This document shows, piece by piece, positions 1-64,000 of a stretch of DNA of 64,000 bases. How positions within the stretch are numbered: position 1 is the first letter of the stretch; every line of letters begins with the position of its first letter. A program made the translations under genes and the position numbers. The stretch spans positions 1-64,000 of the forward strand of contig JBPGPT010000036.1 of NCBI GenBank assembly GCA_051047955.1, written 5' to 3'. The notes under the pieces are model-generated. The model worked only from the letters and a program-made list of their open reading frames with translations, did not search any database and had not been told where the DNA came from. Origin of the DNA: Cystobasidiomycetes sp. EMM_F5 (Eukaryota).

Positions 1-2770
1 AATCGTAACGAATCTGGCGAAGGAATGGGCCGAGCTTCAGCAACCAACGGACATAACGGACACCGCAGATAGACTCCAGCATCGTCTGCGGAATATATCT
101 CAGCCATTGGTACGCTATGCGGCCGGCATGAGGAGCAAGGGATTGACGGACATTGTCATGCTCGAGGTGCTAGACCGGAAGAACAGACGCAATACCTGCA
201 AGCTATTCCATACGCCCATAGCTATATGGGACGCTATCCTCAAAAAAGTCAGGACAGCTTGGCTTCGTCGAGCCCGTCGGGCAGAGTATGTCAAGACCCT
301 TGCCGACTATGTACACCCGCTCGTGCCGGTCACCATTGTCGATCCGGATGAGAGTGCCGTCGACGAAAATGGCAATACTATCACTATCGAGCGGAAGCAC
401 ATGTCTGTTCTCAACTACATCAAGGAGCTGGTATTAAACTCCACGTACGACACGACCTGCGCAGCCGATGCTCCGTCGTTGGCCGCCATTCTTCCAGATA
501 GCCGCACGGCACTCGTAACCGACATCAGAAAACTGCTCCGACTTCGCCGACGTCTAGTGCCGACTGTAGGCACGCATGCTACTCTCGACGGCGTGCTGTG
601 CGGCCACTACGTCCATTTCCCAGCCAAGTTTGCTGTTCCCTTTTTTGGTGCACTGGGCCATTCGTTTACCATTGTAAGTTCGACATGAGCTTTTTTGACG
701 ATATACTAACATTGATTACATCAGAACTACAAGCCGCAGAAGATTCCCATGGACGCAAAATGGCTAATGTGGTGCATCAGGAATGGCGTAGTGCACGTCG
801 AGAGGATGGCTCACTGGATCAGCAAACACTGGCTCCTCGTATCCCACCATCTACACCTGGCCAATCGTCACTTGTACAACGACGAAGCGACAGCAACGCC
901 AACGCTGTTCGAAACTCTACGGTGCTTCCGACGTGGTCCCGGGCACGTCACCGTACAAGAACTTCATCATCAGGGAACCCTCGGGCCCGAATTAGCCGTT
1001 TGTGAGAACTGGGCAACGAGGATGAAAAGATATGTACAGGAGGTGCAGGACGCAGTCGAGGTGGTGGACGTGGTCAGGGAAGCTGCCGCCAAGCGATTGA
1101 CTATTTTCGACACAGTCTTCAAGCACGTCCTTCCGAGAGGCGACATCTGGGCCGGCTCGTTTGAGTTTGACGGCCAGGAGATCTGTTTTCGGTCAATCAA
1201 CGTGATGCAGGGCCACATTAGCGATACCTGGCTTGCCAAGCTTGACCTTCCGCATGACGTTGAGGAATGCCGTGTCGACACCGTGTTTCTTGCGCTCCTC
1301 CAGCATGCATCCACCTTTGGCAAGGTTGAAGAGGTGAAGCGTTGCAAGCATATGGGACAAGGCTACAGACGCAATCTCCGCAATCCTCAACCGCAGAAGG
1401 CAGGGCAACCGGCCGATGGCCACTCTTACAGAATCTTCAGTACACTAGAGTGGCTATCTGGTGGTAAATCGCGTTGGCAGTTTGATGAGGCTGGAGACCC
1501 TAACGCTCGATATCGTGGAGCTCGCCCATTTGTCCGACTGAACAAGCCCCCGGCACAAGAGCGTACCAAAAAAGGCCTACCGGTGGGCCTCGACATACTG
1601 TCAGCCAGCTCTGCAATCGACATTGGCGACAGTATGCGACAGCTAGTGGACGGGCGTGACGCTGATGCAGAAGACGACGACAAAGAGTATCTTCGGCGTC
1701 TCCGTATCGCTGGCAACGACCTTGGCCTGGTTGTGCCGAGTGCTATCGCAATCAATAGTCCCGTGTGTGCCGCACAGCAACCGGAAGCGCAAGGTGTGCA
1801 ATTGCAAAACAACACTTCCATCACGATGATTTTGCGAGCCACTGATCTCCAAGAGCAAATCCGTCGGCGGACGTCCTTCAAACATTACTTGCGCAACAAC
1901 CATTACATCCGGATCGACACAATTCGCAAAGATCCCTCGCTCGAATTTGCTCAAAATTTGTGGAAGATGCATGCACTCCATGAACAGCTGGTGCAGTCAT
2001 CTCCCGCATATGAGATGAACTCCCATCTACATCGCCGACAACGACGCTCTATCGAAGACAGAATATTTCACCAGTTCTGCAAGGTGGCATTTCCTCGCGG
2101 CGAGAAGTCTCTACCCCTCCTGTTCGTCGTCGGCGACTCGTGTGGCTTAACATCGAAAGGAGCGGCTCGCAAAACGGCAGACTTTGCGAATCCGATCTTT
2201 GTCATGTTGCGCAAAAAGTGCCTCGACAACAAGATGCCGATCCGGTTTGTTCTGGTCAACGAAGCCTTTAGTAGTCAAGTCTGTCCCAATCCGTCATGCT
2301 TCAACGAGCGAATACCACCTCAACCGCCAAAGTCGGACAAGCGGAAAAACAACGACAAATGCACTCAGCATGCACCGCGTCGTACGCCAGCCGGTGCTTG
2401 CTTGCGAGGTCGCAGTCGGTGAGTCCGATGCATTCGGTCTATAGAACAACGCTGAATGCAATTCTCGCCACAGCCTGTTCAAGGCTTTCTGGTCTGGTAC
2501 AATAGACCCGTGTCAACGCGTGTTGCAGTGTGAGACCTGTAATAAGGCCTATCACCGTGATGCCTCGGCCGCGATGAATATAGCATTCATCGCTTGGCAC
2601 ATATTGAGGTTTGGGCGTCATCCGTGGTTCGAGGAACACACGGTTCAAACGTGAGCAATAGAGAAATTCATTGAACGCAGAGCGGTCAACTACCGGCTCG
2701 AGCTAGCTCGTGGCTGGGGTACATCTAGACAACGCTCTTGCGTCGCCCTTACGGCAGCAAACCTGTTTAC
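1..2770 (+). mobile_element. Probable right part of a Fanzor-carrying transposable element (left end and any transposase lie outside the window)
   Basis: Inference from the Fanzor gene plus 3' structured RNA. No TIR or TSD can be verified because only one end is visible; the right boundary is approximate. Confidence 0.4.
2..2654 (+). CDS. Fanzor (TnpB-family RNA-guided endonuclease, probably Fanzor1), 5'-partial; 3 visible exons: <2-673, 725-2418, 2474-2654 (848 aa visible)
   Basis: Frame is open from base 2. Intron 674-724 (GTAAGT..ACTAAC..CAG) and intron 2419-2473 (GTGAGT..GCTGAA..CAG) splice in frame. Motifs: RuvC-I IAGNDLGLVVP (D at 1718-1720), bridge-helix-like RRQRRSIEDRIF, LFVVGD, VLVNEAFSSQVCPNPSC (E at 2261-2263), CETC, HRDASAAMNI (D at 2559-2561), FGRHPW, stop TGA 2652-2654. 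Confidence 0.9.
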
Positions 2771-2802
2771 AATAATCCGATACGTTGTTTTTTGCTTGCG
2801 AC
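2655..2802 (+). ncRNA. Candidate Fanzor omegaRNA (scaffold plus 3' guide; ends uncertain)
   Basis: Outer stem ACGCAGAGCG 2675-2684 / CGCTC(T)TGCGT 2733-2743. Inner hairpin 2693-2717: CCGGCT/GGCTGG with G-U pairs around the palindrome CGAGCTAGCTCG. Small hairpin GCC-CTTAC-GGC 2745-2755. Position just 3' of the ORF matches known TnpB/Fanzor omegaRNA loci. Confidence 0.6.
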
Positions 2803-2880
2803 AATCTACTCGTCAGGTCAGCCAAGCTGAACGATGGTCAGCACTGACGGTCAATGACGGGAGTGCAAGTATGCCGACAG

Positions 2881-3777
2881 CTTGAAGAGGTGCTTTGACG
2901 TGGTCGACGCAGAGCCAGCATCACCCAACACCGTCAAGCCGTGCATCTTTTGCGACGTTTCCACGGAGAAGGGCTTCAATGTGGTCCATAAAGTGCGCGA
3001 ATGAACGACCATTTGCCTGCGAGTCGGCTGCTGATGCACGACTTTCAGGATGACAAGTATACCGTCTTTCGCGACAGAAGCCCTGGGGCGCGTCTCCACT
3101 TGCTGACCGTTCCAAACAAGCATATTGGTGCGACCTCTCCTCAGAAGCTGACAGCTGAATGCAATACTGACCCACTCTGCTAACAGCTAACGTCAAGTCT
3201 CTGACTCCGCTCGATGTGCCCATGCGTACGTCTTCTCCAAACAGACGTGCCGCAACCGTACTCAGAGAGAACTGATGTACAGTCTCGACATACAGTCAAC
3301 GAGATGGGCGTTCTGGCAAATCAGCTGCTTGAGGACGAAGGCTATGCGAAGTCGCAGAGGAGGTCCGTGGGCTCGACGAATCTCTGTAGCGGTTTGGTTT
3401 CATGCTAAGTATTGGCACAAACTTCAAGGCTAGGCTTCCATATTCCCCCGTCAGTCTCCACGAAGACCCATACAAGGCAGTAGGCTCATCACTGTTGCTC
3501 CTCGCTACATCATCTTCCTATATTGACAGTTTCTACTCGGTATGCTTTGACTACATAAGGCTGCGCTAGTTTACGGCTGACACCCATCTACCTCGGATAG
3601 GTTGATCATCTCCATTTGCACGTCTTTGGCCTGCCATTCCTAAGCATCGTAGACAAGATCAAGTATCGGCCATCCTACATCAAGTCTCGCACCAAGGGCC
3701 TGTCTCACTTTATTGCACTAGAACAAGCGATACGAATACTGGAAGCTGGGAAGAAGGTTTCGGTCATGCCGTGCTAG
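2881..3777 (+). CDS. HIT-family nucleotide hydrolase (HINT3-like), multi-exon; start codon not resolved
   Basis: Spliced motifs CIFCDV, FRDRSPGARLHLLTVPNKHI, GFHIPP-FYS-VDHLHLHVFGLPF (histidine triad); stop TAG 3775-3777; 10-nt microexon at 3530-3539. Confidence 0.85.
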
Positions 3778-3873
3778 CGTATTCGCACCTCGTCGTTTCC
3801 CCAAGTACAGTCAATAGTATGGCATTTCATGTTAGTTGGCCTCCATGAGTTCGCGTTGTTCAAACTCGTCGTC

Positions 3874-5374
3874 ATGGGCGAAAAGCGCAAAGGACATGCG
3901 GACGGCGCGCAAGGACACGCAAAGAAGCGGAGATTCATTGCAGCTGCGCACAAGATGCAGGCTCGAGGTGGTGAGATTCGTGGACCCGGCCTGTGGATAA
4001 CCTGCGACCGTCGGAAGGAAGGCAGGGCCGTCACGGAAGCGTACGATATCCTGAACGAGGTGCGTCGGTGCCGCGCTGTGTCGATATGTCGGCGCTGGGC
4101 AGACTGAACGTTGATATCGTTCGTTTCGAAAATGCAATACGTTTCCAGGCCGCAGACAAGCTGTATCCGAGGAAGGACTCGACGGCTGACGGCGACCACA
4201 CGAATACGAGCGACGGCGACGACGTCGAGGAATCCATCGAAGATCAAATCGCCCGAGAGCTCGAGTTGATCCAGTCAAAAGATGGGAAGGAGAATACCAT
4301 GCGGTTTCAGAGCGTCAAGACCGATACCGAATGTCGTGAGTATTGCGGAATTGCTAATACGATCTATCCTGTGTACTGAATATGTTACTACAGTAATTTG
4401 GATATCCTGTCTTCCCCCTTGTAATCCAATACAATTAACGACGCATATCGTGAACGAGCTGCAGAACGGAGGCCCTGCGAGGACAAAGTCAGTATCTCGA
4501 TACTCAGTGTGACTTTCAGTGATGCTGCTGAATTCTTCATATTGAAGACATCTTCAGCGTATCACTCCAGTCAGCGCAACATGTCAAGCAACGCCCGAAG
4601 CACTCCGTTTGATGGCCTACCGGATTCTGCAAGCGACATTTGCGCCTCTAGATTACACGGAAGAGCAAAGAGCTGAAGATGAATTTATTACCGTGCGTAA
4701 AACTCCGTTGTCCTGTCTCAAATGACTTTGCTGAGAGTGTCAAGTACCAGTATCGAATTGAACCATTTCTCCGAAATCATTCTGGCTCGCTTAGTCGGGA
4801 TATTATCCTCCATACTATTGGATCAGTTGTCCGCGACTTGACAACAGCGTCTTTCCAGTATCCGGAGAAGATGTCGGAAATTGCAACTATTACCAATGCT
4901 GATGGGGGACCGAAATCTGCCAGCGGCGATGCAGACAAACAAGACTCGCCAAAACATGAGAATGTTGCGGAATCCGAAGGTGTCACCAATGGAAACCTGG
5001 ATGCCAGTATAGGAGCGACCGAGGGCGGAAACGCTAGTGAAACGAAAATAACGTCACTCGAAGGCAGAAACGTCGCAGAAGAGGGAAAAGTTCTGGGCGG
5101 AGATGCCTCTGCCGATGCGGTCCTTGACGAGAATCCCAGCACCTCAAGCATGTCAGGGAGGCCTAGACTTCCGGAAGCTCGTCGGAAAACAAAAGTCGAC
5201 CTAAAACATCCCAAATATACTATTCTAGTCTCAGCTTTGAAGGGCGTATGTGGACTCTCAATCGTGGAAGGATTTGAGGAGAGCCGGAGATTTAACATTC
5301 AGGTGTTGAGCGAGAAAAAGGTGCAACAAAAACCACCAACCGCTGCGCAAGCCGAAACTCCAATAGAAGCCTGA
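3874..5374 (+). CDS. TAN1: THUMP-domain tRNA-modification adaptor (Tan1/THUMPD1-like)
   Basis: GPGLWITCDRRKEGRAVTEAYDILNE, SIEDQIARELE, YRIEPFLRNH, KVDLKHPKYTILVSALKGVCGLSIV..RFNI; several short GT-AG introns. Confidence 0.8.
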
Positions 5375-5581
5375 CCGCGTCGGCCGCCTTTCTCCCCAAT
5401 GATAACAGACCGCATATAGTCCTATCTTCCTAATATCTAAATAACATGTTGTCGTGCGATACTCTGATGCCACCCTTTCTCGGGATATCCGTTTCGCGCC
5501 TGAAAATTGGCCTACCTGTCAACATAGCTATGCTTTGCCCGACCTATGACCCTGCTAATCGATTTCTCGTGCTCACTATTT

Positions 5582-6689
5582 CTACATGTAAGGCGACGGC
5601 GAAGCGGGAAGGCCTCTAATGAAGGCATCATCGAGGCTGAGGTATGCCGACCCCTTAGTATCCTCTGTTGAGGGCACGGCTGTCGAATGAACGGACTCTG
5701 CGGGGCTCGGATACAGCATGCTCGACAGCGGGGAAGGTATTCCTTGATCTCCATTGTGGCGCGAGCTTCTCTTGGCTGATGTCCTACGGTGAGAGGAGCT
5801 CGATGACGAGCCAGCCTGGGACGGCCTTTGGGAACCATACACGGAGGTTGACATCATTGGATTAGATGACGTCAGTGAGAGACTGGAACGCGGCGGAGTG
5901 TACCCTCCCGACATTCCGCCAAGGAAAGAAGCTTCGGGTATGGGTTGAAAGTTGTCAACGTCGTAATTGGTCGATCGAAATGACCGTGTTGAAGATGTCT
6001 GCCATGTGTTGTCAGGCTTCAGAAGATCAAATGATCCGAATCCATCATCTGTAAAGAGCGGGTCCAGACGACTCTGCCGACTTGTCTTGTCCGATCGACG
6101 GTGCATAGGGGTCGTCTCCAAACAAGCGAGGGTTTGAGATTGGCGGCGCTGGCTAGAGGCTTGCATACCAAGGGTATAGCTTCTCTTGCGCGTGCTTGAC
6201 GTGCCTGTGGAGGTGCTGCGGAGGCTTGAGTAGGTAGTTGCGTTCATTGTTGGGAAATACAGATCATCTTTGTAGGTAGTACCAGCTTGAGAGCGCAAAT
6301 GAGAGGCTCTGTAGTAGGAGGATCCTGTTGAGGGCAACGAGTAGGAGTCATAGGCCGATGTTGTTGCGCTGCGATCTGCCCCGCAGTGGCGAGGGGTCAG
6401 TCCGTTGATTTCGAGAGCATTGTCAGACATGGATAATTGGAACAGACTTACCGCTGTTCTTTGAAATGTAGGATGTAGAATGCGACGGTGTATATTGAAA
6501 GGCAGAAGCCTATGTAAGGACTATTCAGCAAGCTGTGGGCATTGTACAGGAAGTTAGATAGCGCACGTTGTTCTCCGTCGGAATGTGCGTTGACAGTCTT
6601 CGGGACTGCCTGTCAGACGTCAAGTCGAAGGACCGGTGGTGAAGCTGATGTGGTGGATCGGCCGTTGGGGCTGAAAAATACGGATCCAT
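5582..6689 (-). CDS. Hypothetical Ser-rich, likely disordered protein (3' end uncertain)
   Basis: Exon starting MDPYFSAPTADPP followed by a 282-aa Ser/Thr-rich ORF; no recognisable domain. Confidence 0.45.
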
Positions 6690-7103
6690 GTCTCTTCCAG
6701 TGATTCGGATAGTATGCAATGAAAGAAAAGGAGGAGAGAGAGAGGAGCTTCGACCTGATAATACCAAGATAACGCTGTTATTTTGTCAACTACGTAGTAG
6801 CCAGTCTGTACACCGAGATCGTCTACCAGCGCCCGGAGCGGAAATGATTGCAGACACGTATAAAACAAGGTTTCCGCACCATCACTGAACTCGTGCTCGC
6901 ATGGGCTGAGGCGGTTGTCAGTTGCGCCGAGAAGTCTTGCGAAAAAGGCGTCGCACAAAATCACCCGGATCCCGCTCGGGCTGAGCGAGGTCAGCGCGCC
7001 ATTCATTCATACCGCATCGCGTCAGCTTGTCAGTAGCGTCTGTTGTTCAGCCGCGTCAGTCAGAGTCAGTGCGGGGATCCTGTCAGTCTTCACTTTTGTC
7101 TGC

Positions 7104-8645
7104 ATGTCGATATTGGAGCTGCCAGCTGCGCAGACGTTCGCGTCAGCCGAGCCTGCGCTGCTACGACGTCCACAGCTGCTGGCGAGCTTCTCATTTGACG
7201 AAAATCGCGCCGTCTTGGTGGACGATGACCGCAAGGATGAGTCGCTGAGATGGTACAGGCAGCCGATACTGGGACTCGATGTGAAGTATGGCTTCGAGAA
7301 GTGTACATGGCGTCCCGATGGCATCGACGAGGGGCTCGACGCGCTGCTCGACTGGCAAGCTGCGGCTTTGGACTGTCGGATCTGATAACTGATTGACTGA
7401 TTGATTGACTGATGGCAGCCTGATGCATAATCTCGAAGATGTCACAAAGTCGGAGGCACTGACCAGGCTGCTGCAAGATACCGCACTTATAACATGGCGC
7501 GGAATGACGACAAAGCTGCTGACTTGCATCTACGAAGAGTTCGAAGGCTGGGAAATGGATGCAATGATGGTCAACGGCTGCCTGTATCTGGCCGAGTACA
7601 AGCCATATCTCGCACGCAAGATCAAGCAAGATTCCGTCCAAAAGCTGCAGACTTACTCTGGGTGAGCTGACCTAGCGATTTTGGCTTGCCGTCCTAGCGG
7701 TCTAATGCTTCAGCATATCCCCACAACAGCTACGCTTTCGAGAGCTTCTGCACGACGTCCGACCCATCAAGTCCCCAAGGTACCTCAGCCGCAGAGTGTT
7801 GGAGCGGAGACGTCAACACAAACGTGCAGTGGGCTGCCGTCGTGAGAACCGCTCTCGGTGACGTTCCAATGATCCTCGGCGGCGAAGTAGACTGCGTACA
7901 AGACAACGCAGGTCTACAGGCGGGTTTGGAGCCGCAAACCTTCGTAGAGCTCAAGACCAACCCCGTCCTCCTCAACCCGAGAGATGAAGCGCGTTTCGAA
8001 AGGTATTTCAAATTTAGTCAAGTTGAGCGAATCGACACCCACTGATGGCTGAATAGGTACAAGCTGCTCAAGCACTACGTACAGAGCGGCAAGTACTACC
8101 TTACTATCAGCCTTACCGCCGTAGCCTGACTAAGACGTAATCGTATGTGCTTGTACAGTTCTGCTTGGGGTGCCAACCGTTGTCGTGGGGTTCAAAGAAC
8201 CAAATGGAACCCTCGCAGGTTTTCAATCGTTTGCTACCATTGAACTACCTTCATTGTAAGTCTCCACTGCCTGATGGACGGGAATTATTAGTTCAACCCA
8301 ATCCCGCTCGTTAGTGTCGTGGAGAAACCGAATGCGTGGCATGCCAGTGCTTGTCTGAATTCTGGACACCGCATCCTGACCTTCCTGCTCGACACCTTGT
8401 CGTCGTCACAACATGTCAAGGCTTACGAGGACATGCCGGAATCTAATCCTGCACCAGTCTATCGATTAACATTCACTCCGGCCAAGCGACAAACCTCGGC
8501 ACTTGCAAACATCACTGTACGCAAACTATATCCGGACGAAGTTACCGATATACAGCATAGTAAAGCTACCAAAACGGAGCGCGCTGGCTTTCTGCCGATG
8601 CGATGGGTGCAAAAGATGCGAGCCATGAAGACCAAGTACGCATAG
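7104..8645 (+). CDS. RAI1: RAI1/DXO-family decapping nuclease
   Basis: ITWRGMTTKLL, GYAFESFCT, LGGEVDCV, FVELKT, KLLKHYVQS-VLLGVPTVVVGF; includes two GC-AG introns (7355-7418, 8089-8158). Confidence 0.92.
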
Positions 8646-8738
8646 CCATCATGAGACGGGTGTTGGCGATACTGATGCGAAGCACACAGATCCCTGCAAT
8701 CGTCTTCTATGCTACAGTACTGATCTTCGGGATATTGC

Positions 8739-9628
8739 TCAACCGTCGGAAGCAGCATTATACGCCTGTCCAGCAAAACTTAGTCAGCAAGGCTCATACA
8801 AGCTAGACTGCCGGGACGTGCTTCCTTGTCTTCCAAATATCCGAGATATGCAATAGCCACCGTCACAAAAAAGGTCGACTCCACGTTTAGTCGGCCGATC
8901 GCCGACTCGTCGATACGAAGAACGCCTGCGGTATCGCTGTGAAGCAGGGATGGATGGTCATCGTAGGACAGAATATCCTGTTGCCTGCCATTATCGTCTA
9001 GAAGCAGACTGTGCACGGCATTCAGTACAGCTCGAGACAGTCAGCCAATTTATAGCAGACCTGAACGAATTGTTCTTGCTGGCGAGAGCCTCCTTGATGC
9101 CCCGAATAGATAGTCGATTATGATTCTTTGCGCCTTCCTTTGCACTGACGAGAAAGCTTACTGCCCGTCTGGCTGAAGATGGCTTCGTTGCCCCATCGAT
9201 TGTAGGCGAGTTGTCATCGACAATGATTTGAAAGCGGAAGCCTGCTGGCTTGACGGGTTCAAGATTAACGTGCTCTTGTGCGTCCATGAATGGTTCGTCA
9301 GTCAGCGACCGGATGTGGAGATACCATCCTCGAGTTGGCCTGTTTTCCAGGGTATATATGTCAGCCAACGTCAGCCATTGGATAGACCAGGACTTGCTGG
9401 TGGACGGAGCAGACTTGGTTGCTGAGCAGATTGGAGACATATTCGACAATCTCGTCGTCGACTAACGTCCTTTCCTGGATGTATATGTATTTCGTCAATT
9501 GGCAGGCCCTTATGCTGGCAGTCGCAGCTCACAGACACCCAAATGGGCTTCGCTTCGTCGTGAGAGCCGTACACCTCAAAGGACCGCTTGTCAAGCGCAT
9601 GCTTTGCTGTTACTTTGTATTCCTCCAT
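8739..9628 (-). CDS. Hypothetical protein, multi-exon
   Basis: Consecutive minus-strand ORF segments joined by plausible introns (MEEYKV..., LENRPTRGWYLHIRS..., FFVTVAIAYLGYLEDKE-AYNAASDG*). Confidence 0.6.
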
Positions 9629-10006
9629 CGGTCGTGCGACAAGGCACTATAGACGCGACTACTTTCAAGACATCAGGCAACTAGACCTTACGTCGCTACA
9701 TCCACTATCGCGTCGCATGCCTGCCATCCAGTCGTCCATCTTGCAACCAATCATGATCGCAATCACCTCCATGTCCGCCTGGCACCACTCTGATTGTACC
9801 GTACCTTCGCGTACACATCCGGCTGTCTTGACTGCGCTGCGCAGCAGGTCGGCGTGTAACCTCGCTCAATGTTTCTGAGAATATACTGGCCGTGATTGCT
9901 CGCCGTGCACCACTAGTACATTCTTGACGTCCTTGCTACATTGTGGGATGACGCCAGCTTCCACAGAAAGCCTTGAACAATGGTCTTTCCGGCGTAGATC
10001 AGTGAA

Positions 10007-10835
10007 TTAGGCAATCGTGTATCCACGCTCGCTGTCACGAGGTCGTAAGAGATAGCTTTGACGGAAGCCACCGCCTGGCTCATCTTCCATCAGTCGGCCG
10101 CTGTACAATCCATTGAAGCCATTCTTCTTGTATAGCCTCTCCCCGGCTCCGCTAGCAATGACAAAGATTGCATCGTTGCTGGCCTTTGCCAACTCGAAAC
10201 CTGGTTGCAATAGCTTTGCGCCTAATCCCCGATTTTGATAGTCAGGCGATACACCTAGGGCCGTGAGCTGCCAGTATCCGGCGTTTGCTACTTCCTTAGG
10301 CTCGTGCGCAGCCTTGAACTCTCCGTCTCTGGCTGTAAGCTGCGCGAGCCTTGTGCTCAAGGGGCGGAGTCTTGGATCCAACCATTCTCTAAGCCAGAGC
10401 GGATAAATGTAGCTCTTGACCCAGTCGTACCAGCGTAAGTACACGCCAAGTACGCGCAGGCTTAGCGGAATATCTCGTCCTAGATTTCGGCTTCCTTTGG
10501 GTATTCTCCAGACGGACAGGCCTACGACGCGGTCGGCAGCTGTTGCGACAAAGAGATGGTGTTTCGGATCGCACATCCGCCGCGTCAACAAGGCGACTCG
10601 ACGAGGCAGAGTCCAAGCCAGAGCGGCGGCATAATGTTCTTCGTCAGATGGATCTGGGTATTGGTATGCTGTTTGAGATGTTTCATCAGTTGTTGACTGG
10701 ATGCTCCGTCAGGATTCAAGACCAACCCCACACAGTCCCAGGATCAGCTGCAAACGACACATTAAGTACGGACGCAATCTGTCTAACGTCAGCCAGCGAT
10801 GCCCGCCGTATGATAATATGGTCTTTTTCCGACAT
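10007..10835 (-). CDS. GNAT-family acetyltransferase
   Basis: IRRASLADVRQIASVL N-terminus; motif A YWQLTALGVSPDYQNRGLGAKLL; motif B ASGAGERLYKKNGF. Confidence 0.9.
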
Positions 10836-10922
10836 GTGTTGGCGCTCGGGCAACATATGTATATCCATTGACTGTAATTTGTCTGTACAACGACTGCAAT
10901 CGTCTAATCATTCACTTTTCCA

Positions 10923-13900
10923 CTAAGCACTCTTTGCCAGACACACTGCCAAGCAGACCGAGTCCGCATGCGAGATGCTCAACTCGAAGCTCTTGATTCC
11001 GGCAGACTCGGCAACCCTTGCAGCATCGCCGTGCAGCTTCACTGATGGACCGCTGGATGACGCAACAATCTCAATGTCCTTCAGTGATGCTCCAGCACCC
11101 TTGCCTTCGGTCTTCAACGACTTGAAGACAGCTTCCTTTGCCGCCCATCGACCAGCTAGAGAAGCTTGAGTGTCAGGAGCCTTTCGGCAGTACTCAAGCT
11201 CAGCGTAGGTGTAGTTCTTTTGCAGGAAAGTGTCATTGTCGGCGGGGATTGCGGAGACGAGCTCGACGTCAGTCCCAACTCCGTGAACATTGGCTGCCGT
11301 GGCAGCTAACTTCGCAGCATTCAACGCATCTGCGCTGACCTGAGCCTCAGGCATCTTAGCCGTAAAGGCGTATGAGCCCTTGGCATCCTTCGAGGCTCTG
11401 GCTAGCGGGTTGAGCAGAACGTCACGCTCCAGTTCTGGAGTGTACGGCGGAGCTTCTTTGAGGATAATGAGGTTGCGGTTGACAAACATGTCGTTGAACT
11501 TGCGGTAGGCAGCATCTTTACGAGCGTTGTTGTCAGACTTGTATTGAGCGTACTCCGCAGGCTCCAATGCAGCGAGCAGATATTCCGGGTGAATAACGAG
11601 TGCTTCTCCACCGACTGAAACAGACGATATAAGCAGTGGACACTATACCTCAACACAGATTGCTTACCTTGGCCAAAACCGAACGATTTCAGGAATCCTG
11701 CCCGAATGCCATCCGTCTGGATCGACCTCGAAGGATAGACCAAGTACTCGAATGCTTGCATCTCTGGAGAAATATTGTCTGCGTTGCGGTTTCCTGGTAC
11801 CATAGCGGATTGGATAGACTGCACGACACCATTCATCATCCAGGCTGCTGCACCACCCTTTGGATGGCCTGTGAGCCATTTCTGCGCGATGACCGGGCAT
11901 GCGTTGCCTCTTGTTCTGCCCAAGTGCTCGAATTGGGTGTTGAACGCATTGCTCTCATTCTTGTCATTAGCTTTCGTGGACGTGCCGTGGAACTAGCGGA
12001 CAATGATCAGCGGCGAACTAAAGTGAGATCCTCCAGGCTCGACTTACCGAAGCGACACCGATGTCATCGATGGTCAAACCCCAGACTGCCAAAGCGCGTC
12101 GAAGTGGCGCAATATTCGGGTCGCTGCCTTCCAGCATGCCGAACGTGGCTTGAGCATCGCGTTCTTGACGACGAGCATCTTTTTGAATCTCCTCGAGGCG
12201 ATGTCCATACTCTTCTTGGCTATAGCTTGCACTCTCGTCTTTCAGCATAGAGATCTCGTTGTCAAGCCATTCCGAGATCTGCTTGCGCCTAAAGCCGAGT
12301 TGGCGCTGTCTGTACGTGATATCAAGGCTGCGCGCTGGTAGCTTGGTCGAAAGTTGACGAGCTGTTGATAGAATACCTCTGCCCGGGGCCGGAATGGAGC
12401 GACCAGCCTTGTCGGTAGCAGTAGCCGTGTATCCAATCACACCATCTATGCCGGACTGTTAGTCCAATACAGCTAATCCACAGAGGTGAAGGCGCTTACA
12501 AATAGTGGCACCCATTTCCAGAGCAGTCTTTGCAGACATAAGGACTTGTACACCGCAACCTTGCGACTCCATGAAACCTGCTCGGGTACTGGTAGTGGGA
12601 CGAGACATCTCGTTTGGCTCCCTTCCGCTCGCAAACTCAGTTTCAGTGTTGCTGGTGGCTTTCATGTTTGCGAATTCGTACGATCCCTCCTCAGAGAAGT
12701 CATCGAAGCCTCCAGCAAACATGACCTTAGCCTTGCCAGAAAGGATGGTGTCACAAGCGATCTCGAGAGACTGCAAAGCTGTTGCGCAAGCACCGACGGG
12801 AATCTTGACAGGACCATTCGACGAGACCAATAGCAGGTTAACCCAACCAGCTACCGTATTAATGAAAGTCTCTTGCAAGATGTCCTTCTGGATGTCCTTC
12901 TCCTCTCGGCGATCTCGGAACATCTTGGAAAGAGATTCCATGCCTCCCATACCGGAGCCGATAGCAGTACCAACTTCAGATGGATGGACAAACTTGTACA
13001 GCTCGTATGGGTCGGTGATGCCGGAAGCCATAAGGGCTTCTGCCACACAGACAAGCGCCCATAGTGCGGTCCTGTCGGTTTGCGAGACAATGTCATCTGG
13101 AATACCGAAGACGCGAGCATCCCAGCCGGTTGGGATCTGGCCGGCAACGAGTCGGTCGAAGCGCACAGACTTGGGTACCAACAATTTGGCTCCCTTCTTG
13201 AATTTGGCGAAGCAGCGATCGCCGTCGACCCAGACATCCACGTTAGCGCCATGTTCGCGCTTGAACTTCTCTGCATCGGCCGGATTGGTTTCAATGGGCT
13301 CCATATCGTGCTGTATCTCAATCTCTTGTGTGAAGCCCTTCTTCTTCGGGTCGTAGCCACGGAAGAGTTCGGGCTCAATGAGACGGACACCCGTGTGCTC
13401 GAGAATCTCCTTTTCGTACTTGGCACGGACGTCCTTGTCGTCGATCGGGTCTTGGGTCTTTGCATCCACCCAGCCAACATATGCTTGTCCGCTCTTCAAG
13501 CGTCCATTGAAATGCTTGATCTTGCCCATAACAAATGCCAGCTCTAGCAAACCTTCGATCGTGAACTGACCCTTCGCTTCCATCTCCCAGCGAGTTCGTG
13601 CCGAACCGAAAGGTCCAACTTCCGCAAACCCAGTACAAACAATGACCTTCTCGAGGTCAATCATTCCGCGCAACTTCGTAAGGTCAGGCTTAGCGTCAAA
13701 GTTCTCAGCCAATTTGGGGAATGGCAACGTAAAGTTGGCTCTCGGTGCAATGTTGACGGTCTGCTGAACACTTTCGGCTTCGCTGCCGTTATAGATCTTG
13801 AAGTCAGCAGAAGTGTCCATCGCAATCGCCCGACGAGTACCAGCGGTCTTTTGCATATCCTCACGGATCTTTGCAGTGAGGATGTGCAGGTCGGCGAGTG

Positions 13901-16900
13901 CACCCATGCCACCATTGAAGTCCGCCCAGACTGGTTCAACTTGAGTGACATCGAACATCAGAGGGTGCATGAGGCCGAGAATGTTGAATGCCATCTCCTT
14001 AGCAGAGAATGTACGGCAACCCAACTCTTCCACTCCGGCCGCAGTCATGTTTGTAGCGCTCATGAGACCAGTACCACGGGTCCAGCCAATGATGGCACCA
14101 GCTATGCACAGATATTGACCCCATGACTCGGAACTCCATCTGTTGAATAGAGTCTCGAGCGATATCTTGGATTCGGAGTACAAGCCATCATTTCCGAAGA
14201 GACCGTGGTTGGGCGACAGCGGAAGGATGACCTGTGTAGGGCGGGTGATGAAACGACGGCTCGCCTTCTTCGTCTTGACGGCACCGAGTAGGCGAAGCAA
14301 GTTGGTAAGCATAACACGGTGCGCAAGTTCGGATTTGTCATCGATACCATCGATTTCTCGACCATTCTCTGGGATAGCAGCGAAGGGCAGGATGAAGTCG
14401 AGATCCATGTCGAGACCGTTGTTTGGGTCAGTCGAGTAGATGTACTCTATCAAGGCATCAACATCCTGCTTGGATCCGCCGTTCCATGGTACGACGGTGA
14501 GACTGGACCCGCGCGATCCACATTCCTGGTAGATAGACTGGTAGTATTCGACAGTGGCGCGAGAGTATCTGGACGTTGTAATGACTACGCGAGCGCCGCC
14601 ACTGAGCAAACCCTTGACGATTTCAACGCCGATCGAGCCTTTCCCAACACCGGTGAGCAGAGCATTCTTGTGCTCGAAAGTTGTACCAGCCGTCGCAATC
14701 TCTTTGAGTATATCCAAGTACAATGATGTGAGCTTGCTGGAATACTGCCATTCTGTCCCGACTTTACGTTTCAGATGGAGAAGCGGCATGTTATCCTCCG
14801 GGACAGGGGTCGGCTCCGGAACATTGACAGGTCGCAAGAATTGATTTGACGATCTGCGGGCTCGGGCTGGCGAACGTGCAGGCGGCGCGGTAAGACTTGC
14901 CGGCACGCTGGTACGTTTGCCCATGCTCTTGACGACTTCGCCGTACAATGACTTGACGTGAGCCATGTGAGCCTTTGATGCATTCGGCTGGGATTTGACA
15001 AGCTTGTACAAATTGGAAATGGTTTCATGAACCTTGTCGAGGTTGACCGTGGGCTGAGCCTGGCTTCCAGCGGCCATCTCGGCCACATATTTCTCCAGAC
15101 GCGAGACGCCCTTGCGGCTGACTTCCTCGTACACAATGTCACCCTTGGCGGTGATAGTGGTCTTGGGTGCAGTTGGGAAGGTAACGTCCTTGTACAGTGG
15201 GGCAGTACCTACGACCTCCTTGATGTTGTCAAGGAGGAGGTAGCCAAATTCTTTTGCCAATTTGTAGTTGGGTCCTTTGTTTGGATCGACCTTGTCCAGA
15301 CCGTACGTCATGAAGTCGACCTACCCGATGTTATCAGCTATCTGCTCAGTATGCAAGTATGGAGCTGTATTGCTTACAAGGGCCCTGTCTGCTCTGTTCA
15401 TGACAATCAGGCAGCGACGTGTAACATCTCGATCAACGGTAGTGAGACGGCCGAATCTGAATAAATAGCGCGGATCAGTTGGAATGACTTTCGAAGCCAC
15501 GCATGAATCGACCTACATAATGTCATATAAGAGGCACAGCGCGTCTTGTCGTACCCAGTTGAAGGAGGAGTTGAAGTGACGGGCCTTGAGTGGCTCGAAG
15601 CTTGGCTGAATGCCATTGATGTAGGCCTCGCCGTGCTCGCGATTGATAGCATCGAGCTGAGCTTGTAAGACTTCGGCATCGACTTTCTGCTTGTCGGCCA
15701 GTCTGAAACCCTCGCGGCCGTCTCTGTTGAGATAGCGCAAAAGGACGTCGACTTGCTGACTGACAAACTCGTCTTGGTGAGCTTGAACCTTTTTGAGGGC
15801 TTCTGAATCGACGACAGCACCGCCGCCTCCTCCTCCACCTCCGCCCGCGGCGCCTGCCGACGCCAACGAGACACCAGCTTGCTGAGCATACGAAGTGGCA
15901 ACACCGTCAAGCCATGCTTGAGCTTCGCCTTCCGAACCGAGGCGTTTCGGTGGTTCCATGGTGAGCGCAACAAGCAGGGCACCATCAGTGCGACCTGGTC
16001 CGAGGCCCTTCTTGCCAAGATGTGCTCGAACAGCCGAAATACCGAAGCCACCTGGCAACTTGCTGCCAACCATACGGGAAACGAGACCATTCGTATGCTT
16101 TCCGAGTGTACCGGAGTAGCCGACATTTAGCGCGGCGCCCAATTCTTCGAGCGGTAGCTCTTCGCCCTTCTCGGGTGCTGAGCTGAATTCTGCTTGCAAG
16201 TCTCCGAGAATTTCATTTTGTAATGTAGACTTTCCTCCTACCATGTCCTTGATGTTCTTGGACAGTGAGATTTCCCCGATGCTCTTCTTCAGCTTCTGAG
16301 CGATGATGACGCGGAGAGTGTCCACAGCCTTCAATGGCTCGTCAGCGATAGCTGCAACGGGGCCTGCGGGCGCTGCGGCAACAGGAGCAGATGCCGCGAC
16401 CGGTGCAGCTGCGACTGGAGCTGGTGCAGCAGCTGCTGGAGCTTCTGCAGCCGGTGCGGCAGGTGCCTCATCCTCGCGGATGTAGTATATATCAGGCTGA
16501 TTTTTTGCGACATTGTAGATCTGGCGCGTGAGACTGGTAGAATCGTCGTTGCCTTGGTATTTGGCTTTGAGCGTACGTTGAGCCATACCGGTGAGGGTTG
16601 GGCCTGGGCCGATTTCAATGAGGCGTTCGAAATTGAACTGCTTGAACAGGACATCCTGTGTCTCAATCCATCTTACAGGCGATGCGAACTGATAAGCGAG
16701 AAGCTCGACAAGGATAATGTACCCGAGCTTTGCGCGATTCTCCGGGGCCTCCCAATTATCTGCAGTCCAGCCCTTGAGGACCTTGTCTAATCTTGGCGAG
16801 TCTGTCTGGCCAAACACGAGCTCTGCGTACTCTTTGTCGATTCGGAATGGTAGAGCAGTCAAGTTTGGAATGTATCGGCCAACTAAGAGTTCGGGATTCA

Positions 16901-19704
16901 GATCTGCAGGACTGATCTTCTTTGAAAGGTAGGTGCGGAAAGGAAGTACACCTGCCCATAAGTAGCGAGAGTGGAAAGGCACATCGATGCCTGGAAGAGG
17001 GATGGTAGCGAAGCCTCTCTCGAGCTTGAGGTGACCGCCCTGCTTTTGTTGAGCCTCCTTTGCTTTCTCGAAGCACTCGTCTACAATATCGGCCAAATGT
17101 TCTTTCACCTGCTCGATGCTCATCATCTCGGTGAGCTGCTTGAGATCGATCTTCTTCATTTTCATAAAGTTGAGAACATTGGCTAGAGCTTGCAGGGCGA
17201 CCAGCTCTCCTGCAGCAACGTACTGCTGACCATCGACATTGTAATTGACAATCTGCAGCAATGTCTCTGTGCGTTTTGAGATAGTGTCAACGACCTCTCT
17301 GAGAGCGGCATCGGTAAAGGTCTTTCCAATACGGGACGGGTTGACAGCGACCATTGCATAATTTGAGCGATTCTGAGAATCACGCTCGACAGCACGCTGC
17401 ATGGTAATACCACGATAGAAGACGACATCGACGAGCGCAGAGATGGGCAGAACTTCGGCGATAGAGGCAAGAGCAGAGTATTCTCCGAGAGAGTGGCCTG
17501 CGAAGGGCGCGCCATCCTGGACGAGGCCCTTTGCCCGCATATCCTCGAATGCGGCCTTTTCAGTGACGACTAGCGCAATCTGCGCGAATTGCGTAGCAAA
17601 GAGCAGACCAGTAGGGGATGTAAAGGTATATCTGGATGTACGGAGATCGATGTCTGGGAAGAGCGGCAAAGTCTTCATATTGCCCTGCTTGTCGGCTGTG
17701 ACGTACGTCATGTCCATGTATCGCTGGCGGATACGCTGACCCTTGAGACCACCAAAGTGAACTGTAAGTTCTTGAGGGTTGTGCTTGACAATGTCGATAA
17801 TCGAGAAGCCGTACACATCTCCAAGATGCTCGTCCGCCTTGTCCCATACCTTGCGCGCGACTTCTGAGCTCGTGTACAGCTCCATACCCATACCTGGTTC
17901 CTGCGAACCTTGTCCTGTGAAGACGTAGGCTGTAGGAGCTTGCGATACCTCTGCCTGCCCTACTAGCACTTTAGTGCCCGAGGCGACATCGATAGTACTG
18001 ACTTCGATGAGCTTGTTGCCATCCTTTTGTCCAATATGCTTGAGGACGACATGCAGTTCCGAGTTTGGCAGGATCATCGACGTAAAGCTAGCAGAGTAAG
18101 CCACGACGCGCTCTGGCTTGTTATCGGCTGCAACCTGTTCGACATATTTGCGGGTAGCTGCAGACGACCACATGCCGTGCGTAATGGTGCCAGGCAGGTT
18201 GGCATAATCGGAGAAGTAGGGGTTGACGTGGATTGGATTAACATCGCCTGAGATGTCGGAGTAGGCTTGGTTGGATGCGGGTGTTCGGATCACGCAAGGG
18301 CGTTCGGCGGAGGTGATCGTGTAGGGCGATGCGAGCATGACTGGCTGATCCAGCGGGCTACCGTGTCGCTTGAGGTACTCGATGACGGGGTTGCCCTTGG
18401 AGGTGCCCTCTGCAGCATACGAAATCTCTGCCACCTGTGTAGTGTATTTGCCCAGGGGACCGATGGAAGCAGCAACGCTTGCTGATCCAGATACGTTGAC
18501 AGCCGAGTATGAATCTTTAGTCTTGTAGCGATACTCGGATTCCGTGCGGAAGACGAGCGTCGTCCCGGGCGTAAGAGGCTTGCTGTCATCCTGCCAGTCG
18601 AACCACTCCTTGCTCTGCAGCACAGCGACGGAAGCGGGTGTAGACAGAGTGACTGCGTAAGCAGTCTCGGTCTTCTTCTCGAATGTATTGTGGTAGTCGC
18701 TGAATCGGCCGCGGTACAGGAAGGAGCTCTTGACTTCAATGACGGGCACCTTCTTGCCTCCTTTGGTCAATAAGAAGACTGTTCCTCTCACAGACACAGT
18801 CTTGCCGCTGTCGGAATTTGTGACACTGACGATGCGGGATGTGGAAGTCACGCGATCGCCGACTTTGAGTATCGGCGAGTCTTTCAGATGGGTGAAGCCG
18901 TTGGAAAGATGGACCAGCTTGAGCAGGTCTCCGTCAATCTCCTTGGGAAAGATTGCCTTCATGATGGATCTCCATCCCATCTTGATGGCGTCTGTGGGAA
19001 GGAAAGGGGTACGTCAGTCAGAGACGCATCGGACAGAATATATCAATCACTCACAATCCATGGGCACCTCCATACTCTCTCCCATGGATGGCTTGTACGA
19101 CTGCTGCTCATTGCCAACGACTGTGCAGAATCTTGCGACCTCTTCTGCCTTGATTTCGACAGTCTCGCCTTCAAACGAGTCCTCAAGGGACAGCGCATCG
19201 AGGTTGTCTCCGCCTTCGTCGAGTCCCCACAGTTGCCAGTCTGCAACGCAATAATGGTTGAGGAGATGTCACGTGGATGGAACGAGGTCGCAAAGGTTGG
19301 AGATGTATGCCGCGTATAGCGTAGAGGATAGTGGCAGAGAAATTAATGACACCAGTGTCGAATATGACCGGTTGCGTTTGATAAGGTCCATCAGCATAGC
19401 CGAAAAGAATGGCACAAAACGAGACTCGAGCGTCAGCATTTCTCCTCCCACAGAGTAAATCCAACCACCCACAGTGCTGCTTTACCGCCTTGTTGACCTC
19501 TGGCGAGTCGACCTGGTGAATCGGAGCATACGGCGTCTCTGGGGCAAACTTGTACCGCAGGGTGAGCGGGACCGCCCCCCGTTCAGCCGTGTGCTCAAAG
19601 AGCGTCAGCGCAATCTGTCCTGTCGCTGCATCAAACTCGAGCTCCAGCGCTTTCGGGAGGTCTTCGTAGCCGTCCTGCGACTGGTGCTGCTGTTTGCTCG
19701 TCAT
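10923..19704 (-). CDS. FAS2: Fungal type I fatty acid synthase subunit, DH-MPT-ACP-KR-KS-PPT (alpha subunit of the Rhodotorula-type split)
   Basis: DH SGDVNPIHVN..ITHGMW; MPT GHSLGEY; single ACP GGKSTLQNEI; KR LLTGVGKGSIG; KS PVGACATA and TGHPKG; PPT GVGTDVE..WAAKEAVFKSL. No AT or ER domain upstream of the ATG at 19704. Confidence 0.95.
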
Positions 19705-19978
19705 GGCTAGAGAATATCGAGAGATTATCAGCCATTTGTAATCATTCTAATCATTCTAATCATTTTTCGTCGTCCTCACTGTTCTTGTATTCTTATTGTC
19801 TTGTTGGTCTGCTTCCAATCCATCCTCCCATCTCTCGACAATCTCTCAATCTTCGGACCTGCCGAGTCTCAGCCGAGCGGGGGTTGGGGCAAAACTATTG
19901 AATTGCAGACAACAGGCGAAAAGGTCATTGTAATGCTTTGTAATGAATCACAACATCGTGTAATAGAGGACTACTTCC

Positions 19979-20830
19979 TCAGATTTCGAGAACAACCGCT
20001 AGCGCTAAAGTAACACTCAAAGCGGAGAAGGCGGACAATCGACGATGGGCTCCGCTGGTCGCCGTAGATGTAGTCGATGTAGATGTCGCAGCTGGGTCAG
20101 ATGATGTCCCATTGACGAGAATCATGGTGGAAGATGAGCCTGGGGGAGCAGTCGACGAAGCGGATGTTTGCACCAGCGGTCCCGTCGTGATGGCAGCAGC
20201 TAGAGACGAAGCCGTCACATCATCCGGCAGCGGAAATCCCTCGTCTTGACACTCGTCCAACGACTGCTGCATGATTCTCACAGTCTGGCGTTGTTTTATG
20301 AGGTTGTCGGTCATGGTGAGCACGCCAGGGTAGCACTCTCCACATCTAGGGGCACAATTGATTAAAAATGTTATCCATGGGTCCAGCCATCTCCTCGCCT
20401 GTTTTCCGCGACTTACTGCACCATCTCGTTGAATGCCGAGCGAGAGCACATGCAGCCGATATATTTCTTGGCCTTGAATGTCTCCGATGGGCCAGAGCAC
20501 TGTGCCGTCGTTTGCATGTACGAGTCGCAGGCCCTGGATTTGTAAATGTGCAAATTCAGATTAGCATTGCCATACGTTCAGAGGCCACGTAATTACGTAC
20601 GGCACGCAGTGCGCGGGAACGTTGAAGCTGATGGCAGCGCTCTCGTTGCTGTACACCCACTCCTCTGCCTTCGGATCTGGATTACGTGCAATGATAGCAG
20701 ACCGGGCGGCGTACTGCGGGTTCTCAGCGATGACATCGCGTTTGTGGGATGGGGCGGATGGGTCCGAGGCGTGTGCTAGACCTGTAAGTGTGGCGCTTGT
20801 CCAGACAAGGAGGGATAGAGACATAAACAT
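19979..20830 (-). CDS. Secreted 8-Cys (CFEM-like) protein with Ser/Thr tail and GPI-type C-terminus, paralog A
   Basis: Signal peptide MFMSLSLLVWTSATLTGLAHA; VPAHC..C..C..CMC..CGEC..QQSLDEC; hydrophobic C-terminus FSALSVTLALAVVLEI. Confidence 0.75.
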
Positions 20831-21236
20831 GCTGATAATTGTTTGAATTCGTGACCCAGAGCGAGTCGGTCTAATTCGTTTTAAGGAGCGTGAGGAGGAG
20901 GATGGAGAGTTAAGTTGGCGGATTACAGAAACAAGCCATCCAGGCTGGAACGCCAGGTTATACGAGCAAAGCATGGCACAGCCTGAACGACCTTTATCTA
21001 AGGCAGATGGCAGTGTTCATATCGGCAAGGGCGCGAAAAGGCGGGTCACGCCAAGATATGGCCTTTGTATGCCGCATTGATTTAGGACTTGTTGCCGGCC
21101 AGTCGAGGCTACGATTGCCGTGGCAGAGTCAGTCGCAGACATCTACGCTTCGCTTACTGTTTGCAATACTCCAGGACGGCAGATCATATACTTTGTAAAT
21201 CAGCATGGAGATGGCATTACTGAAATGTTACGCTGG

Positions 21237-21950
21237 TCAATTTGATTCCTCGCCTACGCATACAGTACATTCAGTAGTAGCTCGCACTACTACGTGTATC
21301 TGTCGAAAATTGCAGACTGATCCATAACTGCAAGCTGATCCGGTGTTGGTGTGGTTTGTAGTAGTCGACATTGTGGTCCTGCTGCTAGCACACGAAGTTG
21401 TCGGATGCGGCGGCTTGGTCGTAGTGTGCATGCCGGCCATAAGCGATGCAACAGTGCACCCTTTGATGGGATGGCCATCTTTACGGCAGTCATCAAGACC
21501 GTCTTGAAGAATACCCGGCAATCCGCCTTTCGCAAGCGCGAAGACTTCAGGATAGCATTCTGCGCATCTGCGGTGTTACGCAGAGACATCAGCTATATTG
21601 TACTGTATCACATGTAGGAGGACTACTCAACTGGACAATGGAAGCGAAGAAGGGCCTATTGCAGACGCATTTGAGGGGTACATCCCTCGTTTCGTCGTCA
21701 TAGCAGCGCTGTACGGAAGTCGTATATGTCGAACAAGCTCTGCGCAAGTGCGAACGTAGTCAGTCAGTGACCATTGACAGGCTCCATAACGAGCTAGAGC
21801 TTACTGTTTGCATCTCGGAGGTACTGCGATGTCTACAGGCCCGGAGCTTGTGTCGTTGTGTGACGCGTTTCCGCCTGTAGAGTGAGCAGAAACAGCGAGC
21901 GACGCGAAGGATATCCGCAATAGCGAACGGATGATTCTGTTGATGGGCAT
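21237..21950 (-). CDS. Secreted 8-Cys (CFEM-like) protein, paralog A2 (3' end uncertain)
   Basis: Hand-spliced: MPINRIIRSLLRISFASLAVSAHS..VPPRCKQACSTYTTSVQRC..KCVCNRPFFASIVQCAECYPEV..LQDGLDDCRKDGHP; same Cys spacing as its neighbours. Confidence 0.7.
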
Positions 21951-22574
21951 GGTCAACGAAGCTTTTGCTTAGTTGGAGGCTTTGCATGATGCTCTATGGG
22001 CATGGAGTTCACCTCAGATGCCGGCAAATGCCGTGCGGATGTATTGAAAGAAGCTATGTCAGCAACCTTTGTGCTCAGCGAAAGGAACTCATGAAGGGGT
22101 CGAACCTCGACCATCACGACAGCAGCTATCGCTGCAGCCGGCTTCGGCGAATGTGATGAGCAGAGATAGAATTGCGTTACTTTCCTGTGATTAATGAAAG
22201 CCGCGACAGTGCCAAGCGTCATGATGCGTGCTTGTGTGTGCTGGGTGTAACAATCAAAATCTTGTACGCCAAAACTGCTCACGTTGCTGGTGAGAGACGT
22301 GAAGACGATTATGTACCGCCGTTAGACACTACAGCAACTCTGAACTAAAGACGCCGTCAGCTCGAAAGAGGAGGGCATCACGTCCAGACCGAATGGATCT
22401 CATTGGCGACTTTTCGAAGGTTAGGCAAAAGAGACACGGCATCTCGTCTCTCAGCGTACGGTGGAAGCATGTAAGCATAACGTAGTCTACACCACATCGC
22501 GATGTACACAAGTGTCCGTGGAAGGTCATGGAGTCAGATATCCAAAGGACAAAAGAGGACAAAAGGGGACAAGG

Positions 22575-23390
22575 CTAGCCTTGCACTGCAGCGACGAGCA
22601 AAGAGATAGCCATAGCGATACCAGCTGCCGTGAAGCCTTGTGCGATACCAAGTGTCGCACCGCTTGTGGTCGAGGTGGAAGCTGCAGATGCTGTCGACGA
22701 GCCTGTCGAAGATCCAGATCCAGATGAAGGACGTGAAGTTGTAGACCCAGATGACGATCCTGATGCAGATGTACCTGTAGCGGATCCGGCTGAGGACGCA
22801 CCAGAAGAGACTGCAGCTGCCAACCCTGCGGCCGTGACGCCATCGACTGAATGACCTGCTTGAGCACATTCATCGAGGGCTTCCTGCATGCTCGCTTGGT
22901 AGCCTCCTTGCACGCCAGCAAAGTAGGAAGGGAAGCACTGTGCACATGTGGTGATGGCATCAAAGGTCTGCTTGTTGCATACGCAGCCGAGTATCGCTGC
23001 TTCTGCCTGTGTATCGTCCTGAGTGTCGCTCAAGCTGGTTGTTGGAGAGGGTGTCGACACTAGCGAAGCGTTGTCCGTGTAACACTTGGTGGCTGCTTCT
23101 TCGTACGGTGCGCATGCTCTGTAAAGGTAGATCAGTACACGCTACTCAAGCGTACGAAGAATTTCGACCTACTGTTTGCACTGAGCTGGCAAGGCTTCGA
23201 ACCCGGCATCCATCTCGCTGGCTGATTGAGTCGTCTGCTGGCGGGCTACGAGGCCACCAGCGTTACCGTGCCCTCGCAGTCCCATCAAACCATCTCGTCT
23301 AGCGAGTGCGTGGTGCGCTGGCCTGCCGTTGCCATGGCCCGACACCGCCACGACGCAACCAGCGAGGACGAGAGGGAGAGCGAGGAGCAT
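22575..23390 (-). CDS. Secreted 8-Cys (CFEM-like) GPI-type cell-surface protein, paralog B
   Basis: Signal peptide MLLALPLVLAGCVVAVSG; LPAQCKQ..GCVCNKQTFDAITTCAQCFPSY..QEALDEC; Ser/Gly/Thr tail; hydrophobic C-terminus. Confidence 0.8.
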
Positions 23391-23959
23391 TTTGAAGGAA
23401 TGCGAGAGTAGTAGAATAGGGATGTTGTTGAAATCTTCAGAGTCTTTAAATCACTCCGCGTTGGTCCAAGCCAACCCTGCTTTATGTGCATTTCTTTACT
23501 TAACCTCCTCGTCGTCGGCTGCACCCCTTCCCATCCGGGAGCGGTGCGTCGCTGCCAAAGTAGTCGTGGGGATATTTGAGCCATCTAAGGGCTTCAGTCA
23601 GTGGATATCATAATCATCGCTGGATGCTCAGTCTGGTCGCAGTATCGTGCTCGTTTTCCGCGAAAGATTTGGAGTCGAATTGGCTGAGCTGGGGGTGTTT
23701 TATAGTCGACATTGCCATTAGAACAGGATGCTTTCTGGATTAACATTGCTGGCATTGTAATGGTAGCGATACATTCATTAATGTATACTTGCATCAATGC
23801 ATGGCGTGTTGGAAGACAAGAAAGGGCAATTGAGCCAAAGCGGGGAAGTATGGGAAATATGTACACTCTGATCATCCATCTTGCTTACAACAGCAGACTC
23901 ACTACAGAAAGACGGCCCATGGTTGTGATGTGCATACCCCATTCTCAGATACTCGACTA

Positions 23960-24338
23960 AACGCACTCTCAGGCGGCATTTTGCTCTCGATAACCGTGCC
24001 ATCGGTAAAGACAGTGCTTGCGCTGGGTTGTTTCCTGACCCGTGCACTGATAGACTAGACGTCACGCCGTTTGGTAAGACCGAAAGCGGTGGAAGAAGAT
24101 GTGACGGTTGAATCGTTGCCATGATTGGGAAACGAAGACCGTCTGGAGTGAGCACCGAGTCCAGAGAATTTCCCAGCACTCGTCGGGACTGTACTACCCA
24201 TGTATGCTCGTCAATGGGATGTGTCGAATCAGTGCTATGCGAAGCCATCGATGCTGCAAATTGGAAAATTCGAACGGCAGTGAATGCAATACCTGAGACT
24301 GACCATCTACCTACGAGGAAATACTCCGAAATTTCCAT
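23960..24338 (-). pseudogene. Degenerate 3' fragment of the 8-Cys family (paralog C/D type)
   Basis: Retains VLTPDGL and SVLPNG motifs shared with paralogs C, D and E, plus a homologous exon-end/donor context. Lacks a signal peptide and Cys domain and begins a few bases after paralog C's stop. Confidence 0.55.
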
Positions 24339-24343
24339 CGCGT

Positions 24344-25513
24344 TTACAGCAAGATACCAATAGCCAATAGCGTGATTAAGGCAGTTCCGACGCCAGCGGT
24401 AGCTTGTACCTGCGATGCACTGCTCGTAGACTGTGTCGGCACCGCGATGGACGTGCTGCTGCTTGCAGGAATGACAATCCCGACACTTGTACCACTGACA
24501 ATGATAGTCGTCGTCGATGAGCTACCAGACTCCATTGCGAAGGAGTCGACCGCAACGTCGCTCGCAACTCCCGGTATTTCCGAGGGTCCGTTCGACACAG
24601 AAGACGTAACAGAAGATGTAATAGAGGTTGAGATTGAGATTGGAGATACAGAAGATGTGGATGGGCTGTCTGAGGTAACCGCAAAGGGCGACGCTGAAGA
24701 AACGGAAGCAGTAGATGTAGACGCATCCGACATAGCAATGGAATCTGAGCTCGAGTTTTGGACATGGTGAGGGAGTGACAGTCCATCGGGGGTAAGGACA
24801 TTTCCAGAGTGCGATGTAGCATCAGCCGATTCCATCGGCTCAGCAAAAGTGGAGACCTCCGTTGCAGGGAGGTAGCCAACGTCGAATGGCAGGAATACCG
24901 GACGATTGACGAGCTTGCACTCCACGATTGCATCTGTTGTGATTACGCGAGAATTGATATACTGTATCAGCCCAGTCTTAAAATTCAAACAAGGGATGTT
25001 TTGCACTTACCGATGACGAAGCCTTGCAACCCTCTAATGTAGCCATCGTAGTATTCAGAATCGCATAGGGCACAGTCGATGAAGGCATCGAAAGTATTTA
25101 CGGTACATGTGCATGCACTTTTGTCTCCTCCGTCTCCCAGGCATGTCGACATGATGTCGTCGAACGGAGCGCATTCGCTGTCACATCGAGTCAGCTCATC
25201 ACTACCTCCATCATCTTTGTGAGCGTATTGCAGGAAACACTCACCAAGAACAGTCACCGTCCTCTGTACCGTCATAAAATGCGACATCCGACAGCTCGAG
25301 AATTGTCCCATCTGTCGGATCCAAGGCCGGCGAACGTGCAGCCAGTGCAACTTCCATATCCATCGTCCTATGCTCTAGATTTCTCTCGTCACTGTCGATA
25401 ATACTCCCGATTCGCCGTCGTACAGCTCGGTGATTATGATGGCCTGTGCTCGAGTGACCAGTTACTGCACTCGAAAAGAGGGCTGCGATTACGGCTTGTC
25501 GTTTGAGGAGCAT
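24344..25513 (-). CDS. Secreted 8-Cys GPI-type protein, paralog C
   Basis: Signal peptide; ARSPALDPTDGTILELSDVAFYDG; ECAPFDDIMSTC..ACTC..DCALC..VECKL; VLTPDGLSLP; Ser/Thr tail; hydrophobic end. Confidence 0.8.
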
Positions 25514-26446
25514 TGCATATATGCTTTGAACAGCTGAATGGTGATGCAGCCTGGTATTGTATGTATGATGTGTCGTTTCTCGTAAACTGACAGACTTTGA
25601 ACAGCTGAAGTCTCTACGTGTCCGTGTCTAGACGATCCAGTGCGCATCTCATCTGCAGTCTTGACAAATATCAGTGATGCCCAGCATCCATAAACAGCCT
25701 TTATCTCAGTATTCCATCAATTGGTTGAAACGGCAGTCTGTCAGCGTGATGGCCAGTGGATTCAAAAGCGAAGGGTCTGCTTTCGTCACTGAGAGGTGTT
25801 TGAATTGTGTGAAATAGCACCAATAGCACGTCCAGGATGACACTGCCATTGTTTCGGATCAGCTGCAGCTTCTCGCGTGTTTCGAGGTGTATTATAGCTC
25901 GTCTTGAAATGGCCGGATTATCGTGAATACGAAGACAGCCAAGCTGCACTGAAAGAAGTAATGCAGAGTATATCGTCGACCGTGAGCTGGGAGTGTCTTG
26001 CGAAAAAGCCATTGCAGTTCAGATCTAATTGGACTAGGTTGACGTCGAATATCGGAACCAGAGGAGCTTTCACATCCGAAAGCATTCCCGCTGTGCTGGC
26101 AGTGCTACATTATTGTGCTTTCATATAAATTCATGACTGTAGTATCGTGTTCTTCATCATTCGACATGTCCGATAGACAAAAAGGTCTGTGCGGGGATTG
26201 AATGACTTGCATCACTTTGATACAAATTGAAAGGATACTAATGTGTACTTTGCGAATGAATATTCATTATTGCACGCGATGAACCATGTTTAAATGAATA
26301 TCATTTCATGGCTATGTCTTTCGCACTACAGTCTGGCAGTGGTCGCTTCTTTCACTGACACCGGGTATCGATATTCGTTGCAACTGACGACGTTGCATCT
26401 GCTAATCTCAACTAACACCTCGAGTCCTCACCCCACCACATCCACC

Positions 26447-27730
26447 ATGCCGTCCCTCATTTCCATGCCCTCCGACATCAAGCTGCACATTGTTGAAATG
26501 CTCGAGCGCATTCAAGATGTGCTGATGCTGTGCATGACTCATTCGTCAATGGTACACGCTTGTCAATCACGCATGTTTCGTACTATCGAGGTGTGCAAGA
26601 GCACGAATGCCCAACTATCAGCTCGTCTATCGGACGGCGCACTCGCAAGGATACAGCATCATGTACTCCGCCTCCGCTTGAACTACAGCTATGTCGACTC
26701 GTCGTCAGTTCCCACCGCACTAAAAGCGGCAACGATGGACGCTTTCCTGACTTCACGCGACATACTGTTTGCGCAGTTGGTACAGTCACTCTCGCAGCTG
26801 AGGGCGATCACCATCGTTCTGCACCAGTTTGCACCCTTCTCGACCGCAGTCGTAGAATCAAAACTCGACCGAAGCTCTCTCATCCGACTCGCGCAACTCC
26901 TGCGTCTGGAGACCCTAAAGATCGTCCATATCACCTTCGGCTACACATCGAGCGCGACTTCGGATCAGCGCATATGGTCGGGAGCGATTTTGAAATGCTT
27001 TGTATCCAACCTGAGCTTATCTGGTATCACACATCTGGCCATGGCGAACTTGCACTTGGTAGGTTCGGACGATCGTATCGAGCAGCAACGACGCCTGCTG
27101 CATTCCCTGTTTGCGACTCTTGTCCATTTGGAAGGGCTAGTCTTGGACAATGTCGATCTTCCTACCACTTTCCTCGTGCAGAATCTACCAAAGTCGCTAC
27201 GCTCTTTGGAGATCCTAGATGATGGCCGCCACTATGACGCTTCCAACTTGTTGCAGCAGCTATCCACAAGTCAGCACCCCCTACATCATCTGCGGATAGC
27301 TGCATTTGACCGAACATTCGATAGCACCGATACCGAAGAGATCGTCTTACCGCATCTTAGGAGTCTCATTCTGCAACAACTCAGCTCAATGAGCAGCAGC
27401 GTCTCGCGATGGATAGGCAATGTGAATAGACTGATGCTTCGGCTGCGAGCTGTGCAACTCGCACACATACACTATCTGCAACCGCCTAAATTGCAGCGCT
27501 GGCTAGCTGGATTGCCAAACCAATGCGGCGAGTTGCTGGCAAATCTGAAGAGGTGCAGCGGCTTTCCGCAACTGCGCTCAGTCATGATTGTGGATAGTCG
27601 ACTTCAGCAGATAAGCCCTGCCATACCGAATTGGTACGACTGGCAGAGCACCACTTACTCTATCGAGTTTTGCGATACTGTGAGGTTACAGGACTGGCAG
27701 TTTGCCAAGATCTCCGCGCAGCTCAAATGA
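26447..27730 (+). CDS. Intronless F-box-like / degenerate LRR protein
   Basis: N-terminal LISMPSDIKLHIVEML..LMLCMTH..CQSRMFRTIEV (F-box-like); repeated LxxLxL segments; paralogous to the genes at 52.5-57.4 kb. Confidence 0.7.
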   Translation: MPSLISMPSDIKLHIVEMLERIQDVLMLCMTHSSMVHACQSRMFRTIEVCKSTNAQLSARLSDGALARIQHHVLRLRLNYSYVDSSSVPTALKAATMDAFLTSRDILFAQLVQSLSQLRAITIVLHQFAPFSTAVVESKLDRSSLIRLAQLLRLETLKIVHITFGYTSSATSDQRIWSGAILKCFVSNLSLSGITHLAMANLHLVGSDDRIEQQRRLLHSLFATLVHLEGLVLDNVDLPTTFLVQNLPKSLRSLEILDDGRHYDASNLLQQLSTSQHPLHHLRIAAFDRTFDSTDTEEIVLPHLRSLILQQLSSMSSSVSRWIGNVNRLMLRLRAVQLAHIHYLQPPKLQRWLAGLPNQCGELLANLKRCSGFPQLRSVMIVDSRLQQISPAIPNWYDWQSTTYSIEFCDTVRLQDWQFAKISAQLK

Positions 27731-27904
27731 CAGCCGTTCCAACGTGTAGCCTTAGCAAGTTAATCTCCTCTTTAATTTGAAAAGCAATTGAAGAGATTGT
27801 CTTTGTTGTATGGTCAAGGCGCCAAGATTGATCGCTAGCAACGAGGAAAAGCCTTGCAGACTGAGTGACTGATGAACTGAACGACTACTCCAACTTCCCC
27901 AATC

Positions 27905-30422
27905 TCATAGCATAACTAGGCCAACGCCCGATCCTTTCTCCGGTATGAATCCTCCAGACACTTGCCCAGCCGAAGTACTTCTCACTCCCGCGGCAGCAGC
28001 AGCAGGCTCGACGCAGCCTCCTGCTATAGGACGCGTCTGATAATTGTACAGGTAGAAGAAGAGGGTGCCATCGCCAGAACCGAATTTCTGGTCACTAAGA
28101 AAGAGGTTATTGTCCATAAGAGTAAGTGAATTGAAAACATCGAATTTTGCCTGTGTAGAGTGTACCAGTCAGTGTCGTGGGCAATTGACGAGCGAAAAAT
28201 CGAAGCTTACTCCGGCTGAGATGGACAGACAGTCTAGTACAAGCGCATTGAGACGCAATTTCAACTTTGATCGCTCTTCAGGAGATTCCTTCTCCCAGTT
28301 GACGACTGAGCTAGAGCTTTGTGAACTGCTTGTCGGCAAGAGGCTTTGGCAAGTCGGGCAATCTGCCGTCGCGTAGTAGAAGAGGTAGGCGGCTTGTATT
28401 GTCTGAGGGGGGTTCATGCGTATGGCAGTCGATGGCAGACTATAGAATGAGAAAAAGTCGGTGATTCGATGCGTGTCCGGGTCCTGACGGATTTCCGTCA
28501 GTGTAAATTCAGGTCGGGAACGGCCAAGCTTGCACTTACTTCTACCACATACGCCCATGTGACTTGCTGTTGACGATGACCATTTCTGGAATCTACGCTT
28601 CCGTGACCTCGACCACTCAAAAAGTTGTGTCTGACTTCTTCATCCGTCATAACAGGTGCTATATCGAAACGAGCAAGATAGGCTCTGAGGAGATCCGACA
28701 CTTGCCGCAAGTCGCGTTCTTCCATCTCCCTCAGACCCGGTATGGCCGTAGTGTCAGGCACCTTGTTCTTTACAATCATTCGAGCCAAAGTCGTGCTGCG
28801 AGGTACGCTTGAAAAGCCAGTCTCGACAAGCTTCTTCATATTGAGCGCGCGATGATAATACCTAAAGACGCAAACTTGAGTCCTGCACGGTTTGTATGCT
28901 CCGGCGATACGACTTACTGGCAGGCAGTGATGGGCGTGGGCAAATAAGACCCTACGGTATAGACTGCTTGGAAGACGCCAATCACGTTGCACCGACGTGT
29001 GACCTCTTTGATGAGCACAGGCGCAAGCCGTTTGCTACGAAGCTTCTTGTGAACGCAAAGATAGTTGATCTCGCTACATCGCTTCGTTCTGTCATTGACG
29101 TCAAGAGGTAAGCTTCAATCCGTACAAGAATGATTACACAACTCACGCATGCCGTATGCGTACGTCCATCGGAATTCCTGCTATAAATGCCACCAATCGT
29201 TTACTAGCGCTGACTCTTACGCCGACATGCCAGTCCTTGATGAATCCGGGCGGTTGCAAAGCCCTGAAGGTAGGCTTCAGCAGTCGATATGGGGCAGCAC
29301 AAGAAAGGTGACAAGGATTACCATTGGATAAACTCGGCTGAATAGTCGAAGCGGAATGTTGCGTCGACGTCTTCTACGTAATTGTTAGTCAGGAGCTCGT
29401 ACACTTCCTTGAGCTTGTAGGATCGTGGTGCTGTTAGTAATGACTTTCGAAATTCATAAGCGCAACACGCACTTGAACGGGATCTGCAAGATCCATTGTG
29501 CACCATTCAAAGTCTTTCGGCAGAGGATACGGTTCTTGACGGACTTCTGAGAGTGGCTTGTCCTTTTCAATGGGTCCATCGGGAGTGATTGTCGACACTG
29601 TAATGATCTGGTCTGAGCAAGCACTCTGAATGTAGAGGAAGACGTCGCTCACACGAGCCGATACGCGGGACTGGCTGTGTTGACCAGAACTGCGGAGACT
29701 GAGCGTTAGTTGGCGTTTCGGTGGTATTCATGTAGAAAACACACCTTGAAATCCGCCATGTCTCTGCACGCAGATTATCATCATTAGCCTCCATAGCTAC
29801 GACAGCTGAGCACCACCCACTTTTTGTTCTTGCCAGAGGCGTTTATGCCGGTCGATTTGCCAGACACGACGTCGCGCAGGTTGAGGGCTGCAAAGGCGCG
29901 CAAGTCAGCGAGCGCATCAAGTATACATCAGCGTATTTAGTCACCCTCGACCATCTCCTGTACGCTCTGTCTATCGAGCTTGGACACATCCTGACCATTG
30001 GCTGCAGCCTGTTGGCGAATCCTGCGAAACAGGTCATCGGATATTGGGGGAGCAGCCTTGTTGTGTGGGACGGTGTTAGTATCCGACGCTCCATCAACAC
30101 CTGGACCAGGATTATCGTCGTCGTCGTCGTTGTCTGCTGTTGTTTCGTTGACGCTGGTCGCAACATTATTACCATTATGGTTACTACTTTCACCGCTCTT
30201 TTTGGACGACGTAGCCAGTGCCTTGAGCTTGTCGAGCGCCGTCGACTTGCCCTTGGACTTCTTCTTCTTCTTTTTCCGACTATTACTCAATGTCGCAGCT
30301 CCACTTGCATCGTCGTTTGCGTCGCTATCGTCTGCAGCAGTCACTGATGCTTGAGCTGACGGCGTGTCTGCTATCACTATCGCCTGCTCGGATGGCCCAG
30401 CAGACGTGCTCGGGGCAGACAT
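27905..30422 (-). CDS. NMT1: Glycylpeptide N-myristoyltransferase
   Basis: [58 protein letters not shown]-terminal GVGLVML. Confidence 0.97.
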
Positions 30423-30484
30423 TGTCGACAGTCTAAAAGGACTTTGCGATTTACGATGAATATACGACAATTTCCACTCGAACC

Positions 30485-33359
30485 TCACTCATCGTCCTCC
30501 TCATCATCCTCTTCCTCGTCCTCCTCACTCCCATCCTCATCCACCTCATCATCAATGAAATCACTCTCATATCGGTCGAGGTCCTCGTCGTCTTCCTCGT
30601 CCTCTTCGTCTGAATTACCAGTCTTATTGGCACGGAGTCCATCTGGAAGACCCAGATCCTCGTCACTGCCTTCATTCTCGCTCTCCTCTGCCTCCAAGTC
30701 CAAGAATCCATTCTTTGTGGGCTTTTCCACCTTCACTGGTGGCTGAGCGGCTCTTGAAATCGCAGCTGCTTTGCTGTGCCTTGCCTTCGATCTAGGTTGC
30801 ATCGATTTTGATTGCTCCGGCTCACTTTCATCCTCCTCATCGTCAGATTCCGTGTCTTCGTCCGGCCGTTGCAGCACGATATCCTCAATCTCGCCATTCT
30901 CTTCGGCCGCCTCCACGTCCTCGTCATCACTTTCGGAATCGTCTTGCTCGTCATCATTAGCATCCTCCTCCTCTTGCTCCTCTTCCGAAGAACTCTCAGA
31001 CTGTCCTTCGACGTATCGATTCAGGGGTACTGTACTTGTTTTAGCACCCTTCTTCCCATTCCTTCCGTCTTGCTTTGGCTCATTCTCACGACGCCGCATT
31101 TCAATCTGCGTAGCCACTAAATCTAGACGGCCACTTAGTGCTAAAAGTTGAGCGTGACACGCAGTGCGGGCGTCCAACAAGGCCTGTAGCGGCGCCATCC
31201 GCTCCACGAGATATGGTACCTGCAAACATCAAAGCGTCAGAGTCTCATTGTCCAAGTATTTGATATGAGCCTTACTGTAAGTAAATAGCCAAGATGGAGT
31301 AGCATGACCGCTCTCAGCCATTCAACCAGTGTCTTTCCACGTCCGGGATCCAGTCGCGAAATACCACTGCTCGTTGACGTTGCGACCTTGTTTCGTGTAA
31401 GTCGGTCCGTAAGCGCCTCTACCAGAGGCAGTACCAGTTTTTCAGGGATCCGCTGGACGGTATTCCGTATGATAGTAGAATCTGTTTGCGATATTGAAGA
31501 CTCTAACAAACCCGTATCTCCTGAATGCAGCGCTTGAACGAGCGAGGCGGACAGGGAAGAAGCAGTGGCCATGACTTTGGCAGGTTTGATTCGCTTTTTC
31601 CCTTCTGCATCAAGCGTCTGCAACCCGTCTCCCGGAGCCTTTGAGCTATTCATCTCTATCGCTTTCACTCGCTCTGCAAGTGTCGGCTCTTCCGTCTGCG
31701 AAGTACTCCCTTTCATGGCGCTCTTGGCAGCCGCAGAGGGAACGACCGACGCCGCGCCAGACATCACCGCTGTCTGAGGCGTTTCGCGATATTGCGAACG
31801 AATAGACATATCGGCTGTGTTGTCTTGCGTCAAGAGACCAGATGAGGTTTTAGTTTCAGATAGGCGGATTTGCGAGCGGAAGCTTCCGTCGGCGTCTCGT
31901 ATTGACTAATGAACAGCATTCAGTCAGTTGTGTCTACGTGTCAGTGAGCGACATCACTTACCAGGCTTTCAAAGGCGGGCTTGACATAACCGCGTGATAC
32001 AAGAATAGTTCTATCGTCGAGAAAAGTGACATCCTTGACGGGCTCACTTGAAGCGGGCGAAGACAGTTTGGTATCTGGTGTTATAGTGGCGACCATACTG
32101 CGTCTCCGCTGCTTCTTGGGGTTGCCTTCCGGTTGTACCTTTGGTTTTAACACGTCTGACGTGATGTGCGCCAAGCTGACAGAGCCCGATGTCGAGACGG
32201 CCCCGAGAATGTCGACCTCGCTACTGAAAAATAGCTTGACGAGGTCGTCGTCTAGCCCGAGTGTACCAACAAGTCTGCCTTCCGAGGCTTCTTCTCCATC
32301 TGCCGAGTGTGTCGTCCAGATGTGGGCGAATCTGTCAGATTGGGCAATACTCGCAAAGCGGACTGAGGAAGTGGCTTCTTCGTTGTTGTCTGGTAGCCAC
32401 ACGACGTCGACAACTTCGGTAGCGTGTCCTGAGAACGTGGCGACCGACTTCAAGGCGTGCGTTGCAAGCTGAGATTGCTGGCTGAAGTGTATCGGCAGGG
32501 GACCTTCCAGTAATGAAATGCCATGTTGACCGACTAGGACTTGCAGAGTGTCCAGACTTGTGGACGACTTGGGTGACCCACGAGAGCTGCGCACCCTGAG
32601 CGCCGCACTGCCAGCAGCAGCACCTGTATACAAAGCTACGAGATGTCCTCGCTGGCCAGACAGGGTCGGTAGAGTCCACGCTGCTATCCGTCCATCGGCA
32701 AAGAGTGCAAAGAGGGTACTCGGAATACGCTCGCCGGTACTTGCGAGATAGCTCAGCGAGCGAATGGGCGTATGCGGAGCGGGTGCGCCCAATTTCTGCA
32801 AAACTGAAGATTCTGTCGGGTGGAGAATTATCACTGAGCCGTTTGACAATCCGACGGCGAGAGCGGGATAGGAGCCTGAGTTGGATGAGGAGGAGGAGGT
32901 GTCCAACCCATTCGCACTCGTTGACGCATCCACCATTGTTGAATCGCTCTTTCGACGTTTTTTGCTGCGACTGCCGTTCTTGCCGTCGTTCTTTTCCGCC
33001 TCGCTGCTCGCCGTCTTTACGTCCACCCACTCGATACTGGCTACCCGCTCATCGCTCTCGCTGCTCGCCCACCTGGCTGTACACTGTCCAGTTGAAATAT
33101 CGAAGATTCTGACCGTGTCGACGCTGATGGCCGCAGAGACTTGGGCGTAAAAGGCACTCGCCTGGTCAGACGTCGAGCTCCAGGCTGTGAGTGCTGATGA
33201 GCCATCAGCGAGTCCTGAAGAGCCAGCAGCCGTTCCAGCTTGTCGGGCAGTCAAATTTGAAGACGGCGGCTGCTGGTTTTTATCCGACGACGACGACGCT
33301 TTCGCAGATGAAGACTTGGATGGTTGCCCGTGCTGCTGCTTGGACTGCGACCGAGCCAT
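30485..33359 (-). CDS. UTP5: U3 snoRNA-associated protein Utp5/WDR43 (WD40 + Utp12 domain + acidic tail)
   Basis: WD-like repeats; SLVQALHSGDTGLLES..IIRNTVQRI..WLRAVMLLHLGYLLTVP; long Asp/Glu C-terminus. Confidence 0.85.
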
Positions 33360-33505
33360 GGTTTCAGAGTTGTTCTTTGTCGTCGTTTGGAGCAAAGAAG
33401 TCCGATAATCATTCCAAAATACAAGCAACTTGTCGACCACAACCTCTGTACGATTGGCTACATTCTCCCATTAAACTATGCTACATTCACACAGACACCC
33501 CCAGC

Positions 33506-35589
33506 TCAGGCAGTGTCCTTGCGCGCTTTTCCCGACCCGACGACCTTGCTAGCCCAACTGCTGTTGAAGTTGAAACGAGAGGTGGGCTTGGACGGCGCAG
33601 CTTCCGGCTTGTCGTTACGCTCTGTATGAGTCGTCGTGGAAGAGATGGCAGGGAAGGAGGACGGGGAGAGCACGCCAGGCGAAGGATTGCGATTATCAGC
33701 AGTCGGGCTGTTGACTGAGCCACGCCCAATCACACCTGCTTGAGGAGATGTATGCTGCATTCCTGCAGCCTGCTGGTTTTGTTGTTGTTGCACAAGCGAG
33801 CTACTCCGCTTTCGCATCCCGAGCGGGAGGAACGAACGAGACTGGACGTGCGATTGCGACGGAGGTGAAGCCTGTTGAGTATGGGATGTACTATTTGAAG
33901 GCTCATCGAAAGACCGTCGAGGCACAGCCACCCCATCATCAAGCGGGTTCAGACTCTGCAAGATCGAATATGCCGCTTGCGGCTGCTGCTGGTGGGAAGC
34001 CGGATGATTGTTACGATTCGGTAGACGAAGCGAAGATGCTCTGCCAGGCTGGCTCGCAATACCGGCAACTGCGGAGCCTTGATGAGCGAAAGGGAACCCG
34101 TGCATGCCGGAGCCGACGAGCGCATGGTGTCGACGCTGGTCATCGACCATACGCCGTACATCCGCTTCAAGGGTTGCCAACTGAATATTGTACATTGGCA
34201 AAAGTTCTCGTTCCAGCTTGAGCTTTCGAGCCAGGACGGTCTCTTCGGTGCTGTTTGCCTTGTCGAGGCGGGCTTTGAGCTCTGCAATCTCCGCCTCGTC
34301 CCTTTCCGAGGCGTCCTTTGCGTTACGCTCGGCTTGCTCCATGGTACTTCGTCTGCGATCCAGCCTTGAGGAATAAGCTTGCTCAGTCTCTTCCAGCTCG
34401 GCTATAGCTTCGTGAATGCTGCTCGTCTCGGCGTCCTCCTCCGCAGCAACTTCTCTCAGACGAGTCGTACTGTCTTCAAGCATGTGTATGCGTTGCCGTT
34501 GACGCTGATCTTCGCGTGTGAGCTTGTCGTTCTGTTTTCGCATAGCAGCGATGGATGAATGTAGGGCGTTCTCAGCCTGCTTTGTCGATAGACGCAGCTG
34601 CTCCAAGATTGTCCTCAGTTTGGCTTCAGCATCACGGCTTGCGTCGGCAGCTAGGCTAGGATCGTGAGATGAATACGGCGGAGGCGGTACGTCTGGCTCG
34701 TTGGCATTGTCTGTTGGCCTCGACCCGCTTGCTACAGTCTGTAAAGCCTCTTCCGCTTCTACAGTGTCTGACGTCTCATCGAGCTCATTGGCTTCTTCGT
34801 CTGTACGAAAGATTAGCACTGCGACTGCGAATGACCTCAATGTGCCCTACCGTCGTCCTGTTCATCCAGCACGCCCAGCTCTATCCGGTAATCAACTCCG
34901 GGTGACAGTCCCCAGACCAGAATACTGGATGCTGATGATGTGGGGCCTTCCTCGGCCGATGAATGTAATGGAGGTGTCGGTGATGTATGAGAATGCGCTT
35001 GACTTCTGCTTGACGAAGGCCCCGGGGTCGGGACTTCTGTTGCATCGTAAAACGAAGCGTCCGAATGGAAGACGTGAGGCCAGGCTGCCGAGTTGAGCTT
35101 GATGGATATGTTTGGCGGATTCTGTGACTGTCCGTGATATTGACCATCTCCAGCTGTGGTAGAAGAGCGTACATGGAGGTGTGATGGCTGCAGATTCTGA
35201 TTATTCGACGGGAAAGACTCGTCTGCTGGGCCAATGACGGCGAGCGAGACTGAAGTGGAAGAGACGTCGACGAGTTCCAGTTGCATACGCCGCCTGCTGG
35301 ATATTGATGAGTTCCGGGATGCTCGGTAAATGTAATCTCTCTGCCCAGACGTTGAAGGCAGTCTGGACTCATCGTCGAGGCTGTCCTCGTCGTCATCCTC
35401 CTCGTCGTCGATGCCAGCATTCCCATTCCCATTCCCAGCTTCCTCCTCGTCCTCGTCGTTTTCATCCGCATTGCCGTCCTCGAGGCTCCGGGGTCTCATC
35501 CACGGCCGGACAGAATGCCAGCGCGATGTTGCGCTCGTCCGCAGTCTCGAGCCTGACGACGTCGATGGCTGCGATAAAGCGGTGGACAT
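33506..35589 (-). CDS. FN3-like plus coiled-coil protein (possibly AcrB-like); start could be 35724
   Basis: ILVWGLSPGVDYRIELGV (FN3-like strands); intron ~34801-34850; long coiled coil containing EDQRQRQRIHMLED; low-complexity C-terminus. Family assignment is from recalled similarity only. Confidence 0.55.
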
Positions 35590-35756
35590 GGATTGGGCAG
35601 ATTGTGTCGAGTTGGAACGGAGGAAAAGGGATATCGGAAAGGAAAATGGACTTCTATGGGTTGATTTGACGCCAACTGACGAGTTCTGTGGTTTATAATA
35701 CTCGCTGACATTTACTAACTCCATGCGCTGAAAATTCGCTCATCGTTCATTCCAAC

Positions 35757-37441
35757 ATGTCCAAGATTCGTTCCAAGAATGATATCCGGCTGCGAGATAC
35801 TCTGACATTCCGGCGGCTAGTCACGTCCATCAAGGACATCTTCGTCTCCCCTCAGTACGCCTGGATAACTCAGTATGCCGTCCTGGCGGGCGAGGCAGTC
35901 CTCTGCATACTCATTATCCGGTCAATACGATGTGCGCCGAAAACCTTCGATATCGGAAGCTGATTTGCACAGAGCTCACATTGAATGTGCTGATCGTGAA
36001 ACTTTGTTTTGCTCCTTCTCCCAGTCACAAACATAGACTGGATCGCATACATGCAGCAAATCGACCTACATACTCAAGGCGAGCGAGACTACGTCAAGAT
36101 TCGAGGAGACACAGGACCCGTCGTGTCAGTAGCATGCTCCCACCGAGATTAGAGCTCATGTTGGGAATCTTTTACAGCTATCCCGCTGGCTTCATCTACG
36201 TCTACTCACTGCTGCATTGGCTGACCCACCACGGCAAGGACATACGGACGGCTCAATACATCTTCGCATTCTTGTATGTCGCAACGATGACCGTAGTCTT
36301 CCGTCTCTATCGCTACTCCCGCCAGGTGCGCCATTTTCGTGTTCCGCTAAGCGTCATCTAATACCCAGATGCTAGATTCCCCCGTACGCATACGCCTTGC
36401 TGTCGCTATCCAAGCGACTCCACTCTCTCTACATGCTGCGGCTCTTCAACGACTGCATTGCGATGTTTGTACTGTATATAGCCATTTGGTGTCTCTGTGC
36501 CCGCAAATGGACCGCAGGTTCGCTGCTTTTCAGGTAAGCCGCAAAAATGTGTTGTATTTTCACGCGCTAATCCTGTCTCATCGACAGTGCCGCAGTATCG
36601 GTCAAGATGAATATTCTGTTGTTCGCGCCGGCCCTTGGGTTTGTTCTTGCAGCGGCGCAAGGTCTTAAAGCAGCAGTGATCAATGGCATTGGCATGCTTG
36701 CATTTCAAGTAAATGTCGACGTCGAACACGGTGACGAACATGAGGAGGCTAACGACAGACGTCACTTAGATCCTTCTAGGGCTGCCGTTCTTGTTAGCAG
36801 AGCCCAAATCCTATCTCACGAAAGCTTTCGAATTCTCTCGCAAATTCCTTTACGAGTGGACAGTCAATTGGCGTTTCCTCCCGTTGGTCATCTTCGAATC
36901 GTCTCGATTCTCAATATTGCTGCTGGTTATGCATGCAGTGCTGCTCATTGTCGCCATCAATAAGTGGTCAATCCGATTCGGCGGGCTACAATCCTTCATT
37001 GCCAAATTACTACGTCAACCAGACCGGCCAGTCGCATTATCGCCACGCCTCATTACTCCGAGTTGTACGTTACTCAATTTGTAGAGCATGTCATACACTG
37101 ACACATCGCAGTCATTATCGCAACATTCGGTTGCTCCAACTTGATCGGGATGCTGTGTGCCCGCTCATTACACTATCAATTTTACGTCTGGGAGGCGCAC
37201 CAGCTCGTTTTCCTTGCGTGGAGCGCGCACATCCCTACGCCGGTTCGGTAAGACAGAGCCAATCAATAGTTATTTATGCCTTCGTTCCTGATAAATCTCG
37301 TGCAGGCTTGCGATCCTTGCCGGCATCGAGTTAGGGTGGGAAACCTTCCCATCGACTGCCGTGTCGTCACTTGCTCTGCTGCTCTCGCATGTTGCACTCG
37401 TTTGGGCATCGTTGACGCGTATCAATTGGCAAACCATATAA
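35757..37441 (+). CDS. ALG3: Dol-P-Man:Man5GlcNAc2-PP-Dol alpha-1,3-mannosyltransferase
   Basis: [63 protein letters not shown]. Confidence 0.95.
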
Positions 37442-38038
37442 ATTATTAAATTTCGTCGATGGACAAAACGTCATGCCAGCAGCTGAAGAAACAAGAACCC
37501 CTCATTAATCAGAGATCAAAGGCTAAAGCAGCAATGGAGCTGTTTGCTCAAGCACGTCTCACAATCAAATTTGCGTTCAGTATAATTCGACACACGCGCT
37601 GGTGGCAAATTCAGCAAGGACATGCCTTCGAGGCATGCAACCATAAACACTGTGGAAGTGCACGGATATTAATGCAAGGCATGCTGATGCTGTTTACTTA
37701 AAGTGACGCACGTCCACATTTGGGTGGCATCTTGGCCGAAAATATCACGCGTCTTGCGCGCCGATGGAAGCCAAATTTACTGGACCCCAATTGGCTAGCT
37801 TGTTTGTTTTGGCAGACGCAGCAGAGTAAACAATGCGGTTGGGGGAGTATCAACACATACACCGATATATACATCCGATAATTCACCTCCCGCCCATCCC
37901 AGCTGGCAGCAAGACGGCAAGGCACACAAGTCTGCCAAACCTGCTCCGCCTCGACTGTACACCTGACCTCTATACGCTGCACGCAAGACACACTCCTTGA
38001 AGATCTGTTTCAACCCTTTTCACTTCGACTCCTTCGCC

Positions 38039-39604
38039 ATGCATCGCTTCAATAATATTCTGGTCTGCACCTCGCTAGCTCTGCTCGTCGCGCCCTCGAG
38101 CCTGGCTGTACCCCTCGAGTAAGGCAAGAATACATGCACACCAATACCCCGTCTGACTCCCTTTCAACTGCAGGAACAGCAAGCGCTCTATCCTGACCAC
38201 GGACAATGGCATAATTACCGTACCTTATGCAGCACAACCCGCCAACTGGGCGACAAGCCAGTCTGAGCCTTTCGCGTGAGGTCTTCTTTCAGATATTGAA
38301 ACCCTGTAGCTGATGGCGTATCGTTTTGATTAGACAATACCATCTACGATACTGGGTCATCGGCTGCGAAGAGAAGAAGGATACTGCCTTCTTCGACAAG
38401 TGTTGCACTCCACGAAGTGCTCAAATGTCGAGCGACGAACAGCAGCCGTTGGCTTGCAGACTGTCGGCTTATCAAGTCTATAACCCAATATACGGTCCTA
38501 CTGGCAACACTGCTCAGCTAGAATCTGTGTCGAATACGACAGCATCGGGCTATCCCATCTTCACACCGCAAGAAGACGCTGTTTCGAAAGACAACGTTGC
38601 TGTTTCGCCGATTTCGTGGAGTGCCAGCAGCTCTTCGGTCTTCCTCTATACATATACTCCTAGCTCTGCCTCGTCGTCTGGACCAGCGGCGTCCAGTACA
38701 CCTGAGCGACAGCATCTGGCTGTATATGTGCCGACCTCTTCTCCTTCTGCTGCTTCCTTACCCGCGTCATCATCCTGGGCGCCGACTCCCTCCTCTTCAC
38801 CTGAACCTGTTGTCAAAGCGGCGTACAAGTAAGCTCTGTTTTCGCCGCTGTACACGAGGCATAATCCCTAATTGGATCTGATCTCTACAAGCGCGCAACC
38901 TGCTTCCTCGTCCTCATCCGAAGCCCATTTTAGTGTACCGCCTGTCGTCTACGTACCAACAACAACCGCAACCTCAACCTCTACTGCCTGGACCAGCACC
39001 TCTTCGAGCATCTACGTTGCTCCAACTTCGTCCACCCCAGCTCCGGCAACTAGTTACACGTCCGACTTTACAGGCCAAGGTAGATGCATTTACACCGCAA
39101 GCGCATTATGTTGCTGAGATTGTTCATCTCAGCAACCTGGTTTACCCAAGAAGGGGTTGCAGGCGCATGTGGCACGGTTCACTCGGATTCAGACTCGATT
39201 GTAGCCCTCAAGACAGATCTGGTCCGTGACACGCCATCTGAAAGGAGCTACTGTAGACTGATCTTTTGACTCGTTTAGTACGGTTGGACGGGCCAAAAGT
39301 CGCAATACTGTGGACGAAGTAGGTCGTAGTTCGTGTAATGTAGTGCCCAATCCTAGCTGACAAACACCTTGCTAGGCCTCACTATAACCAACCTCGCCAA
39401 CAGCAAGACTGCCACAGCTACGGTTGCAGATGCCTGCCCCGGATGCGCGAGCTACTATTCACTCGATCTGTCGACCGGTCTCTTCCAGCAGCTTGGAGAC
39501 ATGAATACGGGTGTCTGTAAGTCAACCGTGCGACTGAGTACGCAGTGTCATGAGCTGATTATACCATTGTTTCCCCAGTGCAAATTTCGTGGCATTTCAA
39601 CTGA
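38039..39604 (+). CDS. Secreted expansin-like / RlpA-type DPBB protein
   Basis: Signal peptide MHRFNNILVCTSLALLVAPSSLA; YHLRYWVIGC..FFDKCC; Ser/Thr/Pro linker; ATWFTQEGVAGACG..YCGRS..VADACPGC..LDLSTGLF. Confidence 0.88.
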
Positions 39605-39877
39605 GTGTGCGAGTATATGGCTTGTTGGTTGTGGGTGGACGCAGCACCAGTCGTTACGGAACCGTTGTTGTACCGTTAAATGCATTACAATATTCCCCGC
39701 TGCATTCCAGTATACTCCCATGAGCCAAAAGCATCAGTCTGAATGTATTCTTGATACGTCATTGATGATTAGGAAGGAGAAGGAGAAAGAAACGACTTTA
39801 AATTCTTGCTTTCAGCCCAACCAGCCATCTGACGGCAGACTTCTCAAACAACAAACACCCAATTACCTGCATACTCG

Positions 39878-40310
39878 ATGCAGTCTACCCACTCTGCCGG
39901 CGGGAGCAGCGCAGGAGACTCCAACAAGATCCAGAGTGCCCCGCTATCTGGCAACGACGATACGATAGCGGTGCCCCAGGGAGCCACAGATGAGCGATAC
40001 GACACTGGAGGATCCAAAGTATCGCAGGCTGAGGAGTTTCAGAACTCGGAGCATGAGCGAGGTGAGTGTTTGAAGTAATGATGGATATATATCCTCGAAA
40101 CTGACAAATTTTAAACCTCAAGGCGGACCATCGCTCGGAAACATGGAAGAACCACTCGATACCAAGAACGCAGTCAATCCTTCACCGGAGCCAGGCTGGG
40201 AGCAGCGGGGGCCAAGGGAAGCTCAAGCGCACGCAGAGACAAAACAGTCGACAAACCAGGGCTCAAACGAGGACAGAAGCGTAGCCCCGCACGCAGAGGA
40301 CATGCGGTGA
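39878..40310 (+). CDS. Small hydrophilic hypothetical protein (hydrophilin-like), 2 exons
   Basis: ATG 39878, in-frame GTGAGT..CTGAC..AAG intron, stop TGA 40308-40310; Gly/Ser/Glu/Gln-rich. Confidence 0.55.
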
Positions 40311-40789
40311 TGTGGAGTGAACAGGAGAATGTGGTATTTGGGCTATCAAGATATCCGGGATGATTCCAATCAAGCGATAATCAGGAATATCGAAAGGCAA
40401 CTGCATCGACGGGGGATGTAGACCCAACATAGGAAACACCCTTCAAAGCAAACGAAACGAGTGACTGTCCGTGCAAGTTCCCACGCTTCAAAGCCGTTCT
40501 CATGACCAAAGCCCGTTTCCCACCCTTTTTGATTGACCCAGCTAACTCGGATGCGACGCCTTGGACTGATGCTAATCAAACATTTCATGACTGACTGATG
40601 GATTCAATCCACATCGACTGTCGAAGAGTGCTGAGCATTCTCTAAGCCTTTCATTGCAGCAATCGTCGACTTGGTCAAATACTCGAGCCTCTGCAACGGT
40701 CGCTTTTCAACATCCATCAATCCCCAAGACACATCGTTTCGCAAAATACCCACCCAAGACTCGACATCACCTATACTCAAGCATACACG

Positions 40790-41808
40790 ATGCTCTTTCT
40801 TCGACGAGCGGCGTTCGCAGCCATATTTGTGACGGGCATAGCAGCCCATTCCCGCACGGGCCACGACAACCATCCAGCCATTCGACGGCGGGTCGGTAGT
40901 CAGCTCAAGAATGTCGAGCAAAGTCTACAGGAAAGGACAACAGATGTTGAGAGTGAACTTGTTGCACGCTCACCTGCGCTCGACCCGGCCGACGGGACTA
41001 TTCTCGATTCGTCGGATGTGGGATTCTACGATGGAACGGAAAACGATGACTGTTCATGGTGAGCATACTTGCTGATTATGCGACGTGACGTCGATTATTG
41101 ACGCTCACTCCCTTGACGCAGTGAATGCGCTCCTTTCGATGATATTATTTCCAAGTGCCTGGAGGATGGCGGCGACAAGAGTGCTTGCTCGTGCAATGCA
41201 AACACGTTTGGCGACTTCATAAACTGTGCAATGTGTGATTCATCATACTATTCTGGATACGATGGTGGACTGCGAGGATTCGTCATGGGTGCGCTGGATA
41301 GCTATAGCCACTGTTTATGATGCTGATTCCGACGCTGTCCTCCGCAGATGCACTCACCGATTGCAAACTCGCCAATCATCCATTCTCATTAAACATCGAC
41401 ATGTCGACTCTGCCAACATCTGCTACCAACAATACGAGGGATGGAAACCCTGTCCTCACTCCAGATGGACTCTCTCTTCCGAACCACATCAACGATTCCA
41501 GCACCACATCCACCACAACGGCCGCGTCTTCTACGTCTACATCTGCTTCCTCTGCATCGTCTACTGCGTCAAACACTACTAGCGGAGCTAGTGTCCTTCC
41601 CAATGGTCTAAAAGTAGACCCATCCTCTGGCGAAGCCAGTCCCAGTTTTGTCGTGGTCAATGGCACGACCATTCAGACTGTCACTCCTCCAAAAAGCAAG
41701 TCTACTGGAGTGACGGAATGGTCTGCGAATGCAGCGTCACACACACTACCTCTTACGATGCTCAGCACACTCATTCTCGGTCTCGTCGGTATCGCCATCT
41801 TGGTCTAA
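40790..41808 (+). CDS. Secreted 8-Cys GPI-type protein, paralog D (closest to C)
   Basis: ARSPALDPADGTILDSSDVGFYDGTENDDCS; ECAPFDDIISKC..ACSC..NCAMC..TDCKL; VLTPDGLSLP; hydrophobic C-terminus. Confidence 0.82.
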
Positions 41809-42460
41809 TCCAAACGGACAGTCGCAGTATACCCCTCGCAGCTCGTTGTCACACACACTCTCTATAATCACTACTCTTCGAGTCTTTCAATGCAGTGTTT
41901 CAGTAGTTCTTTCTTGTCGAGCTGTAGTCATTTCCCCGCTTGGCTTCTCTTTCGTCGTTGTCTTTTGTCAAATCAAATGCATGAAGTAACACACCAACAT
42001 GACTTGCTAGTAGCATGATGCCAGTGCTTCGAAGGCCAAAAGCAACCCGACCTCTCTTGAACGTCGAGGAGTCAGCCAACTCCACAGCGACTGATTAGAA
42101 GAATGAAGCAACTCGAACCAATAAAGCAATATACGTCTATTGCACCTTCCACGCGGATAATACTCAAAAAGCACATGCACTGACGACCATCAAGTCACCC
42201 CGGCTGAGTCGCCCAAAGCTCGTTTATTTGAATAGCTTTTGGGGTTGAGCACCTCTGACGGCACTGACTATTATACAAACGCTGATGGGCTTGTGAGGAT
42301 ATCGACTATCCTGACGAATGCTGAGCATTCTCTCGTTACGCTCATCAGCGAGCAGCCGTTACGAAAGCGCTGAAGTACTCATCGAGTCGCAGGATACGAC
42401 AACATATTCAGCAAATATCCCGCAAAAAGGATATCAATCAGCCATCATATTCAAGCAAAC

Positions 42461-43711
42461 ATGCGCTCCTCCATCTCCCTCCTCTCACCGCTCTTCTTTG
42501 CGGCTTTCGCCATCATGCCGGGCAGGGTGGTCGTCGCCACTTCCCGCACAGACCACAATGCTCAGCCATTACTTCCACGACGACTTCGCATGCATCATGA
42601 GGGCAATCTGAAGACGGTTCTGAAAGAGAGGGCAGCGAATGCGAGAGGTAGTCTGCTGGCGCGCTCGCTTGCTCTCAACCCAGGCGATGGAGCCATTCTC
42701 GAACTGTCTGATGTAGACTTTGAAAATCGCACCGATTGTGCTAGGTAAGTACAACAAGCTTGTATGCTCAACACTTTTGGTAATTCTGATACTAGTGTCT
42801 CCTCAGCAAATGCGCTCCCTTTAAAGCTACACTCTCAAAGTGCCTTCAATCCGGCACTAACAAAAATACATGCTCATGCAGTGCTCAAACATTCCAAGAG
42901 TTCATTTCGTGTGCTTATTGCGACCTCCCCTTCTACTCGACTCGTGGGGGAGGCTTAAGAGGCTTTGTTGCGGGTGAGTGGCTGGAACTTCTCGCTCTGC
43001 GTTGTGCCGATGCTCATACACCATTGATACACATCAGTCGCTCTTGCGTCGTGCGAAGCTGCAAATCATACAGTCACGCTGGACTATGATATAAACGACC
43101 TTCCACAAAATGGAGTAAGCGTCAATAAGAAAGTGGGCCCGGTGCTCACACCAGACGGTCTTTCCCTACCAAATCATGGCAATGACTCGACCACGACATC
43201 GTCAGTCAGTTCACAGTCGACTACAACTACATCTTCGCTTCCCGTAGCTGGATCTACGTCAAGCCTTACTTCGACCTACTCGACACTGTCTACTTCGACT
43301 TTTGCCGCTCCCCATGTGTCATCCTATACGTCTTTCTCTTTATCCACTTCGTCTGCTTCTTCGACCACCGAAGGTACTACCGCAACGATTGTCTCTCAGG
43401 TTTCATCCGCTTCTACTGTAATAATTCTGCCATCTGACGCAGCGAGTCAAGAACAACAAAATGGTATGACGGATGGCGCATCGCCTACTGGATCAACTCC
43501 AAGCCAGAGCGCGAGCAACGGTATGGTCGACACAACCAGCAAGACTACAGGAACAGTAGCTTCGTCTACAAGCACGTCTACAGGAAACTCAATTTCCGCA
43601 ACGAATAGTGTATCACGAAAGATAGAATTGGCAAGCCTCACTCGTATACTTTTCGGTATCGCAGCCGCTACTCTTCTTCGAGCAGGACAATTTCGGAGAT
43701 TGGACGTCTGA
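42461..43711 (+). CDS. Secreted 8-Cys Ser/Thr-rich protein, paralog E
   Basis: ARSLALNPGDGAILELSDV; KCAPFK..KC..TCSC..SCAYC..ASCE; VLTPDGLSLPNH; same intron positions as C and D. Confidence 0.78.
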
Positions 43712-44147
43712 GACGGTCAATTGTAGCACACGCAGACAACGCATCAACAGTCAAAATCGCAATATAATGTACACCGTCCTCACATACTTATGCGGCGAAG
43801 AATGTAGCAGTATGTCGAGGTGCAAGCTTCAAGGGAGAGAAGCGAGATCTGGTCCATTCCGGTGGCCGTAGCAAGCATCCTAGTACCGTTTGTTGATTTA
43901 ATGAGCAGTCAAAAAGTAGGCATTCACCTTGATGTCCACATCAGGCATTCGTGCAAATCTGTTATGCAGGTACTGGAATGTCGGGAACGCTTATGCGAGG
44001 GTGGCTGTAAGAAGCAACAAGGACAGGTATCGTGATGGCGCGTCTGGATGAAGCTCTAAACACGGCTCAAAGCCAATGTATGCTTGCATTCTATCTATAT
44101 GCCTAGAGAGCATTCTGTTTAGAGGCCTGGAGTTGTACTGTACTGTG

Positions 44148-44408
44148 TGTGCTCGTCAGCGAGACTTTCGGCACGCCGCGCACAGTAAGCACCGCCAGCG
44201 TATGCTCGCCGGAAACCTGACGTTTGAAGTATCCGGCGTTCGCGGGGAAGATTTCTGCCGAATCCTGCAGAATCGAAGTAAGGGCTGCATACCCGTAGCG
44301 GATGACGTTGAAGTGTTTGGCTAATTCTTCCAGTTATGCTGATGGTCGGTAGTTGAGGGAAACTCAAGGAAGGATCGTCCCGCCGACCGTTCCAGCGAGT
44401 CTGACACG
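44148..44408 (+). ncRNA. Candidate structured non-coding RNA, family unidentified
   Basis: Consecutive hairpins (44207-13/44232-38; 44250-58/44267-74; 44284-88/44295-99) and a three-way junction (44338-49/44383-96 enclosing two hairpins). G-U pairs favour the + strand. Confidence 0.45.
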
Positions 44409-44428
44409 TCGGAACGTCTCACGACAGC

Positions 44429-45695
44429 TTATAATTTGCCTTGTTCTGCTCCGACAAGTGCCTGCTGCACACTCTCGATGACTTTGCCATGTAAGTGAGC
44501 AGGTGCCGCAACGATGCCCTTGTTGCCAGCCAGCGTCCGCCCGAGCGAGAAATCCAGTGGCTTCCCGTTCATGTCGCTAACTTTTCCACCGGCCTCTGCT
44601 ACCAGTAGAGCCCCAGATGCGTGATCCTACGCTCCCGCATATCAGTATATGTAACATGACGCAAAGTAGCTGGCCTACCCAAATCTTCTCTTCGTATCCA
44701 GCCTGAACAGGCAGCCGTAGGTACACATGTCCGTCTCCGCGTGCTATACTACAGTACTTTGCCTGGCTGTCCATACACACCGGCGGTTTCGTGATACCGC
44801 ACAGCTGGGCAATCCGTGCATTGAGTGGTTTTGAAGTATGTCCCGCCTCGACCGACTCGCAGAAGCTAGCCTGTGATAAGCTGTCGATTGATGCCATCTT
44901 AATGGGAGTATAGCTGCTAGAAGTGAAATTGCGCTGTATTGTGCAAAGCGATGTCGTCTCAATATATATCGCGACATGCTTCGCGGTGCTAAAATGCTGC
45001 CTACCTGGTATGCACCATCGCCTTTGGTAGCGACAAACAGAGCACCCTTCTCGCCTGGCTTGTTGTAATCCTGCGGGAGATTTGGAGTGCCCATGACGCC
45101 AAGGACGGGTGCTCCATCCTGCAGCAAGGCGAGGCAGATTGCATATTGTCCTCCGCGCAGAAAGCCCTTTGTCCCGTCAATGGGGTCCAATGCCCACACA
45201 CGACCCTTCTTCGAGTACTCGGCATTCCCTCTATCGATAGCTTTCAGCCATTCTTCCGTATCTAGGGGTCCTTGTCCTATGCTCTTCCACGCTTGTTGAT
45301 CTTTCTCGTCGTCGAGCGGGCGGGACAGTGCTCCGTTTGCGAGTTCGATAATCTTGTCCTTGACGCTCGCCTGTTCGTCTGTTCTGAGATCTTTGGCATC
45401 TTCCTCGCCTATGAGCGCATCGTCCGGAAAGTGGGCAGCGAGCAGCGAGGAAACGAGAGCCTGTGCGGCATAGTCTGCGACTGCGATAATAACATATCCC
45501 CATTAGTCGCCTGAGCCATATCCCGCAAAAGCAGCCATTCTTTCGCCCACCGGTCACTGGGGACTTGTCCTTTTTCGTGACCGTCTCGTCGTTTACCAGA
45601 CGCTGAAACGTAGCTTGGGCGACGTGGCAGGCCTTGAGGACAGCGGCGACGGCGACCTGGAGCTCGCGGTCGTACTTTGACGATATGCCAGACAT
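44429..45695 (-). CDS. MET22: 3'(2'),5'-bisphosphate nucleotidase
   Basis: KKDKSPVT-VADYAAQA, WALDPIDGTKGFLRGGQYAICLAL, MDSQAKY, EKIWDHASGALLVAEAGG. Confidence 0.96.
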
Positions 45696-46060
45696 GGCTC
45701 GAATGGGATGATATTGATGATGGATTTGGGAGATGGCAACCAAACGGCGAGCAGTGGTAGCGAGTAGATGCGACAGGGCGGCAGTAGTAATGATGGTTTA
45801 GACAGAAATCACGACTTGGCTGGAGACTGTTCAAATGGTTGGAAGGTCATCAAGGGCAATAAAAGCAATGATTGACAGAACAACGGAAGACATTCGCTAC
45901 AACAGCAGGCATACGTACTGGGCACGACAATGCAGACAGACTCGGTACAGACGAATCATGCAGATGCAGGCGTTGCGGGTATGGTGAATTAGTAGAAGTA
46001 TTGCAGTACGTGAGCGTATAGTGTCGTGCGGAGAAGCTGGGCATCGTTTAAAGACAGCCT

Positions 46061-48921
46061 CTACTTCTTCTTGATGCCAAAGAGCGTCTCTGGCGGAGTG
46101 AGCGCACCGAGAGCGCGGCGCTGGTATAGGGTGATAAAGGTCAAGCCAACCTGAATGCTGCTGTTTGTCCAGCCAAAGCCCTCGCGAGGAAGGAGCTTGA
46201 AGTCGGCACCCTGGTTGCCATACTCGCAGTCGAGGGCAGCCGGATTACTTGAGCTGTGAGTGCAATCGAACTGTACGCATGACGAGCGGTCAGTATCAGC
46301 GCGCAACAAGTTGTTAGGGTCTGCTTTACCTTCTCCGGTACGACTCCGTTGTAGTTGGTAAATGCCGAAGTTAGCCTGTAGTAAGAGTTAGTATCGCTCC
46401 ACTGCGATGGTGATAGGCCACGCACATAAAGAGCCATCGATAAGCTACGCGCTGAGCTTCCTCAATATAGCCATAGCGCTCAAGACCGCACCAAGCCATC
46501 ATTTGATGAGGAGCCTGTAAACAATTTGTATTAGTCACCCCCTGCAACGATATTCGTCTACACAATGCGCACCCAAGCGGTGGGGAAGCTGTCATCAAGT
46601 AGTCATGTCAGCAAAATACGCATCGACTCAAGGTGCTGTTCGCTTAAACTCACTCCCACTGTCTGTTTGGATCATCAAGTCCAATCGGACCTCTAGATTC
46701 TTCGGTACCAGAGACCAGTCCACCTGGCTGTTCAAACTTTTCCAGACCCTTCTTGACAAGTTTTGCAGCCTGTTCATCCGTCGCGCATCCGCACCACAAT
46801 GCCCAAAAGGCCGTGACGCTCTCATACACGCTCTGTCGGCGCTTGACAGTGTCATAGTCGAAAAAGAGACCGACACCCTCGTTCCAGAGATAGTGGTCAA
46901 TCAACTGCTTGCGGCGAATAGCTCGCGCAAACCATTCGGCCGAGGTCTGAGTCGGCGTCTGCTTGCTATGTCCTCCAGAGGTAGGAGCAAAATCTTCAGT
47001 GTAAGGTACTTCGCTGCCGAATGGGAAAGCCTGGACCTCAAAGTCTAGCTCGAGGTCGAGGCTATCGCCAAAGACATCGCGAATGGCTGTAGCGATATCA
47101 ATTTCGTACTTGAAGAGAAGGCAGTTGAGGTCAATGGTCGCGAGGTTTGCACAGCGCTTCTCGAAGCGATAGGTGGTATCGTGACCGCTCTCGCGTACAG
47201 CTCGGTCATGGAGAAAGTAGGTATCGAGTTCGGGTTCCTTGATCTCGCCATCATTGTATAGCTGGATGAACTCGTTGACGCTGATGCGATGCTTCTCGGC
47301 GTACGGCTGGAGGAGGTGAGTAAAGTGGGAAGCCTCAGTCTCGGGTGGAATACCAGTACCGTCTGGCCTGTAGCGAGATAGACCAGAAATGGGATCCATA
47401 CGAGGCTGAGACATCCAGACGGTATGGTATTCCTTGATGGCCGACTGAATAATCTTACGGAGCCAAGCTCTATTCTCTTCCGGAGTTGCAGGATCAAGGC
47501 GAGAATAGACTTGGAGCGCCAAGTCAGTAAGGAAAGGAGGTTGCGAGCGCATGAGGTAATAGCTTCGATTGCCATTCAAGATCTTGCCGTAATGCTCTGT
47601 GCAGATAGTCAGAGAGGATAGATCCGGAAAGTAAACGGGATGGCTCACTAATCTCAAAGCAGAAATGCTCAGCAATGCCCTTTGCCATTTCAACTCTGTT
47701 GTCGATGAGCAGGCCACTGTTGACATTGTATGCGGTCAGGAGAATCACTAGCGCACATCGGAGTTAAGGGCAACTGACAGCGAGATGAAGTAGGAATCCC
47801 AGTTGTAGAGCTCATTGAAGCGCGCACCTGGCACGACGAATGGGATACCCTCCAGAGTTGTAGTGCCGTCCTCCTTCTTGACCTTGTTCATAGCTAGTGC
47901 AAGAATACCTGGCTTGTCGTTCAAGCTCTTTGTATACTCTGCGGATAACTCTCGGGGCAGTGATTCGACTTGTAGATTGAGGTGCGGTTTGCTAGCCGAG
48001 ACAGACTTGTAGTATTCAAACATTTCTGGCTCGTCAATCGGGACGTATATTCTCGGGGCGAGATTCTTGCTGCAATTCTTTGGGTCTGCGCAAATGGCCT
48101 CCAAACCTTCACCGTCAATACGACGCGTCAAGCCATTCCAGAATAGGTTGCGACTGTCATGGCGAGAGAGTGGGTGGTCAGTTGCGGAATTGACAAGTAC
48201 ACCGCCACAAAGTCCGCTCACATCATTCGAGATAGACGGTCGACTGGGTTTTCATTCAGACGCGATTCGTCGAGTACAATGTGTTTTCGACCATAGTCCT
48301 TGGCGAGTGCTAGTTCTTGCAGCAAATTGGAGAGCATATAGGTTCCGCGAATCTGTTGGACAAGATGTGTCGGACGGTTGATAGGCGTAAGCGAGGGTGA
48401 GCTGGGAATCATCGAGAGAGTATTACTACCCACATCCACACTTCGATAGCCATTCGACGTGACTGTTCCGAGCGCATACACCTTTGGCCCCGAGTCTGTG
48501 ATTGATATTTGGGCATTGTTGTCTGTATCCTCCTGCTCGAGAACGAGACGGAGTGTTTCGTCGACGTCTACGAGAAACTTGCGGGGCTTGAGCGAGTGTT
48601 CGTCTGGATGTTCACTGAACCCGTCAGTCTTGCAGAGCGTATCCCAGTTAATCCGGACCACCTGCCATGGGATAGCCGACGACGGAGGTCCACCTTGTGC
48701 TCGTTGATCATTGCGGGCTTTCTCACTGCTGCCCCACCCGCTGCGGTGCTGCTGTACGTTCTCCCCCGGTGCTTGTGTCGGTCATTCTTCTTTGTCGTCG
48801 TCGCTGCTGCCTCGTAGCTCGAGCCGTAGCCATAGTACTGGGAAGCGTCGAGCTGGCCCCCACCGGCATGGCCTGGGAGACTGAAGTTTTCCTGCGATGC
48901 GCTGGATGTGATGGAAGTCAT
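46061..48921 (-). CDS. NTH1: Neutral trehalase (GH37)
   Basis: RRRLSH PKA-type site, [19 protein letters not shown]a-binding motif, [47 protein letters not shown]. Confidence 0.97.
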
Positions 48922-49298
48922 GGTGGGTTGTGAGATGGATGGGTCTAATCCAAAAGAGATGTAATTTATATCGGCAGTTTGGATCCAATGGAGACCGGAT
49001 CAAAGGGACACCCAAGCGAGGTGCTGAATATAAACCCTGGCGAGGCTGGAGTGTTAACTGCGATGGCTGGAGTGTGCTGGATGTTTTGTATTTGTTGTTA
49101 TAATCCAGCCATTCAAAAGTCAAGCCTCGTCCATGTTTACTGGAGACACTTTACGGACGCGCCGCGGCAGATGCATGAAAAATTTGCATAAACATGTTGG
49201 CTGGCTAGAGAGACATTAAAGCTGACACTAACGCGATACTAACACTGACAGTGCATTCCCGAAGACTTCCCCCTTGAAACCTCCCGCTCGAGCGAAGC

Positions 49299-50972
49299 TC
49301 ATAGCACATACTTGATCCCCCCAATGCTCCCATTCCGGTGCACTCCCCTTACAAAACGGTCGTGTGAGCAGCGTGTAGACGCAGACGCATGTCGCTCTCG
49401 CCGTCCACTCCCTCCCTCTGACGTCCCAGAACTGCCGCTTGTAGTACCCCGAGTGTACTCTGAACACCCATCATCCCCCTTGTCCGTCTCCGTTGTCGTA
49501 TCACTCCCACTCCTGCTCCCACGCTCACTCTCCGCAGCAGCAACCGCGTGCAGATTCAGTATCGCCTTGCGAAACTCCAATTGCTCCCTCCACTGCTCAT
49601 CCAGCACAGTCCGTCTCTTTCTCCTTTGCGCCTGGTGAAAGCGATACAGTCCTCCCACGACAGCCAGCATGCTGATCGCTCCAGTAATCGACACCAACGC
49701 ATACGTAGCGGGCTGGATGGGAGTAGGCATCTCGGAAGGGATTGCGCATATCCCTCCACCGTCACAGTTGCCACTCGTGCACATGTTGTCAAATCGACAC
49801 GGCAGGCCATCGTCCAAGCGTAAAGTGCACACACGCGTATCATCAGAACAGAAGAGTCCGTCTTGGCAATTGTTGCGGCGCGTCAGATCGGTAGAGCGGG
49901 TACTGCAGAGTCATGCACAATCCGTCAGTTTTCTCAATCACTACTTCAGCAGTCTACTTGCCCGTTGGAAAGGGTGACCGTATATATGGTAGCCTCGACA
50001 GTGCAAGCCTGTTGATTCGAACATTCAGTCGCAATATCTATAATCGAGCTTTTCGCACCTACTAATCCAATCTGAACATTACGTTGCGTACAGATACCTT
50101 TCAAGCAGATCATAGGGATTAAATGTTGATGTCCTGCCGCCATTGCCGTCGCGTTGGCTGAAGGCGGAATGGGTGATTGGCATTGATCTGGACATAGACA
50201 CAAGTCAGGAAAGCATGCACATACAGACTATAACGTTCCAACGCACCATCCCGGTCCAATTGGCATGCTCCGCCGAGCGAGACCATAGGTCGACAGTAGC
50301 TTCCTTCATCTGGGCAGTACTGTCCAGTAGGACAACGAGGCGGTAGAATGTCATCGGGGCCGTACCTGACAGTATCCCGTATATCATCAGTCTCAACTCC
50401 TGCGCAAAACTGGCGTATGCTCACCCAAAGGGAAATTCGTCTGTTCGGCAACCACGAGGCTGGCATGTCGTGTTTGTACTGCCTTGAGCGGGAGGACTGT
50501 ACGTTTGTCGTCTGTGTAGATCTAGTACCTCTGGATTGGCGACCGCCCTTACTTTACGCAACATTGTAACCGTTTGCGGGAATGGCCGACCGGTGGTACT
50601 TGCACTCCGTCGATGAGCATGTGCTGCCATTGCTCGCTTGTACTGCGCTACTTGGCTGTATTGGGCTGCTGGGGTTGTTGTGTGTGAAGACGTCATATGA
50701 TACGTGTAGGACGATGCATGCCACGATGATGTGCTGGAAGGGTATGTAGCGGGAGGGGCAGGTCGATGCCAATCGTCGTCGTCCGTCAGGCCATCCGAGC
50801 AATACTCGGCAGGACCGCAGTCGGATTGTAGAACGCGCGTGTCTGGATCTAGGCGAGTGTGAGCGAGGGAACACGGCTGGCCGATGTAGGCATGAGTGGC
50901 TTGCAGGGTCAAAAGTGTGTGGAAGGCAAGAAGGATGCGACGGAGAGTGAATGCATCATTCAGCGACTTCAT
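49299..50972 (-). CDS. Cys-rich single-pass membrane protein of unknown function
   Basis: Signal-like N-terminus; CQPRGCRTDEFPFG, CPTGQYCPDEGSYC, GGACQLDRD; TM ALVSITGAISMLAVVGGL followed by basic RRKRR. Confidence 0.75.
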
Positions 50973-51448
50973 GGCAATTCGTACGGCGAGGGAGTCAGTC
51001 CTTCTCGTTACGATGAGTATAGGCAGTCGTGAGCAAGATGCCCCGCCCCACCTGTACCTCGGAAAGCGCATCAGAGATGGCGCGTCAGTCATCAACATCT
51101 CGCTGTCAGTAGACGAGTACGTGCATGAAGGGTGTGCAAGTCTGTGCGGATATTAGCCATCTCTGAAGCATACGTCAGAGATTGCAGTGATTCAAAGTGT
51201 ATTGCATTATTTAGCGGAGAAGAATCCGTTTGCGATGCGGAGACCTGGAAGCGAGCGGACGATGTGAATGACATTCGCCAACACATTGCTATACCCTTCG
51301 GTGCATTGCTTTCGTTTCCTTATCTTTCTTCTTTCTTTCCATCTTTCTAATTTTTCCCCAATTGCAAGTCTTCCTTTCCCCTTTCCGTGGCAAGGGAAAG
51401 GAGAGAGGAAAGAGGAGGAATCCCCCAGTCAATTCACCATCAGCAAGC

Positions 51449-52190
51449 ATGGGTAAAGGTGAGCATCTGGAGTACTATACGCCGCATTCGAACACTACTG
51501 ACCACTTGTTTCCATAGTCCACGGTTCCCTGGCTCGTGTAAGTCTGCAGTTTGAATGGTGGACGTGGGAGGCATTCTGGCGGGCTATCGACGACGACGAC
51601 GACGACGAGGTGTGGGAGTACAGGATATGCTAGCAGGCAGTGAAGGACGGAGATGCTGGAGACTCAGTATAACGCCAGGCAGAGGATTCGATACCCAAGC
51701 TCATCGATCATCGACATTCAGCAAGATATCGCCTTCAAGGCGTCGGCAGTATCAGCCTTTGCGTCCATCTGGAGCTGTCAAATGCGCAGGCTCCATGACC
51801 CTCGTCGATGTCTAGCCGACTTTCGTTCACGACTCGAAGGCTTTCACCGACAAAGTCTGCGCCCGCCAGAATGCCCTCGTCCGGCCGTTGCACGCGCAAG
51901 TCACACCAGACAGTTTCGCTAACCATTACATCCCGTCCACTTGTTTTGGTTAGGCCGGTAAAGTAAAGTCGCAAACACCCAAAGTCGAACCCGTCGAGGG
52001 CAAGAAGAAGCGTCTGCAAGGACGAGCAAAGAAGCGCGCAATCTACAAGAAGCGATTCGTAAATGTCACTTTGACTGGCGGAAAGAGGAGAATGAACCCT
52101 GCGTGAGCAGAACTCAACCATCAGAGTACTGCTGACCTTGGCTGATTCTCCTCGCAACTGACTCACAGACCACCCGGCAAGAGTGGATAA
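51449..52190 (+). CDS. RPS30: 40S ribosomal protein S30 (eS30), 4 exons; missed by the ORF track
   Basis: Spliced [66 protein letters not shown]. Confidence 0.97.
51589..51606 (+). repeat. (GAC)6 microsatellite in RPS30 intron 2
   Basis: Direct reading of the sequence. Confidence 0.9.
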
Positions 52191-52530
52191 GCGCACACTC
52201 GCACATCACCTCATCACCCGCTGTCCCCCTTGTCCTTGTCGCATCTTTTCTCTAGTCTTTTCTGGTGTCTTCTGTTCGTGTAGTCTGAGCGATGGAATAC
52301 TAAGAAACGGCAGAGGATTGGCGGCGACTTTGAATGAGTGAGAACGAGCAACCAGCCATCGTTAGCACTTTGCTTGATCCGAAGCCTTTCTAAATGTCAG
52401 GCTTGCCTGTGATGACGTCCATGCTAACGACGCGACGTCAAACGACAACGCGACCTGATTGTTATGACCAGATTCGTTTGGTTTCCTTCTTTCCTTCCTT
52501 CTCTCACACCAACCACTCATACCAATCACA

Positions 52531-53837
52531 ATGTCAGCCTGCATTCCTTCACTCATCTACCTACCCTTCGAAGTCAAAACAAACATTGTCAGATTCCTCG
52601 AACGCGCAGCACATGTACGCAGTCTCAGCCTCGTACACTCCTCCCTCACCGAAGAATGTCAAGCTCGCCTCTTTCGCAGAATCACGGTTCACGGATACTA
52701 TGGCATACTGCCGTCCATTCTCAAGAGCGGCGCACTCTTGTCTGTCGGAAAACACGTTCACGTTTTGCTCTTAGACTACAGTTCGTACTTGACGAGCTTC
52801 CAGCAGGAGACACATCCAAGCACAGTCAAGCGTAATGCCGTGTTTACTGACCGCAGTACAGACGCTTTTCCTGAACTTCTCCTCCTCCTCCCGCGTCTGC
52901 GTAAACTCAGCATCATATTTCCGGATGTGCCACTGACTGGCCGGGGAGAGGGAGAGAATAGGGCTGGAAAGAACACACAGCAGTGTGACAAGCTCTACAG
53001 GTGCATTATCGATTCGCTCTCAGTCCTAAGAATGCCTCTGCGCGTTTTCCACGTGAGATCAAATACACGTATTTACGACGAGCTTTTGTTTCCGTTCGTC
53101 TTGTCTGCAGTGCTAGCAGGGCATGTAACATTGGCACCCTTCTCACCACACGTTACACATCTGCATCTTCGTAGCTTGTCCTCTGCAGGCGAGAGGTCCG
53201 CACAGGAGGCCGCATTGGGGCTTTTCCTCGCAAGCATGCGGAAGCTCTTGAGTCTCAAGATCGAGTCGACACCACTGCCAGCACGCATTATTGCGTCAAA
53301 TCTTCCGCAACAGCTACAGGCGATCGAATTCGTCATCGAGGGCGGTTGTCGGCAAGTTCTGGGGTTTCTTCGTCGTTTGGCGACCACGCAACATCGCTTG
53401 AAGCACATGCGTCTCATCTCAGATTTCAGTGAAGCCAGGCCAATTGCTCCCAACACCAAGCCTGTAGTGCTAATGCATCTGGAGACGATGGTATTCGAGA
53501 TCACAGGCCCAGTTACCGTAGGCATCACTTCTCTGATTGCGTGTATCATCCCGGTTCAAGCGGATAACCTCAAACATCTGACAATCACCTTCAATGGGGG
53601 TGCCATGGTAGACGCCTTGGTTGCATTAAAAATTCGAGACGCGTTGCACCTAAAGACGGGTCTACCTGCACTCCAAGAAGTGAACCTCGTCGTGGAAACA
53701 AGCAATCCTTGACAGAGCATGGCGGAGTTTTCAACCTCTTGAATGCCGAAACAATGCAGCCTGTCACGTTACGAATCCGTAAAGATAAGCCAGCGCTGCC
53801 GTGGGAGTGCGCAAACGCATTATGGGATACTGTCTGA
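52531..53837 (+). CDS. Intronless F-box-like/LRR protein with apparent frameshift near 53700 (ORF stops at 53712; homologous tail continues in the -1 frame to 53837)
   Basis: LIYLPFEVKTNIVRFL..SLSLVH..CQARLFRRI. The -1 frame LTEH..LPWE matches LKEH..LPWE at the end of the 54254 paralog. Confidence 0.7.
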
Positions 53838-54253
53838 TCGCCGCTCCCAGCTGGTCAATCTCTGGATCTCGCTGCATAGCGCCACTACGGTATAATGGCA
53901 GCATTGTTTTATCATGAATTCCAATCAGCTTGCAACCAGCAAGTCAAGATACGGTAAAGAACGGATTTTTCGCGTTTCATGTTTCGTGCGGAGACGTGTC
54001 CATTTTCATTCAACCGAACCGAATAGCTTTTGCTTTGTAGAAGGTGATTGTTGTTTTCGCATAGTTCTACATTGCTCTGCTTTCAACTCGCGCAAGCAAG
54101 GTTGAAGATGTCTGACGAGTCTGACGACCGTTGCGATGTTGCAATACTGTACGCTTCCATCAAGATTGGCCTCCGACAAGATAAGAAACTGCCAACGTCC
54201 AGAAAGACTGACTATTCTGCCAGCCATTATCTACTTTATCGTTCTTCAAAGCA

Positions 54254-55741
54254 ATGGCACCGCGGGCGATGAGCCTCCTCGACCTGCACTTCGACATTAA
54301 AGCTCGCATCGTCGAAAACCTGGAGCCAAAGGACGTCAAATCCCTCAGTCTCGTTCACTCATCCTACCTGGATCCGTGTCGCAAGAAGCTCCAACTCAGA
54401 GTCGCCGTGTCAGACATCCCGACCGAAGACCTCGAAGTGTGCATATCGACGGGGAAATTTGCAAATGCTCGACACCTTCACCTCGACTATAATTGGCGCT
54501 ATCACATTACAGCATACGAAGGTATCGACCAGGATGACCTTACAGAGCTCTACAAGCGCGAGAAATTGCTGGCTACGTTTGCGAAGAGTCTCACTTGTCT
54601 CACGTCCGTTTACATTGAATTACCCTCGCCAGACAGCGCAGAGGAGGACGAGGTGGAGGACGAAGACACAGATGAATCCGGCTCCGTCTCTTCCACAGCT
54701 CCTGAGTCCTCAGCGTCTCCTGAAGTCGGCCCTGCTACATCATGCGACGGGAATAATGCTGCAGGTGGAGAAATCAGCAGCATCCATGACAACAGCTCGG
54801 ACGATAGCGAGACTGGAGGGTCCGAGATGTCCCCTCAGTTTGCTGAGATATTAATGCACAATGGAGAAGGCTTGAGATCGCTTTTCGAGGTACTAGGTAC
54901 ATCGACCACACTGCGCACCGTCGACATTGATTTTCAGCAATTCGACCATACTGAAAATGCAGATCAAGTCGAGTTTTGTCGCTTCGTCCTGCAACAGCTA
55001 CATTTACATTCCTGTATGTCCCATGTGACACACCTTTGCATAGAGAACCTTATCGCCGATCGACACGAGTCCATGCCCAGCCAATTGGCGCTTCTGCTGC
55101 GCGATGCAACGTGTCTCACAGCCGTACGACTGGTGGCTGTCGATTTTTGGGCCCACCAAATAGTTAAAAACATATCCGCAAACTTGGTCTCCCTGGAGTT
55201 ACTTAACACATCTGATCGATTCCAGCCTTACGTGATTCTTGAGACTCTGCAGAACATTCAACACCGCTTACCGCACCTGCGTATGTCGATAGCCCGCGGA
55301 GGAATATTGGCTACTGCTGTCAATCTGCCGTTCTTACAGACTCTCAGGCTGTACATTGGGAACGTGGATCAGGTCGAAGGTTTCCACCCAACCAACAACC
55401 TGAATAATCATATGGCATCGGTACGGAAGTTCCTACTACAGCTGAAGGCTCCTGCCCTAAAGCAGCTCTGGCTAGTCAGCTGGTCGGTATTTTCGGCGAA
55501 AAGCAACGCAGTACACCTGAAGCACTACAGGCGATTGTCGCGCACTGTGCTTACTTCGAACATCGCACCGGCACTTGAAAGGCTCACAATAGTCGACCGT
55601 CAACTGAAGGAGCACGAATGCACAGTAACGGACATTGAGACCGGTTCTGGGCAGACGGTCAAAGTCGAGATGGCGGCCAGCGTCAATTTCGACGAGCTTC
55701 CCTGGGAACTCGAGAGCAGCGGTGTCTACTGCTACAGATGA
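54254..55741 (+). CDS. Intronless F-box-like/LRR protein with acidic insertion
   Basis: LLDLHFDIKARIVENL..SLSLVH; RHLHLDY; VTHLCI; 495-aa uninterrupted ORF. Confidence 0.75.
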   Translation: MAPRAMSLLDLHFDIKARIVENLEPKDVKSLSLVHSSYLDPCRKKLQLRVAVSDIPTEDLEVCISTGKFANARHLHLDYNWRYHITAYEGIDQDDLTELYKREKLLATFAKSLTCLTSVYIELPSPDSAEEDEVEDEDTDESGSVSSTAPESSASPEVGPATSCDGNNAAGGEISSIHDNSSDDSETGGSEMSPQFAEILMHNGEGLRSLFEVLGTSTTLRTVDIDFQQFDHTENADQVEFCRFVLQQLHLHSCMSHVTHLCIENLIADRHESMPSQLALLLRDATCLTAVRLVAVDFWAHQIVKNISANLVSLELLNTSDRFQPYVILETLQNIQHRLPHLRMSIARGGILATAVNLPFLQTLRLYIGNVDQVEGFHPTNNLNNHMASVRKFLLQLKAPALKQLWLVSWSVFSAKSNAVHLKHYRRLSRTVLTSNIAPALERLTIVDRQLKEHECTVTDIETGSGQTVKVEMAASVNFDELPWELESSGVYCYR

Positions 55742-56192
55742 CAATTCTTAGCTACCCCAATGTCGTTTCTTACTTCGTATTTTGCATGTCATGTTGTATG
55801 CATGCGGAGACGCGTCCATTCTCAATCAACGGAAATGAAATAGCTTTTGCTTATAAGTTAGCAAGTATATGCCGTTTCCGTATAGATTTATGTACCACCC
55901 GCATGTCTCCGCTTGCGGGGAATAAATGAATCCTTGTTCGCATCAAAAGAGCTTCAGCTTTTTGCTTTGCGACCACCATGACGAGCTGTCTCTACGGAAA
56001 TCGCATTCGAATGCTCTGAAGACAAGTCGACACTTTACTTTGTCCGTCCTCTAACGTTGGACGTTCCAACAGCCAACAGCCATCTACAATATGGCTTCGA
56101 CCTGACTGAATCATGACCAGACACTCTGATATGTACTGACATGAAACATCCTGATACCAGCAGCAGTAACTGAACTCCTCACGGCTGCAATC

Positions 56193-57320
56193 ATGTCCGC
56201 AGCTTCCCTGACGTCGCTCCCCGTCGAAGTCAAGACTCGCATTGTTGACCTGCTCGACGACCCGTGGGACTTGCAGAGACTGTGTATGGTGCACCCTGCC
56301 CTCGTAGACGTGTGCCAGAGTCGTATATTTGCCTCGCTGGAGGTCGCCAGGATCCCAAACCGCCATCTGGACATGAACGCCTCTAGCACGCTCAGAAAGA
56401 TCAGTAAACACGTCCGACACCTGCATATCGACTACCACTACGACGCAAAGGTCCTGCTGGATGGGATGGAAGTGGGCAATGCGGCCTCGGCAGCTGAAAG
56501 GCGCAACCTATTTCTCGCCCAACTAGTGACCCAATTGCCTCGTCTCCGTAGTCTTGCAGTCGTGCTGCCCAACTTTGACCAGTCCGCTCATCTGTCAGAC
56601 TTTATTGCTTCCATCAGCAACATTTCCTGCCTGAGGTCCCTTGCAGTGTCGTTGAACACCATCCAACAGCAGCTACGATGCCTACATATCGATTTCCGGA
56701 ACATTGGTAGCGACGCCGACGATGCAGCTGCACTGTGGTCCCTGGAGCTACTCAGTGTGCTCAACGACCAAAGCTGTACGCGCCATCTCACTCATCTCTC
56801 GCTGAGTCGTTTGACAAGACCGGCAAAGTCGCAGAAGCGATTAAACTTGTTGTTCTTCAAGGTCCTCCACAGAGCAGCGTCGCTACAAGTCCTACGCTTG
56901 AATCAAGTCAGGTTACCCTTATATATACTCTGTCCATCGACCTGCTTAAAAACCTTCGAGATGTCTGACAACTCCTTGACCTATCGCGGCTCGGAAAGCC
57001 TTCTGCTCTGGCTGCTGTACTTGGCCAAGCATTACCCGGCACTACGGAATGCAAAGATCTGTGCAACATGTCTACGAATTCCTGGTGCAACAAATAGTGA
57101 GCAGAACATTGACGATGCAGACGCAAGCCCATTCCGTATCGTGTGCGATTCTTTGGAAAATCTGGTCATACAGCTCGTGGACGATGCCAAAACTATCTCG
57201 GCATGGGTCGACACAATCGAGATGGTCATGTCACTACTCCAGGCTGCAAAGCTGAAAAGCATTGCCTTCCTGTCTCCTCGAGACCCGGCATATATGCCCA
57301 CAGACCTGATGCAACAGTAA
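56193..57320 (+). CDS. Intronless F-box-like/LRR protein, probably truncated by a premature TAA
   Basis: LTSLPVEVKTRIVDLL..CQSRIF; RHLHIDY. The same frame after the stop reads SVPQLEVVVIADPRI, matching paralog GFPQLRSVMIVDSRL. Confidence 0.7.
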   Translation: MSAASLTSLPVEVKTRIVDLLDDPWDLQRLCMVHPALVDVCQSRIFASLEVARIPNRHLDMNASSTLRKISKHVRHLHIDYHYDAKVLLDGMEVGNAASAAERRNLFLAQLVTQLPRLRSLAVVLPNFDQSAHLSDFIASISNISCLRSLAVSLNTIQQQLRCLHIDFRNIGSDADDAAALWSLELLSVLNDQSCTRHLTHLSLSRLTRPAKSQKRLNLLFFKVLHRAASLQVLRLNQVRLPLYILCPSTCLKTFEMSDNSLTYRGSESLLLWLLYLAKHYPALRNAKICATCLRIPGATNSEQNIDDADASPFRIVCDSLENLVIQLVDDAKTISAWVDTIEMVMSLLQAAKLKSIAFLSPRDPAYMPTDLMQQ

Positions 57321-57726
57321 TATCGTATATACGACATCATTGCTAAAGCAGACAGCGTCCCGCAGCTTGAAGTGGTCGTTATAGCAGATCCAAGGATCCC
57401 CGTGTCGTCGACCGCCAAGTTAGCCAATTTCTCCCGCGGCAAGCTCAAGTCTCGTTACAGATTACCTTTACAAACGAGCTGCCAGTGTACCCTTGGCTGT
57501 TCTCACAACAAGCAATTCTCCCTTCCTCTTAGATTAGCTGCAAGCCTAATAAGATGCTCGCTCGGACATACAGCGATTGCCAGGCGATGGACATGTGGGT
57601 AAACAATATAGAATTACATCCCAGAATCTGGCTGATCTTTCATTTTATCGGAAAGTGCTTCTCAATAGCACGAGAATTTGTTACGAAACAACAACACAGA
57701 CTGTCGATAAGTGCAGAGTCCATCAA

Positions 57727-60044
57727 TCACAAAACGGCAGCCATTGCTGTCTGCAACCAGACTGGCACAAATGCTAGATAGAATGCCGAGAAGGCGGGTG
57801 CTTTACTGCTCGCAATTGCAAATTGCAGGGGATCGAGATACATGTACGCCATAGCAGCTGCAATTGCCGGCAATGCAGGTTTAATGTACCGTGTGGAGCT
57901 GGGACGGAGATAGACAGACACGAGGAGGGGTATACCTGCTGCCATTGCAAGCGCTGCGCCGAGTGCGTAGTTCAAGATTGTCGCGACTGAAATTAGCATG
58001 CCGGTCTCGAGCAGAGTGAATGCCAGTAATGCATTGTGGACATTTGAGAGCTGATTTGACGATGAGACGCCTATGATGGTCGCACAGAGGCCGAATACGG
58101 TCACCAGTGCGCTAATTGCGGACTGCAGACACGTAGTTTCAGTTAACAAAGCCAATGGCACAGGTTCAGTTGCTGACAGCACTTACCAGATTTTCACGAA
58201 CGTGAAGGGCTGTGGTGCCAGACAGGATGCACGCCGCCATGACAGCTAAAGCGGGCATTGCAGTATTTGAAGGAGCTCTACGCCATATCCGCAGACCAGC
58301 CATGGTCAAGCTTGCTCCGATGAGGATGGGTGCCGACAGGTAGCTAGCGACCGACAAGAAGTGGAAAGGCTCTGGCATGAGATACAGAAAGTATGATGCA
58401 TGTAAGCGTTCCAGCAGGTTATTCATGGATCGGAGTTGAGCTTCGGCGATTCTGTCCACACACAACTTAGCCTTGCTACAGGTACGTTGTCTCTCAAGCT
58501 CACCTCCCGAGTGCATAGAAGCCGTGCGGACCATCAGCAGGCACAGCAAACATGCCGACGGCATCAACTCCGTATCTGCAGGCAGGTGATTGTCAATACA
58601 GCTTCAACGCGTTCAAATGCATGAGCTCACTGTCCAAACAATCCTTCAGGACCGCTCGGCCGTGTCGAAGCTCCGTAGTCTAGCTGTCGCAATATGCCTT
58701 TTGCTCTTTCCCTGTACCGGACAAGCATATTCTCCGCTTCATTCAAGCCTTCGTACGTCTCGTTGTGTAAGCGAACGGGTACTCCTCCGACCCAGCGTGC
58801 GACATGAGCTGCCGAGTTGACGAGATCTTGGTTGGGCAATCTGCCATTGACGCCGTCTGCGACGATCAAAGATTCAATCAATCGGCGGACCAGCGAGAGA
58901 GACGAGGGTCGTACCGTAGTATAAGCCGAGGTGCGAGAATGAGTGATATGGATAGTCTAGTACTAGAGCCCCCCAGATTGAGCTACTCATAGCCCGCAGG
59001 CTTTCTGTTACTCCGTCTGTGCGCCAGACTCAGCTGCGTCTACATTGCAAGACAGTACCTCACTTACCTGAGTCGTTGTATTGGTAGTAGCTCCGGAGCC
59101 ACGCTTCTACGCCCTCAATATGGTGATCAGAAAAGAGTATGATGATATCCTTGCTCCACGCCGGTATGCCTATAGCGTGTGAGAGTATACGAATTAGACA
59201 CGTACTTTTGGACGGACTGCGGAATGACATTACGTTGTAGATGCTTTGCTAGCGTTAAGACTGTCGATACACCGCGAACGTTGGGTCTTCCGTCCTGACG
59301 GGACTGCCAAGGCGCACATAAAACGACCGCTTCAGAGCCATCCGTCTTGATTGCTCGAAGTGTAGTGTACAGATTTGTGCCGGCTACCTTGCCCTGGTTG
59401 AGAAATATCAGCAAATGTCGTTTGCAACAGGGTTTGCGAGACTACCTGATGGGTTTGGGTTGTGTATGTCTGCGTCAGCGGCTCGAAGCCCATGCGCGAC
59501 AACGAGTCCTCGAGGTATGCGAGGCGTCTGTAATGATATGCATCAGCGTGTAAGTACAATTAGCAGGATGATTGTCTACCTTTCAATTCCAGCATCGACC
59601 AATTCACCGAGCCTGTCTGCAAACCGGTCGGCTTCAGACACTTGTCCCCACGAAAAGAGGGTATTAACCTGGATGCAAGCTCAGCGATGGATTCAGAATA
59701 CGCAACATAAATCATTCGTCACACCTGTCCTGGCTGGACGGCATTCTCGTCGATATATGTCTTTCTGGCGAGCTGTGGGACAGGCAGCGGGAGTATGAGG
59801 AATTGGAGGAATCCAGCGACGGCGAGGAGGATTCTTTGTCAGTGCACGATATCGTTCGAGTAGATGAACCATCAGCCTGCGTTTCGAGCCACTCCTACAG
59901 ACCGTTTCCGACATACTCGACATATGGCACCGCGACGCCAGCTTTACGCAGCACGACTTGACGCCGTTTCGCTCGAGCTCTCGCAGACTCGCCGAGCGTC
60001 GCTGGGTGCTTCCATCTGGAGATGAGACGCTGCAGCAGGGTCAT
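57727..60044 (-). CDS. GAA1: GPI transamidase component Gaa1
   Basis: TYIDENAVQPGQ, DGSEAVVLCAPW, WSKDIIILFSD, GVNGRLPNQDL, LRSMNNLLERLHASYFLYL, C-terminal TM helices. Confidence 0.93.
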
Positions 60045-60324
60045 TGTGAGCTCATCGTCGTCCGGACTGCAAGCTCAAAAGGGTCGCATGAATAGACAAT
60101 ATCCTTGGGCGTTCAAAGCTAACACCGTTTCTGTTACATTGTGTGTATGGTAACGACTGCTAATGAATGTCCGCGGTGTGCTTGTTGCGTTTGCTGCTAC
60201 ACGAAATAGATGTATCGATACCAGACATGGTATTCTTTTTCACAAGACTCCCTCGACAGCTGCCAGAGCTGCGATTATGCTGAAAATATGAAGGGGACTG
60301 ACTGACATGACGATATGTGGTGAT

Positions 60325-61191
60325 TCAAGCTTGTCCTGCAGCGACCTGCTGAGCCATTTCATACACCTTTTCGACGAGAGAGATTGCGGGAATGTCGAGC
60401 AGATTCGAGTCTGCTGCAATGAGGGGAGTGGGGGAGACAGAAGACCTGCTGGATGTCCCACTGGCAGTTGCAGTCGGAACAAGTGGTCCAGGAGTACTGG
60501 AGTACAGGTTGTAATCAACCAAGGACTGGTTGCCTGAAGGAGGGTACCGATAAGAACTGTTGTAGCGTACTCCAAACGGCTGAATGACCTCGGAAGTAAT
60601 CTCTCCTGCGCCCGTATACTCGAGTACGGCGAATGCTGTACCAAAGCTTAGCGAGTCTGTCGCATCAAGCAGTCTACCCTACTCACTGTAGTTTCCCTGG
60701 GCAATGGACGAGTTTACTGATAATGTTGCATTGGTGATGAAGTAAGAGGTGTCGAAGATGAGCTTCTGAGCAATCTGTGCGAACATTGCGGAACCTGCGC
60801 GTCAGTTGGGCGTAATAAGCCGTCTCTATCGGTAGTTCTGACCGTGTAGTCTCCCGTAGTATTTCGCAGCAGCACTCTGACACTGCGTGGTTTGTTATTA
60901 GTATCCATAACGTATCCTTTAGCTACTCCAACCCACGTCGTATTGTCGAATCTTTCCCCGTTCGAGTATGAAAAGCGAAACGAGCCGGAGGTCGCATTTG
61001 TCATATTCAGAACGTAGCCAGACGGAGGTGCGATAATGTTGGAGACTGGAGTGAAGTACAACACAGCACTCAGCTGCAGCGATATCCGGTCAGCACGTAG
61101 TCCTACAATGCGGAGCTCTTCTGTCGGCGGACGGCATAGCGAGTGCGATACTGGCCATTGCTGCCACTTGGACGAATACTGCGCTGTGCAT
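60325..61191 (-). CDS. Hypothetical secreted protein (exon boundaries uncertain)
   Basis: Signal-like MHSAVFVQVAAMASIALA, a globular exon with N-glycosylation sequons, and a Ser/Thr/Pro-rich C-terminal part. Confidence 0.5.
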
Positions 61192-61463
61192 GGTGTGTTA
61201 TATATTACTCGAAGTGCTTGAAATGCTCGAATTGGTTGATTTATTGCTGTTCGACGTTTATTCCTGCTGCAATTTCGGCGACACCTGGCTGATATTTCTC
61301 CTTTCCTGCTCTCTATGTACGTATATGCAGACCTCTTGTGCTGATTTCGTGTCTTTTTCGATATCGCTTTTGTTGGAAGACCAAGAAGCAACGACGACGA
61401 CGAGGAAACGGGTCAATTCTGCACCAACTTCGAACAAACGACGACGAGCAACGCCAATGATTC

Positions 61464-62449
61464 ATGAAACGGCAGAGGGATGATGGGCAGGCAGCGAGTG
61501 GGGCAGGCAGTCTGGCTGGGAGCAGCAATAGCAATAGCAACAGCAATACAGACCCATCCAACAAACAACGAAAGGTTGGGACAAAACCGCTGGATGGCTT
61601 CTTTGGAGTAGGCCCGGCTAGGCGTCCAAAGGTATTGGGCGTGTCCGAGTGAGTGTGTCGCGTTTTCCCAAGTCTGACTCGCTAATGAGGTGTTCCTAAT
61701 AGCCCTCTGCGCGACAAAGACAGCCTGTTTATCGCATTCGCAACAACCGCAGAGTCGACAAACGATATCGAAAAGCTGCGAGATTGGGTGTCTGAAGTCG
61801 GAAACGCAGAGTACGGCGACAATGCCGCTCCTGCCAGTCACATCATGCACGCTGCCCGTTTATTGACCGTCAAGACTGGCAAGACGGGCAAGTATGTGTC
61901 AGACTTTGATGTGAGGCTCCATACAGAAGACGATGGCGAGTCGCGCGGCGGAAAAGCAGTCGGAGAAGCATTGGCTGCGGCGGATGCGGCCGACGTCGTG
62001 GTGGCCGTCAGTCGATGGTTTGGCGGTAGGCCTTTCTCATCAACACACCTCAATTTCCATTCACTCTGTCTATTCATTCAGGGAGCATGCTCGGCCCTCG
62101 CCGATTCGACGACATCAAAGAGGTAACCACTGAGGCTCTATACCGTCTGCGCGACGAGGAAGAGATACAGACGCTACGAGCAAGTCTGGTCGAGCGAGAT
62201 GCAGAGATTGACAGGCTACTCACCCAAGTCGCGCGGCTGGAAGGAACGCTATCGACCGTCCTGACGGCCCAAGCCAGTACGCCTACACAAGATTACTCGA
62301 GCTTAGATCTCGCCAAAGCAAAGCGGCTGCACCGCGCAAGGGAGCTGAGAGTGGTCAATCTCAAGGAGAAGCTGGCCAAGGTCGAGAAGGAGGCGGCAGA
62401 TGACCTCCCAGACTTGCCGGCATCCTCGGCGACGACGTCAGAGGTGTGA
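61464..62449 (+). CDS. IMPACT/YigZ (UPF0029) family protein with C-terminal coiled coil, no RWD domain
   Basis: DKDSLFIAFA, ASHIMHAAR, EDDGESRGG, VVVAVSRWFG-GSMLGPRRFDDI. Confidence 0.88.
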
Positions 62450-62791
62450 GGAAGTCTTAAGCGGCTCTGGATGGAACAAACGCTTTCGAGCGGCTTCAAG
62501 CATACACGCGTACACGCTGAAAGGAAGGAGATGTCTGCTGTGCTGCGCCAATACAATTCTTGAATGTTGATCGATGAGCTTGATTTAGACGTCGTCTTGT
62601 TTCTGCTTTTCTCTTCGACAACACCAACAACAACATCAGTATGACCACAACCATGCGTGCATAGTGCACAGTCTATGATATTGAGCTCGTTGAAGCTGCG
62701 CGAACAAAAGATACGGAAAAGAAGTAGCCATTCAGTGCAATTGAGCAATAAAGCAGCAGCTCCAGGCCTAGATGCTGGGCAGGATATCACA

Positions 62792-64000: not shown

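Follow-up and report, generated by a model that had tools for sequence, protein, structure and literature searches.

DNA lying just downstream of a Fanzor gene in the basidiomycete yeast Cystobasidiomycetes sp. EMM_F5 probably encodes the omegaRNA that serves the Fanzor protein. In the reading that we favor, and to which we assign a probability of roughly 85% on the strength of the DNA sequence, the scaffold of this RNA would span positions ∼2675–2795 and be followed, from 2796 onward, by a guide that would steer the Fanzor to empty insertion sites and so maintain or spread the element. Positions are those of the window, i.e. the whole stretch of DNA that was analyzed (64,000 nucleotides; contig JBPGPT010000036.1, positions 1–64,000). 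The RNA is a probable member of the known class of Fanzor omegaRNAs, by analogy with which we infer that it is made, bound by the protein, and used as a guide. The case for the scaffold is carried by comparison between copies and families and not by folding energy, and the system appears unusual through its XPG/FEN1-like N terminus and in being without a visible transposase.

The window begins within the Fanzor gene, the 5' part of which lies on other small contigs. On the + strand, an internal coding exon that is open at the contig start (1..673; frame 2–688) is followed by a GT..AG intron (674..724), an exon (725..2418), a second GT..AG intron (2419..2473), and the last exon (2474..2654). 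This is exactly the splicing of database protein P0004 (806 amino acids; introns 674–724 and 2419–2473), and both intron positions are the same in the two paralogs described below. The exon at 725..2418 encodes the RuvC-I Asp (GNDLG, codon 1718–1720), the RuvC-II Glu (VNEAFSS, codon 2261–2263), and the first zinc-finger cysteines, and the last exon encodes the CETC zinc knuckle and the RuvC-III Asp (HRD, codon 2559–2561). The corresponding residues are Asp514, Glu695, and Asp776, together with four zinc-finger cysteines, and E695, C702, and C707 are invariant across 23 aligned sequences. The preliminary description had placed the scaffold directly downstream of a Fanzor stop codon, and this was borne out: TGA 2652–2654 closes the spliced last exon of a gene with a RuvC triad and a predicted TnpB/Cas12f/Fanzor fold.

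The last exon matches PF07282 with an E-value of 0.00025, which is under the curated cut-off of Pfam. An AlphaFold model of the protein (mean pLDDT 63) gave Cas12f (E 1e-4), SpuFz1 (E 1e-3), and Fanzor2 (E 1.3e-3) as top Foldseek matches, including 9ceu and 8gkh, with the E-values for Cas12f, SpuFz1, and ApmFz2 spanning one order of magnitude. By its D-E-D triad, zinc finger, and modeled TnpB/Cas12f-like fold, the window protein belongs to the Fanzor/TnpB superfamily; its size, introns, and fungal host, rather than a tree, tentatively point to Fanzor1 and not Fanzor2. A HMMER search of 1.84 billion representatives returned 20 proteins, 18 of them distant (26–47% identity across the matched stretches), and a phmmer search of P0003 against PDB sequences, solved Fanzors included, returned no match. 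The RuvC triad is intact in all three Fanzor families of the host, represented by the window and by contigs C113 and C210.

We searched the genome with positions 2500–2900 and obtained seven matches, namely the window itself, two paralogs matching in the coding region, and four contig ends (C253, C187, C205, and C195) that match the window over 55–77 nt. All five copies are identical up to GTTGTTTTTTGC, which ends at 2795, and diverge from 2796, the flank being different in each of the five. The interiors of the other four copies, which sit at contig ends, are not separately visible, as is expected if assembly from short reads has collapsed a repeat. The element, of which there are at least five copies, ends on its right side at position 2795, the last base that the five have in common. 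Its last 1–3 bases could be target-derived; according to passages of one report, a few terminal bases of Fanzor2 elements may come from the target (PMC10711439). In the C113 family, a second end copy, on C215, diverges at the equivalent base (2/2 copies in that family).

Because the five copies split at 2796, we place the end of the predicted scaffold at about 2795, some 35 nt further than first proposed, and the start of the guide at 2796, not near 2760. The preliminary description had drawn on the established location of TnpB/Fanzor omegaRNAs at an element's right end, and this location is supported: the region closes a multi-copy element and comes directly after a Fanzor-type gene. It had also proposed that a drop in identity between genomic copies would mark this end, and the drop was located in five copies. 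The scaffold of ∼2670–2760 that it had put forward, with the next ∼15–20 nt as guide, has to be abandoned in favor of ∼2675–2795: positions 2761–2795 are fixed in 5/5 copies. The predicted guide of the present copy is accordingly flanking host DNA (2796..2812, +), for which a length of 14–20 nt is assumed from studied Fanzors. No RNA run was listed among the public sequencing runs that contain the region, and in three runs only short pieces of it were found, none of them across 2795.

Beyond the element lies a host gene resembling HIT/DcpS (2871..3771, +; PF11969, E 0.0008, under the cut-off), the start codon of which is 76 nt past the element end; the predicted guide of the window copy thus falls in the 5' leader or promoter of this gene. 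We considered whether insertions favor start codons, as four of eight right flanks lie 0–140 nt before a co-directional host gene, and rejected the idea since the compactness of the genome suffices to account for this number. An ATG in the C215 flank was likewise rejected as a start codon, being out of frame.

The structure predicted for the scaffold consists of two stems with a small hairpin between them. Stem-loop 1 (2675..2743, +) has a core of 7 bp in which 2677–2683 pair with 2734–2741 around a bulged base at 2739, and its long, family-specific interior (2685–2730) contains the hairpin at 2693–2717; the pair probability of stem 1 in the window is 0.86–0.93 across 5/5 flank contexts. It is followed by the small GCC/GGC hairpin (2745..2755, +), the pair probability of which ranges from 0.00 to 0.91, and by AGCA (2756–2759), which is conserved. 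In the predicted terminal stem (2757..2795, +), 2757–2761 would pair with 2791–2795, so that the stem closes at the element end; on its own its pair probability is 0.00–0.18 in all contexts. Most of these pairings had been proposed beforehand and were recovered where proposed, namely the 10-bp outer stem with one bulge (2675–2684 with 2733–2743), its extension (2685–87 with 2728–30), the two hairpins, and the T6 run (2788–2793). A further suggested pairing of 2754–61 with 2791–99 survives as the five pairs of the terminal stem, which lie inside the element and have counterparts in the paralogs; the part reaching into 2796–99 falls away, as this is flank that differs in 4/5 copies and pairs with a probability of 0.00–0.07.

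Folding energy adds little to this picture. The interval 2655–2802 had been expected to fold better than shuffled controls and does not: its z-score is −0.85 on the + strand, where 44 of 200 shuffles fold equally well, and −0.13 on the − strand, so that the earlier argument that G-U pairs favor the + strand is weak as far as folding goes. The scaffold itself (2674–2795) gave z −0.57 (131/500 shuffles as good) and the paralog ends z +0.6 to +0.8; stem-loop 1 (2674–2744), an interval chosen after the fold was known, gave z −2.74 (7/500). A search of positions 2300–3100 against Rfam at E≤10 returned no match.

The comparison with paralogous families is more telling. Two more Fanzor families are found in the genome, with proteins 43% (C113) and 42% (C210) identical to that of the window; these two paralogs are 88% alike, and the three families therefore amount to about two independent lineages. 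In a motif block after the stop codons, 20 of 29 columns are identical across the three. When the C113 block is compared without gaps to every position of the 64-kb window, it fits best at 2731 (21/29; next best, 19). By hand alignment, stem 1 forms seven Watson-Crick pairs around one bulge at 3/3 loci, and at each locus its 3' arm has a single Watson-Crick partner upstream, where ∼0.004 would be expected. At pair 3, A-U in the window corresponds to C-G in the two paralogs; the bulged base is U, U, and C across the three loci, and the interior is 50 nt long in the window and 17–19 nt in the paralogs; the pair probability of stem 1 is 0.97 in C210 and 0.35 in C113. Hairpin 2 pairs GCC with GGC or GGU, GGU being the form in the paralogs. 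The five predicted pairs of the terminal stem are complementary in the four ends examined, with two positions changing on both sides, around an interior of 29 nt in the window, 10–11 nt in C113, and 8 nt in C210. The distance from stop codon to element end is 141 nt in the window and 87 and 98 nt in the paralogs.

Conservation at homologous Fanzor loci, which had been anticipated, was thus seen in that the core is kept in two paralogous families. The covariance analysis that had been proposed gave a divided answer: the core is kept with one compensatory pair in stem 1, but a covariance model of the two paralog ends, which ranked the window locus first of six in the window, did so at E 0.99 and with stem 1 mis-paired. 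A distant metagenomic homolog (L028), the one distant homolog with DNA, has no evident similarity past its stop codon; the hairpins formed by its 170-nt tail do not resemble those of the window. A search for more homologous loci returned none from viral contigs and one locus among 69 pattern matches from a metagenome scan. A contig assembled from public runs over 2499–2753 differs from the window at 10 positions, of which eight are listed, and the two listed changes within the scaffold, at a depth of 2.6 that makes them weak evidence, are both at unpaired positions of the predicted fold. The assignment of contigs C7 and C137 to the C113 family was rejected: at the DNA level, C161 and the ends of C194 are similar to the C210 locus, and C7 and C137 are not.

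The same conservation might instead reflect a DNA signal, i.e. subterminal hairpins, a site for a mobilization protein, or a 3'-UTR element, on the model of Helitron2 or IS200/605 ends. Transposase-binding DNA would likewise have conserved ends, folding is not significant over the whole interval, hairpins mark the candidate left end too, and an 11-nt word recurs in direct orientation at both ends of the C210 copy. We nevertheless consider this explanation quite unlikely: in the paralogs, pairing of hairpin 2 and of the terminal stem is preserved via G-U, which suits RNA, the 7-bp stem 1 and the length and position of the region agree with described Fz1 omegaRNAs, and the nuclease triad is intact in three families. 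The two roles, DNA signal and guide scaffold, may also coexist.

Very unlikely, in our estimate, is a scaffold that ends at ∼2760 and is followed by a fixed guide inside the element, or a variant in which the first exon of the element's own gene is targeted by 2782–2795, be it as fixed guide or as antisense. Between-family conservation is indeed strongest up to 2759, and 2782–2795 exactly matches, in reverse complement, a first-exon stretch on C137 (L048 162–175), which is probably the first exon of the same family's gene as that in the window. However, the identity of 2761–2795 in 5/5 copies while the flank varies argues against a guide in this position, and the paralogs retain CCTGTT/GTTGT-like words and the terminal complementarity, yet are 16–20 nt shorter. 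The 14-nt match is moreover of low complexity and was spotted after the fact (in controls, 60 of 3,044 windows, ∼2%, and 15 of 60,987 positions, 2.5e-4), and the C210 family is without an equivalent exon match, its best inverted match in the 5' region being 9 nt long and located elsewhere. That the structure arose by chance in the 3'-UTR of a gene that has decayed or been domesticated, as z-scores near zero and the lack of an Rfam match might suggest, is hardly credible in view of five identical copies with a sharp boundary, a motif and pairing common to proteins just 42% identical, and an intact reading frame with its catalytic residues.

The guide-scaffold reading agrees in most respects with what is described of studied Fanzor1 systems. 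In the relevant passages of two reports, Fz1 omegaRNAs are 75–150 nt long, with a constant 7-bp first stem-loop in three structures and a variable region toward the guide (PMC11423790), and a 75-nt conserved end is followed by 14–15 variable nt serving as guide, the distal part of the guide-adjacent stem being dispensable (PMC10432273). As in the accounts given there of SpuFz1, PpFz1, and GtFz1, we find a non-coding stretch from stop codon to element end, a 7-bp first stem, a predicted guide-adjacent stem of variable length, a variable flank in the place of the guide, an intact RuvC, and a fungal host, and the stop-to-end distances of the window and both paralogs fall in the Fz1 range of 75–150 nt. 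Unlike the solved Fanzor1 omegaRNAs, as far as those descriptions go, the present scaffold has an extra small hairpin between the stems and is ∼120 nt long; unlike in the Fanzor1 systems covered, no terminal inverted repeat was found here, and unlike SpuFz1 (∼630 amino acids), the protein has ∼1,500 amino acids with an XPG/FEN1-like N terminus.

Under the guide-scaffold reading, a transcript crossing the element end would be trimmed to the scaffold and about 15 nt of flank. Stem-loop 1, through its 7-bp core, would dock onto the RuvC/TNB surface of the protein, the terminal stem would define, at the WED domain, the point where scaffold gives way to guide, and the long stem interiors would be dispensable decoration. 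The guide of each copy would match that copy's own empty insertion site, which the Fanzor would cut beside a motif to its left, and repair from the element-bearing allele would then restore or spread the element. A basidiomycete yeast here provides a Fanzor system amenable to testing, in which the scaffold/guide junction is set by five natural copies, and the two paralogs suggest a minimal scaffold of ∼67 nt compared with ∼120 nt in the window.

The protein that would serve this RNA appears to be a ∼1,500-amino acid Fanzor with an XPG/FEN1-like N terminus. The C210 Fanzor gene runs ∼2.5 kb further upstream of the part equivalent to the window, for a total near 1,500 amino acids, and its first 350 residues contain, in order, MG.., (I/A)DV, (V/L)DN, EAD, (S/I)DSD, and G(H/Q)DY..G..G.G, which we take to be the motifs of the XPG/FEN1 (Rad2) 5'-nuclease superfamily. 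They are seen in the three host families and in L028 (L013 1867–3216, L028 109–1500, L018, L022, L023, L048, and L072). In L028, the XPG-I-like and RuvC frames are connected across one apparent intron, and database model P0003 likewise joins an XPG-I-like part with RuvC. At ∼720 of L028, a frameshift in the N-terminal domain represents either a mutation or an assembly error. The likeness to XPG/FEN1 (Rad2) lies in these ordered motifs, whereas searches of the N-terminal domain against Pfam, PHROGs, PDB sequences, and for homologs gave no significant match. A profile comparison by hhalign that used four XPG-I regions of the host aligned the EAD and DSD motifs, at E 0.058 and a probability of 0.9%. 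Language-model (ESM) neighbors of the N terminus were XPG_I clusters (0.88, to be taken as a lead), and a second query gave no usable match; the predicted fold has a pLDDT of 36, which makes it unusable for structural comparison. Judged by its motifs, which we treat as a lead, the N terminus is likely to have an XPG/FEN1 fold.

A bolder and, to our minds, doubtful proposal is that the fused FEN1/XPG-like and RuvC Fanzor self-mobilizes the ∼11-kb element without a classical transposase. The RNA-guided cut of the target would be followed by flap processing or resection by the N-terminal domain, and copy-in would start at the exact right end and might stop early, leaving 5'-truncated copies and short duplications. 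We found no published work pairing Fanzor with XPG or with Basidiomycota, and the supplements of the 2023 surveys may list such proteins; among titles and abstract openings retrieved for Fanzor with flap endonuclease, Fanzor with FEN1, and TnpB with XPG, no such fusion is described. Were the N-terminal domain an active 5'-nuclease, it would be a natural counterpart of nuclease-plus-exonuclease editors and a handle on transposase-free Fanzor movement, the mobility of Fanzor elements that have fixed 3' and variable 5' ends and lack a transposase having been raised as a question by Bao and Jurka (PMC3627910).

The C210 copy is the one assembled whole, at ∼11 kb with a provisional left end. Upstream of the Fanzor gene, all three families carry an open reading frame, ORF1, encoding an all-helical protein with a lysine-rich tail (L051 736–2233, −; L091 9567–L013 617; L135). 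ORF1 matches no Pfam family and has no homolog outside this genome, so that nothing marks it as a transposase; none was recognized in the ∼11-kb element. Beyond ORF1 lie ∼3.7 kb of non-coding DNA with repeats common to C210 and both C194 ends. The candidate left end, also provisional, is a shared hairpin-rich motif (L091 ∼5795–5840 in C210, and both ends of C194), which in C210 includes a perfect 12-bp inverted repeat besides the 11-nt word that it has in direct orientation with the right end; the best inverted word between these two ends of C210 is 6 nt. The left end of the window family was not located among 104 of the ∼155 small contigs, and no terminal inverted repeat involving the right end was found within positions 1–6000 of the window. 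A search of the genome for the Helitron Rep domain (PF14214) gave no match and is uninformative, as the control was silent too.

At the end of C135 lies a copy of C7 (96%) that begins abruptly within ORF1 (junction L133 1522/1523), after unique host DNA ending in ATG. The dehydrogenase gene upstream of this junction is 57–72% identical to the gene whose ATG start falls exactly at the right junction of C205; it has no match in the other six right flanks tested. The simplest reading of this single case is one 5'-truncated insertion between tandem short-chain dehydrogenase paralogs, at the start codon of one of them, that kept its right end exact and duplicated 3 bp (ATG).

Large Fanzor elements of this kind have been described before. 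In the sections of Bao and Jurka (2013) on these elements, MCi-2A is 10,235 bp long with a 1,375-amino acid Fanzor, and the present element is like MCi-2 of Mucor circinelloides and CRe-1/2/3 of Chlamydomonas in its fixed 3' end, what appear to be variable or truncated 5' ends, the absence of recognized terminal inverted repeats, an apparent target duplication on a truncated copy, and large size (PMC3627910). As given there, the duplications are 7–19 bp or longer in MCi-2 and CRe, compared with the one inferred 3-bp case here, and the CRe elements are Helitron2 derivatives, whereas here the Rep search, uninformative by its control, was blank (PMC3627910). The visible N-terminal part of the MCi-2 protein (∼630 residues) has no XPG-like motifs by eye, and the term XPG does not occur in 14 supplement files of that report, numbers 13 and 14 not being among them (PMC3627910).

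Several minor features of the other copies were also observed. Upstream regions at the two C194 ends (L137 and L138) are only 69% alike and converge on one identical downstream contig, C74, which suggests that element copies have recombined or undergone conversion. Positions 80,425–100,423 of C194 (L142/L139) are rich in ACTGACAATCA-type repeats, with frames that by eye resemble helicase, JmjC, and zinc-finger proteins, and may form a larger mobile region that surrounds one of the element copies. Finally, two families have repeats of a TCTGCATCACGCA-like motif, a possible promoter element, ahead of the Fanzor start codon (L072; L013 1600–1740).
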